Shown: piece by piece, positions 1 through 64,000 of the stretch
Layout: every line of letters starts with the position of its first letter
How positions within the stretch are numbered: position 1 is the stretch's first letter
DNA from: Piromyces finnis finn
Lineage: Eukaryota; Fungi; Neocallimastigomycota
Reading direction: 5' to 3'
Length of the DNA stretch: 64,000 nt
Assembly: GCA_002104945.1 (NCBI GenBank)
Contig: MCFH01000004.1
Span: 558,001-622,000, forward strand
The notes under the pieces: generated by a model
Told to the model about the DNA's origin: nothing
Database searches by the model: none
The model's input: the letters and a program-made list of their open reading frames with translations, nothing else
Translations under genes and position numbers: made by a program

Positions 1-592
1 CGAGGAAAGGAATTAATAATATTGATATTACTATTATCCTTATTATTAATATACATATATATATTTAAAAAATAATGAAGTTATAGCATATCATAATATC
101 TCTAATATTAATGTTAAGATAAATTAGTTTCCATGTGTAATATTAATTCATAACTTTATAAAACTTAAATATTAATATCATTTTAACTTTTCTAAAAATA
201 ACCTTCTTATTAATATTTTATTATAACTTTGCATGTAATAAAAATTTAGAGAAAAAAAAAATGCTCATATGTAATATGTAGCGTTTATCATATTTTTATA
301 ATGAAAGAAAGGCGATAGGCTATATTCTTTAATTAAAAATATTTTATTTCATTATAAAATTTTTTATCTTAATATATATTTTTTGAGTTATTGTATTCTA
401 ATTATTATTCTAATTATTATTATTATTTTAAGCATTTTTTTTTTTTTATATTTAAATTTTTTTATATACTTTTTTTTTTTTTTTTTTTTTATTTCTTTTT
501 TAATACGTAGTGGGAATATAATAATTTTTAAAATAAAGTCATTCTATCTATTAGCATTAATATATTATAGTAAAAAAAAAAAAAAAAAAAAA

Positions 593-2626
593 ATGGAAAT
601 AATTCAGAGTACAATAAAAACAGATGACTATGATAAAATATATAATTTTTTTGATAAAAATATTGGGATAGATCTTGGTTATATAAATAAACCCAATTTT
701 GATATATTAATTTACTGTTTAAGAAACCAAATATCGTATCCTATTATTGAATTGATCGTAAAACGATTTTATTCCAATTTAAATTATGAAACAAGTGCTG
801 GTGAAACGCCATTCTTTGTTGCTCTCGAATATAATAAATTTAAAATTGCAAAATTATTATTAAATCATGGTGCTAACATAAATTTTTGTAATCAACGAGG
901 GGAAAATGCCGTATTTTATTTATTATCAAATGATCATTTAAATTCAAAATCCTTAATTTTTTTATTAAAAAACAATAGTAACATTAGATATACTAATAGA
1001 AATAGAAAATTTATTCTTTTAAAAGAATTGATAACTCATGAAAAACTCTATCTAATTCGAACCTATATTAATTATATCAATTTAAAAATTAATAATGATT
1101 TAATTTCAGGTTTAATTTATGCTTCAAAATCAAACCAAAAAAAAAGTAATCAAGAAATATACGATATTTTAAAAGAGGCAAAAAAAGAATTTTTAAAGGA
1201 AACTAGCATAGATGAACAACTATTTTTAAATGCCATTTTAACAAATAATATTGAAATAGTAAACTATTTTTATTCTTTGAATATTGATTTTATTAAAAAT
1301 TACTTTTCTAGAAATGAAGTATTGACAACTATTTGCAAGGGCAATCGACTCGATTTAATACAATTTGCTATTGAACATGGATCTAATGTAAATGAAAGGG
1401 ATGCAGAGACTGGTGATACTGGATTAATGATAGCTTGCCAAAAAGAGAATATGGATGTAATAAAGTATTTAATAAATCATACCGCTGATGTTAATCTAAA
1501 AAATAATAGTAACTCTACCGCATTAATGTATGCTAGTGAATTAGGTAATCTTTCCATTGTAAAATTCTTACTGGAAAACGCCTCAAATATTGATGATAAA
1601 GATAAGCATAACAATACAGCATTAGTTATTGCATGTAGAAAAGGTGTTAAGGATGTCATCGAATGCTTGATAGATCATCAAGCAAAATTGAATGAAAGGG
1701 GAACCTATGGAGATACAGCATTAATCACTGCCTATGAAAATGGTTACATAGAAATAGTGAAATATTTGGTAGAACATCATGCAGATATTAATGTTAGAAG
1801 TGATAATGGTGCTACTGTATTAATGAGTGCTTGTGAGAGAGAAGATTTGGATATGATTAAATATTTTATTGATCATCAAGCTAATATTAATGAAAGAGAT
1901 AATGTAGGATTTACTCCTTTAATGAATGCATGTGATAAGGGAAATCTTGTATTGGCAAAATATTTAATTGAACATAATGCAAATATCAATGAAAAAGATG
2001 AATGTGGTCATACTGTATTAATGTATGCCTGTGAAAATGGTGATTTAAATTTAGTTAAATTTTTAATAGAGAATAATGCAAATTGTAATGAAATAGGAAA
2101 TGAAGGGGATACCGCGTTAATGTATTGTTGTAAAAGTGGTAATATTGAATTATTTAAATTCTTAGTAGATCATAATGCCAATATTCATGCTAAAACAGAT
2201 CAAGGAAATACCATTTTATATTATGCCTATAAAAATAAGAAATATGGTTTATTTAAATATTTAGTTGTAAAGTATCCACATTTAATTAAAGAAAAAGATA
2301 ATAAAGGAAATTCCATTATATTCCAAATTTATAGGAATAGACATATTGAATTATTAAAATATTTAATTCGTCATCATGCAGATATTAATATTCAAGATAA
2401 ATCTGGAAATTCACTCCTATATTTAGTTTATAAAGAACGAAATGTATCCTTATTTAAATATTTAATCGATCATAATGCCGATGTAAATATAATAAATGAT
2501 GAAGGATTTTCCATAATGAATGATATTAGTAAAAATAATGATTATGAGCTTTATCAATATATACTTCAACATCAACACTTTGTAATTGAACGTAATAGAA
2601 GAGAAACAGGGGCAATTCCATTTTAG
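593..2626 (+). CDS. Ankyrin-repeat protein, intronless, with many tandem ANK repeats
   Basis: Repeated G.T.LM.AC..G.L.IVK.LI.H.A.IN motifs. The likely start is ATG 593 (MEIIQ); the ORF-track extension from 383 is poly-T/poly-A non-coding sequence. Stop TAG at 2624-2626. Confidence 0.9.
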   Translation: MEIIQSTIKTDDYDKIYNFFDKNIGIDLGYINKPNFDILIYCLRNQISYPIIELIVKRFYSNLNYETSAGETPFFVALEYNKFKIAKLLLNHGANINFCNQRGENAVFYLLSNDHLNSKSLIFLLKNNSNIRYTNRNRKFILLKELITHEKLYLIRTYINYINLKINNDLISGLIYASKSNQKKSNQEIYDILKEAKKEFLKETSIDEQLFLNAILTNNIEIVNYFYSLNIDFIKNYFSRNEVLTTICKGNRLDLIQFAIEHGSNVNERDAETGDTGLMIACQKENMDVIKYLINHTADVNLKNNSNSTALMYASELGNLSIVKFLLENASNIDDKDKHNNTALVIACRKGVKDVIECLIDHQAKLNERGTYGDTALITAYENGYIEIVKYLVEHHADINVRSDNGATVLMSACEREDLDMIKYFIDHQANINERDNVGFTPLMNACDKGNLVLAKYLIEHNANINEKDECGHTVLMYACENGDLNLVKFLIENNANCNEIGNEGDTALMYCCKSGNIELFKFLVDHNANIHAKTDQGNTILYYAYKNKKYGLFKYLVVKYPHLIKEKDNKGNSIIFQIYRNRHIELLKYLIRHHADINIQDKSGNSLLYLVYKERNVSLFKYLIDHNADVNIINDEGFSIMNDISKNNDYELYQYILQHQHFVIERNRRETGAIPF

Positions 2627-3160
2627 ATGACGTTTTAATTAATAAAGTTTCATAATACAAAGAATTCTTTTTTTTTTTTTTTTTTTTTTTTAAATACATA
2701 TATTTATTAATTCTTTGTACAAAAATAACCAAGTCAAAGTATTATTTTTGATTAATAGGATCAGAAATTTTAAACAATAAAATATATATAAAAAAAATAT
2801 AATATATATATAATGTAAATGAATATTTCTTTATAAATTAATATATATATTTTAAATTTTATTGGCATAAAGTTTTATATAAATTATATTATTTATAAAT
2901 AATAAAAACTTGAATATTTTCAAAAAAAAAAAAAAAAAAAAAAACTTCTTCTATTTGTATCATTTAAATATGCTTTGTATATAACTTTAAATTATATAAA
3001 GTCTTTCTATAATTAACGTTTTTTAATTATTATAATATTTTATTTTTACAATTTTAATTATAAAAGAGAAAAAAATAAATAAATAAATAAATAAAATAAT
3101 ATTATAAGAGATTTTTTATTTTATAAAAATGCAAATATGTACATGTAAATGTTTTTTTTA

Positions 3161-3598
3161 TTAAAATTGTGTATATATTTCATTTTGATCTTCTCTGGGT
3201 AAATTATAATATTGTAAAATTTCATCTCTTAGTTCTTCATTAGTTTTGGATGTGTATAATTCTATATTTTTCATTATGTCTAATCTAACTATTTTTGCAA
3301 CATTTGCTTTATTATGAACTCCAGCTAAATGAATTAAGAATCCACCTTTATTACCATCAATTACTTCATACTCTATAGTTTTTTCTTTTTCTTTTTCCTT
3401 TTCCTTTTCCTTTTCATTTTCATTTTCCTTTTCATTTTCATTTTCATTTTCATTTTCATTTTCATTTTCATTTTCATTTTCATTTTCATTTTCATTTTCA
3501 TTTTCATTTTCATTTTCATTTTCATTTTCATTTTCATTTCATTTTCATTTTCATTTTCATTTTCATTTTCATTTTCATTTTCATTTTCATTTTCATTT

Positions 3599-3629
<31 letters not shown>

Positions 3630-5519
3630 CCTTTTCATTAACTTTTTCTTTTATTCCTACATATCTATTAAACCAGTATTGAGGAACAATAATATAATGA
3701 TCTTTTTCGTCTGATTTTGTTAAAACATTGTTTTGTGAACTTTGATCATGGAATTTTAAAAGTCTATATGGGTTATAATAATAATAGGATAATGATCGTA
3801 TTATCATGTTTAGTGACCATGGATGTACGCGTAGTAAGAATATCCCGCTATTAAGACCATTATAGTCTGAAGCTATAACCAAATGAATTTGATTCATTTC
3901 ATCAGGTGGTAAAAATGTTTCTAATTTAATATTTGGATTCGAAATTATTGTATCAGCATCAGACCAACTAATGATGCATTTGATAAATTCAAAAGGTAAT
4001 AGTATTAATATTATGTACTCTATTATAATAATAAAAATAACTTATTTGATATTATTTGATTTAAAACCTACAATATCCAGTCATATTTTTTTTCTTTTAA
4101 TCCTATTATGAGACTTTCCAAAATTGAATGAAGTTTCATATAATATATAGCTCTTTCAGTATCATATCTTTCTGAATATAATTGAAATTCATACCCATGA
4201 ATTTTTGAATATTGATATGCTTCGCTAATTGAATTTTCGACTTCTGTATTAGATTTAATTTGATCATGATATTTAACAAGTGCAATTCTAGGTTTTTTGA
4301 ATTCCTTTTCCCAAGATTTAGTTTTTTATAAAATTATGAAGGAAGAAGAATATAAAGAGATAATAAATGAAAAAAAAAAAACTTTAAAAACCCATATTTT
4401 TAATAAGTATTACATTAATCATTATTTATACGACAAATTATAAAAATATTAATAATAATAGAAAAAAAGGATAAATACTTTATTTTTTATACACTGATAT
4501 TTAATATGAAGATATTTATATATTACTCCACATCGGTTTTCGAAAAAATCATTATAAGGTTTTAATGTACATTCTTCTTTTCCTTCACATAAATCTTTTA
4601 CTACGCGTATTGGATCATATCCACAATCCACTTCAGTATAACGATAATCTTCTTTTATGTATCTATTATCTGAACCTGTCTCGCAGTTTTCAATATCATT
4701 TGCATAACGTCCATAAAAAGTATAATTTACAGATATAGTATATTGTGATGGACATGATAATACATATCCTTTTTGACTTTCATATGGTTGATTTTCTTTT
4801 AATTCGCATAGGTATTTTGAAGTTAAAGGAAGAACCTCCTCAAGAGAATCAAAATCATTTATATCATTTTTAAGAGTATTATTTACATAGATATTACTTT
4901 CATCTATATTATCTTCATCTGTGTTATTTTCATCCGTGTTATTTTCATCCGTGTTATTTTCATTTGTGTTATTTTCATTTGTGTTATTTTCATTTGTGTT
5001 ATTTTCATTTGTGTTATTTTTATCTGTGCTATTTTCATCTGTATTATTTTCATCTGTGTTATTTTTATCTAAATTATTTTCCTCTGTGTTATTTTCATTT
5101 AAATTATTTACATCTGTATTGTTTTTTAATTTATTGTTCATTAATAAGCGAAGATTAAGTTTTGTTCCGTCATCATTTTCTCTATCTAATGTAATCGGTC
5201 CATTTATTTCATTTATATCAAGTGGAACAAATCCTTTGACTGGAAATTGTTGTAATGTTATAGTATCATTTTGTTGACATTGTATTTTTTTTATGTTTTG
5301 ATATGCATCTTTTATTTTATCTGTAAGATTGTTTTTATTTATAGATATCATTAATGTTGTAAATCCTGTTGATAACATTATTAATATTATAAAAAGTAAC
5401 ATTAATATTACTTTTTTAATTTTTCGAGATGACAGGAACCTTTTCCGTTTTGTTGTTGTTGTATATAAGGGAATGGCATAATTATTTTGTGATTTTGGAA
5501 AAAGGGGAATATTGTTCAT
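3161..5519 (-). CDS. Type II membrane glycosyltransferase: TM anchor, Asn-rich stem, SUEL/Gal_Lectin domain and GT34 (MNN10/GMA12-like) domain; apparent frameshift or intron in a hexamer repeat
   Basis: Exons 5519-4479, 4304-~4072 and ~3970 onward. TM ILMLLFIILIMLSTGFTTLMISI. Cys-rich lectin LSCP..ISVNYTFYGRY..C..C..LCEGKEEC..YLHIKYQC. GT34 motifs YDWIFWSDADT, DYNGLNSGIFLLR, DQSS, PQYWFN, GGFLIHLAG. Ends DQNEIYTQF-TAA at 3163-3161. Confidence 0.85.
3376..3635. repeat. Hexamer microsatellite (GAAAAT/GAAAGT/GAAAAG)n on the minus strand, inside the GT34 gene
   Basis: (ttttca)n run on the plus strand; one 5-bp unit at 3536-3540. Confidence 0.95.
4914..5115 (-). repeat. 15-bp coding tandem repeat encoding NNT(D/N)E
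   Basis: gtgttattttcat(c/t)(c/t) units; translation NNTDE/NNTNE. Confidence 0.95.
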
Positions 5520-6479
5520 ATTGAAAAAGTCACTTTTTTTTTTTTTTTTTAAAATATATTAATAAACTTTTTTTTATATGAAAAGAATAAGATTATAGTA
5601 ATGAAAAAAAGAAAAAAAAGAAAAATAATTGTAATAATTTATTAAAGTTAAAAAAAGTAAATATTAATATATATTATATATTTAATTTAGCTTAATTTTC
5701 TTTCTTTTATTTTTGCAAATATAATAAGGATAAGGTTAAGACTTTTAAAAGAAAATCAACACACAAAACAAAGATAAAAACAGTATTTTTTAAAATGCTA
5801 TTATTAAATAGAACATTAACAACACTATTATTGTTAATAATATAATTTATAGATTAACACACTTTTCATCTTATTTTCCCTAGTTTCCTTAACTTTTACT
5901 TTATTGAAATGAAATTTTAAACATTTTTAAATAGATATTCAATACTTCAATACGGTACATTAATATTATTGAATATAAAAATTATAACAAATGAGTTTTT
6001 ATGGTATGGTAAAAATGACAATTAAATAATAAATTGGATGATTTTAAATGAATTCAAGGTTAAAAAAATAAAAGTATCTCTATAGGATATCATATCTCAA
6101 AAAAAAAAAGGTTGTTTAAAAATTTGACTTTTAATATAAATTTAAAATTTTAATCCATAAAAAATTTAATTTATATTTAATTATAAAAAAATTTAATTAT
6201 TTTATATTTTTTATATTTTATTTTATTTAAATATTTTATATAGGTGTAAATCGAAAAAAAAAAAAAAAGTTTCAAACTATCGTATAAATATATATAAATA
6301 TATGTATATTTTGAATGTTATACATTTTAAATAATATTATTATTGTAAATATTATTATATAAAAGAAATAACTTTATATACAGATATTTTGTTATTACCT
6401 CATTCAAATAAACAAAAGAAAATTAATTATTTCTCACATTATAAATGATAATTATTTTAATTTAAAATTACGAAAAACT

Positions 6480-6498
6480 CCCCCCCCCCCCCCCCCCC
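6480..6498. repeat. C19 homopolymer in the divergent intergenic region
   Basis: 19 consecutive C residues about 160 bp upstream of the sorting nexin ATG. Confidence 0.9.
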
Positions 6499-6661
6499 AT
6501 AGTAATACTATTATTAATATTTAAAAAGAAATAATTTCACTGAAACTATTATTCAAATAGGATAAAAAGGAAAAAGCTTTTAATAAACAGCCAATTTCTT
6601 AAAAAAAAAAATTTTTTTTTTTATAATATTTAAATCATATTTAATATATAAACGAAACAAC

Positions 6662-7604
6662 ATGTCATTTCAACCTGTTTCTGATCCATTAATGTCACCA
6701 GATTATATGGAAGATATTAATATAAATAACAATGATGAAGAAGAGAATATCAGCAAAATAACACACAAAAATAGTGAATTTGACAATAATGATGATTTTC
6801 CACAAAAACCAAATCTACCTCAAAGTGCTGGAAATCAAATTGATTGTTCATTCATTACACCACCTGAACCTAATATTAAAAAATTATTAAAAACAGCTGA
6901 TATAAATTCTCTTGCTGAATATGGTATTGATACCAGAGATAGAGTTCATTGTTGTGATTTATTAGATAATATCTTTAAACAAGAGAATTATAATGACTAC
7001 ACTATCGAAATTACTCAAGCCGAAAAAATTAACGACTTTTTCGGTAGTTCTTACATTGTTTACACTATTCAAGCTATTAAAAAGGATGGTCATAAAATAT
7101 TATTTGAAACCAAACGTAGATATTCAGAATTTGATATGTTACAAAAACATTTAATAGCACGTTTCCCAACCCTTATTGTTCCACCAATTCCAGGAAAATC
7201 TAATATTATTGAGTATGCTACTGGTTCTGGTAAAAATCAAAAAGATACCATGGTTGAGAAAAGAAAACGTATGTTACAAACATTTTTGAATAGATTACGA
7301 AATCATCCAGTTTTTTCTTGTATGCATATTGTTCATTTATTTATTCAACCAGGTGCTCAATGGAGTTCAAAACAAGATATTATTGAAATAAAAGAAGGAA
7401 CAGATAAAATTGTCTCTTGTATTGATGGTAATGCATAAATTATATTTATGTATTTTTGTTGAATTTTAATAGATCTTTAATAAATTACATAATATTAAAT
7501 AATTTTTCTTTTTTTATAATTTTTATAAATATATTATTATATATATATATATATTATATATTATACGTTATCATGACATTTAATACTTTTATAACAAATA
7601 ATAA

Positions 7605-7655
<51 letters not shown>

Positions 7656-8407
7656 TAGAGCCAAGATTAGCAATAATAAAAGATAAATTAACATTATGTT
7701 TAAAATATATTACTGCAATGTATAATATTCAATCTGAAGCATGTAAAAATCTTCAAGAATTAAGTATATTATATTCCAATTCAGGTGAAATATATAATTG
7801 TTGGTCAATGGAAAGAGAACCCTATGCTCCAATTTTAGATCAATTTAGAAAAGCCGGAGAAGCATTTTATGCCAAATTACAATCCATACTACAAACCATG
7901 GATAATTATATTGTAGATATATTAGTTCAGTATATAAGATATGTTGAAATTGCTTTTGGTGTTTGTAAAGCTTATCGAAACAAATATTTAAGATTCCAAC
8001 AAATTTCTCAACAACTAGATAACAAAAGAAACTATTTAAAACATATGGAAAATGGAAATGCACATGAACCAAGTGCTGAACCCACTGGTGGTATTGGTAT
8101 AGAGAATAATATTCTTAGATTTAAGAGTACCATTAATTCATTTATTGATAATGATCCGGTGATTACGCATCAAAAAAACATTACCAATACAAAAGATATT
8201 ATTGGTCAGTTAGAACAAGATCAAGAAAGTCAACTTAGATTATTAGCTATTGCTTCATTACAAGTGGATACAGATATTCAAAGATTTGAAAAAGAAAGAA
8301 AAGACGATTTTATAAATATGTTTAAGCAATATGCCATTATACATAGAGATCTTGATTCCTTTAAATATGAATTTTGGAGTACAGTGAAGTCCCAAATTTC
8401 TTCTTAA
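6662..8407 (+). CDS. Sorting nexin, PX + BAR (Snx4/Snx41/Atg20-like)
   Basis: PX motifs YIVYTI..KRRYSEFDMLQKHL..FPTLIVPPIPGK..EKRKRMLQTFLNRL..HPVF. Phase-1 intron 7428-7658 joins IDE-PRLAIIKD. Helical coiled-coil C-terminus. Confidence 0.85.
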
Positions 8408-8941
8408 AGTATCCAAAATTAAACATAATTTTTATTTATAGATAAAAAAAATATTTATTAAAATAAAACTAAATCAAAAAACAACAACAACAACAACAAG
8501 GATCAAAAAAAAAAAAAAAAGAAAAAATCGTTCTTTCATTCTCTTACCCTTAAATTTTAATTATAATTTATTTCATTTCTGTAAGAAACAAAAAAAAAAA
8601 AAAAAAAAAAAGAAAAACAATAAAATATTAAAATTTAAAAAATTTTGAATATTAAAATAAAAATTAAAAATAAAAAATTAGTGTATATATATAAAAAATA
8701 ATCATCAAAAAAAAAAAAAAGATAAAATAAAAATTGAATAAAATCTCTTTTTTAACTAATCGCTTATTTCCTATATTATAAATCTTTATATTTTTAATTT
8801 TTTTTTTATTTTTGTTTTATTTGATTTTATTTTATTATTATTTTTTTTTAAAGAAGAGATATAGTAATATTAGCAATATAGTAATGTATGCATTTTAAAA
8901 TAATTATTAGCATAATTATTAGTAGAAAAGAAAAATTTACT

Positions 8942-8977
<36 letters not shown>

Positions 8978-9461
8978 ATATATATAAAAAAAGAATATTA
9001 TAAAATTCAAGAAATAAAATAATAGATATTTTTTTTTCTTTTTTTTTTTTTTAAATAAAATCAAATAATGGTTTATAATAATAATGGTACAAAAAAAAAA
9101 AAAAAAATTATTGTTAAAAAAATAAATAATATTATTTAGAATAATGAATATACTTTAGTAATTTTTTTAAAGTTATTATTAAAAAAAAAAAGATATATAA
9201 TATTAAGTATATCAATATTTTTTAAATAAAATCAAAAATTGAAATATTACTATTTTTAAACTTTTTTTATCTTTTTGCTTTTAATTATAATTGTGAAATT
9301 ATAATGTATTATCAGAAAAAAAAAATTAAAAGTCATAAATCAACTATGTTATTATTATTATTATTATTATTATTATATTTTTTTTTGATTATTTATAAGT
9401 CACTATTATAATTGAAAAAGAATAAACGTTTTTTTTTATTTTGTTTTAAAATTCTTCTTAT

Positions 9462-11057
9462 TTAATTTGTTTTTATTGGAATGGCAGAATTTGTTTTATC
9501 TACCTCAACGTTATACTGAACAGGTGGAGGAGGAGGAGGAGGAGATGGTAATACTGTAGAAGCAGCGACAGCGGCAGCAGTAGCAGCAGTAGCAGATGGA
9601 GGAGGAGGTGGAACATTAAGTGTATTATTAGTATTAGTTGATAGTGGTGAAGGACTTAGTGGTGGCATATCATTATAATTTGAAGAACGAATTAATGGTG
9701 CTGGAGTGATAACTGTAGTGGTGACAGGATTTTCAGGTAGAGAAGAAGGAAGATGAACATGTTGAGTATTAGATGAAGTTTTATTAACCTCTGATTTTTT
9801 AGGAGAAGAAGGGACACAATTAATATTCGTTGTAGTGGTACGACCACGAGAACTCATGGTTGCCGTAGCAGCAGCGGGTACCTTTCTTGCTGCCATTATA
9901 TTTTGGTTATAGTTATGATGATGAATTTTATTTGAATTGGTTTGCTTTGAAGATGAATTATTTGTATCCGGAATACATTGACTAAATAAACGACCTAATA
10001 AAGGTTTTTCGGTTTTAGGAGCGGATCGAGAACGAGTCAATGTAGCATGAGAAGAATATGGGATAAACATTCCCGGGTCCACATTATCTACTGTATAATT
10101 AGAATTTTCATACATATCGTCAACATCATCAACTCCTGTATTTACTGTTCTTCTTTTTACTGATGGATGAGATCTATTGTAAGCATCTTTTAAAGCATAA
10201 ATCCATTCTTGATAATCTGTACTTGTTGAGGCAGAAAAAGTGAAATCTGCTTTAGTAGTATGTAATCTCATACAACAAGCTTGTCCTAATTTAACCTAAT
10301 AATCAATTACATTGATATATATTATATTTTAAATAAAAAAAAAATTTTTTTTTATTAATCTATTTTTTCTTTATATTTATTTTATTGAAATTAATTTACT
10401 TTTATTATTTAAATAAAAGATTAAAAAAATATGTACTTACTTCATCATCGATGCTATTGACATTCATAAAATGAATAAAAATTGGACGACTAGTTTCCTT
10501 CTCAGAAGCTAATAATATTAATAATGGTGTTTCTATGTAATAAAATAAAACACATATTGTCAGATAAAGTTTTACTATTTAAATATTTTTTTTTTTAAAG
10601 TTGTACTTTTAATATTTTTTTATTTTATTTAACTTTGAACTTTGATATATATTATATTATATTATATATTGCAATTCATATACTAAATAAATATATTAAA
10701 TAATAATATATACCTTCCATAGCAGCAAAGGCAATATTACCTAAAATTGCAGCTCTATTTTCCAAACCTTTTTTTTTTTTTTTTTATGAAATTATTTATT
10801 AATAAGCTAAATTTTTTTTTATTTTTTCTTTTTATTTTTTTCTTGTAAAAGTGTAAAAGTATTATAATTTTATACTTTTATTTTGAAAAAAAAAAAAAGG
10901 TATTATATTTACCATTTCCTCCAAATATTGAGTAATAAACTGTAGAAACATCAGAAATAGATAGAGGTAAACATAGAATAACAAAAATTTTTGTATGTTT
11001 TTTATGAATCAAGTAGCCTTTTTTCATAATATCCAATTTATTACCGTATGTATTCAT
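9462..11057 (-). CDS. PH-domain protein with Ser/Thr/Pro-rich tail (4 exons)
   Basis: In-phase splicing gives MNTYGNKLDIMKKGYLIHKK...CMRLHTTKADFTFSASTSTDYQEWIYALKDAY (PH C-terminal helix with conserved Trp), followed by poly-Pro tracts. Confidence 0.75.
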
Positions 11058-14000
11058 TTTTATTTTTATAGTAATATTTTAATATTCTTTTTTTTAAAGG
11101 AATGTAGATTTATTTTATTTTTTTTTCTTTTTCCGAAAAAAATATTATATATATTATTATATATATAATAATGTATATGTAAATATATAAATGGATAGAT
11201 AAAATCTCTGTTTAAAAAATTATAGTTTTGAATTAATGTTTCTTTTTAATTTAATCAAATAGTTGATTTTTTTTTTTTTTTTTCTCTCTTTGATATTGAA
11301 ATTTAATTTTTCCTTTTCAATTTTATTGAAATGTACTTTATTAAACTATGCCTCTCTCTCTCTCTCGCTTTTTTTTTTCTATAAAATTATTTTATTATTA
11401 TTTTTTTCGAATTAAATGTATAATATTTTATTTTTTATGCTACTTTATTGCTTTATAATATAGGTATGTAATAGATAGATATTCCGAATGAGAATTGAAA
11501 TAATTGAGTAATTTAAAATTGAATATTTAAAGTTTTTTTTTTTTTGATTTTTACATATAAAATAATATAAAATATAAAAAGAGAATATAGAGTTATATGT
11601 CGTTTAAAGAGAATGAAATATAATATAAAAAAAAAAGGTTAGTATCAAATAATAATACCTTTTAATATTGAAAGAAAAAAAAAATTTTTTTTAATAATAC
11701 AATAATAATTTATTTAACTTCATATAAACTTTTTTTTTTATTAATATTACTATTTTAAGTATTACCATAATATTATTTTAATCCACTTTACATTTAATTT
11801 TCTTATTCTTATTCTTATTATTCTTATTATTTTATTAAAATAGTTTTTTTTTTAAAGAAAAAACAAGTGTATAATTAAATTTAAAAAAAAAAAAAAATCG
11901 AAAATTATAAAGTATTAAATCATTCAATGTATATGTATATATGAAAATATATAAAAAAAATTATACTTTTATTTTTAAAAAGTTTATTAAAAAAAGTTCT
12001 GCATTTAATATTGTTAATGTTCATATAAATAAAATAGAACTCCTCTTTTCAACAACAACAACAACCAACTTTTTTTTTTTTTTTTTTTAATTTAATTAAA
12101 AAAAATATTTTAATTCTATTTTAATTATAAATCTGGTAATTAAATAATTTTATTAAATTATATATGGATTGATGATTCATTTAATATATTTTTGTTTTTG
12201 TATATTAAATTATTAAAATTTTAATTATTATTATTTTTTAATTAATGAAACCTTAATTAAATTTAAACTTTTTTTTTTCAAACATAGTTAATAATTTTTA
12301 TTGATGGAAAAAAAAATGTGGTGGTTTGATTTAACCTAAAAAAAAAAATATATTCATGGAATGATAGGTTATCTTATAATTTGTAATTAAAAGAATGAAC
12401 AAATTCTATAAAACAATAGATAAACTTTACAATTTTATGTCATGTTTAATTGTCAAAAAATAAACAATTCATAAATATTATAATTATTAAATTAATTTAT
12501 TTGTACATGGAGTTTATATAGGATAAAAATAGATAATAAATTATTTTGGAAACTTTGCATACAATGTCATTAATGCATTGAATATATAATAATAATGTCT
12601 TTTTTTATATACTAATAACGAAATAATCATTTAATATATTCAGAAAAATAATAATTTAAAAAAAAAAACATAATCATTTATTCTATATAAAAAATGTAAA
12701 GACTCTATATGTAAATATAATTATTGTCAATATTATTTTTGAAAAAAAAAAAAAAACAATCTTTTTTCATTAAATTATGTTTATTTACAAAAAATTAGAG
12801 TTTAATTATTTATTTAATAAAGACAGAAAACTTTAAAATTGTGAAAATATTTAAAACTCATAAATATATAATTAGAATGTATTCCTATTCTATCCTATAA
12901 TTATTATTATTTATAAATAATCAAAAATTTGGAAACTAGTGGTGTTTTTTTTTTTTTTTTTTATTAAAACAATATTACTTAAATGAAGAAGATGTAAAAA
13001 AAAATTATTTATAAATAAGCATATTAAATATAGAGCTATTTAAAATATTTAATTCTTTGGATAAATATAAAAATACAAAAAAAGTTTTCATATATCATGC
13101 ATTAGAATACTAAAAAAATAGGTATATGCATATAATATATTTAATGCAGTGTTAAAATCTTAAATATATTGTGCAACCCTTTTGATTATATTTTTTAAAT
13201 TAATCTTTTTAGACTTTTTTTTTTTTTTGACATAAACTTTATTTATAAAATTGTCTATTTGCTTTTACATATTTTAGTTTTTTTTTTTTTTTTTTTTACT
13301 AATATGAATGCCAAATTTATGCATGGCTGAATCTTTTAAAAATTGAATTTTAATATTATATAACAATATAAAAAAAATAAATTTATAGTGATAAAATAAA
13401 AGATAGTTTGTTTTTCAAAAGGTTTAATTTTTTTTTTTTTTTTTTTTTTTGCCATTATTACAAGATAAAATTGCTTTATACAATGCTGATCTTTTATAAA
13501 AATTTATACAACCAACATTTAAATTAATAGTTAAATTGTCATTTATTTATTTATTCTTTTCTAAAGTTAAAATCAAAAACACTTGATATTCCTATCTATT
13601 TTAAATAATAATATACACTACTGTTTTTTTTTTTTTAAAATAATTATATATATGCTACTTGGGAAGGGTAAGAGAGAGTAAATGGTTTAAGGAAAAAAAA
13701 AATTATTTAGTCATTAATTATTGAAAAATAAAGTATTAAAATAAAATAAAATTGGGTTATAATAAATTGTTGGATTAACTTTATTAATGAATAAAAATAT
13801 ATAGGATATGAATATTATTACAAATATTATTAATAAAATTAAGAATGTGCGTAGAATAAAAAGGGTAAGATTTAATTAAATATGTAAATTATAAAGTATT
13901 TATAATTTTATAGAGAGATATATTCCATGAGTATATTAATTATAAAAAAAAATATATATATATTTTTTTTTCTTATATGCTTAATTTATGAATAATAGTA

Positions 14001-14432
14001 TAATAAGATATATTGATTATAATTATATAATATATAATTGTAAGGATTGGATATCAAATAATTTATGTAGTATTACGAAATTAAATATTGATATGATAAT
14101 AAATATGTATATTTATATAATGATTTTGTTTATGTACTGATTTCGTTCTTGTTTTATCGTTTTAATATTTTTTTTTTTTTTTTTTTTTTTTTGCGCTATC
14201 GTTATACCTTTTAATCAAAAAAAATTATTTTGATTAAGACGAATTATTTTAGTTCAATATATATTTGGTTTAGTTGTATTTTTTTTTTTTTTTTTTTCTG
14301 GGTTATGAAAAGCAAAACCGGGATTAAAAATAAGAAATAATCCATTCTTTTCCTTTGTTTATATTCCATATTTAGCTATCATCATGATAATAAACTTTAT
14401 AATATGGAACTTTTTATTTTAAAAGGAAAAGA

Positions 14433-16351
14433 TTAATATTCTTCTTGTCTATTACAAATAGAAAATTTGAATACTCTATTATACCACTTTCTTTTCTTTT
14501 GCTTTTTCTTATTTTTTATAGCCTTTCTTGGTGGTTTTGATACAGTATTACTGCTTTCATAATTGTCAAAATAATTTGGACGCATTAATGAAACATCAAC
14601 TGTTTCTGTTGTTACTTTATTCATTGGAACCAATTCTACATTTAAGGAATTAATAGAATTTAAAGTATGACTTGAACTTTTCTTTTCCAAATTATTTAAT
14701 AGTTTAACATTTTCTTCTCTGGATGGTTTTACCGTTGGATATGAATTAGACATCTTTCTATGGTGGAAAGTTGTTTTAGCATCGACAACTAAACAATTTA
14801 AATTAATACAAAATAACATTAGTCCATGGATTCATGCTTAACTATTCTTTTTTTTTTTTATTATTATCATCATTATTATATTATATTATAATACTATTTT
14901 TTTAAATTTTAATTTTTTTTTTTATTTTTTTTTTAAAAAAAAAAAAAAAACTTACAATTTTCACTATTAGAAAAAGATTGATCATACTGCTTTTCAGAAT
15001 TGTTAAGAGAAGCTGTTTCAACATTACTATTATTTATATTATTTATGATATTTTGATTTGTATTAATGTTAATGTTATCCTCAAGTTGATTTTGAATAGG
15101 ATGTTCCATGTTATTATATACATACTTTTTAATGGGTATTTCATTTCCATTTTCATCAATAGTATAAATAACTTTTTTAGTGGTGGTTTCAGTACCATCG
15201 GAATTTTGAATTACAACCTTTTCTTCAACAACGGCTTCATTATCATTAATATCAATTTCTGTAGGATTGTTAAGTGTAACAATTGTACTTACTTTTGTAT
15301 TTGTGTAGTCATTATATTTATAATTATTTATATTATTATTAATTTGGTCAGTTGGTGCACTATCAAGTGCATTAACAAATTCATCGTCATCGTCTTCATC
15401 TTCAGCATCATTAATTACAGTGACAACGGAATCAGAAGCTTGAAAAGCGAATGTCTGTAATTTGCTTTGATTCTCAACAGTTGTCTTTTTATTTAATGAT
15501 GACTTTTCTTCATTTGTCTTATTTTCATTGCCAGATAATTCAATTGATTCATTAGTATCATTTTTACCAAAACCTTTAATATAATTAAAGAGTCTTCCTA
15601 ATGTTCCTTTATTAGATTCATCTGTATTGTCATTAGATGATAACTTTTCTGTAGCTTTACCCATTTCTTCCAATAATTTATTGTTAGCATTTTCTAAATT
15701 ATTTTTAGTGGTATCTTTAATATCCTCTAATTTTTCCTTGAGATCTTCTTCTTTTTCATGAAGCATATCATCTTTATTGTCTTTTGAATTACCAAAGATA
15801 GCTAAACTACCACCAGGCATAGTAATATCATATTCTTGATTATCTGCATCAATCAAAGTAATAGATGAAGATTGATTTATAGGTAGAACTGCATTGTTAA
15901 TCTTTGGTACTAATAAAGTTGATACCTTTTCATTCTTAGAAGAAGGGATTTCAGTTGTTGCTTTAACAATATTATTTGTATGAATATTATTTGTTGGTGT
16001 TAATTTATCAGCTAAGCTAATATTTTGCTGTTGGTCACTTTGATATTTTGGTATAACATAATTTTTTTCTTTTCTAAAAGAACTATTAGGTGTTATGGAT
16101 GAAAGAAAATCTCCATTTTGGTTATTTTCCTTAAATTTACTGAAAGCGTCTGTTTGATCAATAATTTTTTCAAATTCGTCAATTGAATCATCTTCATAAT
16201 TATTAAGATTTAAATGGAGGTCTTTTAAAATATTTTCGTTACTAGTTTCGTTATATTTATCATTTCCATTGTTTGTTTTATTGTATTTATTATCTTCTTG
16301 ACAGGTGTGCCAAGAGGCTATGGAATCTTCATTTAATATAACTTCAGTCAT
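14433..16351 (-). CDS. Uncharacterised acidic/Asn-rich protein (2 exons)
   Basis: A 472-codon ORF joins the 14433 ORF in phase via donor GTAAGT (14955) and acceptor TTTAG (14789). No recognisable domain. Confidence 0.7.
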
Positions 16352-19300
16352 TTTATTTTATTCTTTTTTTTTTTTAAATTAACTTTTTTTTTTTTTTTTT
16401 CTTTCTTTTTTTATTTAAATTTATTTTTTTATATATTTATTATATATAGTAATATTATTTTGATAAATAAAATAATAGAATTTTATATATTGAATTCTTA
16501 TTTAAAATTATTACAATACTTTGGAGTAAAAAAAAAAAGTTTGTAATATTATTAACTAAAGTATGTTCTAAAATTTTATAATTTATATTTATCTATTTTT
16601 CTTTTCAAAATAAACAATAGAAAATCAAATTACTTTTTTTTCTTTTCTTTAATAGTTATAAACTATTTATTGTTACTATTCTAAGAATATATAATTTATA
16701 CAATGCTCTTTTTTTTTTTTTTTAAAAAAAAAGGCCAATGAAACAAAAAGAGTTTTTATATAATAATACTTTTTATATCCAAATTATTAATAAATTTCTA
16801 TAGTCTAATTAAAAAAAAAAAACAAAAAAAAAAAAAAAAAACACTATCTGGTATAAAGTGTATTATTATTATTACTGCTATGAAATTCGAAATTGATAAA
16901 CTATTGAATTGAAATTATTTGTAAATGGATAATTTAATTTTCTTTTGTAATAATTATATATATATTATTGGATTCCTGATATTATGCTATTATAACTTTA
17001 AATAAAGACTTCTTTTGTTATTTTACATAACTTTTATATATTTTAATATTACTATATATAATAAAATTGGATTTGATGAACACTTCTAAAATAAAAAAAA
17101 GTGAACTACTGAAAAAAGGTGCCTTTTATATATAATTGCTATCCATATATATAATATATTAATTGAAACAATTTATTTATTGTATATAATTAATATACGT
17201 ATCAATATATTAATAATTGTATATTATATTAATTAGTTTTTTTTTAAAAATTAAACTTTTTATAAAAATTAATTAATTATTACAATAGATTTTATTATTT
17301 ATATTTATATTAGATGATATATTAAGTTGTATTCAATGTTTATATATTATTAACTAATTAATTTATTTAGTTATATATTAATTTATATTTTATTTTAATA
17401 AATGTTTTGCCATGATTTAAACTAAAAAGTGATAAAAAGTGTTAAGAAAAAATGGTAAAGAGGAGAGAGACTTTGTCAGAAGAACTTTTTTTTTTAATAT
17501 CACCATATATAAAAGAAAGAAAGTGGATTAGAACATAAAAAAAGTTTTTATTATTAAAACATGTTAGAACTAATTCTGTTAATAAAAAAAAACAATTTAT
17601 TTATAATAAAATGAAAGGATATAATGTTAATGCTTTTTTTTTTTTTTGCATATTCAAATAGGTACATTCATTTAATAAAATGTATTCTCTTTTAATATTT
17701 TAATGGAATGTGTATAGGGAATTACTTTGATTCTCATTCATTCATTTTTAAAGTGTTCCATGTATCTATCGAATTATATGAAAAAAGTGTCTTTTATAAA
17801 AAGTCTATTTTTTTTTATTATTCCATAGTCTTATCATTTTTACTACCACCACTACCACCACTACCACTATTTATTACTATTACTCTTTCTATTTGCTCTT
17901 TCTATTACTATATATTAGTATTGACCTAGTTTTGCATATTTTTAAATTTGTATAAGAGTTTTGCAGAATGAAACTTTAAAGATTAATGAGGATTAATTAT
18001 AATAATTTGATTTCAATATATTTTGTTTAATTTAATATACAGAATAAATATATTAAAGTATAATCAATAATAAATAGAATGATAATTTTATTATTAATAA
18101 AATTTTATGTTTTTTTTACCAATAAAAAAATTTATTTATTTTCTATGATTAAAGTTTATTAAAATATAAATGGAATATTTATATTAATATTTATATTATT
18201 ATTAAATTTACAATATATTATTATTTTATTTGTATATATTAATATATTAATATGAAAATAAATTATCAATATTTATTTCTATTTATTGGAATATATTCCA
18301 TTTTTATGGACATAACAATACTACATTTTATTGAATTTTATAGTAAAATATTCCAATAAAAGTCGTAAAAGAAAAATAATTCCACCACCGTTTAAAAGTC
18401 ATCCTCTTACTATAAATAAGAAATGAATGAATGATGAAATTTCACTACTTTCTACAAAGTATTGACATGAATTGTTAGGAAGAGGTTGATAGCAATGAAA
18501 AGTAAAAAGAGTATTGGAATAAAAAAGGTAGAGTTTACTAATCTTTACATCAAATAAAAATGATAAATACTATTGGTTACAATTCTAATAAAATTAATCC
18601 GTTCAATAAATTACTATTACTGATTGATCATATTGATCTATTTACTGTCTTTTACAATAGTGCTTTAAAAAATAGGATAATTTTCAATAATTATACTAAT
18701 GCTTATTTTTTTTCATTTATGTTTATTATTTCCCTTCTTTTGATGGTTATAAGCCTACTTTTCGTCTGTCTTTTTTTCAAATCTTTTTTTTAGGAACGAC
18801 AGCTGTAAAAACAAAAGGCTATACCAATTTTAATTTATGCTTTATTTAACAAACAAAATTGTTTATACATATATGGAAAGTAGCCACCATCATCCACCAA
18901 TAATTTTAAGAGATATCAACAAGATTTTGTGTAATTATTAAATTAAAATTTAATTTAAAATTTTTACATCCACTCTTCTAACTTTATTAGTTAATAAAAA
19001 ATTAATATAAAATTACCATATATGGAAGGTATGATCAATAACAAAAACCTGTTAATTGAAAAAAAAATGTAATAAAAAATTGATGTAACAAGCGAAGCCA
19101 AGAAATAAAATTATATAGATATGAAAATGTAATGAGAATGTAATGTAATGTATTAAATAAATTATGATAAGAATAGTGATAATTTTATTGAGGAGAGGAG
19201 ATATGAAAAAATTAGATAGTTGTATGTTTTTAAGGTGTCAGTAGAGTGATATAAAAATAAAAAAAGCGTCTATTTTAATGTGTTTCCTTTTATTATCATT

Positions 19301-19636
19301 GTATTCACTATTGCATTTAAAAAGCATATGTTTGATAGCTTTATAACTATTATTTCAATTCCAATATTAGTTAATATAATAATTTTAGTTTTATTCATAA
19401 TCAACTTTTTAAAAATACCAAATAAAACTAGATTTTTTTTTATTACTTTATATTATTTAAATATTAGTAAATTATCAATTAACCACTGTCTTTTTTTTTT
19501 AATATAGTTAAAATAAATAAAGTATATAATTAAATGCATTTTAATATAAATTGGCCATTATTGTTTTTATATTTAAAATAATAAAAATATAACTTTTATA
19601 TATCTTTATGTATCAAAAAGAATCTTAATAATTATA

Positions 19637-19730
19637 TACTACTACTACTACTACTATTACTATTACTATTACTACTGCTACTACTACTACTATTACTATT
19701 ACTATTACTATTACTATTACTATTACTATT
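19637..19730. repeat. (TAC/TAT)n microsatellite
   Basis: actactactactattactattact... run. Confidence 0.85.
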
Positions 19731-20661
19731 TTATATATTTAATATTTTTAAATGTTGTTAGTAAATTGTTAATTTGTGTAATTACTATTAATATGTATTA
19801 TTTAAAAATCCAAATTTCATTCATTAAATCTTATTTTTTTTCTTATTATTAATAAAAAAGGATGTAAATAATAAAATATAAATATTTTACAATTATTTTT
19901 TTTATAAAATAATATGTTCTTATAAATATTTATTTTTTTATCTATACATTTTTTTTTGCATTTAATTATATATTTAAAATTATATATAATTTTTTAATAT
20001 ATGTTAGAATTATTATGATAATGAAAAATATGAATAAATCTATTCTTTCATATTTTTATATAAAAATAAATATATTAAACATAATAATAATAATAATAAT
20101 GTCAATAACAATATAATTAGATTAGCTTTTTTTTTTATTTCTAAAGATTAATAGTCTATTTAGTGGATATTCTTTAATTTTACATATTAATTAGTGGATT
20201 CATTTCTTTAAATTTTTTTAAAATTCTAAAAGGTTAGATTATACAAGTAATATTTGAAGATTTTATTAACAGAAGTTAAGCGGTAATTCCTAACAGCTTT
20301 CACTCTTTTTGCTATTCATCTTTACTATTTTTTGTCAAAGTTTTTTCCGTTGAAAAAATAAATTAATTTTTAAAATTCAACGAAAATTAAACTTTTCTTA
20401 AAAATGATTGGGTAGTTTATTCCATCTATATTAAGTAAAATTGGGAAATACATTTTTCATTACTTTAAATATAAAAAAAAAAGTAAGGATTTTATTATTT
20501 GTATAAACCATTAATTGAACATTTTCAATAATAAAATATAATAATGGTTAAAAGATACTTGAATTTATATATGAATATCATAAATTAACAATATATATAA
20601 ATTTATATTCATTTTTTATTTTTATTTTTATTTTTTTATTTTTTTTTATATTTTTAAGGAA

Positions 20662-23335
20662 ATGTTAAATTCTCTTAGAGTTTCAGGTATGATATCTAGT
20701 TTATCTTAATAATTAAATAAAAATTATTATTTTTTATTATTAAATCCAAAATTTATAAAGGTAGAATAATGCAAATAATTGCTTGTTTTCCTTATTTTCT
20801 TTTATTTAAAATTTTCACAAGTAGCATATATAAAATCTCATTTTAAAATCATTTTGAAATTTAAATTTCATTTTTTATTGTTGAAAAACATTGGAAACAT
20901 TTATTTCATTATTAAGTAATAAATTTTATAAAAAAAAAAAAAAAAAAGCTTTTATTATTAAAAGTTTTGTTATTATTTATTCCTACATACGAATAATATA
21001 TCATAACTAAATACTTTTTTTCATTAATATATATTTATTACAGCTGTCGCTAAATCTGCCTTACTTAATAATAATTTATTAAGTACAATTTCAACTCCAC
21101 TTCTTATTCAATGTAAAAACAATTCTACTTTATCAAGAAAATATATTAAAAGAAGAGCTTTATTCAATGGTATATTAAATGAAATATAAATTATTTTTAA
21201 TATTTTTATATTATAAATGTATATATATTGATTAATAAGAAATGAAAAAATAGAATTTAACCATAAATTATTAAAATCATCTAAACATTCTAAATTATTT
21301 ATTATTCATTATTTATGATATATAAACATACTTTTTTTTTTCTGGTTAATTAAACAACAATTGTAATTATTATCATATCGACAATAGTTCCAGGTAAATA
21401 TAAATATTAGTGAAACGTTATCAAATTATTATTTTTTAAAAGTATATATAGTATATATAAAAATTATGTTAAAATCTCAATATTATATATGAAATTTTAT
21501 AGGAAGTGAAGATAGAAAAATTTTAGCTTCTTTAAGAACTAATGCTGATAGTATTGTATTTGATTTAGAAGATGGTGTTGCATTCAATAGAAAGAAAGAA
21601 GCAAGAGTTAAAGTTTTTAATGCTATTGAAGTTTGTATTATTATTAGTAGTATTATTTAATAGATATAAAATAATAATGTATTTTATTTATATAACATAT
21701 ATTTTGTCATATGCTACTAATAGAAATATGATTTAGGAAAAAGAGAAAAGGCTGTTAGAATTAACTGTGTTAGTTCTGGTTTAGCTGAAGACGATTTAAA
21801 GAGCATTGTATGTTTTTTTTTTTTAAAAATATTAAAATTTGTAATTATTATTTATTTTAATAATTAATTTTAAATATATATTAAATTTGGTTAATAAAGC
21901 TTCCATCTTCAAAATTAGAAGCTTTAGTTATTACTAAGGTTAATTCTGAAAAAGATATTCATTTCGTTTGTGATATGATTGATCATCTTGCTCCAGAAAA
22001 TGTGTATGAATTTTTTTAAAATTTTTTTTTTTTTTTTAATTTATAAAGTAAGAAAAAAATAAATCAACTGGAAATAGTAATATTTATTTATTATAAATAG
22101 TCGTAAGAATATCCGTTTAATTGCTTGTGTTGAAAGTGCTATGTCTCTTATGAACTTGAAATCTATTTGTACTAGTGACCCAAGAGTTGATGCTTTAGTT
22201 TGTAAATTTAAAAACATATTAATGTACACACACATACACACAAATATATATATATAGTTATTTAATTTTTGTTTTTATTTTATTATTAATATTCGATAGT
22301 TGCTAGTGAAGATTACTGTGCTGATACCGGAATGATTAGAACTAGAAGTAGAAAAGGTAAAGAATAGTGAAATAAGAATAATACACATGTATATTAATTT
22401 ATAAATATTAATGATATTTACGAATAAATTATTAATTTTATTAATATTATTAAAGAATTAACCTATGCTAGACAAGCTCTTGTTGCTCACGCTCATGCTT
22501 ACAACTTACAAGCTATTGATTTAGTATGTAGAAATGTTAAATAGAATATAAATATATATCCTTTTCTGAATGAATAATAATATTAAGATCCATAAATAAT
22601 TATTTTTTTATATTTATTAAAAAAAAAAAAAAAAGGTTTGCCAAGATTATAAGAGTGATGATATTCTTGTAAGCATAGGATACTTATTTTATTATTATTA
22701 ATAATAATAGCTATAAAAGTAAAATATAGTATTAATTTTAATTTAATAATCAAATTTTTAGAGAGAAGAATGTCAAGAAGGTAAAGAATATGGTTTCACT
22801 GGAAAGGTATTAATCAAATTAATTTTAAAAAATACTTTTTTTTTTTTACTAGTAATATGATTAATAAAGATAAAGATAATTATACAAAAATAATATTTAT
22901 TAATAACTGTTTAATTATTTAATAATATACACATATAGCAAGCAATTCATCCACGTCAAATCGATATTATTCAAGAAATGTTTTCACCAAATAAAAAAGG
23001 TAAATATAAATATGAATATATATATTTTAGTATGTATGGAATTACTAAATAGTATTATTTTATATTTAATATGAATGCTTTTTTATAGACTTAGAATATG
23101 CTAGAAGAATACTTGATGGCTTTAAAAATCATACTTCAAAAGGAATTGGTGCTTTCGTTTTAGATGGAAAGATGATTGACCAACCTGTTGTTAGATGGGC
23201 AGAAGTAAGTGAAAAAGCAATAGAATTTAAAAAAAAATAAATATATTTATGAAAATAGCTTAGTTAATTCATATCTAACTTATTTTCCCTTTTTTATTCC
23301 TATATTTATTTTAGAAATTAATTTCTCGTGTTTAA
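20662..23335 (+). CDS. CLYBL: CitE/CLYBL-like acyl-CoA lyase (HpcH/HpaI aldolase fold) with N-terminal organellar presequence; 14 exons
   Basis: Spliced product MLNSLRVSAVAKSALL...RRALFNVPGS..DSIVFDLEDGV..AVRIN..ACVESA..ALVFASEDYCAD..AIDLV..GFTGKQAIHP..DGKMIDQPVV..KLISRV*. All junctions are GT-AG and in phase. Confidence 0.92.
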
Positions 23336-23997
23336 GTTTTTACATACTCAATATACATACAATTAATAATAACTATCATTGAAGTAATAACAAATAAATA
23401 TATAATTATCAAAAAATACAAAATTTTAAAATATATATATGCTTTTTAGTATATTAATACAAATAAATATAATAAGATTTTAGTAATAGGAATAAAATTA
23501 AAAATATATATATTCCAAAAAAAATCGGATAAATTAAAATAATAAAAGAGGGGAAAAAAAAACAAAATAATAACAATAATAATAATATAAAAAACAACTA
23601 AATAATATATTAATAAAATATGTAAACTCGTTAAAAATTAAAAAAAAAAAAAAGAGAAAAAACATATTTTAATAATTAAATGAAATATGAAATATTTATA
23701 AAAAATATTTTGATTTTATGATAATCTATATATTTGAGCATTTTATTTTATTTTTATTTTTAGTTCTTGTTATTTGTTCTATTTACAGTTATTTTAAATA
23801 TCTATATTCATTTTTTTTTTTTTTTTTTATAAAAATTTTCAATAAATAAAGGCTGAAAAAAGGAAAAAATATTCAAAACTATAATATCTAATTAATTTTT
23901 AAACCATTATATTAATAATAAAATAGGTTTAATAATTTTTTTTTCCTTTAAAAAAATTATATTACTAAATCTTATTTTTTTTTTTTTTTTTTTTTTT

Positions 23998-26900
23998 TTA
24001 AGCAAAAAGAGTAGATTTACTGGTTTTTATTTTTTTAATTTCATTATTAGAATTTATACTGTTATTTGACATTTGTGGTATATTATCCTCTAAAACAGCA
24101 ATTGGGTCATTCTCATGAATTAGCGTATCTATTGCTGTAGTTGAAATATTTCTTTTCTTCTTTAAATTAAAGGATGCTGAAGGAAGTTTGGTAATGGGTG
24201 AGGCTAAGTGCATTTTTACTGTATTAGTTATACTTGAAATAGTTTCGGATGAATTTTGATTACTATTATCTTTACTTTTGATGGTGTTATTACAACTGTT
24301 ATTACTATTACTATTATCTTTATTTTTGATGGTGTTATTACAACTGTTATTACTATTACTATTAGTAATGAAATTTATCGCTGATATTCCTGATGCAGAT
24401 ACTACTTTTGAAATATGGGGGGATTGAGGACAAGCTCCGGTATTATTATTAAGATTTTTATTAATAGTAGTATTCTTAAGTGTAGAAGAATTATTTACAT
24501 CTTCTTTATTCATAAATATATTATTTAAAAGATAGTCATAGGAAAAGTTTTTACTTTTATGACGACTTATAATAGTATTAATATTATCAAGTCTTTGATT
24601 ATATCTATATTTAAAAAAGAAAATAATAATTATTAAAATGAGATTAAAAAAAATTTTTTTTTCTTTTAACTGAATCTTATAAAAAAAAATCTTGTACTTA
24701 CGGATGATAATACATAATTTCATCTTGATAAACTATTTGTCGATAGGCATAGATAGCTGTTGCTCTTACTAATGGTCCTAGAGCATACTTAGATACCAAC
24801 ATTGTATTTGATAGTGGTCCTAAAATAATATTCTAAAAGAAATGAAAGATTATATATTAATATATATTGTATATTTATAAATCATACTTTTTTTTTTATA
24901 TTTATTAAACTATTTTTATTCATAATACATACATTATCATCTTGTTCAACGCATACAGAATATAATCCATTATTTAATGGGGTAATAATAATTTGTATAT
25001 TACCAAAGTCTCCTCCAATTGTTTTGGAACGATAATTTCTATTATGCTCATTCCATATAATATGAATTTGATCATTACCAATATGACGTTTCTAAATTAT
25101 CATATATTTTATTAATTTAGAATTTGTTATTATTATTACTTTCTACATAATTTATAAAATATTTAGTTGTAAGTATAAAAAAAAATATACCTTTTTAATA
25201 TGAGTTTTATCATTTGGATCATTAGGGAATTTTGTAATATCATGGAATATTATTTCAAGCGTACTATCACAATAATAAATTGCTTTATTTTCTTTGGTTT
25301 TATTTTTATCTAAACCTCCTGTATAACCATTATGCTTTTCTAAATCAATCTTTTTTTTTTTTAAAATAATGTTTGCGGTAGGATAAATAAAAAATAATAA
25401 TAATAATTTTTAGTATCTAGATTACAGAAAATATAAAGAATTTTTTTTTTCTATTTTAATTTATTCTTTTTTTTTTTTATATTTGTTTACCTCCCATCCT
25501 AAACTTAATACAAATTGATTGTATTCATCACTTCCTGTCTCATTTTCTAAAATACTACATTCTGTTTCTTGACCTAATTTAATGTATAAAACACCAATTT
25601 TTATGGTTTCACGACTATACATATAATCAATCAATCAATTAATAAATTAATAAGTAATAATTTTTTAAAGAAATATATATATATTTTAATAATATAATAA
25701 GAAACTTTGCTAATAAATCATATTTTACCCATTCTTTTTATCAAGTCCTTTAATATCTCTAATTAAAGCCTTGGTATTATTAAGCATACATATTTTCTTT
25801 TTTGAATCAACAATTTGTTTCATTAATAGACCAACATGGGTCATATATAATCTACAGAATTGATATGGGAATACTACTGAATTTGTGGGAATTGGTGTCT
25901 CTTTACATTCATTATTACGAGAAAGGTAGGAAATGTCATATTCTAAATTAAAATTAGCATTAACCATTTCTTGTTCTTTTTCGGTATTAACATCAATCCT
26001 ATATAATATAATAATTTTTTTTTAAAAAATAAGAAATAAATTTAGGTATATATATATATATTGTTGATGCTTAAATATTTTTTTACATTTTTCTTCTTTC
26101 AATATTCAATGCTTTTTCATATTTAAGTTGTTGTATTTCACTTTCTCTTATACTTTCTAAATTACTAATTTGATGATCAGGGAAATCAGGTACAATATCA
26201 CTTAAATATGTATTAGGTTTTATTAAACATTCCGGATGCTTCTGTGAAATACTAAAATATTATTATTGAAAAAAGTAATTATTAATTATTAATACATAGA
26301 TGCATATATATATTTTCATAGAAAAATAAATTTAATATTAAAAATGAGAAAAAAATACTTACTATAAAAGTAGGTTTTCTACAGCATCTTCCGAATCTTT
26401 ATATTCAATACAATTATATTTTGGAAGAGAAGAAATGTTGTCATTATAGGGTGATTTTAAGGATCTAATTTATAATAATAATAAAAAAAATCATAATTAT
26501 AAAAAAAAAAACAATAAATTTAGATCTTCAATAAAAATACTATTTCAACTGATTTTTAATAAATATATTATAGTATATTAAAAAAAAAAAGACATTACTT
26601 GTGATAAGGATCATCATCAATATCATCAATACTTTCTTCGTCTTTAAAAGACTCAATTTTTTTATTTCTTAGAATTAAAATATTATCATTGTAATAATTA
26701 ATTGGATAGTCCAATATATCTTCACATGGATGAAGTGCAGAATATTTAGTATTAAATAAAAATTTAACCTTTTCTAATGATTCAAAGAATAAATTTGAAT
26801 CCCATACATATTTTCCAGTTATATTTCTAATAATACACCGATTTTGACATTCTTTAAGTATTTTAATCATCATCATCATAATAATATAAAATAGAAATAA

Positions 26901-29900
26901 AAAAAGATGATTAGATAATTGTACTAGTATTAGTTATTCATAATAATTATTATTATGCTTCTCCTTTATTAAGTAATTATTTTATTTACCTAGTGGATTA
27001 CTTTTAGATAATTCTTGGAGAGTTATAATCGAAGTATCGTTTATAGAAAAGAATATATAATTATTACTAAATATTTCATCATTATCATTAAAATCATCTT
27101 CAAGTATAGAACTAAAAATTAATTAGAATTAATTACAAATAATATATATATTATTAAAAAATGGAAAATGCTAATGACATATATATTATATAATATATTA
27201 CTAAATATTTTTTTTAAATTTTTTTTTATACCTTTCTTGAGTAGATGGCCCATAGGCAGTTGGAAAACTTCCAAGAAAATGTAAAATATGATTAATTATA
27301 TATTCCGCAGTAGTCTATGAAAATGAGTTTTTAAATAATTTTAAATAATCATTTAATTATTTTATTTTATAAAAAATACTTTTTTTTTTTTTTAAAAAAT
27401 ATACTAATTATATATATTTTTTTCATTTATTTATATTAATTACTTTTAATATATTTTTCTTTTCTTCTGGTGACGTCTTTTCAGAAATAAAAGAAGGATT
27501 TGCTAAATTAGAATCAAGAGTATTATATTTCTTATCAAATAATTTTGTTATTTTAATTTCATGTTGAGAATAAATTCCTCTAGATAGTTTTTGCTTATTT
27601 TTGGAATCAGTTGGTGTTTGATTAAATTTTTCAGTATTATCATCATCAGGTAAATTCTAATGTAATAATGAATTTAGAAAAGATAATAAATTAAAATAAA
27701 AAAAAATTATTATTATAACAAAAAAAAATATTTTGAACAATATATGTCAATGCCAATACTAATTTATTTTATTTTTTTCTATAATTTACATAAATTCTTT
27801 CTAAAATTTCAAAGATTTTTATCCAGGTTGATTTTGATAATGTTGGAATAACCATTAACCAATTCAAGAAGCAATACATTATTTTACTAATAATTGTTTT
27901 TGTACTGTCTGATTCATCTCCGTTTTTTAATCCTTTCAAATGTTTTTCAATAATTCCAATAAAGTTCTCTATAATTACTTCATTTAAATGAGGTGGTAAC
28001 TACATAAAATATAGAATTTAAATTATTTATTATTGATTAATTTTTCTTTCTATTTTTCTTTCTTTTAAGATTTATGGATAATACCTTATTTTTGTATAAA
28101 TTATAATTTTGAGATAATGTATCCATACTATTAATTGCATTTAATACAATACAACTATCCAACTCATCCAATTGTTGCATTATTAATAAAATATATTCAG
28201 ATATTATTGATTTATTATTATCATTTTCTTTGAATTCCCTAAAAAAAATTTGAAATGTTAAAAACATTTATGATTTATGTATAGATATATATCGAGCAAT
28301 ATAAATAATAATAGTATTACAATTCTGGATTAACTAATTCTTCAAATATAACACGGAAATGCATATTACTTAAAAGGGTTCTTGACTTTTTAGATTTGAT
28401 ATAATTTTGATAATTTTTTGTAGAATGAATGGATGAAAGAATTTCGAAAATTTCTACTCGAATTTTTAAAAAAGTGGTCTTTTTCATTTCATTAACTTCC
28501 TTTTCTTGATCATTATCTAATTCAAAACATGGAATTTCTTCATTTTTATATAAATTACACCATGTATAAATGGAATTTAAAAGAATAATACAGTTTTGGA
28601 AGAAGAATGAAGGTAAACTTTCAAGTCGACTTGGTATCTTAATATATGAATATGTAAATAAGTATATGTTTAAAATGAAGTGAAAAAATCAATTAATTAT
28701 TTAAATAAATTATGAAGAATAATTTCTTTCTCTTTTTTTTTATTACCATTGTTTTTATAACATTAATAAATGGTGGAATTAGAATCGAACTACCAGGCAA
28801 ATAATTTGAATATAATGATTTACAATTGTCAAAAATTTCAAATATTATGTCGTTTTCACCACTATGTAAGCCCTTTATATAATATTTATATTTTATAATA
28901 TAAATTTTTTAATAATAGTTAATAATTAATAATGAATATTTTATTGATTTATTTATTAACTAAATAATTAAATACCTTTAAAATACATAAATAAAAGTGA
29001 TAATAATATTCCTTTTCTTTAATATATTCAAATTTATGGAACATCATCTTACACATAATCCTAAATGCTACAACCTTTCCATTATTTAATTCCCTATTAA
29101 TATAAATTTATTATTATAAAAATGTGAATTATTCATTATTAATTTGTTCCTTTTTTTTTCATTTTTTTTATTTATATATGTACTTTGGTAAATCAACGGA
29201 TTGGAATATCCATGATGAAAATTCTAATATTGGTGGATATATATTATTAACATATTGTTGATTATTTCTTATCTTGTATTTTTAATTAAAGTATTGGATA
29301 GAGTTTATCATTTTAATATAATGAAATTGGTAAATATATATATATATATTAATATATATTGTATATAAAAAAACCTTTTCTAAAAGATTCCATATTCTTT
29401 CTAGACTTTCCATACATGTGGAATAAATAATAGGTTTCTATAATAACAAATTATATTTATTTTTTTTAGTTATAAAAAAGTATAATTAAATATATATACT
29501 AATTTTTATAAATATTAACTTTTATTTTATTTGGATTTCCAATAACACAAAGAGTATTTTTCCAAATATTCATTATTTCCATTATTGTTAGATTTCTTTT
29601 AATATTATATTGAATTTTTTTTGATTCTTTTTCATTTTGATTTAACTCACTAATAATAAATGAATTATTATTAGATATAGTAAGTGCCTTAATATCCATT
29701 ATATTATAATTAATATATGTATTGTTTTTTTTTTTTTTTTTTTTTTTTTGAAAGTTAAAATCATATTTAATAGAAGGTCAATTAATAAAAATCATTATAA
29801 TTTATTAGAAATTTATTTTTAAATAGTTATTACTTTGTTATTTAATTTCAGTGGAGTTGAAATAGTATTTGACATATTAAATTGTTTTTTAATATCATTT

Positions 29901-32900
29901 TCACCAATATATGGTATTGGAATATTATTTGATACTCCTTCAACAACACAACTTTTTGACCGATTTCTTTTAAACTTATCATTTTTATTATGGACTTCAA
30001 GATTAATGTTGAAAGCATATTTTGATAAATCATTGGTTAAACATATCATTATTTTCTGTGATAATTCAAGATGATATATAATATTATAATATAATATTAT
30101 TTTTAATTTTAATTTTAAATTTCTTTCATTTAAAATTTAATTGGTATAATAAACTTATTATATTTATCTAATTTAATTATATATCTATTTATTCATACAT
30201 TCCATTCATCAATAACTTGTTCCCATTCATTAATGCTAACTGATAATTCTTCTTTTAATTGAATCCAATATTTTTCCTCCATAACAGGTGATTGAGTCCA
30301 TATATAAAACATTGTCTTTTAATTTTTAATTATATATATATAAATAAAATTTTTTTAACAAGTTTATTAAAAAAATAAGTTTTTTTTTTTTTTTTTAAGT
30401 AATAGCAATACCTCAACTAATAATCTAACGGTATCTTTTGATTCTCTATAAAGACTATTTTTATTATATACAATAATTTGATTATGTATTGAAAGTAAAC
30501 TTGAAAATAATATTTTCCTATAAAAAGAATTATTTATAAAGGCTTTATTTAAATTTTTTTTTTTTTTAAAAAAATAAAAAGGTGCATATATATAAATATA
30601 TGTAAATAATTACCATGTTTCATTTTCGATTTTAATATTTTGTTGTGTAACAATATATTGAAATATATTAAATATTTTTGTATAAATATATATCTAAAAA
30701 AAAGAGGATATGTATATAATTATTAAAATTAATATCATTAAATAAAAATAAAAAAAAATCTATTCATTTTTACCTTTTCTTTTGAATTTTTATCATAAAT
30801 ATCTTTCCTTTCAAGAAAAACTAATCTTAATGCTTTTATAAATTTTCTTATAAGTCCGTTAAGATAACTAATGCAATTAGGATCATCATTATCATAAATA
30901 TTATTGCATTTTAAAAATATATTACTATGGATAATGCCTATGGTTTCTGCAATGACTTCATATTTATTAAATCCTTGTAATAAAGATTGTCTTAATATTT
31001 CAAATAATAAATTTTCTTTGTACTCATTTCTAAAGAAGTAATCTCTTATTATATTGGTATTTACTTGAACTTCATAACAAAAAGTTGTATAAACATTATT
31101 ATGTGATAATAAAATTTGTTTTATAGAAAAACTTCCATTTTGTTCATTTAATTTACTCAAGGTTGGTATTCCATTACATGCATAATTTTTATTTAAAATA
31201 GGTATTCCATCTTGCTGAGAACTTTCTAAATATTGATAAATAAATGTATTTTTAGATAATTCGTTTAAAAATTCACCATTGTTTTCATTTATAATCGAAA
31301 ATAATAATACATAAAAATCTAATAAGTTTTTTATAATGCATGATGGACAAATTGAAAAACCTATATATATATTTATTTATAATATTTTTAATAAAATTAT
31401 AACAAATATATTTTTTTAAAAAATATATACATATTATACATTTTGACAAATCAACTTCATTTTCTGCAATTCCAGGGAAAAATTTATCTAAATAATGTAT
31501 TTGTAATAGATTCCACATATAATTTAATGAATTTGAACAATCTTCCTGAATTATATTTAATGGTGCAATATCAGTTTTCGAATCATCAAAAACAATGTTT
31601 TTAAGTATTTCTTGCTTTTGTAAATCATCTTTTTTACTGTCATTTTCATTATTGTTACAGGTATTGTTATCATTTGCGTTATCATTTATATTTTCTTCTG
31701 TTTCATCAATATCAGGAAGTAATGGTTTATCATTACTACTTTTTTGCTTGTATAATAAATATAATATATTATCCAAAATTATATTAAACAATAATATTTC
31801 ATTTTCTATTTTCTCTATTGTATTTATATTTATATTATTATTATTATATTAAAAAAAAACATAATACATAATATATATATATCATTAATTATTTTATATC
31901 ATATTTTAAATAACACACTAATACATATTGTTATTAGATATTTTATAAAATACCACTAGATTGTTCTATACGACTAATTTTTCCTGTAGGTATAATTTTT
32001 GATGAATCATCAATATCTCTTACTGCAAAATCCATTGGTTCTGGATATGGAAAAGTTCCGAAATTCTCTAAATGAACAGCATTTTTATAAAGATTAATGT
32101 ATTTTGGATTATCACTTTTAGTGATGTTTAAATAAATTAATAGTAGTAAAAGTCCTTCAACTCTTATACGATAGGATACAGTTGAATTAATTGACTTTTC
32201 AACTAATTTATCTATATATTAATTTGTTTTTTTTTTAAAAAAAAAATAATAACATTAGAATAATATTACTTATAATATATAATATAAATATTCATGTTTA
32301 CCAAAATCTTCACAATTTTTATTTGCTCCATCTAAACAAAAGTCTAAAAGTTTTATTGAATCACGTAAAACCTTTACAATATCATTTATTTCTTTACTAT
32401 TATGATTTACTGGTTTATCTGTCTTTTCTCTTGAAGCTTTTTTTTTAACAAAACATTTAAAGTTATTAGGATATAATAATTTAAATTTTTTTATACAGAG
32501 TTTTATATATATATATCTTTTTTTTAAAAAAAGAAAGAAAGAAAAAGTAGTACCTTGTAATCTTTCATGTTTATTTTCAAATATTTTCCAATGAATATTA
32601 AAAATTAAATCATAATTTTCAATACAAACTCTTCTTTTCTCAACTACATCCACATTTTCTATTCATATGAAATATTTTACGTTATAAAACAATTAATTTC
32701 GATTAAAAAAAAAAAAGAAAAGAAAATGAAAAGTATTAATGCAAGTATTATCTATTTATTAAAATAAAACTTGAAAAAAATCCATATTTTTATTATCTTT
32801 TATTTTCTACCTAAATAAACTTTTAAAGAACTTAAACGAGTTTTTAGTTTTATTTTTGTATCATAAAAGACTTTAAATTTTTTTTGTAATTTTTCTGTCT

Positions 32901-32919
32901 TTTTTGTTCCCGAACTCAT
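23998..32919 (-). CDS. RALGAPA: Ral GTPase-activating protein alpha-subunit-like (Rap/Ran-GAP domain, tuberin-related); many exons
   Basis: N-terminus LKTRLSSLKVYLENVD..ENYDLIF resembles RALGAPA. Internal HILHFLGSFPTAYGP. C-terminal RETIKIGVLYI..GQE..ILEN..GSDEYNQFVLSLGWE, YTGGLD, EIIFHD, KRHIGNDQIHIIWNEH, GPL..LVRATAI. Internal exons only partly traced. Confidence 0.8.
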
Positions 32920-33616
32920 TACTGTATTACTATAATTATATAAAAGTGTAGAGTATCTTTGAATATATTTTTTATTGTTATTTAAATATATTAATATTAT
33001 TTGAAGTTTATATCATTTTTTTATTCAAAAATGAAATTATTAATAGGTAAATTAAGAATCTTGAAATAGAGTTATACTACTTTTTTTTTGAGGTATTTAT
33101 TTGGATTTAAAAAAAAAAAAAAAAAAAAAAACCTCAATAAATATTATTATTATTATATATCAATATTTGTTTTATACTATATATATATTATAAAAGAATT
33201 ATTTTTGCTTCTTTTTTTATTATTATTTTATAAATTTTATTGTTGGTGTTATTATTATTACTGGCTAATACTTCCTTTAAAGTTACATTATCTATATTCA
33301 ATCTTAATTTTTTTTTTTTTTTAAATAAAATATATAAAAATAATAAATAAAATTCCAAAACTTTAATTTATATTAAATTTCATTATAAAGTTTTTATTTT
33401 TTTTAAAATTAAATTTTTGTATTTTTTTTTTTTTTTTTTATTTTGAAAGGTAAAAAGAATAAAATAACTTAACACCCAAAAAGAAAATACTCAAAATTTT
33501 ATTTCATTTTTATTTTTATTTTTATTTAATTCATAGTTTAATGGAAATATATAAATATAATTATTAATAATAATAAAGCGGGTAAAATATGAGATAGATA
33601 ATTAAGTGGGAATTAT

Positions 33617-34541
33617 TTATAATTGTTTATTAATCTAAAAATAAAAAAAAAAGTTGATTATATAAATAGAGTTAATTTATAAATGTTAAAAAAAAAAAAG
33701 ATGGCAATAATTTATATTATAAAACTTACTTCATTTGCAACTTCAAGCCAAGCTAAAGAATTTAAACATGTATTATTATTAAGAGTTGGAGTATCGTCAT
33801 GATTCCAAATCATAAAACTATCAAATTTCTTTTCAGCTTTCAATATATTTTTTAAAGTATCACCATATTTCTCCTTATTTGAATTATCAGCAGGACATTT
33901 TTTTAAGACATAACCTATTTTTATTCCAGTATATAAAAAAAAGTATTAGTATTTACTCATTTATTCTTTAATTTCGATAGATTTCTTATAATTTATTATT
34001 GATAAAGCTATAAAATAATTAATAATATAATTTTTTTTTTTTTAATTGATTTTTTTTAATAAAACGATAAAATGGACAATTTATGTAAATTTTATAAAAG
34101 ATTGTTTTCCTTTAAAAAAAAATAATAAAATTTTATTTTGTTATTTGTTTTTTTAATATATATGATAAATTTACACGTTCAATTAATAATTAATTACTAT
34201 TCATAATAATTATTAATCTTTACATTAAAACATAAAAATTTGTATTATAAATAATAAAACTACATATATTTAAATATATATATATATATATTTTTCTTCA
34301 AATATTTACCAGTATAATCCATTTTTTTACTTTCTACACCTTTTAAACCTCTTCCTCTAAATGCTGACATATACGCCTTTTGATCAGTGTCATTCTTTTC
34401 CTCTTTACAATCCTTCACTATAAAGTATGCATCTACTTCTGCTGGTCCTGAATACTGAATATTACAAGGAAGTAAATGAACTTTTTTAGCATCAATCTCT
34501 TGACATTCATTCAATGTTTTAGAATCAACAATATATTCCAT
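33617..34541 (-). CDS. RNASEH2C: Ribonuclease H2 subunit C
   Basis: VHLLPCNIQYSGPAEVDAYF..SAFRGRGLKG..G-intron-YVL..FDSFMIWNHD..LAWLEVA. The short last exon (INKQL*) is tentative; without it the stop is near 33713. Confidence 0.88.
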
Positions 34542-35039
34542 TTTTATATTTATATATAAATATTTTTTTTTTTTTTTTTAGATAAATTTAAAGTAATATG
34601 GATAATAAAATATAAATAAAAATTATCCAATAAATTTCAAGATTAGATTCATATTAAATATTATTAAATATTATTAAATATTCAACCACACTAAAATAAA
34701 AAAAAGTTTTTTTTTTCTTCTTCTTATACTCTATTTTTTTTTTTTATTTTGTTATTTAATATAGGTCTCTCTTTTTTTTTTTTGTATTCTTGTTTAATAG
34801 ATTTTATAATATACATTTTATTTATATTAACAACAAACTAATACTATTGTTATTATTACCATTAATATATTTTCATTAATACGAAGTTTTTTAAAATTGA
34901 TGCATAATATATTCATATATATAAATAAAAAAAAAATGAATGAAATAATTGCAAAATCTACTTTTTTTTTTTTTAATACATAAAAAAAAAGTAATTAAAA
35001 TAATGATATTATATTAAATACATTAAAATAAGTTATTTA

Positions 35040-38000
35040 TTATTCTGATATAGATAATACTTGATATTTTGTTTGTAGTTTATCCCTTCCAACTGAAGAT
35101 GTTCCACTACAATTTTCATAGCCTACTTCATTAAGATATGGCATACCTTCGAAAATATAATTCAATCCGGTATCTGTTATAAAGCTACAATCACTTATAT
35201 TAAGTTTTTCCAAAACAGAAGGTGTTATTGTTTTTATTCCATTATCGCCAATACAATAACATCCTGAAATATCCAAAACTTTAACTTTTTTGTTTTTCCA
35301 AGCTCTGCCTGAAACTAAATTTTTCATACTTTTATTACTTAGATTTTGACAACCAGAAATATATAATTCTTCCAAGTATGGACAGTAGTTTGAAATCATT
35401 TCAACAAGGTTATCTTCCATCATTCTACAATAGTTTACGTTAATATATTTAAGATTTAAATCGTAACTCATATTGTCATTCATTATTGAGGCTTCTTCAA
35501 AACGTCTAGTGTCAAAAGCTTCATAATTGATTTTTGGACAATTAACAATTTTTAAGGATTCTAAATGTTTGCATTTTTGTAAAATCATTTTAACAGAAAA
35601 ATTTGTAATATCATATCCTTTACTAATATATAATTTCTTTAGATTTGGACAACTATCTGCAATACTTATTAATAAATCATCATCAAGTATTTGATATAAA
35701 TCAGATAATATAAGTTCTTCAAGATTAATACAACCATTTTTTTCAATAATATTACCATCAGGTTGAATTGAGATACCTCTAAAGAAATTACACATAGTTT
35801 GAGATGAATAAATACCACTACAATAGGATATATCCAAAAATCTAAGGTTTTGAACTAAAGATTCTTCTTTCTCAAACTTATTTTTTGTATTATTAAAGCA
35901 TAGATTAGCTTTTTCATTAGTAATAGATTCATCGTTTATTCGTCTATCTTGGATTTTATAATCAAGAGCATCTTTAAAAACGCTTTCATTAATTAATGTA
36001 CATTGAGAAAGATTTAAGGATAGTAAATAACCATTAGAAAGTTTCCATTGATATAAAAGTGCTTTATTATCAACTATATCACTTTCACTTGTTAAGTTTA
36101 TATTCATATAAAAAACTGGATTTGTTAGAATGTAATTAAAGTATTTAGAAACCTAAAATATTTATATATTATAATTTTTTTTTGAAATATTATTAATATC
36201 TTTTATTTTTAATTCTTATCAAATTATTATTTATAGACAACAATAATAATAATAATCCTAAATGATAATCTACTAATAACGATAATAATATGAATACATA
36301 CTCCTCTTAAGTAGGCAAGTTCTTCAATTGAAAATTCGCTAAATATATTAAAAATAATTTCCAAAGGAAGATTCTCCCATTCAATATATTGATACTTTGA
36401 ATCACTTTTTTTACTTGTATTACGGATAAAATGATCCATAACAATTTGTTTAAATGATTTTTTCGATTGTTTAACTTTAATTGAATCCTCAGGTGAGTTT
36501 ACCTTTTTACTATCCATTAAATACAATTTATCATAGGTATCGTCACTATTAATTGAATATTCCGAGTTACTTTTTTTTGAGGATTGAGTAGTTTCTTCCT
36601 TTTCACTATTGTTAATTAAATATTTTTTCGAAATATAATCTATATTTGATTCCAATTCCTTCTTAATATTATCTGTGATAATATATGGAGTGAACACTTC
36701 ATCATTTATTAAACTATCGCCAATGTTCAATCCTTTATTTTGGAGATACATATTCTCTTGTATTCTTTTGTTATTCTTATCTCTTACCTCATCACTCCAT
36801 TCATTTTTTATATTTAAATTATTAAAAGTATAATTTTTTTCCATTTTAAATAATCTTTCTGGAGAAAGGATTTCACCATCACTATATCCTTTCTTTAATT
36901 GATACTTGGACATCTTTTTTTCGTTATTAGAATTGTACTTTCTTTGAAATGAAATAGGTGAAGTTGCTGGTGAAGTTGATGTTGATGCACTATATTTCGG
37001 AATAATTTCTTCTGTAGGATTGTATTGACTTGTTCTTTTAATCGAAAATTGGGTATTTTTATTTTTTGAATCTTGTTTTATAATTCCAAATTCAGATTGT
37101 TTTTTCTTATTTTCAAAATCATCTAAACTATAACTTCTTTTACTGTATCCATTTTTCATCTTTACTGTTCTGTAAGAATCTTTTGAATTAGTATTAATAC
37201 TGTATTCACGAATAATTTTTTCTTTTTTCAATTCATTCCCACTACTATACAAATTGATTCCTTTTTCTAAAATTTTAATATATTTTTATAAAAAATAATA
37301 ATAATTAATTAATATAATTTCTTTTTTTTTTTCTACATAAAAAATATTATATTAATAATTACCATTTTTTGTATCGGAAGAATCTTTTGATTTCTTTAGT
37401 TCATCTAAAACTTGACTTAATACAATTACACTATAGCTTTTATCCATAGAATGGTCATAATCATTATCACCTATATTTTGATTTATTTCTATATCCTCTT
37501 TCTTTTCAATTATATTAGATGAAATTTGTAAATTTTCACTTCCTTTAATAATTAATGATAAGATTTTATTAAAATCTTCATTACTAAGTTTTTCTCTGTC
37601 AAGTAAATTAATTAATTCATCAAATAGTTCTTTACATGTATCATTATCTTTATTCATAACATCATTTAATATTGCAAGACAAGCTTTGATTTTATTATCT
37701 GAATTTGGTAAATTATTCATAAGACTAGTCATTATTGAATTTATCTTTTCGTTATGGAATGCATTTGGTAAATCTTTGCTTTCCATCATAGTCTTAAAAA
37801 CAGCATTAATTATTTTTGATGTAATTACTGATGGATCCCTTTCTGTATTGCTTAATCCACCATCACTTCTAAGATTATTACTGAATATTTCAAAAATTCC
37901 CATAAATTTTGTTAATGAATTATTAGAACCATCATTATTAATGCCTCTAGCTTGATCACCATTGTCTCTATTGCTAAAGTATTTATACAAGAAACCAATG

Positions 38001-40049
38001 ATAACAGCGATTTGTGGTAAAACCATATGGGATGATGCAAGAAAAGTTGATTTTAATATAATATCATTGACAGTAGCAAGTATTGCCTGACCAGCTGGGA
38101 ATGATGATAATAATCCAGTAACATATTCCATTGGGATTAATGATGCAAAAGAAACAACAAATGGAATTGATTTCATTACACTATTAAATCCATTTTTAAT
38201 TATTTGTGGACACAATTCGGTTGTAAAGTTGATAATAGTATTATTTATATTTGTGAATTTTTCAATCATAATTTCATTAAATCTAGCAATAAATCCAGGA
38301 TTACTTTCAATAACATCAGTACAAACATCACCTGGTTTTTTTCCTGACTCTATCATGATACTTTTTTCTTTAATATCCTTAATTTTATCTTCACTCTCTT
38401 CAATAATATCAACATAATTGTTAACAAATTTTTTAATTTGTTCAATATCTTTATTGTCAATCATTTTAAATAGTTTATCCTTTGTATTATCGATTTTCTT
38501 TGGATCAACATAACCACTTAAAATACCTTTTAAAAATATTGTTAACGTTTCTGGATTATTTAAAACTTTCTTAAAGGCTTCGGATTCCATAAATGATTTT
38601 AGATTTTCTTTTAATTTTGAATTTTCACTTTTTGTCTCGGGTTTTGATATTTCTTCTTTTACACCATCATCCTTAACCTCTTTTTCTTCTTCTTCTTCAT
38701 CAAATAAACCAATTAAAATATTTTCATTCTTTTTTCTATTTGTTTCTTCATCATCTATAAAAGCATTATTATCAATACAGGTTGAAATATTATAACATAA
38801 ATAATTCATTGTATCTTCATATTCTGGACTGAATGAACGATCATATATAAAACTTGGATTGTATTGAAAACTAGTATATGTACTTGATGATTCACCACCT
38901 ATTAATTTATTAATTTACCATATATATATATAAATATTTTAATTTAGTTTTTTTTTAATAATTATTTTTTATATGTAATTTACTATTACTTTTTAAAGAA
39001 TCAAAATTATCATTATCATTATCATTAATATAAATGCTATTTTTAAACTCGTCGAATTCATCTTGATCATCAAATAAATCATTAATAGTAATATCAAATT
39101 TTGATCCATCATTTTTTTCATAGGTGTAGATATTTTTATCAAAATCAACATCTTTTTTACCAAAATTTTCATCATAAAAATTATAGAAACTTTTTTCTTT
39201 ATATATATAAAAATATTATATAATATTATTGTTATTAGAATTTTTTTTCTTTTCTTTAATCTATTATTTATTAATTATTAATAGTTCAATACCTATTTCA
39301 ATATCATCAGATAATGAGTAATTGTTAGAAGAGGATGCATATTTTTTAACAAATTTTAAAAATTTATTTTTAAGTAATTCTCTTGTTGTATCATTTTTTT
39401 TCTTTTTTTCATTCTTTTTTCCTTTTTTAGTACGGTGAGACTTTAAATTTTTTTGATTATGATGAAGTTGATTTTCATCAAATTTTACTGATACATTTTT
39501 ACTCTTTCCTTTAGTGTTAAAATCAAAATAGTTTGGAGGTTTACCATCAGATTCATATATAAGTTTAATTTCCTTTTTTGTTTCTTTTTCATCTTCATTT
39601 AAAGTATCTAAAATATTAATACTTTCTGTAGTGTTATGAAAACTTTTTTCTTTAAATGGATCAATATCATGAATAAACATAGAATCATATTGAGGGTTAT
39701 TAAATAATAATTTATCCTGGCTTATATTTAGTATAGCAGAACTCTCTTTGTATTCATCATTATTAATTTGATTTTGATTTTTATGAAGAGTTATAGTATC
39801 TTCAGTTAATGAATCATTATCATTTTCTGTTTCGAAATTATCAAAAGAACCATCAAAATAGTTTCTAAATAAAGTAGTGCTTTTTTCCTCTTTTTTATAA
39901 AGAGGATTATTCAAATTGTTATTGAAGCTATTAAATCTAACTCTTCTTTTTCTAGTAATAGAATTCTTTCTCACATTCTTATTTTCTTCATAATCATGCT
40001 CTTTACTATTTTTAATATATCCAGAATCTGCTCTTGGAAGGTTTGACAT
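35040..40049 (-). CDS. Large F-box/LRR protein (~1,525 aa, 5 exons)
   Basis: Exons 40049-39293, 39196-38990, 38898-37363, 37266-36302 and 36152-35040 join in phase (4578 nt). F-box WENLPLEIIFNIFSEFSIEELAYLRG|VSKYF, then cysteine-containing LRRs (L..LDISGC..I.D.G). Confidence 0.78.
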
Positions 40050-41574
40050 TTTAATTAATAGATTAGATATATTATATATGTGTATGTATATGTAATTTTT
40101 TGTTTTACTATATTTTTTTTTTCTTTTTAAAAAAAAAGTATTATGAAATCAATTTTTGCAAAATCTTGTTTTATTTTATTTTTACTTTTATTTAATTTCC
40201 CCTTTTATTCCTTTCTTTTTTTTTTTATTTTTTTATTTTTAAAAAAATATTATTAATTATATTCATATATTCATATATATATTCTTTCTTATATTTTTAT
40301 TTTAATAGATCTTTTTAAATATAATAACCACTTTTTAGTTGTATATATATATATATATATATATGAATAGTTAAATAACAAAAAAAAAAAAAAGAGTATT
40401 TTTTTTTCTTATTTTTTAATTATTAAATCATATGTAACAACTTTTAAAATAAAAATTAATTACAATCAAAAAAAATAAAAAATATTAGATGCTAATTTTT
40501 GACATATAATTATTGTTTTATTTTAAAATTTCTATTAAACAAACATTTTATAAATTCATTAATTTTTATTTTTATATTCTTTTCCTCAATAGAAAAAAAA
40601 AGGTAACTTATTTTCGTTGAAGTATTATAAATAAAAAAAAAAAAAAAAAAGAATGCAGTATTAATGTTAAATAATTTTTTTTAAAAAAAAAAAAAAATAA
40701 TTAATTATCCTTTAATAGTATAAATTAAACTTTAATTTTTTTTTTAATTTTAAAAAAGGAAAAAAAAAAATTAATAAATATTTAATATCATATAAATAGT
40801 AATTTTTTATAAAATAATATGCCAATATTTCAATAAATTAAACGTTAACAAACAATAAAAATGTTAATTTCTTTTCTTTTTTTCTTTCTTTAATAAATAC
40901 CATATATTGAAAAAAAAAAAAAATAAAGATAGATATAAAATTTTATTAAAGAACTATCAAATAGCCTATAAGAATAAATAATAAATATTTAATATTTTAT
41001 ATTAAATAATATTCAATTATATTCTATATAATTTTTAAACAATATCATATTTCATTAGATCTTTAAAAAAGCATACATATGATATTATTATTATCATTTG
41101 AAATTATATATAATAATGTCAAATCAATATTAATTTTTAGTAAAGTTCATGTTAAGATAAAATTATAAAACATATGTTTTATATATTCACTATCACTTAT
41201 TCATTATCTATTAAATAATAAAAAAAATATACAAAAAAATAAAGTTTCTATACTTGAATTTTAATTTATTTATTTTTTAAAAAAAAAACTTATTTTTTTT
41301 TTTGAAATCATTTATTTCGATTTATTTTACTTAGATTAATAATAAAAGAACTTTTTTTAATAAATATTAAATTCTAAATAGATATTTTTTTTATGCAAAT
41401 AATGCTACATACATAATTATTATTAATGTCTATTATTATTAACTTTAATGCATAGCATTTAAACTTTTTCATTCCCAACAATTTTATTTTATCTCATTTT
41501 AATTTTTTAAAAGTGGTAAAGTGCATATTAAAATTTAGTTAAACTTCATTGCGCAGTCTTTATAATAATAGTTC

Positions 41575-41807
<233 letters not shown>

Positions 41808-41989
41808 GTATTATTATTACTTAAGTAATGTTAATTTTATATTCATAAAAAAAAAGTAAAAAAAAAAAAAAAATAGGTTTAAATAAACACAAAAAAAAAA
41901 ATGAATAAAAATTGGGTATAATGTATTCTAGTAATTTTAATTAAAGTAAGAAAGTCACTATCATACTAAAGTATAATAACTGTAGTTGA

Positions 41990-42600
41990 CTTCCAATGGG
42001 ACACAGAGTAAAAGATCAAAATTTTATCATGGAACAAAATTATGATCTCCATTGGTTGCGCTGGCCCTCCTGGCCTGTCTTACTGTTTCTTCAGCATTGA
42101 CGCTCTTGGATGTTGCTTCAAACCTTTTGAACATTGACCATTGCTGACCAATAGCAAAAGGCATGATTTTGGTTAGAAGTTCCGCTTTTACCATTAAAAA
42201 TGGTGTTCCTTTGTAAGTACCCGATGAAATCTGACGCTTGTAAAATTCTTTCTGTTCCCTTGAATTGTAATTGATATTGTTAAAACTTCTTCCTCCAAGA
42301 AGAAATTTAAATATTTTATTACACACACTAGAATAATCATACCCATTAATATTTACCGGATGATTAAAACTATTACTATTATTAACTAAATTACTATCTA
42401 GATTAAAATATTATCTTCACTATTGCTATTACTACCATTATTACTACTATTATTAAAATCATTATTATTACTAGTGTCACTATTACTATTATTATTATTG
42501 CTATCTCTACTGATATTAACATTTTCATTAGTATTGATAGGACTGAAAAAATTTAATTTAATAAAATCTTTAATTTCAATAAACTACAAGTACTTACTTC
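41990..42600 (-). mobile_element. Decayed 3' end of a non-LTR retrotransposon ORF
   Basis: N/S-rich linker, a frameshift near 42405, then KIFKFLLGG...AELLTKIMP...MFKRF..SKSV. This parallels the FLLGG..GLATFLTKTI..LLFDRF..VIKST seen at 62.2-62.5 kb downstream of a CCHC knuckle. Confidence 0.6.
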
Positions 42601-43163
42601 GATTTTTTATCTTTGAAAGTATTCTTTTAATTTTCACTAAATTGACCATTAATTATTAAAAAATATAAAAATTCACAACTTTCTTTAACATATTCTACTT
42701 TCAAATAAAAAAAAAGGTAAACCTACAATTTTTAATTTTTACTAAATCACTAATATTTATGAAAATTAAAATTCTATAATTTCATTTATTTGTACTTCTT
42801 TATCAATTTTATATCTTATAATACCTTTTTATAAACAATATAAAATTTCTTTACAAATTACATTAACAACCTTCTTCCCAACTTCAACAATATCTCAAAT
42901 ATCAAAATATATAAAAAAACATTTTAAGTTTGTATCTACAATTCCGCTTTTAATTTGATATTTATACTTCTTAAAAAAATCCATAGTTCCTCATATATAT
43001 GCATTAATTCCTTAACTTGAAATTACTCCAACACTTAATCATACACATTTTATATTATATATTTTCCAATTTTTTATGTTTGTTTTATTAAATAAAACCT
43101 TAAATTGGTATTTATTGTAAGTTCTATAAATATATAAACCAATATTTGATATATATAATAGAC

Positions 43164-43908
43164 TTATGAACGTGGCTTTTCCTTCTTTTCCTTGTAAAGA
43201 GCTAAAAGTGAAACACCAGAGACCTTAACAACCTTGAAACGAACACCTGGAATATCACCAACGGCACGACCCTTACGACCGAAACCAGAGATAAGAACTT
43301 CATCGTTTTCTTCAACGTAGTTTAAACAACCATCGTTTGGAACGAAAGCAGTGATCTTCTTACCGTTCTTAATTAATTGGACACGAACACACTTACGAAT
43401 AGCAGAGTTTGGTTGCTTAGCTTCAACACCAATCTTTTCAAGAACAATACCCTTAGCGTGGGAAGAACCTCCGAATGGTAAGTACTTGAAAGCGGTACCT
43501 AAAGCTCTTTTCTTGTATTGCTTATCGGCCCATCTTTCTTCACGACGGTGAATACGTAACTTACGTGCGCATCTTAAACCACTTGGTTTTCCTTTTTATA
43601 TTTTTATAAAAACATAAAGAAATAAGTATCTTCATTAATTTATAAACTTTTGTTATTGTATATATTGTTTATTAAATATGTCATTAACTTATGTTCATTT
43701 GATTTACATAGCTTTATGCTATTACAATGATAGCATAAACGCATCCATCAAACTTTAATTATATTCATTTAATAACAACATTAGCATTTATATTAAATGA
43801 ATATAATATCAACATTAACATGCTTATTTCATACAACAATACATAACAATAACATACACATAACATTAATTAACAATTCATTAGACATTCATGTTTACCT
43901 TTACCCAT
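43164..43908 (-). CDS. RPS23: 40S ribosomal protein S23 (uS12)
   Basis: Exon 1 ATG GGT AAA G; exon 2 [74 protein letters not shown]. Highly biased codon usage. Confidence 0.98.
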
Positions 43909-44832
43909 CTTTATAAATTATATCAAGAGAGAGAAAAATCAAATAATTGTAATTTTGATATTATCATATCTTTTCTTTTTTACATTTTCAACCCAATCAT
44001 GTAATTACATTATAATTTCTGCCAATCTTATACATTGGTGGTACATTGGAAATTGTTATACGTATACATTTTTGGAAAAAGGATAAATTTTATTACTAAA
44101 TTTTAAAAATTAAAACTTTAATTCAGCAATTGCGGACTGTATATGGTGTGTGTGCGTAGAATGAAAGAAATAAATAGGTAGTGCAAATGAGTGTTGGTGA
44201 AAAGTTTAAATTTAATATATTTTCAATGTTAATAAATAATAAACAGAAATAAATAAGTAAATAAATAAATCTATTGTTTATTAATTAATTTGCTGGTGGT
44301 GGTGTATTGTAGCCATTATAAAATATTTATAATAAATATTTTAATAATAATAATAATTATTATTATTATTTATTTATTTATTTATTTATTTATTATCAAT
44401 TATATCTTATTATATTTTATTTTTATTTATATATATATATATATTTTTTTTTTTTGGTGGTTTGAAATTGTTTACTTTTTTTTTTTCTTGTAAAATCATT
44501 TTAAATATGTTATTATTGCATAATTATACTAAATTTTGAATTTTATCAAATCATATCTTATTTATGAATACTTTATTCTTTTTTTTTCCCTTTTATGTTA
44601 TATAATATTTTTTTTTTTTGTAAATAAATTACTTTATTTTTAATAGATATACCTTTTTGATAAAACTTTAATTCTGATAATTTAATTTTAATTAAAATGT
44701 TCTAAATAATTATTTTATAATTGTTAAAAATAAAAATCTTTTATTATTATTATTATTATTAGACATTTTTTTTAAACAAAATAAAAATATGGATATATGA
44801 AATTCAAATAATAAAAAATATATAATATATCA

Positions 44833-47445
44833 ATGGAATTTGAAAATAATAATGATGATAATATATCGAATTCAAAAGTTGTTACAACAACAACTAAAAA
44901 GAATGTTATTATTAACAACATAGACAACTCCCATTCAATAATTGAATACAATTCAATTATCATACCCGAAATAATAAAACAAGAAACCACAACCATAACA
45001 ACAAAAACAACAATTAAAAAGAAAAAAAAGAGACAAAGAAAAACAGATGTTACAGAACAAAACAATAATGATTCTAATGAACTTTGTGATATATCATTTA
45101 CCTCAATTTACTCAACCACCTCATCCATATCAAGTATTTCAAACGATTTGTATTCAGCTTCATTTATAAATAATTCTTCTATAGAAGAATTACCAATAAA
45201 TTATAATCCCTATAACACTTCCCATAATAATCATATTTTATTAAATAATGTGCAAGTCATGACGACAAAAGATAACATAAGCGAACTATTATCAAATACT
45301 AAAAAAGGAAAAGAAAAGGAAATTGACATTTCTGATATTAATGAAAAGCTATCAAATAGTCTAGGCGGGAAAATAAGCCCAAAACATTTATCATTTTCAG
45401 AAAATACTTCAAAAAATTCATTTAATATTATATCCTCAAAAATCAATGAAAATAAAAATAATTCAAAGGTAACAGAAACAAATAGACTGTCTGTTTCTAT
45501 CAATTCCAATAATGGGTCTAACTATAATACATCAACTTGTTCCCTATCAAAATATTCAAATGCCAATGTTATTGAAAATAAACAAAAGATGAAAAAAAAT
45601 GATAATATGAAGTTAAAGAGAAATTCAAATATATCTGAAATAAATATAAATTATTTTGAAAGAAATGCTATACCATTTAATAGGCATTCATTAGCCGAAG
45701 GAACCTTAAATATTAATAATGTCACGGATTTCAATGCTTTAACCTTTTTAAAAGAAAGTCATCTTGCAAATTTTAATGATGGTCATTCCTTTACACAAAA
45801 TTCACCGATAAAAAAAATTAATACCTATAAAACTTGCACCAACTCTGTTATTCAAAACGGAACCCTTGAGAATGATATAATATGTCAACACCCTTATTAT
45901 CTAAATAAAGATGACTTTCATGATATATATTCAATAATGAATCATAAAGCAAGTATGAATAAACTTCATACGATTAACAAAATGAATAATAGAGATGCAG
46001 AAAATAGAGCACTCGGTAAGGAAAGTTTAAAAGGAAAAGGGGAAATGAAAGAAAACAAAGAAAGGGCATCAAACTTTGGATTTATTCAAAGAGCGGGGTA
46101 TACAAAACCAGAAGGGTTAGAACCATGGATAGAAAAAAGTGCCTTTAATTTAGAAAAAGAAAAATGTTCTATCTGCTTTGAGGGATTTAAAGATGAGTCA
46201 TGTATACCGTTTATGCTAGTGTGCCAACATTACTTTCATTTTGAATGTATTTTTAAATGGTGTTGCCAAGAAGATAATTCAAAATGCCCTCTTTGTCGTG
46301 AAACCATCGATAAAAATTGTATTTTTGAAGATATTATTTTTGAATTTGATACCATGGATGAAAATAATCTTTGTTATTCTACCATTCTTCCAGAATTAAA
46401 TCAAGAAATATCTACAACATCAACTACCACCCTAACACATTCCCAAACAAAAACAACAAGATCGACCACTTCTAGTAAATATCCTATCAATGAGCATAGT
46501 TTCACCTCCTCATCTAAAAATTTAATTACACCTTCCTCTACGGCATCCTCTATTTCTTCACCTATTTATTCTACTCTATCCCTATCCTCCTGCTATCTGA
46601 ATGAGGATAAAGTACCATGCACGCCACCCCTACTTCCAGTAAAAGAAACATTGGATCCACCGAGTAATATTAAGTATTTAAAGGATAATGATACTGATAA
46701 TGCATGTATCATGACGACCTATTCCTACATTAATTTGAAGGATATTAATAATGCAGATTCAAATACCGCCATGAAGCATAGTAATGCCTCCTTATACAAT
46801 CCAAGTATTCATCTAAAAACTCCGGAATCAAAGTATTCCCTACCTGGTCTTTCCATCACCCACACTCCTGATCTTATCCCTCATAATTCCTATGATTCTA
46901 TTCGACCCACGATGAATCGCTTTAGTTTTATTAGTCTACAAAATATAAGTAGTAATCTTGATAAAACGGAAATGACATCTCCATCAGAAAACGGAAATAG
47001 CCATGCTTCCCAAAAAAATTTCACCAAATCCAATGTAAGAAATACATCATCCACCTCCATTCCTGCCTTTCCTTCTATCCTTGATATCCCTGATAAGGAA
47101 GATTTGATCCTGAATTCCGATACGACAGATATTACCCTCTATCCTTCCAATCTATCGAGCACAAGTCATCAAGATCATTCGTGTATTTCCGTAAATGAAA
47201 ATACCCTTAATCCAAACAATATAAAATCAACTATCGACCAATCCATTACTACTCTCTTAAGTAAAGAAAAGGATTATATATTCATATGGACAAAGAAAAT
47301 ACTCAATAACAAAAAAATATATATTTACATCATTCCTATGTCACTATTATTTTTCTTTTTTTTATTTATCCTATTTTATTTATTACTCTAATTTTTGGAA
47401 AATTTTACCTCCATTTTGTAGTACTTTTTATTTTTTATCCTATTT

Positions 47446-47479
<34 letters not shown>

Positions 47480-47527
47480 ACTAATAATATTAATAATATA
47501 GGTATTAATAATTTATGTAAATATTAA
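44833..47527 (+). CDS. RING-H2 finger protein (putative E3 ligase) within long Ser/Asn-rich regions
   Basis: CSIC..C.HYFHFECIFKWC..CPLCR at about 46165-46300. The 3' end is uncertain: probable intron 47261-47501 and last exon to 47527; otherwise the stop is at 47391. Confidence 0.82.
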
Positions 47528-48082
47528 AACCTATATTTTCTTTTTTTTTTTTTTTTTTATTTATTTTGTAATATTTATAATATTATTTATGGTCATTGTA
47601 TTATACTAGTTTACTTATACTTTACAGTTTATTAACTCGTTCCTATTAATATTAATAATAATTATTATAATAATAATTTCAATTCTAATATTTCCATTAA
47701 TTTTATATAGTATTATTATAAATATAAATATTAATAATTCTATCATAATAAATATTTCACTTCAACCCATTTAATAATATATATATATACTTTTAAAAAA
47801 AAATCAGAAAATAAATCGTATTAAAACTGAAATCCCTATTAAAAAAAAGTATAAAAGTTTATTTTTAATTAAAAGTATTATAGAAAACGGAGAAGAAAAT
47901 TTATAAATGATCTTTTGTGTGTAGAATAGCTTACCTTTTCATTTCTGACTACAACTTTTTTATATATTATATACTAAAAATTAAGATGGGTAAATAAATA
48001 TATATATTTTTGAATTTTCAAGATTTTTATTATTTTTTAATTTATTTATTATTTTTCATTGTTTATATTATATATTCCATTA

Positions 48083-48120
<38 letters not shown>

Positions 48121-48503
48121 CAATAAAAATAGAAATTAATATGAGGTGAAAGGAAAAATGATAATAATTTATAATATGGAAAGATGAAAAGAAAAAAAAA
48201 AAAAAAGTGAGCGAATGTATATATAATATAATATAATTTATAAATTAATAATTAAACATAACTAGATAGATACAATAAAAAAAATAATAACTATGTAGAT
48301 AAAATTCAATTTAAAAAAAAAAAGATCATAATTATATAAATAATAATTATTATAGGAAGATTATTATTTTCTTAAATTGTATAATGTATTTTCTATAATT
48401 TATGTTTTTATTATTTTTTTTTTCTTTTATGAAATAAAATAATAAAAACGATGGCTTGGTATTTTTATATTTTACCAGTCTATATAATAATAGGATATTT
48501 AAT

Positions 48504-49773
48504 TTATGTTCTAGTTTTATGAATAGTATTCTTTTTTGCTTTTTTAGTTTGTTTGACAGTTAAAGTCTTATAGATAGTCTTTTGTTCATCAGAACGTTTT
48601 TCAAAAGTAAATTTGGCTGTCTTTGTTCTTGTAGTTCTTGTAGATAAAGCAGTAACTTTTGATTTAGATAAAACTCTACTCATAACACCTTCGTAAGTTT
48701 CATTTCTTTCAGATGGTAAATAAATGTCATATGTTTCAAAATCTGGTTTTGGACCTGGGTTTTCAGCTGTTCTATTTTGTAATTTAAAGTTTGGCTTAGC
48801 TCTAACACCACCTTCAACCTTTGAGCAAGCAGTGTACCATACTTCAATTAATTTACCATCTTGAACAGTAAATACCTTGTCACTCTTCATACCATATCTT
48901 GGCATTTGAGTTTCATTGTATGCTTTAGCTAAACCTCTAGCAACAGTATCAAGCTTTTTAAATTTTTATAAAAAAATGTATTAATTTAAAACTACTAATT
49001 CTTTTTTTTTTTTTTTTTTTATTTTATATTTATTTCATTATACTACAATTAAAAAAAAAATCCTTACTTGTTGATGTTGGTACATAACTAAAACAGGATC
49101 AACTTCTGGTGGTAATTGTAAAATATAATTTAATACATCATTACCATCACCTCCACAGCATTTTTCTTTAGTAAGGTCAATGCCTAAAGCCTTTGCTAAT
49201 GGAACAACTTGTTGATACTATGAAAATTTAAAAAATAAATATTAAAATAGAATTATATTACTAATGATAGGTACTTTTTATTGTTATTTACAATTTAAAA
49301 ATAATATTAAAATAAATATATACCATTCTTTGAGAATAATGTAAATCACGTAAAAATGAATCTATTATTATTAATAATAATAATGGGTTATGTTAACATT
49401 TTTCAAATAGACCTAATTATTGATTATTTTTGAAATTTTTATTCCTTTTCATTTTAAAGAAAAACTATTTACCAATAAATTCTGGTTGTCCTTGGAAGTG
49501 TTGATAAATAATTTCTTTTGGTTGTCTTTCAATTGGAGCATCTGGACCAAAAACTTCAACCATACAATCAGTTCTTAACATACCAGTATAACCTAAACCA
49601 TCTTTCTTTTCAGCACCTTCTATACCATCTGTTGATGATTCTTTATTATTACCATCTAAATAACCTTTACCTGGTTTTTCACCATGCATCATAAGATAGA
49701 CAGTTCTTGTTGAAACATATGGGTATAATATTGGTAATATCATACAAAGTGCTATTAAAATAAATTGTTTCAT
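48504..49773 (-). CDS. Secreted histidine-phosphatase (phosphoglycerate mutase-like) family protein; 4 exons
   Basis: Signal-peptide-like MKQFILIALCMILPILYPYVS. TVYLMMHGEKP..GL..G..R..C..VFG, QRMYQQVVPLAKALG and VLVMYQH match the fungal secreted PGM-like pattern (IRHGEKP..QRP..TV.PLA..LG..WEH). Confidence 0.75.
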
Positions 49774-51645
49774 TTTGTAATTAATTTTTTATTTTTAATT
49801 AAAAATAATTTTTATATCCTTTAAATATTTTTATATGAAGTCTTTATTTTTTCGATATTTATATGAAGTGAGAAGTATACTATTTTTATTTTGATAATTA
49901 TATTTTATTTTATGCTTTATGTTTTACTTTTTTTAATATATACTCTTTTGATTGATTGATTGATTTATTCTTTATTTTGGAAATAACTTTATTATTCGGG
50001 CTTGTATTATTTGTTTAAAACTGTATTAATTTTTTATTTCTGTATTACTATTTTTTATTTAACTTGATATATCTTAAATCCGAATCAAGAATTAAAATTT
50101 TAAATTATTGTTTATTTTCTTTTTTTTTTTTTAACTCGAAAATAATACTTTTTGTTTATTATCAAAAAAAAGTTTTGTTTTGTCTTTATTTTCTCGGGAA
50201 TAATAAAAGCTTTTTAAAAAAAAAAAATAAAAGAATATTTTATAGCAATTTAATTATTTTTCTTTTGATTTTTTTTTTTTTTTTACTTTTAAAATTAAAA
50301 TAAAGTACAAAAGTGCCTTTTTTTTTTTTTTTTTAAGCTAGTATAAATAATAATAAAATAAAAATTATTATTTATTTCATAATAAAAAATTTTTTTTTTT
50401 GGTGGTATTAAAATTTCCTTGTGGTAATTTTGCTTTTTTTTTTCCAGAAAATAAATTTAATTTATTAATAAACCTATGATTTATATAATATTTATTATAT
50501 AATTAACTATAAATTATTTTGTTTTTTTTCATTATTGACTTTGGTTAATTTACACTTAATTTACAATATTATAAATACATTATAAATACATTATTAAAAT
50601 TAATTGTAATACATTATTTAGATAAATAATATGGATGATAATTAATTCAAATCAATAATAATATACATAATTTTAAAATGAATTATCAATTTATTTCATC
50701 TAATTAAATATTAATATAAAAAATAGACTAAATACAAATACATTACATATTTTATTAATAATAATTAATATAATTAAATGATAATTTAATTTGATATATA
50801 TAGATCATTAATTGATACTAATGATTATTGGATAAAAAATAAAAAATATATACATTATTTTAAAAAATATTAAAATACGATTAAACTTTATACTAGAACC
50901 TTTTTTAAAAAGATGATAGTACTTTAAAAAAAATGAATATAAAACTTTATCTTTTTTTTTTTTTTTTTACTTAGCAAATGATAAATAATATAAATATTAA
51001 TTTTTAGTTTTCTGTTTTTAGTTTCACGCGATTAATGTTGATTCCATTAGAATAGACAACTTGCATAAAATGAATAATGGTTAGATTTATTTTTTGGTAT
51101 TTAAAATGAATAAAACTAAAAAAAGATATTTCGTTTTTTTTTTAACTATCATTAAAAAGAGTGTCAAAATTTCAAATTAAACTTTTTAACGTTATTAACA
51201 ATGTTGTATTTTTCGTTTTAAAAAATAGTCATTATAAAAATTTAAAGATTATTAATAATGGTTTAATCAATGTTTAACCAAAGGATCTTATAAAGTTCCT
51301 TTTTCATTTTTTGTAAAGGATAAAAAAATGAATTGAATTTTTAATAAATTATAAAAATAAATAAAATATAAAAAAAGTTTATTGAATAAAAAGAAAAAAA
51401 AAGTGCTAAACTTTTACAAAAAAAAAAAAAAAGTAAAAATATTAAATAATATTTTGTGGATGTACTTTTTCTAATAGCAAAAAAAAAAAAATTAAATTTT
51501 AAAATTTAAATCCTCAATTAAAAACTACCCTTAATAAATAATCTTTAAACAAGAATATTTACCAATCATTATTAAATTTTAATTTAAATAGATGGATATT
51601 TTAATTAATTTAACCTAATTATTATTTTTATTAAAATTTGACAAA

Positions 51646-54600
51646 ATGAACAATTTAAGTTCAATTGCAATACAATTTAACGAAAATGAATTAAAATTTA
51701 TATCAAATGAAGTAAAAGAAAATTTATATATTAATGGGGATAAAGTATGGGAATCTATATTTAAAATAAATATTAGTGAAATACTAAAAGAAGACAGTTC
51801 CAATATACTTTTGCTTTTAAATGTAATTCTCATTTTAATAAAACAATAATAGAACAATTTTTATTTTTTTTTTTTTTTTTTTTTACCTTTCAATAATAAA
51901 GTTAATATATATATTATATACATAAATTAAAATTATATAATAAAAATTAAACAAATCCTCGAATAGGTATTAGAAAAATACATTGAAAAATGTCTTTTAG
52001 TTTTTTCAGAGGACCAGTTAAAGCAATGGATAATGGAAATTAATACTACTATTTGTAGTGTAGTGAATAAGAATGAAATAATAATCAATGAAATTTTAAA
52101 ATTTAATAATATCCAACTAAATATCTTATTGGAAAATAAAGAAAAGGAAAAAATAAATGTAAATTATTCTGAATGGATATTCAATTTTTTAAAATTTCAA
52201 GAGAACTTTAAAAAATCAAATTTTGAATGGAAATTATTTAAAGAATATGTAAAAGTAAGTCTATGATGAAAATTTTTAAGTCTACTTGATAAAATTATAC
52301 ATTATATACACTTTATATATACATATATATTTAAATAATAATATTATATCATTGAATTTTATAATTTTATATATAATATATTTTATATGCAAAAAAAAAA
52401 AAGATTTTTGAAAGCCTATTAATTTTAGATAAAGAACGTACCAATCTAAATAATATAACAGAATCAATTATTTCATTAATTACTATTGTATTGTCACATA
52501 CCCAGTATGTTATTAGAAATGAAATATTAAATATCATTCAATTATTAATTAAATACAATTTCAATGAAAAAGAAAATTTATTCAAAGGTAAATTTCATTA
52601 TAATTTTTAATTCGCAGTAAATAATTATTAGTTTATTAATTAAATTTTTGTTTAAAAAAAAAGATATTTTTGATCTTGTATTTAATTCATTAAAAAATGA
52701 ATCAAATATAAATGTAAAAAACAATAAATTATATGTTTTAAATTTGTTATATAGTCAAGTAAGTTTATTTTATTTTATCTTTTTCACTAGTATTTTTATG
52801 TTCTTTTATATATATTTATAAAGAGGGTTGCCATATAATAATAATTTTTGATATTTCCTATAGACAACCTTAGATAACAAAATATTAACAAAACTTGCAA
52901 CTACATTATTAATTGAATTATCTAAAAATGATATTACCCAAGAAAATATAAAAATATTATTATATTCAATTAAAGATAATGAGCATGTTAAAAAAGTTGT
53001 ATATAAGGTTTGTTTTATATTATTTTTATTTCAAAAATAAAAAAAAAGGAATAAAAATTAATAATTGTTTATTTTTATTTTTATTAGGTCCTATGTGGAA
53101 ATAACATTGATGGTGTTGATACACCTGAAGATTATTTAAATTTATTAATTGGTTGCTTTTGGTTTTACAATTTCAAGGAAACTCTTTTATGTAAAAAAAC
53201 ATTAGAATTATTATTAAATAAATTAATTGATATTAAACAAGCCATACATACAAATAATAATTCGGTTGCATGTTTTAAGTTGGTTTTCACATTAAATACA
53301 CTAAATAATGAGTACATATCTATATATACATCCATCTTTTGGTATCTAATACTTTTATTGTTATAATTAATAAATATAATATAATAGGCAAATTAGTATC
53401 TTAATTTCAAGTTGTTTATCAAGTGAAGAATTGAATGGCATAGTATCTTATTTATTAAAATCAAAAAAAATAGAATTTATAACAAAATATGAAATTGAAA
53501 GTATATTCTTTATGAGTTGTTTATACCAAAGTAGATTAAGCAAAGAAATTACTCTTTCAGAAAGAAATAAATTTATAATTGGAGATATCAATAATAATAA
53601 AGATATTGAATGTGTTTCTAATGAAGATATAATTAAACAAATTTGTTATAGACTTGAACCATCATCATTCTTTGATAGAAATTTTAATGAAGGTAGTCCT
53701 AATAAAATAATATCCATTCATTTAATATACCCTACTAAATTTTTTAAATTTACATAATTATTATTAATAACGATAATAAATGGGAAAAAAAAAAAAATAG
53801 TGGATGATAAAAACTTCTTTAAAAGAGTAGATGAATTTAAAATCATATCAAAATCATTATATGAAATAGTATATACCCTGGTTCAATTTGATATTGATAA
53901 TGTATGAAAATTTATAATCTATATATATATACTAGAAATTTAAAAATAAACATGCATTCGAATAACAATAATAATAAAATTAAACCCTATATCTCTGTTT
54001 ATAATATTAAATATAATAGAGCATTTATTTGGAAGTCCTTTATTGTTGTTCAATGTACTTAGGAGATGAAGAAAATAATAAATGGAGTTCAGTTGAAACA
54101 AGAAATATTTCAAAAAGTAAATTAAAAAAAAGAAAATATTTTCTTTTAATTTGAGCAAAAATAATTAAATTTTAAAGGATAAAAATTAATACCTATTTCT
54201 ATAATACATTTTCACTTATATAGCTATTATTGATATTCTTAACAAAAAGTTAAATGAAAATGACAAGACAAAGGATACAAAGGATACAAATACTAATAAT
54301 GAAAATCTTTTAGTTAATAAATATTATGAAGAAATTCTTGTTAATAAAATAAAAGTTTTATTTAATCAACCGTATCGTGGCTCAAAAACTAAAAAAGATT
54401 TCAAAAATAATATTTATGATATACAATTATGGAAAACAGATCATCCAGCATCAGTATACGCTTTATATTGGTTGACATATTCAGTTGATGTAAAATAAAT
54501 AAAAAAAAAATAAATTATAAATAAGCATTAATTTTAAAAAAAAAAAAAAAAGATCGGCATCCATATTTATATTTATAAATATCTAATTATAGGTACACTA

Positions 54601-55996
54601 TATTAATAATTGTTTCTCTCAAATGATCCCAATAATTTTAACTCTAATAGATGATTATCAAATTCCTTACAAGTTAATTGGTGTAAAATTAATGGATTAC
54701 TGTATTATTCATCATACTGACCCCGCACAAATTAGATTAACAGGATTAGCTAATGTCTTTTTAGAAGTATTTTATAACAAAATCTTTTATATAATAAAGC
54801 ACTACTATCTTAAATATTTATCTTAATATAATTATATTTTTTATCCTTATAAATATATAAAATGGATAATTAAGGCATTACGTTTATGTCTTTCTTTTCA
54901 CTCTAATCCTGAATTAATGGATGAAACTTTACCATGTATTATTAGTTTAATTAAGCTTATGGTAAATTATAATGAACCTCAAAACTCTCCTGAATTTTTC
55001 TCATTAATTGAAAAAATAATAACTGAAGATATTATTAAAGGATTATCCCTTTCAATTGGCAAATCATCAGCAGTGGTATGTTTTGTTTCGTTATAAGAAG
55101 AAAAAGGATACTATTGATTCGTTAATAAAAAAAAATGGAATATATATACTAGTACTAATTAAAAAATAAATATAAATATTAAAAAAAAAAAAAAAAGATA
55201 TATTTAAAACATCTACCTTTAATGATTGATAATCTCGGAATAGTTTCCGTGCGATACCTCCAAGTTAGTAAAATACATAAGTTAAATATTCTGTCATTCT
55301 ATTAATTTTATTAATATATATTTAATATGTATATCTATAATCTTATTTTTAAAATTAGTTATTTATTGGGCCTTGTTGTGAAATTTTAACATTTAATTAT
55401 GGTAATTATGAAAATCAATATTGGGCTTCTAATTTATTATTGTCCTTTATAAATACTTGTATACCCAGGTTAGTATTAAAACAATTTTTTACTTCTTGTA
55501 TTATTGCTATTGATGTTCTTTTCACTTAAAACTAATTATGTATAAATATAATAGATTAAGTAAATATATTGGAATGATTATGGAATCAACAGCAGAATCT
55601 TGGAGGCAATTAAAAAAAAGTGAATCTTTTAAAAAGGATTTCAATAATAAAGGTGTTTAATATTTATAATGTTGTTGTTGTTGTTGTTGAGTTTGTTACT
55701 AATTATTTGTTATTTTTTTTTCTTTAGAAATGGAATTTAAATCGAAATTAACGAATAATTTAAAAAATATTTATAAATCCCTTAATCAAACTAATATTAA
55801 AGCAGTAAAGGTAAAAAAGTAAATTTAAAATAGAATACTAAACAAAGCTATAATTATTAATTTTTATATTTTTGTTTCATTTAAAAAAAAAAAAAAAAAA
55901 AAAAAACTTTCTAAAACTCAAACCATAATATAGAATAATATTGCCTTATTGAATCTAGTTGATCCAACATTATATCAAGATTTATTAGAATGTTAA
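51646..55996 (+). CDS. TTI2: TELO2-interacting protein 2-like (TTT complex); many short exons
   Basis: YWKTDHPASVYALYWL..IPIILTLIDDYQIPYKLIGVKLM..IRLTGLANVFLE resembles the Tti2 core. Last exon ends ..LYQDLLEC-TAA at 55996. The N-terminal exons are assumed to be the same gene. Confidence 0.68.
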
Positions 55997-57832
55997 TTTT
56001 TATATATATATATATAGTAAATTAATAAATAAAATAAATCAAGATCAATTAGAATAAATTACTTCTAATATATTATTTTATAAACTACCATAAATTTTTA
56101 CATTTTTACATTTTTACATTTTTGTTAAAATGGTTACATTTCGAAATGTAATATAATGAATAAAATGTAACCCAAAGATAAATTACATAGAAATATGTGT
56201 TTCATGTATAAACAAATTAAAGAGAAGTTCAAAGAATTATTTAATTAAAAAATTAATAAATAAATAATTAAAAAAAAAAAGAAATTATTATCTTGACAGT
56301 GTAGAATGTGGGTAACTATTTTTAAAGATTATATAAACATTTACTTAATAAATGGTATGTTTTTTTTTTATTATTATTATTTATTATTCTTCCTTTTCAC
56401 TTTTAATCTATTTAAACATCTTTATTTTATGTTTCTACATGAATATGTTAATATTTTTACATAAAATGATGTTATTGATCTTTAATAAAAAAATAATTAC
56501 AATCATTTAATAATTAAATAAACATGCATGAATCCTTAGTTGTCTTTTTTTTTTTTATTATTATACTTTTATGGTATTATTCCATATTTTTCTAAACAAT
56601 CTTTTCAGATAAAATTTTTTATGGTAACTCTATACATCAGATGATTTTTACACTCTATTTAATTAAACTATTTATATATTTTTAATATTTATAATATTTA
56701 TAATAAGAATAGGTTGTATTTTTTCGATCTTTTTTTTTTACAAAAAAGAATGTTAAATAACTAGTAGATAAATAAATAAATAAATAAATAGATTACCATT
56801 TCATTATTATCCTCTCTTTCATTACAATATAATAAATGTATCTATTCTTTTTTTATAGTTATCAAAAAGAAGGATCATAACAGTCATATGATTTATATAT
56901 AGATAGTCATCGTATTTACATTAACTTTGAATAATATATATTGTAAATATAGTAACCAATCATTATAATTAATATAGTATTGTATGTAGCACATTATACA
57001 AAACAGGAATTAATTACACAAATATTTAAAGTATATTTTATGGAATTTATAATTAAATATGATAGATTATTCTAATATATAATATATATTAAAGTATATT
57101 ATGATTATATTAATAATATATTAATCTAAATAGTATATAAAAATAAGTATTTATTTATTCTTATAATAACTATTTATTTACATTATACTTTTATAATAAT
57201 TTAATTTATTAATAAAATTTCATTTGATAATATATAGATATTGTATTTTCATATATATTAAAAGCATATTAGAATATATTATAAATTATTTATCTATATA
57301 TATTTAAATTATTCTTCAATAATGTCAATTAATTTTCCTTTTGTAAAATTGAAAATTGAAATATTTTTTAAAAAAAAATTATATATCTTATAATTTATTA
57401 ATAAATATTCTTTTTAATTATTAAAATTAATTTTTATTATTTAGTATTAAATTTTTCTTTTCTTAAATATTATAAAAAAAAAAAAGATAATAAATTTACT
57501 TATAAATAAAATAGATTTATTCATTTTTATAAATGAACATTGAATTGAATATATAAATAATATCACTATAAAAAGATTTTAATATATTTATTATAATTTA
57601 TTCTTCATGAAAATATAGAATATATGCAAAAAAAGAGAAAAAAAACATTTATATATATCAGTATATAAGTGTTGAATTATAAATTTAAATAGAGACAATA
57701 ATAATTAAATTTTTCACTTTATAGAAATTCGTCAAATCATCAAGGAATTTAAAAGAAATTGTATAATACTTTATAAAATAATATATATTTCAATAGTTGA
57801 TTGATTTAGTATACTAAAAAAAAAAATAGTTA

Positions 57833-60800
57833 ATGATAGTGATAGAGGAAAATAAACTAAAAGAAACATTTTATGGATTTATTGAAAATCCCAAAGATGG
57901 TTTAATTTTATTTCAAGCAGTAAAAGATGGGTTATTACCTTCAGTTCAACGTAGATTATCAGTAGAACAAAGAATTCAAATAAAATCAGGTTCAGTATTT
58001 GTTTTTAACGAAACAGAATCAAATATCAAAAGGTACGATGATTCTTTCCATTATTTATATATATATACATAATATTTTTTTCACCTGTAATTTATAATCA
58101 AATAGTCGATGTGTCAATTAAATAATTGACTAAACTAACTATAGTAATACCAATAAATAATAATTTAAAAAATATATATATATATATATACATTTTAAAA
58201 TTAAAATTTAAATGGCTTTCTTATTATTATTTGTTATTATTGTTGTTTTTATATAATAAATAATAGATGGACAGATGGAAGAACTTGGACTCCTTCAAGA
58301 GTACAAGGAGATTTTCTCATTTATAGAGAATTAGAAAAAAATATAGATAAAGCAAAAAGAGATAAAAAATCAATAAAAAGTAATATTTATGCATTAAATA
58401 ATTAATTAAATTTATTTTTTCATATTTAATATTTCAATTTTATTAATATCTTATTTTAAACACGATATTATAATAATAAATAATATTATCATTAAATTTA
58501 AAAGGAAATTTAAGTTTAAAATCTTTAGATGCAAAAAAGGTGTTATCCTCTAGGTATGAAGCATTAAATATTCCAACATTCAGACCTGATAAATTTTTTA
58601 TTAAAATTGACGGTCTTATTAAAAAGACAATGTCAGTTGTAATTAAAGGCCAAACATATCACATGATTAGTTATTATAAAGAAAATGATGTGTTGAATAA
58701 TAAATTAAGTACACCTTCAGAAGTAAAATCATTAAAAAAGGTTATTATATCAGACGAATTATTAAATCAATTAAAACAGCCAACTCAAAAAGTTCCAAGT
58801 ATAGAAGAAATTAAAAACTTTAACATGATAACTAAAACAGAATTGGATTTAAAGGATTCAAGCAATTCATTAATGCCCACTTCCAATAAAAAAAATAGCA
58901 ACCCTTCTGAAATTAAAAAACAACCTTATATGAATATATTTGCTTCTTCAGATAACACAGTTGATATCAACGATATGAATATTAATAAAAATGAAAATAA
59001 CATAAAACAAGAGGTAAAGGAAAAGGTTGTAATTAAAAAAGAACCCAAAACGAACAATATTGAAGACATGATATCCCAACTTGATGATAATTTACACTTT
59101 TTACAAATTTCAAAGAATAACCCTCAATTATTAAATCATTTACAAATGCATCCTGAATTATTAAATCATGTTTCAAAGATTTTAAATGAAAAAGCAAATA
59201 GTATTAATGATTTTAATAATAACAATAGTAATAATACTATTTTACAACATAACATTAATAATATTAAAAATAATTTAAATTCAGTTTCCACCTCAAATAA
59301 TGAATTATTAAGTCACATTTCTTCTAGTCAGAATAATTTATCCCTTTTAACTAACCATCAACAACATCCTAACCTCCCAACAGTGGTATGTAGCTTATCT
59401 TTATAATAATAGGCATCTATAAATTATTGATAATAAAAATGAAAAAGTTTTTTTTAAAAGTTTATTAATAAAATTATATCTTGGTATTGAATTTAAAATT
59501 AATTTATAGGAAAACCAACATGATTTAAATATTGAAACATTGTATCATCAATTAGATAATCAGTTACATCATGATAATGATAATAATGGCAGCCAATCAC
59601 AACAACAACAACAGCAACAACAGCAACAACAACAATACCCAAATGATCTTTTAAATCTATTTATGCAGTTAGCGGAAAAGTCACACATAGAAGAAAATAC
59701 TGATATTAAAGAAAATAATCATGTAAAACAAGAGTATCCACATCATGATTTATTACAAAGTATTAATCAACAAGATCTGCATAATTTACTAGTAAATGAA
59801 AAAAACCAACAACAGCATCATCTTGGTCAAAACACTATTCATCATGAGCCTGTAATTACTTTAAATGAAAATGGCCAAAATAACATGAATCAACATGAAT
59901 TAATGGAATTTTTATTACATCAAAACGACCAGAATCCTTCCCAATCCAATTTAAATCATTCTCTTATAAATAATGTAAATATAGAAGCTTTTCATCATTT
60001 AAACAATAATGCCTATACAACTACTGAGTCAGTAACTATACCAACCTCAATTCATACTGATTTACACTTAAATCATTCATTAAATTCTAATGATATACAT
60101 CATCTTCACGATGATGAAAAAAATATAAAATCAATGATTATTTCATTTAATGAAAAGCATGATATTGAACAAAAGGATAATACTGAATTAGCCAGTAACA
60201 AGATTTTAGAAAATTCACTAAATCAAAATAATGAACATATTAATGAGAATACCAATTTAACAGAAATTAATATGAGTCATATTTTGCAGCTTTTAAATTC
60301 TAATAAAGAAATTGATATGGAAACACTCCATAGTCTCCTTCAGTTAGCAATTAATGATCATAATATTGAATTAGCAAATTATTTAGAAGCCATTATTCAT
60401 ATGTTGAATATCGAACAACAAGAGCATCAACAAATTCAAATGGAGAATGAACATTCTCTTAGTAACAATATACAAAACAACACAAATCAAGCCCCCCAAC
60501 AACACCATCAAGAATTTGAAATGCTTCATAATCATGAACTTTTTAATCAAAATTTATTAAATTTTATGCATGTAGATAATCATCTTCATTCTTCTTTATT
60601 AAATCATCCAAACAATGAAAATAACCTTCATTCTCATTTATTGAATCAACCTACAAGTGAAAATAATCTACATTCTCATTTATTAAATCATCACACAAGT
60701 GAAAATAACCTGCATTCCCATTTATTAAATCATCACACAAGTGAAAATAATCTTCATACTTCTTTGTTAAGCCATCCTACAAATGAAAATAATTTACATT

Positions 60801-61210
60801 CACATATAAACGTTCCCTCAAATATATCACACCCTATACCTGTTAGTCATATTAATATTGCTAACCACCTTCCTACCTCAAATATAGATAATTTAACATC
60901 ACTACCAACAACAATTCAACAACATCTTATTCATGCCTTAGCCCAAAAAAATTCAACGACATCTGTGCAACATCCATCTTTTACAAATAATTTAGATTTT
61001 TCTTTATTAAACCATCATAACGAATTAATAAACTCAAAATCAAATGATCATATGGACCATGATCATAATCTATCTCATTTAAATGATAATCCTATGGAAC
61101 ATGATCATAATCTATCTCATTTAAATGATAATTCTATGAAACATGATCATGATCAAATGGATCATGATCACCATTTTTCAACAACTTTAGGTTTTAATCA
61201 TCAATTATAA
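57833..61210 (+). CDS. Gti1/Pac2 (WOPR; Wor1/Ryp1/Mit1-type) transcription factor with N/Q/H-rich tail; 4 exons
   Basis: ETFYGFIENPKDGLILFQAV..GLLP.VQRRLS..R..IKSGSVFVF.E.ES.IKR|WTDGRTWTPSRVQGDFLIYREL, then GLIKKTMSV....YHMISYY. Exons 57833-58032, 58268-58379, 58505-59385, 59510-61210, all in phase. Confidence 0.93.
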
Positions 61211-62139
61211 ACATAGATAAAATTAAAGCAATTAAAAAATAGTTATATTTTCTTTACATAAAAATACTAATAAATTTTAACTCTATTTCTTTGAACTTTT
61301 TGTCTACTTAATATATTATTATTTAAACAATAATAGTCATAATAACAATAATAATAATAATATAATATTTTATTAAATCATGATGCTTTATTTTTAATTA
61401 TTATTATAATTAAAAGATTGTATTTAAAAAAAAAAAAAAAAAAAAATTAGAAATACAGATAATATTAAAAAATATATAAATTTATTATTAGTTCTTCATC
61501 ATAATATTTATAAAATATATATTTTAAAAATAAAAATAAAAAAAAAAAAGTATAAGCCTATAACTTTTTTGTAAAATAAAAAAAAAAAAAAAAAAAATAT
61601 GCTAATTAATTAATATTGCTTTTTTTTTTTTAACCCATTTATTTAATATTCTTGAAAAAAAAAAAAAAAAGTTGTTAATGGTATAATACTATTTTCATTT
61701 TATTGTTAAATATAATAAAAATATATATTTAAATCATGGATATTGACCATATTTGATCTATAGATAATTTTTTTTTCCCTCTTAATTAGTAATGAAAATT
61801 TTATATTTTTTATTACTTATCACCACTATTTCTTATAAAAAAAAAAAAAAAAAAAAAGTCTTGATATATTATTAACTACCTCGAACATATCATTTGTTTT
61901 TTTTTTGTTTTTGTTTTTTTTTTTTTTTAGACTAAGAAGAGAATACACTTCTTCTTGTATTTATTTTGTGAAATTACATTATATTAGATGATAATACATA
62001 TTGATATAAATGAATAACAAATAAAAATAATAAAATATATTATATATAAATATAAAAGTTCAATAAATTCTGCAATTCGTATTGTGTGGAATGGTTCCCT
62101 ACCTAATAAATTAAATGAAATAAAAAAAAAAAAAAAGTA

Positions 62140-62780
62140 ACCTCAGGTAGGATAGTGTGATGTCCATTAAAATCTCCCTTGAACCTCCTAATGTTTTCGT
62201 TTGAAGAAATACAAACATTGAATCCTGTGTGTATGAAACATTAGGAATGTTCCTTCATCATATCAGTAAGATGTCGGTGCTCTTGATGACGTTAGGGTGT
62301 CATACGAAACCTATCAAAAAGTAGCTTCATTGAACTACTTACGATAAAGATTGTTTTAGTAAGAAAAGTCGCAAGACCCTCTACCTATGAAGCATGAGAC
62401 CCCAATGAACTTGTAAAGCGGTTCATTCAAATGCCTTTGTTCCGCCTTATTAATTTGTAGCTCATCCTAAAATTCCACCAAGAAGGAACATAAAACTATA
62501 GTTATAAATTGTTTTTTTCTTTACTTCCATTTCAGGGAGTAAGTAATGAATTGATGATTGTCTTTCTTGTGAAAAAGGGTAAAAAGATCGTCAAGAATGC
62601 AAAGTTCTGTATTTAGAAAATGTGCAGGACATTCTAAAATCCAATGATAAAAAAGATTGTTTATCCTATCCGCAACATGGACAGATACGAAGGTAGTCAG
62701 GTGTAACTCTATTACTGACAATAGCAGTTCTGATGAAAATAATTCCATCATCTTTTCATAACAAGGAAAAAGAATAAATT
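62140..62780 (-). mobile_element. Decayed non-LTR retrotransposon ORF2 C-terminus (CCHC zinc knuckle)
   Basis: With one stop and a 1-nt indel it reads RICPCCG*DKQSFYHWILECP (C-x2-C-x7-H-x4-C), followed by FLLGG. Locally GC-richer; multiple stops. Confidence 0.72.
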
Positions 62781-63317
62781 TCTTAAAAACAATAATTTAA
62801 AATAAAAAAACCAAAAGAAAATTTTAACAAGTTATTGAACTTTTATTACAGGGTCAATCGAATTCTATAAAGATTTAGAGTAACAACACCATATTATTCC
62901 ATACATGCCTTTACATTTTTATTTTAACAATAACTAATATTTTAAACATCATTATTAAATGCTTTACTTACATCCTTAACTTATATATTATTAAATATTA
63001 TAATATTTATAAAATTCCCAATTTTACATTTATCATCAACTATATTAAAAATAATTTTCAATATTTTTAAATGACATAAAATCAAACTTTTACATTTTAA
63101 CACACTCTAAAACTTCACAATTCAATATTTTTTTAATTTTCTTTTATTTATTTATAAAAACTTCTTACATTTTATTTTTCATTATACATATATTATATTT
63201 AATATTAAAATAAAACCAGCCATATTTACCTATAAAATATTAAATAATATTTTAATTAGCTATTAAAACTCATTTCAAAATATATATTTATAAAATGTTT
63301 TTTAAATATTATTATTA

Positions 63318-63393
63318 ATTTTCAGAATGGAAATTCATCTCATACTGTAATTCGAAATGAGCTGGGTTTAATAGCATAGTGTTTCATCATTTA
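63318..63393 (-). ncRNA. snR71: Box C/D snoRNA, snR71/U29-like (guide for 25S Am2946, yeast numbering)
   Basis: Box C ATGATGA 63390-63384; D' TCGA 63355-63352; C' ATGAGA; box D CTGA 63325-63322. A 13-nt antisense to 25S UGAGCUGGGUUUA; the 5th nt upstream of D' pairs with A2946. Flanked by a 20-bp perfect inverted repeat. Confidence 0.85.
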
Positions 63394-63586
63394 AATTAAT
63401 AATAATATTTAATAAACATTTGGTATTTTGTTCACTAAATTTACCTTTTATTTATTATTACAGTTACTATATTTTAATTTTGGTTAATATCTACATTCCA
63501 CCAAAGTTAATCTAAATTATAAAAATACATCACTTTTAGTAAACCCATTAAGTTTTATAATATATAATATATTAATAAAATTTAAT

Positions 63587-63672
63587 CATTTCAGAATGAA
63601 CATATACGATCTCATTAAAACCTTTGTTTTCGAAGAGCTGGGTTTAGAAAAAGCATGTATTTCATCATTTAA
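63587..63672 (-). ncRNA. snR69: Box C/D snoRNA, snR69-like (guide for 25S Cm2948)
   Basis: Box C 63668-63662; D' TCGA 63633-63630; C' ATGAGA; box D 63594-63591. A 14-nt antisense to GAGCUGGGUUUAGA; the 5th nt upstream of D' pairs with C2948. Flanked by a 15-bp perfect inverted repeat. Confidence 0.85.
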
Positions 63673-63741
63673 TGATTAAATTTTAATTTCAAAAAATATT
63701 GATAATTACCTTTCTTCCATTTTTATGGATAATTTTAATTT

Positions 63742-63877
63742 TTATGTCAAATTCACAGTAAATATATAAATAATTATAGAATAATTTATATTATTACTGT
63801 AAATTTATTTGCTTTCGTCTAAATAAAAATTGAAACATCACATGGAAATTGAAATGTCACAGAGTGTATTAGACATA
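63742..63877 (-). ncRNA. Box H/ACA snoRNA, snR80-like (guide for 18S Psi759)
   Basis: Hairpin 1 lower stem GTCTAA/TTAGAC; H box AAAGCA 63815-63810; hairpin 2 AAATTTACAGTAA/TTACTGTGAATTT; ACA at 63747-63745 plus 3 nt. Pocket strands CACTCT and TTTTT fit 18S AAAAA-UU-AGAGUG, 14 nt from the H box. Confidence 0.75.
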
Positions 63878-63983
63878 ATACAAATTTTTGTTTGTTTCTA
63901 AATAAAATAATACTTTATAAAATAATAATATAAAATTAATATCCATATTTATATTTTATAATATTATTAAACGGTTATCTTTT

Positions 63984-64000
63984 ATTGTCAGATACCGTCG
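63984..64000 (-). ncRNA. 3' end of a box C/D snoRNA, snR79-like (18S Cm1007), truncated by the window edge
   Basis: Minus strand CGACGGTAT-CTGA is antisense to 18S UCAGAUACCGUCG; the 5th nt upstream of box D pairs with C1007. Box C lies outside the window. Confidence 0.65.

Follow-up and report, generated by a model that had tools for sequence, protein, structure and literature searches.

The minus strand between positions 63230 and 64000 of the window (the whole 64-kb stretch of DNA that was analysed) carries three whole snoRNA genes and the 3′ tail of a fourth (Table 1). Read from 5′ to 3′, these are a snR79-like box C/D, a box H/ACA, a snR69-like box C/D, and a snR71-like box C/D gene, and the locus is probably a compact, unannotated snoRNA cluster. 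An earlier note on this DNA had described the region as devoid of open reading frames (ORFs), and this was borne out, with no ORF longer than 40 aa between 62800 and 64000. The same note had claimed four minus-strand guide RNAs with intact boxes and stems. This stood for three of them; intact boxes and stem of the snR79-like RNA, which is cut by the end of the window, are not visible in it. No match was found anywhere in the 64-kb window at Rfam gathering thresholds, and the Rfam comparison that had been suggested earlier gave sub-threshold matches only, none of them to a family named snR80. Since every gene scores below Rfam gathering, the family names used here are given by target and architecture only. 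Judged from their sequences, these are four genuine snoRNAs that a sister fungus shares, and they are ordinary members of known families in a phylum that has received little study. A GC-richer block at 62120-62800 was considered as an additional snoRNA or host exon and rejected, as it matched neither Rfam nor Pfam, was not repeated elsewhere in the window, and lacked a counterpart in the sister locus.

Table 1. Positions of the snoRNA genes and of the splice-like signals around them, listed from 5′ to 3′ on the minus strand (window coordinates; a slash marks a splice-like junction)
Feature	Position	Strand	Details	Basis
3′ end of snR79-like box C/D snoRNA	63975..64000	-		25/26 positions identical to sister locus L002
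Box H/ACA snoRNA, ~133 nt, predicted 18S Psi759 guide	63742..63874	-		Fold, pocket, architecture scan
H/ACA hairpin 1	63874-63817	-	Pocket 5′ strand 63868-63862, 3′ strand 63830-63823	
H/ACA boxes and hairpin 2		-	H box AAAGCA 63815-63810; hairpin 2 63806-63749; ACA 63747-63745	
5′ splice-site-like AAAG/GUAAUU	63704..63709	-	24 nt upstream of snR69-like external stem	
snR69-like box C/D snoRNA with 15-bp external stem	63576..63685	-	Core 63668-63591	Full C/D scan passed
snR69-like boxes		-	C AUGAUGA 63668-63662; D′ UCGA 63633-63630; C′ 63615-63610; D CUGA 63594-63591	
Branch-point-like UACUAA and AG	63512..63541	-	UACUAA 63541-63536; AG 63513-63512	Putative splice use
Putative 67-nt non-coding exon between two C/D introns	63445..63511	-	AG 63512, GU 63444	Putative
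5′ splice-site-like AAAG/GUAAAU	63439..63444	-	32 nt upstream of snR71-like external stem	
snR71/SNORD29-like box C/D snoRNA with 20-bp external stem	63302..63412	-	Core 63390-63322	Full C/D scan passed
snR71-like boxes		-	C 63390-63384; D′ UCGA 63355-63352; D 63325-63322	
Branch-point-like GCUAAU and AG/GU junction	63228..63260	-	GCUAAU 63260-63255; AG/GU 63231-63228	Putative function

The neighbouring plus-strand gene, at 57.8-61.2 kb, encodes a Gti1/Pac2 (WOPR) protein. Through its orthologue P0001, we reached L002, a metagenome contig of a related fungus, which is the sole sister species compared. There, the same four RNAs lie downstream of the WOPR gene with their order and relative strand kept, flanked by that gene on one side and an NDR-kinase gene on the other. 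Targets were measured on yeast rRNA, standing in for that of the host, and rRNA numbering is that of yeast throughout. An 18S-motif scan of a prokaryotic genome collection yielded many contaminating eukaryotic rDNA contigs. The reference was contig L017, which holds a 1800-nt 18S and a 3396-nt 25S sequence with S. cerevisiae termini and whose numbering was verified by the expected letters at U759, U766, C1007, U776, A2946, and C2948. The target contexts were invariant or nearly so across the retrieved eukaryotic rDNAs; primer sequences for anaerobic-fungal rDNA had no match in the 120 rDNA-bearing loci. In duplexes with yeast rDNA, the guides selected 25S C2948, 25S A2946, 18S U759, and 18S C1007. 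The yeast assignments are snR79 for 18S Cm1007, snR80 for 18S Psi759, snR69 for 25S Cm2948, and snR71 for 25S Am2946 (PMC5699541), so that the earlier claim of four sites coinciding with known yeast modifications was reproduced on real yeast rDNA and agrees with the published table.

The two C/D genes directed at 25S rRNA lie next to each other. In the snR69-like gene, the D′ box is degenerate (UCGA), and the guide ahead of it (63648-63635) forms 14 perfect pairs with 25S 2945-2958, which places C2948 at the +5 position. Over 17 nt of guide plus D′ box, the gene is identical to the Rfam family consensus. The Rfam snosnR69 model (RF00475) aligned over its full length to 63589-63672 with 36.9 bits (E = 5e-4), whereas gathering requires 50, and the L002 gene scored equally. 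The D′ guide of the snR71-like gene forms a 15-bp duplex, with 2 G-U pairs, with 25S 2943-2957, and its +5 nucleotide is A2946. The segment 63317-63395 matched SNORD29 (RF00070) with 27.2 bits (E = 9e-3; gathering score, 48) and snoR31 with 28.6 bits, both sub-threshold, and the best match of its L002 counterpart within clan CL00051 was snR69, with 29.5 bits. The two genes are paralogues that have a 12-nt guide core in common. A 2-nt offset between their D′ boxes shifts the predicted methylation site by the same distance. The same 25S antisense core (UAAACCCAGCUC) stands beside a degenerate D′ box in S. cerevisiae snR69 and snR71 and in human SNORD29, and the register in the snR69 and SNORD29 families likewise leads to C2948 and A2946. 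Compared with the Rfam snR69 and SNORD29 families, however, the spacer between C box and guide is much shorter in the window pair and, unlike snR69 and snR71, the two are adjacent tandem paralogues with external stems of 15-20 bp. The paralogy of snR69 and snR71 itself is already known, since Rfam groups both families in clan CL00051, and in Neurospora crassa one snoRNA, Nc CD27, has been reported for both 25S sites (PMC2780460). The tandem pair provides a clean case of a guide retargeted by moving the D′ box 2 nt.

Of the snR79-like gene, the window contains the final 13-26 nt, in which 9 nt of guide (CGACGGUAU, 64000-63992) are followed by the CUGA of the D box (63991-63988) and one half, the 3′ one, of a terminal stem. 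The 9 visible guide nucleotides face 18S 1003-1011, with C1007 at +5. The whole gene was seen in L002 only (6356-6273, with the C box at 6350 and the end of the D box at 6279), where it has a C box, a D′ box, a D box, and a 5-bp stem. Its D guide forms a 12-bp duplex with 18S 1003-1014, again with C1007 at +5, and it scored 22.6 bits against Rfam snR79 (RF01184), for which the gathering score is 55. The D-box guide of S. cerevisiae snR79 (CUACGACGGUAU) is directed at the same 18S 1003-1014, and the Rfam consensus guide is nearly identical; the L002 copy differs from yeast snR79 in carrying an extra D′ antisense element, which has no yeast rRNA target. Because neither a C/D scan nor Rfam revealed a further snoRNA upstream of this gene in L002, the cluster appears to end there. 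Judging from L002, the expectation that it continues past 64000 holds for the remainder of the snR79-like gene, together with what is probably the first exon, and fails for additional snoRNAs.

The C/D class was defined by a C box (RUGAUGA) close to the 5′ end and a D box (CUGA) close to the 3′ end, joined through a terminal stem, with at least 10 nt of antisense next to D or D′; the snR69-like and snR71-like genes show this layout in the window, and the snR79-like gene shows it in L002. The antisense duplexes of the snR69-like, snR71-like, and snR79-like RNAs are 14, 15, and 12 bp long, and their +5 nucleotides (C2948, A2946, and C1007) are all known sites of 2′-O-methylation. No convincing yeast rRNA target was found for the D guides of the two 25S snoRNAs or for the D′ guide of the snR79-like RNA. 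In the host, each C/D RNA would form a particle with fibrillarin, Nop56, Nop58, and Snu13, and 2′-O-methylation would fall on the rRNA nucleotide that faces the fifth guide position ahead of the D or D′ box, with 18S C1007, 25S C2948, and 25S A2946 (yeast numbering) as the predicted sites.

The H/ACA class was defined by two hairpins with an H box of the form ANANNA in the hinge between them, an ACA ~3 nt short of the 3′ end, and a pocket placed 14-16 nt from the H or ACA box whose two strands pair on either side of a uridine. In hairpin 1 of the candidate, an internal loop of 7 + 8 nt separates a lower stem of 6 bp from the upper stem; hairpin 2 is 58 nt long, and the ACA follows it after 1 nt. 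The fold is more stable than that of shuffled sequences (z = -4.7), and a consensus fold built with the L002 copy supports the hairpin-hinge-hairpin-tail arrangement. In the pocket, ACACUC pairs with 18S 761-766 and AUUUUU with 753-758 (6 + 6 bp), leaving U759-A760 unpaired at the base of the upper stem, and the distance from pocket to H box is 15 nt. The RNA would assemble with the Cbf5 pseudouridine synthase complex, and its 5′ pocket would place 18S U759 for modification. The 3′ hairpin has no pocket and, by inspection, no complementarity to the context of 25S 776, and on this model would be structural only.

This predicted 18S Psi759 target is shared with S. cerevisiae snR80, whose family, HACA_37, is reported to be old in fungi (PMC5824354). 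Yeast snR80, however, is a double guide that also directs 25S Psi776 (PMC5699541), whereas the window gene lacks a second pocket. Orthology to snR80 is unproven because there is no Rfam match of that name (up to E = 10), no 3′ pocket, and no complementarity to the 25S Psi776 site. The nematode H/ACA family ceN41 of Rfam matched hairpin 1 weakly (23.9 bits), with similar letters in the pocket strands; a literature search on the targets of ceN41 returned nothing relevant.

Perfect antisense matches of at least 12 nt to yeast rRNA numbered 48 in the window against a mean of 41.8 in block-shuffled windows, and bipartite 6 + 6 matches followed by an H or ACA box numbered 217 against 179 in shuffled sequence and were not enriched. 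We rejected simple complementarity as evidence, since these counts are at chance level in AT-rich DNA. To count under the full C/D criteria, a candidate needed C and D boxes separated by 45-140 nt, 5 bp or more of terminal stem, and 10 nt of antisense that took in the +5 position. A scan of the 64 kb under these criteria returned exactly the snR69-like and snR71-like genes, against 0.02 matches per shuffled window. For H/ACA genes, the full criteria comprised stems flanking the pocket, a distance to the box that obeys the 14-16-nt rule, and a second hairpin that is stable and has ACA at its end; the one match was the candidate at 63874-63742, and none occurred in 200 shuffles.

Conservation was then read from the comparison with L002, where gene order, boxes, and guides are kept in a syntenic position. 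The snoRNAs are 95-100% identical between window and L002, whereas the spacers are 49-69% identical; a coding exon of the neighbouring gene reaches only 56% protein identity. All 104 nt compared in the snR69-like unit are the same in both fungi, as are 57 of 60 (95%) in H/ACA hairpin 1. Where hairpin 2 of the H/ACA gene differs between the two, the change lies in the loop or preserves pairing, with all three stem changes keeping their pairs, and the H box reads AAAGCA in the window and AAAGUA in L002, both of which fit ANANNA. The external stem of the snR71-like gene shows one compensatory change, from U-A to C-G. Support from covariation is thin, because it comes from a single sister species. 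Purifying selection relative to that species is demonstrated, as are the architecture of the genes, the guide-target geometry, and the excess over chance.

Around the genes, short motifs resembling splice signals stand out as conserved islands within diverged spacers. They look like the splice sites that bound coding introns elsewhere in the window, and the stretches that separate them show poor conservation and contain little C on the transcribed strand. Upstream of the snR69-like gene, AAAG/GUAA is kept in L002 at the same distance of 24 nt. On the downstream side, UACUAA and AG follow at 35 and 64 nt from the end of the external stem (63576), or at 43 and 72 nt from the end of the 7-bp inner stem (63584), and the L002 gene has a comparable branch-point-like motif with an AG 73 nt downstream. 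The snR71-like gene of L002 is preceded by ACAG/GUAAAU 26 nt upstream of its stem. In the window, the AG/GU junction lies 72 nt downstream of the snR71-like stem, and the block from UGAAAUGAGU through GCUAAUUAAA to AG/GUAA is kept in L002. For the snR79-like gene, L002 has GUAAGU 37 nt upstream and AG 85 nt downstream. Between the two 25S genes, the putative 67-nt exon is ~49% identical to L002, as expected of the non-coding exons of snoRNA hosts. The motifs thus stand at conserved distances for the three C/D genes and not for the H/ACA gene, in DNA that is ~80% A+T, where such short motifs carry little information. In both species, the H/ACA gene starts 24 nt past the AG on the downstream side of the snR79-like gene, ends 33-41 nt ahead of the next GUAA, and has no conserved 5′ splice site of its own in the window or in L002.

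On this sequence evidence, we lean somewhat towards a UHG-like host, that is, a single transcript with intronic C/D snoRNAs. A single non-coding Pol II transcript of a UHG/GAS5-type host would then give rise to all four RNAs. The C/D snoRNAs would each occupy a short intron of their own, with a 5′ splice-like site 24-37 nt upstream and an AG 64-85 nt downstream, and the 15-20-bp external stems would help the precursor to fold. The H/ACA RNA would occupy a ~190-nt exon-like interval between two introns. Its spacing and the lack of a 5′ splice site of its own mean that it could be exon-like, share an intron with the snR79-like gene, or have its own promoter; for the same lack of a conserved 5′ splice site, a single host requires an H/ACA RNA that is embedded in an exon or co-intronic.

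The strongest competitor, which we consider a real though minority possibility, is that the snoRNAs are genuine and not intronic, being either cut from a polycistron of the plant or yeast kind by an RNase III-type endonuclease or transcribed from separate promoters, the latter most plausibly for the H/ACA gene. The missing conserved 5′ splice site of that gene would be explained in this way, TATA-like runs lie ~45 nt upstream of it in both species, and the perfectly paired 15-20-bp external stems are possible sites for double-strand-specific cleavage. Precedents also exist, as clusters in yeast mature without being spliced and most H/ACA genes of N. crassa are independent (PMC2780460). TATA-like strings are ubiquitous in the window DNA, however, and this reading leaves unaccounted for the AAAG/GUAA that precedes each of the 25S C/D genes by 24-32 nt in both species, the GUAAGU 37 nt upstream of the snR79-like gene in L002, and the branch-point-like motifs with AG 64-85 nt downstream, all in spacers that are otherwise only 49-69% identical.

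A more elaborate version of the single spliced host is tentative and, in our estimate, rather unlikely in its full form. The host would be a conserved non-coding gene of gut fungi with the H/ACA RNA in the exon-like interval and the C/D RNAs in the flanking introns, and alternative or recursive splicing at the conserved AG/GU junctions would either compete with the freeing of the H/ACA RNA or be needed for it. If true, this would be a mixed C/D and H/ACA organisation unreported for fungal clusters.

Instead of a dedicated non-coding gene, the host might be the NDR-family kinase gene, with the snoRNAs in its long 3′ UTR or in a transcript that reads through; in L002 this gene lies upstream on the same strand with its stop codon ~1.1 kb from the snR79-like gene; H/ACA snoRNAs are known from 3′ UTRs of protein genes in N. 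crassa (PMC2780460). We find this improbable: between the two L002 genes lies ~1 kb of DNA that is very rich in A+T and contains long homopolymer runs, and a TATA-like run and GUAAGU stand just upstream of the snR79-like gene, which argues against a kinase transcript as host.

Doubt about the genes themselves has even less in its favour. The H/ACA candidate might be an AT-rich pair of hairpins conserved for another reason, such as a structure in the host exon, with its match to U759 arising by chance. Such 6 + 6 matches with an ANANNA box are, as the above counts show, plentiful, and another one to U759 was found on the plus strand; the candidate has no pocket in its 3′ hairpin and no match to a snR80 model, and its comparison with L002 offers no double compensatory change. 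The full architecture, however, was never recovered from the shuffles, and in L002 the pocket strands, the H box, and the ACA either are unchanged or keep to the consensus, whereas loops and hinge vary. The candidate also sits within a snoRNA cluster, and U759 is among the ~3% of yeast rRNA uridines that are pseudouridylated (PMC5699541), so that we hold a chance origin to be very improbable. That the motifs as a whole are accidental or the genes decayed snoRNA pseudogenes, for which the missed Rfam gathering scores are the sole argument, is contradicted by the full-architecture controls and by near-perfect conservation of the snoRNAs against diverged spacers, and we give it almost no credence.

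If the snoRNAs are intronic in a single host, as we favour, the closest parallels are the UHG/GAS5-like hosts of N. crassa and animals, which likewise carry same-strand snoRNAs, one per short intron, between ORF-less, poorly conserved exons. The UHG-like hosts of N. crassa have one C/D snoRNA per intron and include a precedent for an exon-encoded snoRNA in a cluster (PMC2780460). Those N. crassa clusters hold C/D genes only, whereas the window cluster mixes C/D with H/ACA and its splicing is putative. Clusters in yeast, too, are C/D only, and mixed clusters have been described for plants and trypanosomatids, which resemble the window in having both classes in one tight same-strand cluster (PMC2780460). 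The plant and trypanosomatid polycistrons are cut endonucleolytically, however, whereas the window C/D genes are flanked by splice-like signals. A mixed cluster with an exon-like H/ACA gene is a modest organisational curiosity. Our search of full-text literature on snoRNAs of Neocallimastigomycota found nothing substantive, and a fungal snoRNAome survey made no mention of the phylum, consistent with the earlier suggestion that this combination is undescribed in anaerobic gut fungi. As no description from the phylum was found and Rfam thresholds leave the 64-kb window blank, the locus provides four concrete conserved genes for annotation, along with seed sequences for covariance models fit for extremely AT-rich genomes. 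It leaves knowledge of snoRNA function unchanged and predicts that four widely conserved rRNA modifications, two of them at sites adjoining the peptidyl-transferase centre, persist in gut fungi.

Further relatives of the locus were sought in other sequence collections. Homologues of the NDR-kinase exon were found only in distant fungi, where synteny was lacking, a homologue search with P0002 returned transcript-length contigs only, and scans of viral contigs found nothing. A scan of metagenome contigs with a C-box and guide pattern gave six loci, none of them anaerobic-fungal and none a cluster. All but one of these were set aside as chance matches in GC-rich DNA; the sixth, L131, has the appearance of a solitary snR71-type gene from a different fungus.

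The two C/D snoRNAs of the cluster that guide 25S modification, the snR69-like and the snR71-like gene, are each enclosed by an unusually long external stem. Stems of this kind are usually 4 to 8 bp long, far below what was observed here, where perfect pairing extends over 15 to 16 and 20 bp. Both stems are present in the window and in the syntenic locus of a sister fungus, carried by a metagenome contig (L002), with one compensatory change between the two loci, and they may represent a feature of precursor processing.

Further observations concern splice-like motifs and base composition along the putative host transcript. AG/GU junctions lying immediately 3′ of polypyrimidine and branch-point-like contexts occur once in the window and twice in L002 and, as far as the motif goes, would resemble recursive splice sites. 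The remaining AG/GUAA sites resemble conventional 5′ splice sites in which the AG would be exon-final. Directly 3′ of the last snoRNA, at 62900-63200 on the minus strand, the transcribed strand is nearly devoid of C (plus-strand GC skew of -0.8 to -0.93), which may be the compositional signature of a terminal exon of the putative host. By eye, a G/U-rich, C-poor stretch occupies the equivalent position on the minus strand of L002 (about 5250-5450), and the two stretches are not alignable in sequence.

Positions of the features in the window and in two metagenome contigs
Feature	Sequence	Position	Strand	Context
External stems, both 25S C/D snoRNAs	Window	63685-63576, 63412-63302		
External stems, both 25S C/D snoRNAs	L002	5967-5856, 5678-5566		
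AG/GU junction	Window	63231-63228		
AG/GU junctions	L002	5500-5497, 5784-5781		
Second antisense element, complete snR79-like gene	L002	6337-6312	minus	5′ of canonical D′ box CUGA
Lone C/D snoRNA	L131	8478-8600	plus	soil-metagenome contig, 47% G+C
C-box/D-box pair	Window	AUGAUGA near 62262, CUGA 62146-62143		62120-62800 block

The second antisense element of the complete snR79-like gene is similar to the guide region of snR77, with one mismatch; neither the 18S nor the 25S rRNA of yeast offers it a convincing target. The lone snoRNA of L131, a contig found by a pattern scan for a C box plus guide, carries the same 25S guide as the cluster's 25S C/D genes, in a register that predicts A2946. It is probably an snR71-type gene of another fungus, and no paralogue neighbours it.

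Two further candidates on the minus strand of the window are probably chance matches. The interval 62858-62924 weakly matches SNORD45 in Rfam (22.7 bits, E = 0.17), with which it has the GGCAUGUAU element in common, and is missing proper C and D boxes. Apart from the H/ACA gene of the cluster, the stem-qualified H/ACA pocket scan matched only the interval 44742-44819 (18S U216 context), which is without a stable second hairpin.

The ORF-poor block at 62120-62800 has no Rfam or Pfam match and occurs only once in the window, and nothing corresponds to it in the syntenic part of L002. Its C-box/D-box pair lacks a terminal stem, and the D box adjoins 11 nt that are antisense to 18S 326-336, where no yeast modification is known. 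The block stands out by its 30 to 36% G+C, compared to 10 to 20% around it, and its minus strand ends with a run of 15 U.

Eukaryotic 18S motifs were also encountered in more than 100 contigs labelled bacterial or archaeal, including NZ_BMQD01000062.1 (L017, our source of reference rDNA) and many of the loci L011-L130 from the scan of prokaryotic genomes. Since several of these contigs, about 9.1 to 9.3 kb long, are complete S. cerevisiae-type rDNA repeats, their presence points to contamination of the assemblies.

Follow-up and report, generated by a model that had tools for sequence, protein, structure and literature searches.

Near the end of the window analysed here (a 64,000-nt stretch of the Piromyces finnis genome, contig MCFH01000004.1), the minus strand encodes two small RNAs, A and B, whose antisense elements face the same stretch of large subunit (LSU) rRNA. 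The question raised by this locus is whether two guides for neighbouring rRNA nucleotides descend from a single gene and, if so, how the targets of the two copies came to differ. Our preferred reading, to which we assign a probability of about 0.65, identifies A and B as the P. finnis snR69 and U29/snR71 guides, encoded side by side in introns, and regards them as old tandem duplicates whose guides have slid by 2 nt relative to one another. The features of the two RNAs are as follows.

63578..63681, minus strand: snoRNA A including its terminal stem, snR69-type (boxes, antisense element, 11-bp stem); putative guide for LSU Cm3091 (yeast Cm2948)
63668-63591, minus strand: snoRNA A, box C through box D
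63668-63662, minus strand: box C of A, ATGATGA
63635..63648, minus strand: antisense element of A, TCTAAACCCAGCTC, followed by T and then D'; perfect complement of the genome's own LSU rRNA
63633-63630, minus strand: D' of A, TCGA
63609..63615, minus strand: C' variant of A, ATGAGAT, read from the sequence; also present in B and in most metagenome snR69-type snoRNAs
63594-63591, minus strand: box D of A, CTGA
63305..63406, minus strand: snoRNA B including its terminal stem, U29/snR71-type (boxes, antisense element, 14-bp stem); putative guide for LSU Am3089 (yeast Am2946)
63390-63322, minus strand: snoRNA B, box C through box D
63390-63384, minus strand: box C of B, ATGATGA
63358..63370, minus strand: antisense element of B, TAAACCCAGCTCA, followed by TT and then D'; perfect complement of the genome's own LSU rRNA
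63355-63352, minus strand: D' of B, TCGA
63337..63343, minus strand: C' variant of B, ATGAGAT, read from the sequence
63325-63322, minus strand: box D of B, CTGA

Judged by sequence, A and B are box C/D snoRNAs, unannotated members of known families. Each has RUGAUGA near its 5' end, CUGA near its 3' end and a terminal stem, which comprises 11 bp in A and 14 bp in B in both the MFE and the centroid folds (fold z of -3.1 for B). Each also carries at least 10 nt of antisense to rRNA ending 1-3 nt before a D or D' box (14 nt in A, 13 nt in B), with a gap to TCGA of 1 nt in A and 2 nt in B. The two lie on the same strand at a start-to-start distance of 278 nt, and their alignment contains every motif that the initial annotation had listed as common to two C/D RNAs within 63302-63685 (ATGATGAAA.AC..ATGCT, TCGA, ATGAGAT and CATTCTGA).

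Targets were predicted on the rDNA unit of the same genome, in which the SSU, 5.8S and LSU were placed with Rfam. The antisense core TAAACCCAGCTC, directed at the genome's own LSU rRNA, is present in both RNAs; at the target this rRNA reads AACGTGAGCTGGGTTTAGACC, and the site sequence AACGTGAGCTGGGTTTAGACCGTC is the same in yeast. The element of A pairs perfectly over 14 nt with LSU 3088-3101, and that of B over 13 nt with LSU 3087-3099. We assigned UCGA as D' because it is the only tetramer adjoining either guide that retains the required GA. The fifth nucleotide upstream of D' is then G in A, opposite C3091, and T (U in the RNA) in B, opposite A3089. By alignment to the yeast sequence, C3091 corresponds to yeast C2948 (the snR69 site) and A3089 to yeast A2946 (the snR71/U29 site). 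Under the D'+5 rule, A is thus predicted to guide the equivalent of yeast C2948 through its D' box, as snR69 family members do, and B the equivalent of yeast A2946, as members of the SNORD29/snR71 family do, and A and B would methylate C3091 and A3089, respectively. The split targeting of A2946 and C2948 claimed in the initial annotation is reproduced by this analysis, and the two predicted targets are distinct nucleotides, 2 apart. Sites and guides are matched in the same way in published tables (PMC3511168, PMC8817022).

The same annotation had attributed the difference in targeting to a 2-nt indel between guide and D' box, and here the geometry of the two RNAs is informative. D' begins at nucleotide 36 in both, the length from box C to D' being equal, and the antisense core is placed 2 nt more 5' in B than in A, such that, relative to A, the spacer of B is 2 nt shorter and its guide-D' junction 2 nt longer. 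The difference is therefore a slide of the guide inside a frame of fixed length: the 2-nt change of register stands, and the net insertion does not.

In the mechanism that we envisage, A and B would each be released from its own intron of a single host transcript, apparently non-coding and with further snoRNAs in it, and the long terminal stem of each would join boxes C and D so that a snoRNP can assemble. In either case the antisense element before D' would pair with the same rRNA stretch, and fibrillarin would methylate whichever nucleotide lies opposite the fifth position before D', so that the 2-nt slide of the core would by itself shift the target from C to A. Because their binding sites overlap, the two snoRNPs would have to act in succession; yeast snR69 and snR71, which also have overlapping binding sites, differ in their dependence on Dbp3 (PMC8053091).

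At gathering thresholds, Rfam returned no matches across the whole window, and the pair was detected in E-value mode (2-kb scan). A scores 36.9 bits against snosnR69 (RF00475; gathering threshold 50; E = 0.0045), a model built from Saccharomycetes, and B scores 27.2 bits against SNORD29 (RF00070; gathering threshold 48; E = 0.078), each being the top match to its model in the 56-Mb genome. The yeast snR71 model (RF00479) did not match B at E up to 10, nor did it match A, and neither RNA was matched by the plant snoR69Y model (RF01198). Across the genome (56.46 Mb in 232 contigs, about 20% GC), the 10-mer AACCCAGCTC occurs at 22 sites, of which five are in rDNA and two are A and B themselves; the other 15 are coding or lack boxes and were ruled out as further guide copies. 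As all remaining occurrences are thus rDNA, coding or boxless, A and B are the only guides of this genome for the LSU stretch. Weak Rfam matches to snR71 and snR69 elsewhere in the genome were also ruled out, as they carry no such guide. At one non-coding site (L009; G000:C2:466625-466935, minus strand), TAAACCCAGCTCT includes 13 nt identical to the guide of A with no recognisable C, D' or D box, and represents either a chance occurrence or a decayed copy.

We looked for the locus in a related fungus by searching with the last exon of the upstream NDR kinase gene, taken as a single exon. This exon is 93% identical on JGI metagenome contigs of 16-19% GC, on which the kinase and Gti1/Pac2 neighbours are the same as here; the search returned only this one close relative, the next matches (62% and 59%) coming from other fungi with 48% GC and without synteny. 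The relative (L076) keeps A and B in tandem, 291 nt apart. Counting the stems, A is identical at 104/104 positions and B at 97/102 (95%), compared with about 55% identity in the sequence between them and 23-33% in the outer flanks, and two of the five differences in B are the two halves of a compensatory T-A to C-G exchange in its stem (63398/63316). Conservation so far above that of the flanks offers indirect support for A and B being real snoRNAs that are stably expressed and bound by fibrillarin, Nop56, Nop58 and Snu13. It also argues against a recent split between them, since the two differ from one another at many positions yet are both frozen between the two species.

These observations make it very improbable that only one of the two RNAs is functional, or that both guide the same nucleotide through a misassigned D' box. 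Such a view could appeal to the deviation of UCGA from the CUGA consensus and to the Neurospora crassa U29-type guide CD27, a single antisense element which its authors suggested could serve both sites (PMC2780460). However, no other GA tetramer lies beside either guide, UCGA is the general D' box of snR69-type genes, and the 1-nt and 3-nt junctions of A and B match those of snR69-type and U29-type genes elsewhere, quite apart from the conservation of both RNAs and the compensatory change in the stem of B.

To judge how A and B are related outside the shared antisense core, we compared them with a small control set of six other C/D snoRNAs of this genome: the neighbour in the same cluster (64062-63985) and five from a second cluster (L093; G000:C167:1297400-1299800, plus strand; same contig, about 0.68 Mb past the window), the latter located through antisense patterns for conserved sites. 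With the guides deleted, A and B score 25, with 88% of the shorter sequence matched, which is the best of the 28 pairs among these eight snoRNAs; the runner-up scores 16 (71%), and the other 27 pairs have a mean of 5.8 (sd 5.1). Likeness outside the guide therefore exceeds that between unrelated snoRNAs of the genome, at rank 1/28 with a small control set. When only the three spacers of A and B are compared, the excess over random AT-rich sequence is modest (p = 0.016 for global alignment, 0.09 with free ends). A further common trait is the D'/C' pair UCGA/AUGAGAU, found in A and B and in 0/6 control snoRNAs; in the annotated boxes of N. crassa, D' UCGA occurs in about 1/33 and C' UGAGAU in 0 of about 20 (PMC2780460, supplement 1). 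We infer that this pair is a single co-varying K-loop variant, in which U1 of D' pairs with A5 of C' in place of C-G, and because the two boxes co-vary it counts as one character, which could be convergent.

An unlikely, though by no means negligible, explanation of these similarities is that A and B are orthologues of families independent by descent that share a host gene, their likeness arising from a common rRNA partner, snoRNP geometry and AT-richness. Separate guides for the two sites are known in yeast, Arabidopsis and Dictyostelium (PMC3511168, PMC8583080, PMC8817022), the snosnR69 and SNORD29 models each match only their own counterpart, the similarity of the spacers taken alone is weak, and snoRNA clusters often mix unrelated members, as the neighbour at 64062-63985 and the L093 cluster illustrate. 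Independence by descent nevertheless leaves A-B as a clear outlier among the 28 guide-removed pairs and requires a rare, co-varying D'/C' variant and an equal distance from box C to D' to have arisen in both. Nor did we find extra shared complementarity that would account for the common spacer motifs: a search of the shared spacers for complementarity to rRNA near the target, and for a second guide before box D, turned up nothing beyond weak duplexes of <=8 bp.

Most likely, then, the two RNAs are paralogues produced by tandem duplication, as the initial annotation had proposed from the sequence that they share beyond the guide, and its suggestion that the snR71/U29 and snR69 families have a common origin draws support from the guide-removed similarity together with the shared rare D'/C' variant. 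The duplication appears to have taken place before P. finnis and its relative diverged, and probably very long before; the snoRNA sequences themselves are too short for phylogeny.

Comparison with known guides places A among snR69 genes (RF00475; also Afu_304, RF01511, and plant snoR69Y, RF01198), with which it shares the antisense core, a 1-nt junction to D' UCGA, a UGAGA-type C' box and the predicted target (yeast Cm2948). It differs from the snR69 of Dikarya in having no hairpin after box C (a 10-nt gap in the alignment), and it is probably intron-encoded, in a multi-snoRNA host, with an 11-bp external stem. B corresponds to SNORD29/U29 and yeast snR71 (RF00070, RF00479): as in plant U29, its antisense ends in CCCAGCTCATT and the junction is 3 nt long, and its predicted target is the same, yeast Am2946 being human Am4493 (PMC3511168). 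Plant U29 reads CCCAGCTCATT followed by ATGA (D' AUGA), so that the junction CTCATT is identical in B, whereas the D' box of B is UCGA. CD27 of N. crassa, directed at the same rRNA stretch, reads CCCAGCUCACU followed by CAGA with C' UGCUGA, where B has UCGA/AUGAGAU; and whereas a single gene has been proposed for both sites in that fungus, there are two dedicated genes here with guides 2 nt apart. B thus looks snR69-like in its body and U29-like at its junction, and as other U29-type snoRNAs have other D'/C' boxes, those of B may have been acquired by gene conversion or replacement instead of being inherited directly.

To these we can add related guides from metagenomes. A pattern scan returned 47 loci, mostly Dikarya-like and snR69-type, from a pattern that forced D' to be TCGA and was therefore biased against other U29-type genes; no anaerobic-fungus contig is among the 47. 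About 20 distinct snR69-type sequences have a 1-nt junction, G or T before TCGA, and C' UGAGA followed by U, A or C, so that a UCGA/UGAGA-type D'/C' signature marks these snoRNAs. Most metagenome snR69-type genes have the hairpin after box C, which A and B lack, and in about 20 Dikarya-like contigs no second antisense core or U29-type neighbour lies beside the snR69-type gene. L069, an intronic gene from a soil fungus, is U29-type, yet its boxes are UCGA and AUGAGAU and snosnR69 is the Rfam model that matches it best.

The mixed character of B is the starting point for another history, in which B arose recently and within this lineage from a fungal snR69-type gene by a 2-nt slide, the ancestral U29/snR71 gene being lost. 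The snR69-type UCGA and AUGAGAT boxes of B, its possession of the motif GCTATTAAACCC of yeast-like snR69 genes (L045, L030), the different D'/C' boxes of N. crassa and plant U29, the failure of the yeast snR71 model to match B and the lack of any other A3089 guide in the genome would all fit, as would L069, in which a U29-type guide likewise sits on an snR69-like body. We nonetheless consider a recent replacement rather improbable, given how widely A and B differ while both are frozen between two related species, and given that B shares its CTCATT junction with plant U29 and is ranked first in the genome by the SNORD29 model; its direction and date, moreover, are beyond what about 30 informative bases can give. 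More speculatively, snR69-type and U29-type guides might interconvert repeatedly, with a 2-nt slide in a fixed C-D' frame occurring more than once and the new gene then replacing the older one. This is a tentative idea to which we attach a low probability; under it, B and L069 would both be replacements, U29-type guides on snR69-type bodies.

An old tandem duplication, which we prefer, accords with what is known of the two guides elsewhere. Yeast, Arabidopsis and Dictyostelium each have separate guides for the two methylations (PMC3511168, PMC8053127, PMC8583080, PMC8817022), which makes the split an old one, and the locus described here is no record of a guide coming into being. Of the initial claim that duplication had generated a second guide for the peptidyl-transferase centre, then, tandem paralogy is supported, and the creation of the second guide is not demonstrated here, the guides being already separate in other eukaryotes. 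Kinship between snR69 and U29 is already implied by Rfam clan CL00051, which unites SNORD29, snR71, snR69 and snoR69Y with U36/snR47 (PMC3511168), and by the naming of plant clusters (PMC5122169). Arabidopsis C/D genes are numbered by chromosomal order, and on chromosome 1 snoR53Y and snoR25 are followed by U29 as number 38 and snoR69Y as number 39 (At1gCDbox38.1/39.1; PMC8583080); a monocot cluster has the order snoR53Y-U29a-U29b (PMC5122169). From these published tables and cluster names, plants too appear to keep both guide types side by side, as here, although the plant clusters are polycistrons and the P. finnis genes appear to be intronic. The stretch before box D of A (63595-63608, minus strand) has a 9-mer, TATGTTCAT, in common with the sequence before box D of Brassica U29 (PMC5122169, supplement); it has no rRNA complement in P. 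finnis, and its presence in both may be a matter of chance or a relic.

The pair supplies putative guides, hitherto unannotated, for two conserved methylations of the peptidyl-transferase centre in an anaerobic gut fungus, a group for which we found no snoRNA survey in the literature. It is also a clean pair for studying the origin of methylation guides: antisense and frame are common to both members, the guides are offset by a 2-nt slide, the K-loop variant that they share is rare, and the genes are linked in tandem. Viewed alongside the plant cluster, the pair offers a hint that snR69 and U29 began long ago as tandem duplicates. The gain is incremental, because neither the idea of duplication with a guide shift nor the relatedness of the two families is new, both being found in published work and in the Rfam clan; the hint merits systematic comparison, but its evolutionary interest is modest and no new principle is involved.

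Two further features of the presumed host transcript and its snoRNA cluster, one running past the end of the window, are as follows.

63445..63512, minus strand: putative short non-coding exon between the introns of A and B, with boundaries TTTAG/ATTAAC and AAAAG/GTAAAT placed by eye
63985..64000, minus strand, continuing beyond the window as far as the equivalent of 64062 (L007 1-62): 3' part of an upstream C/D snoRNA, snR79-like

The boundaries of this exon follow splice-like signals, and exons are poorly conserved, the stretch between A and B being about 55% identical in the relative. The upstream snoRNA has box C GTGATGA, D' CTGA and C' ATGATTA and is about 100% conserved in the relative. 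Its D guide, CTACGACGGTAT followed by CTGA, is complementary to SSU 1006-1017 with C1010 as the predicted target, which we take to be the yeast C1007 site of snR79. Between it and A, an island at 63735-63880 (minus strand) stands out with 88-97% conservation against a background of about 55%; it has the features hairpin, AGACGA, hairpin and ACA, and is probably an H/ACA snoRNA. On the other side of the pair, a GC-richer block at 61930-63220 (minus strand) contains further C/D-like RNAs, one of which, at about 62150-62285, runs from ATGATGA to CACACTATCCTAC followed by CTGA and ends in a T-run. In L076 nothing corresponding to this block lies between B and the Gti1/Pac2 gene, which looks like either an insertion here or a loss in the relative. 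Past the end of the window and upstream of the snoRNA host gene lie two tandem NDR/AGC-type kinase genes (L007 1066-3507 and 6298-7850, minus strand). The five C/D snoRNAs of the L093 cluster include a U27/snR74-type (AGACAAGCATATGT followed by CTAA), a U35/snR73-type (TCACGACGGTCTA followed by ATGA) and an snR77-type member (AGCTGGAATTACCGG followed by CTGA).
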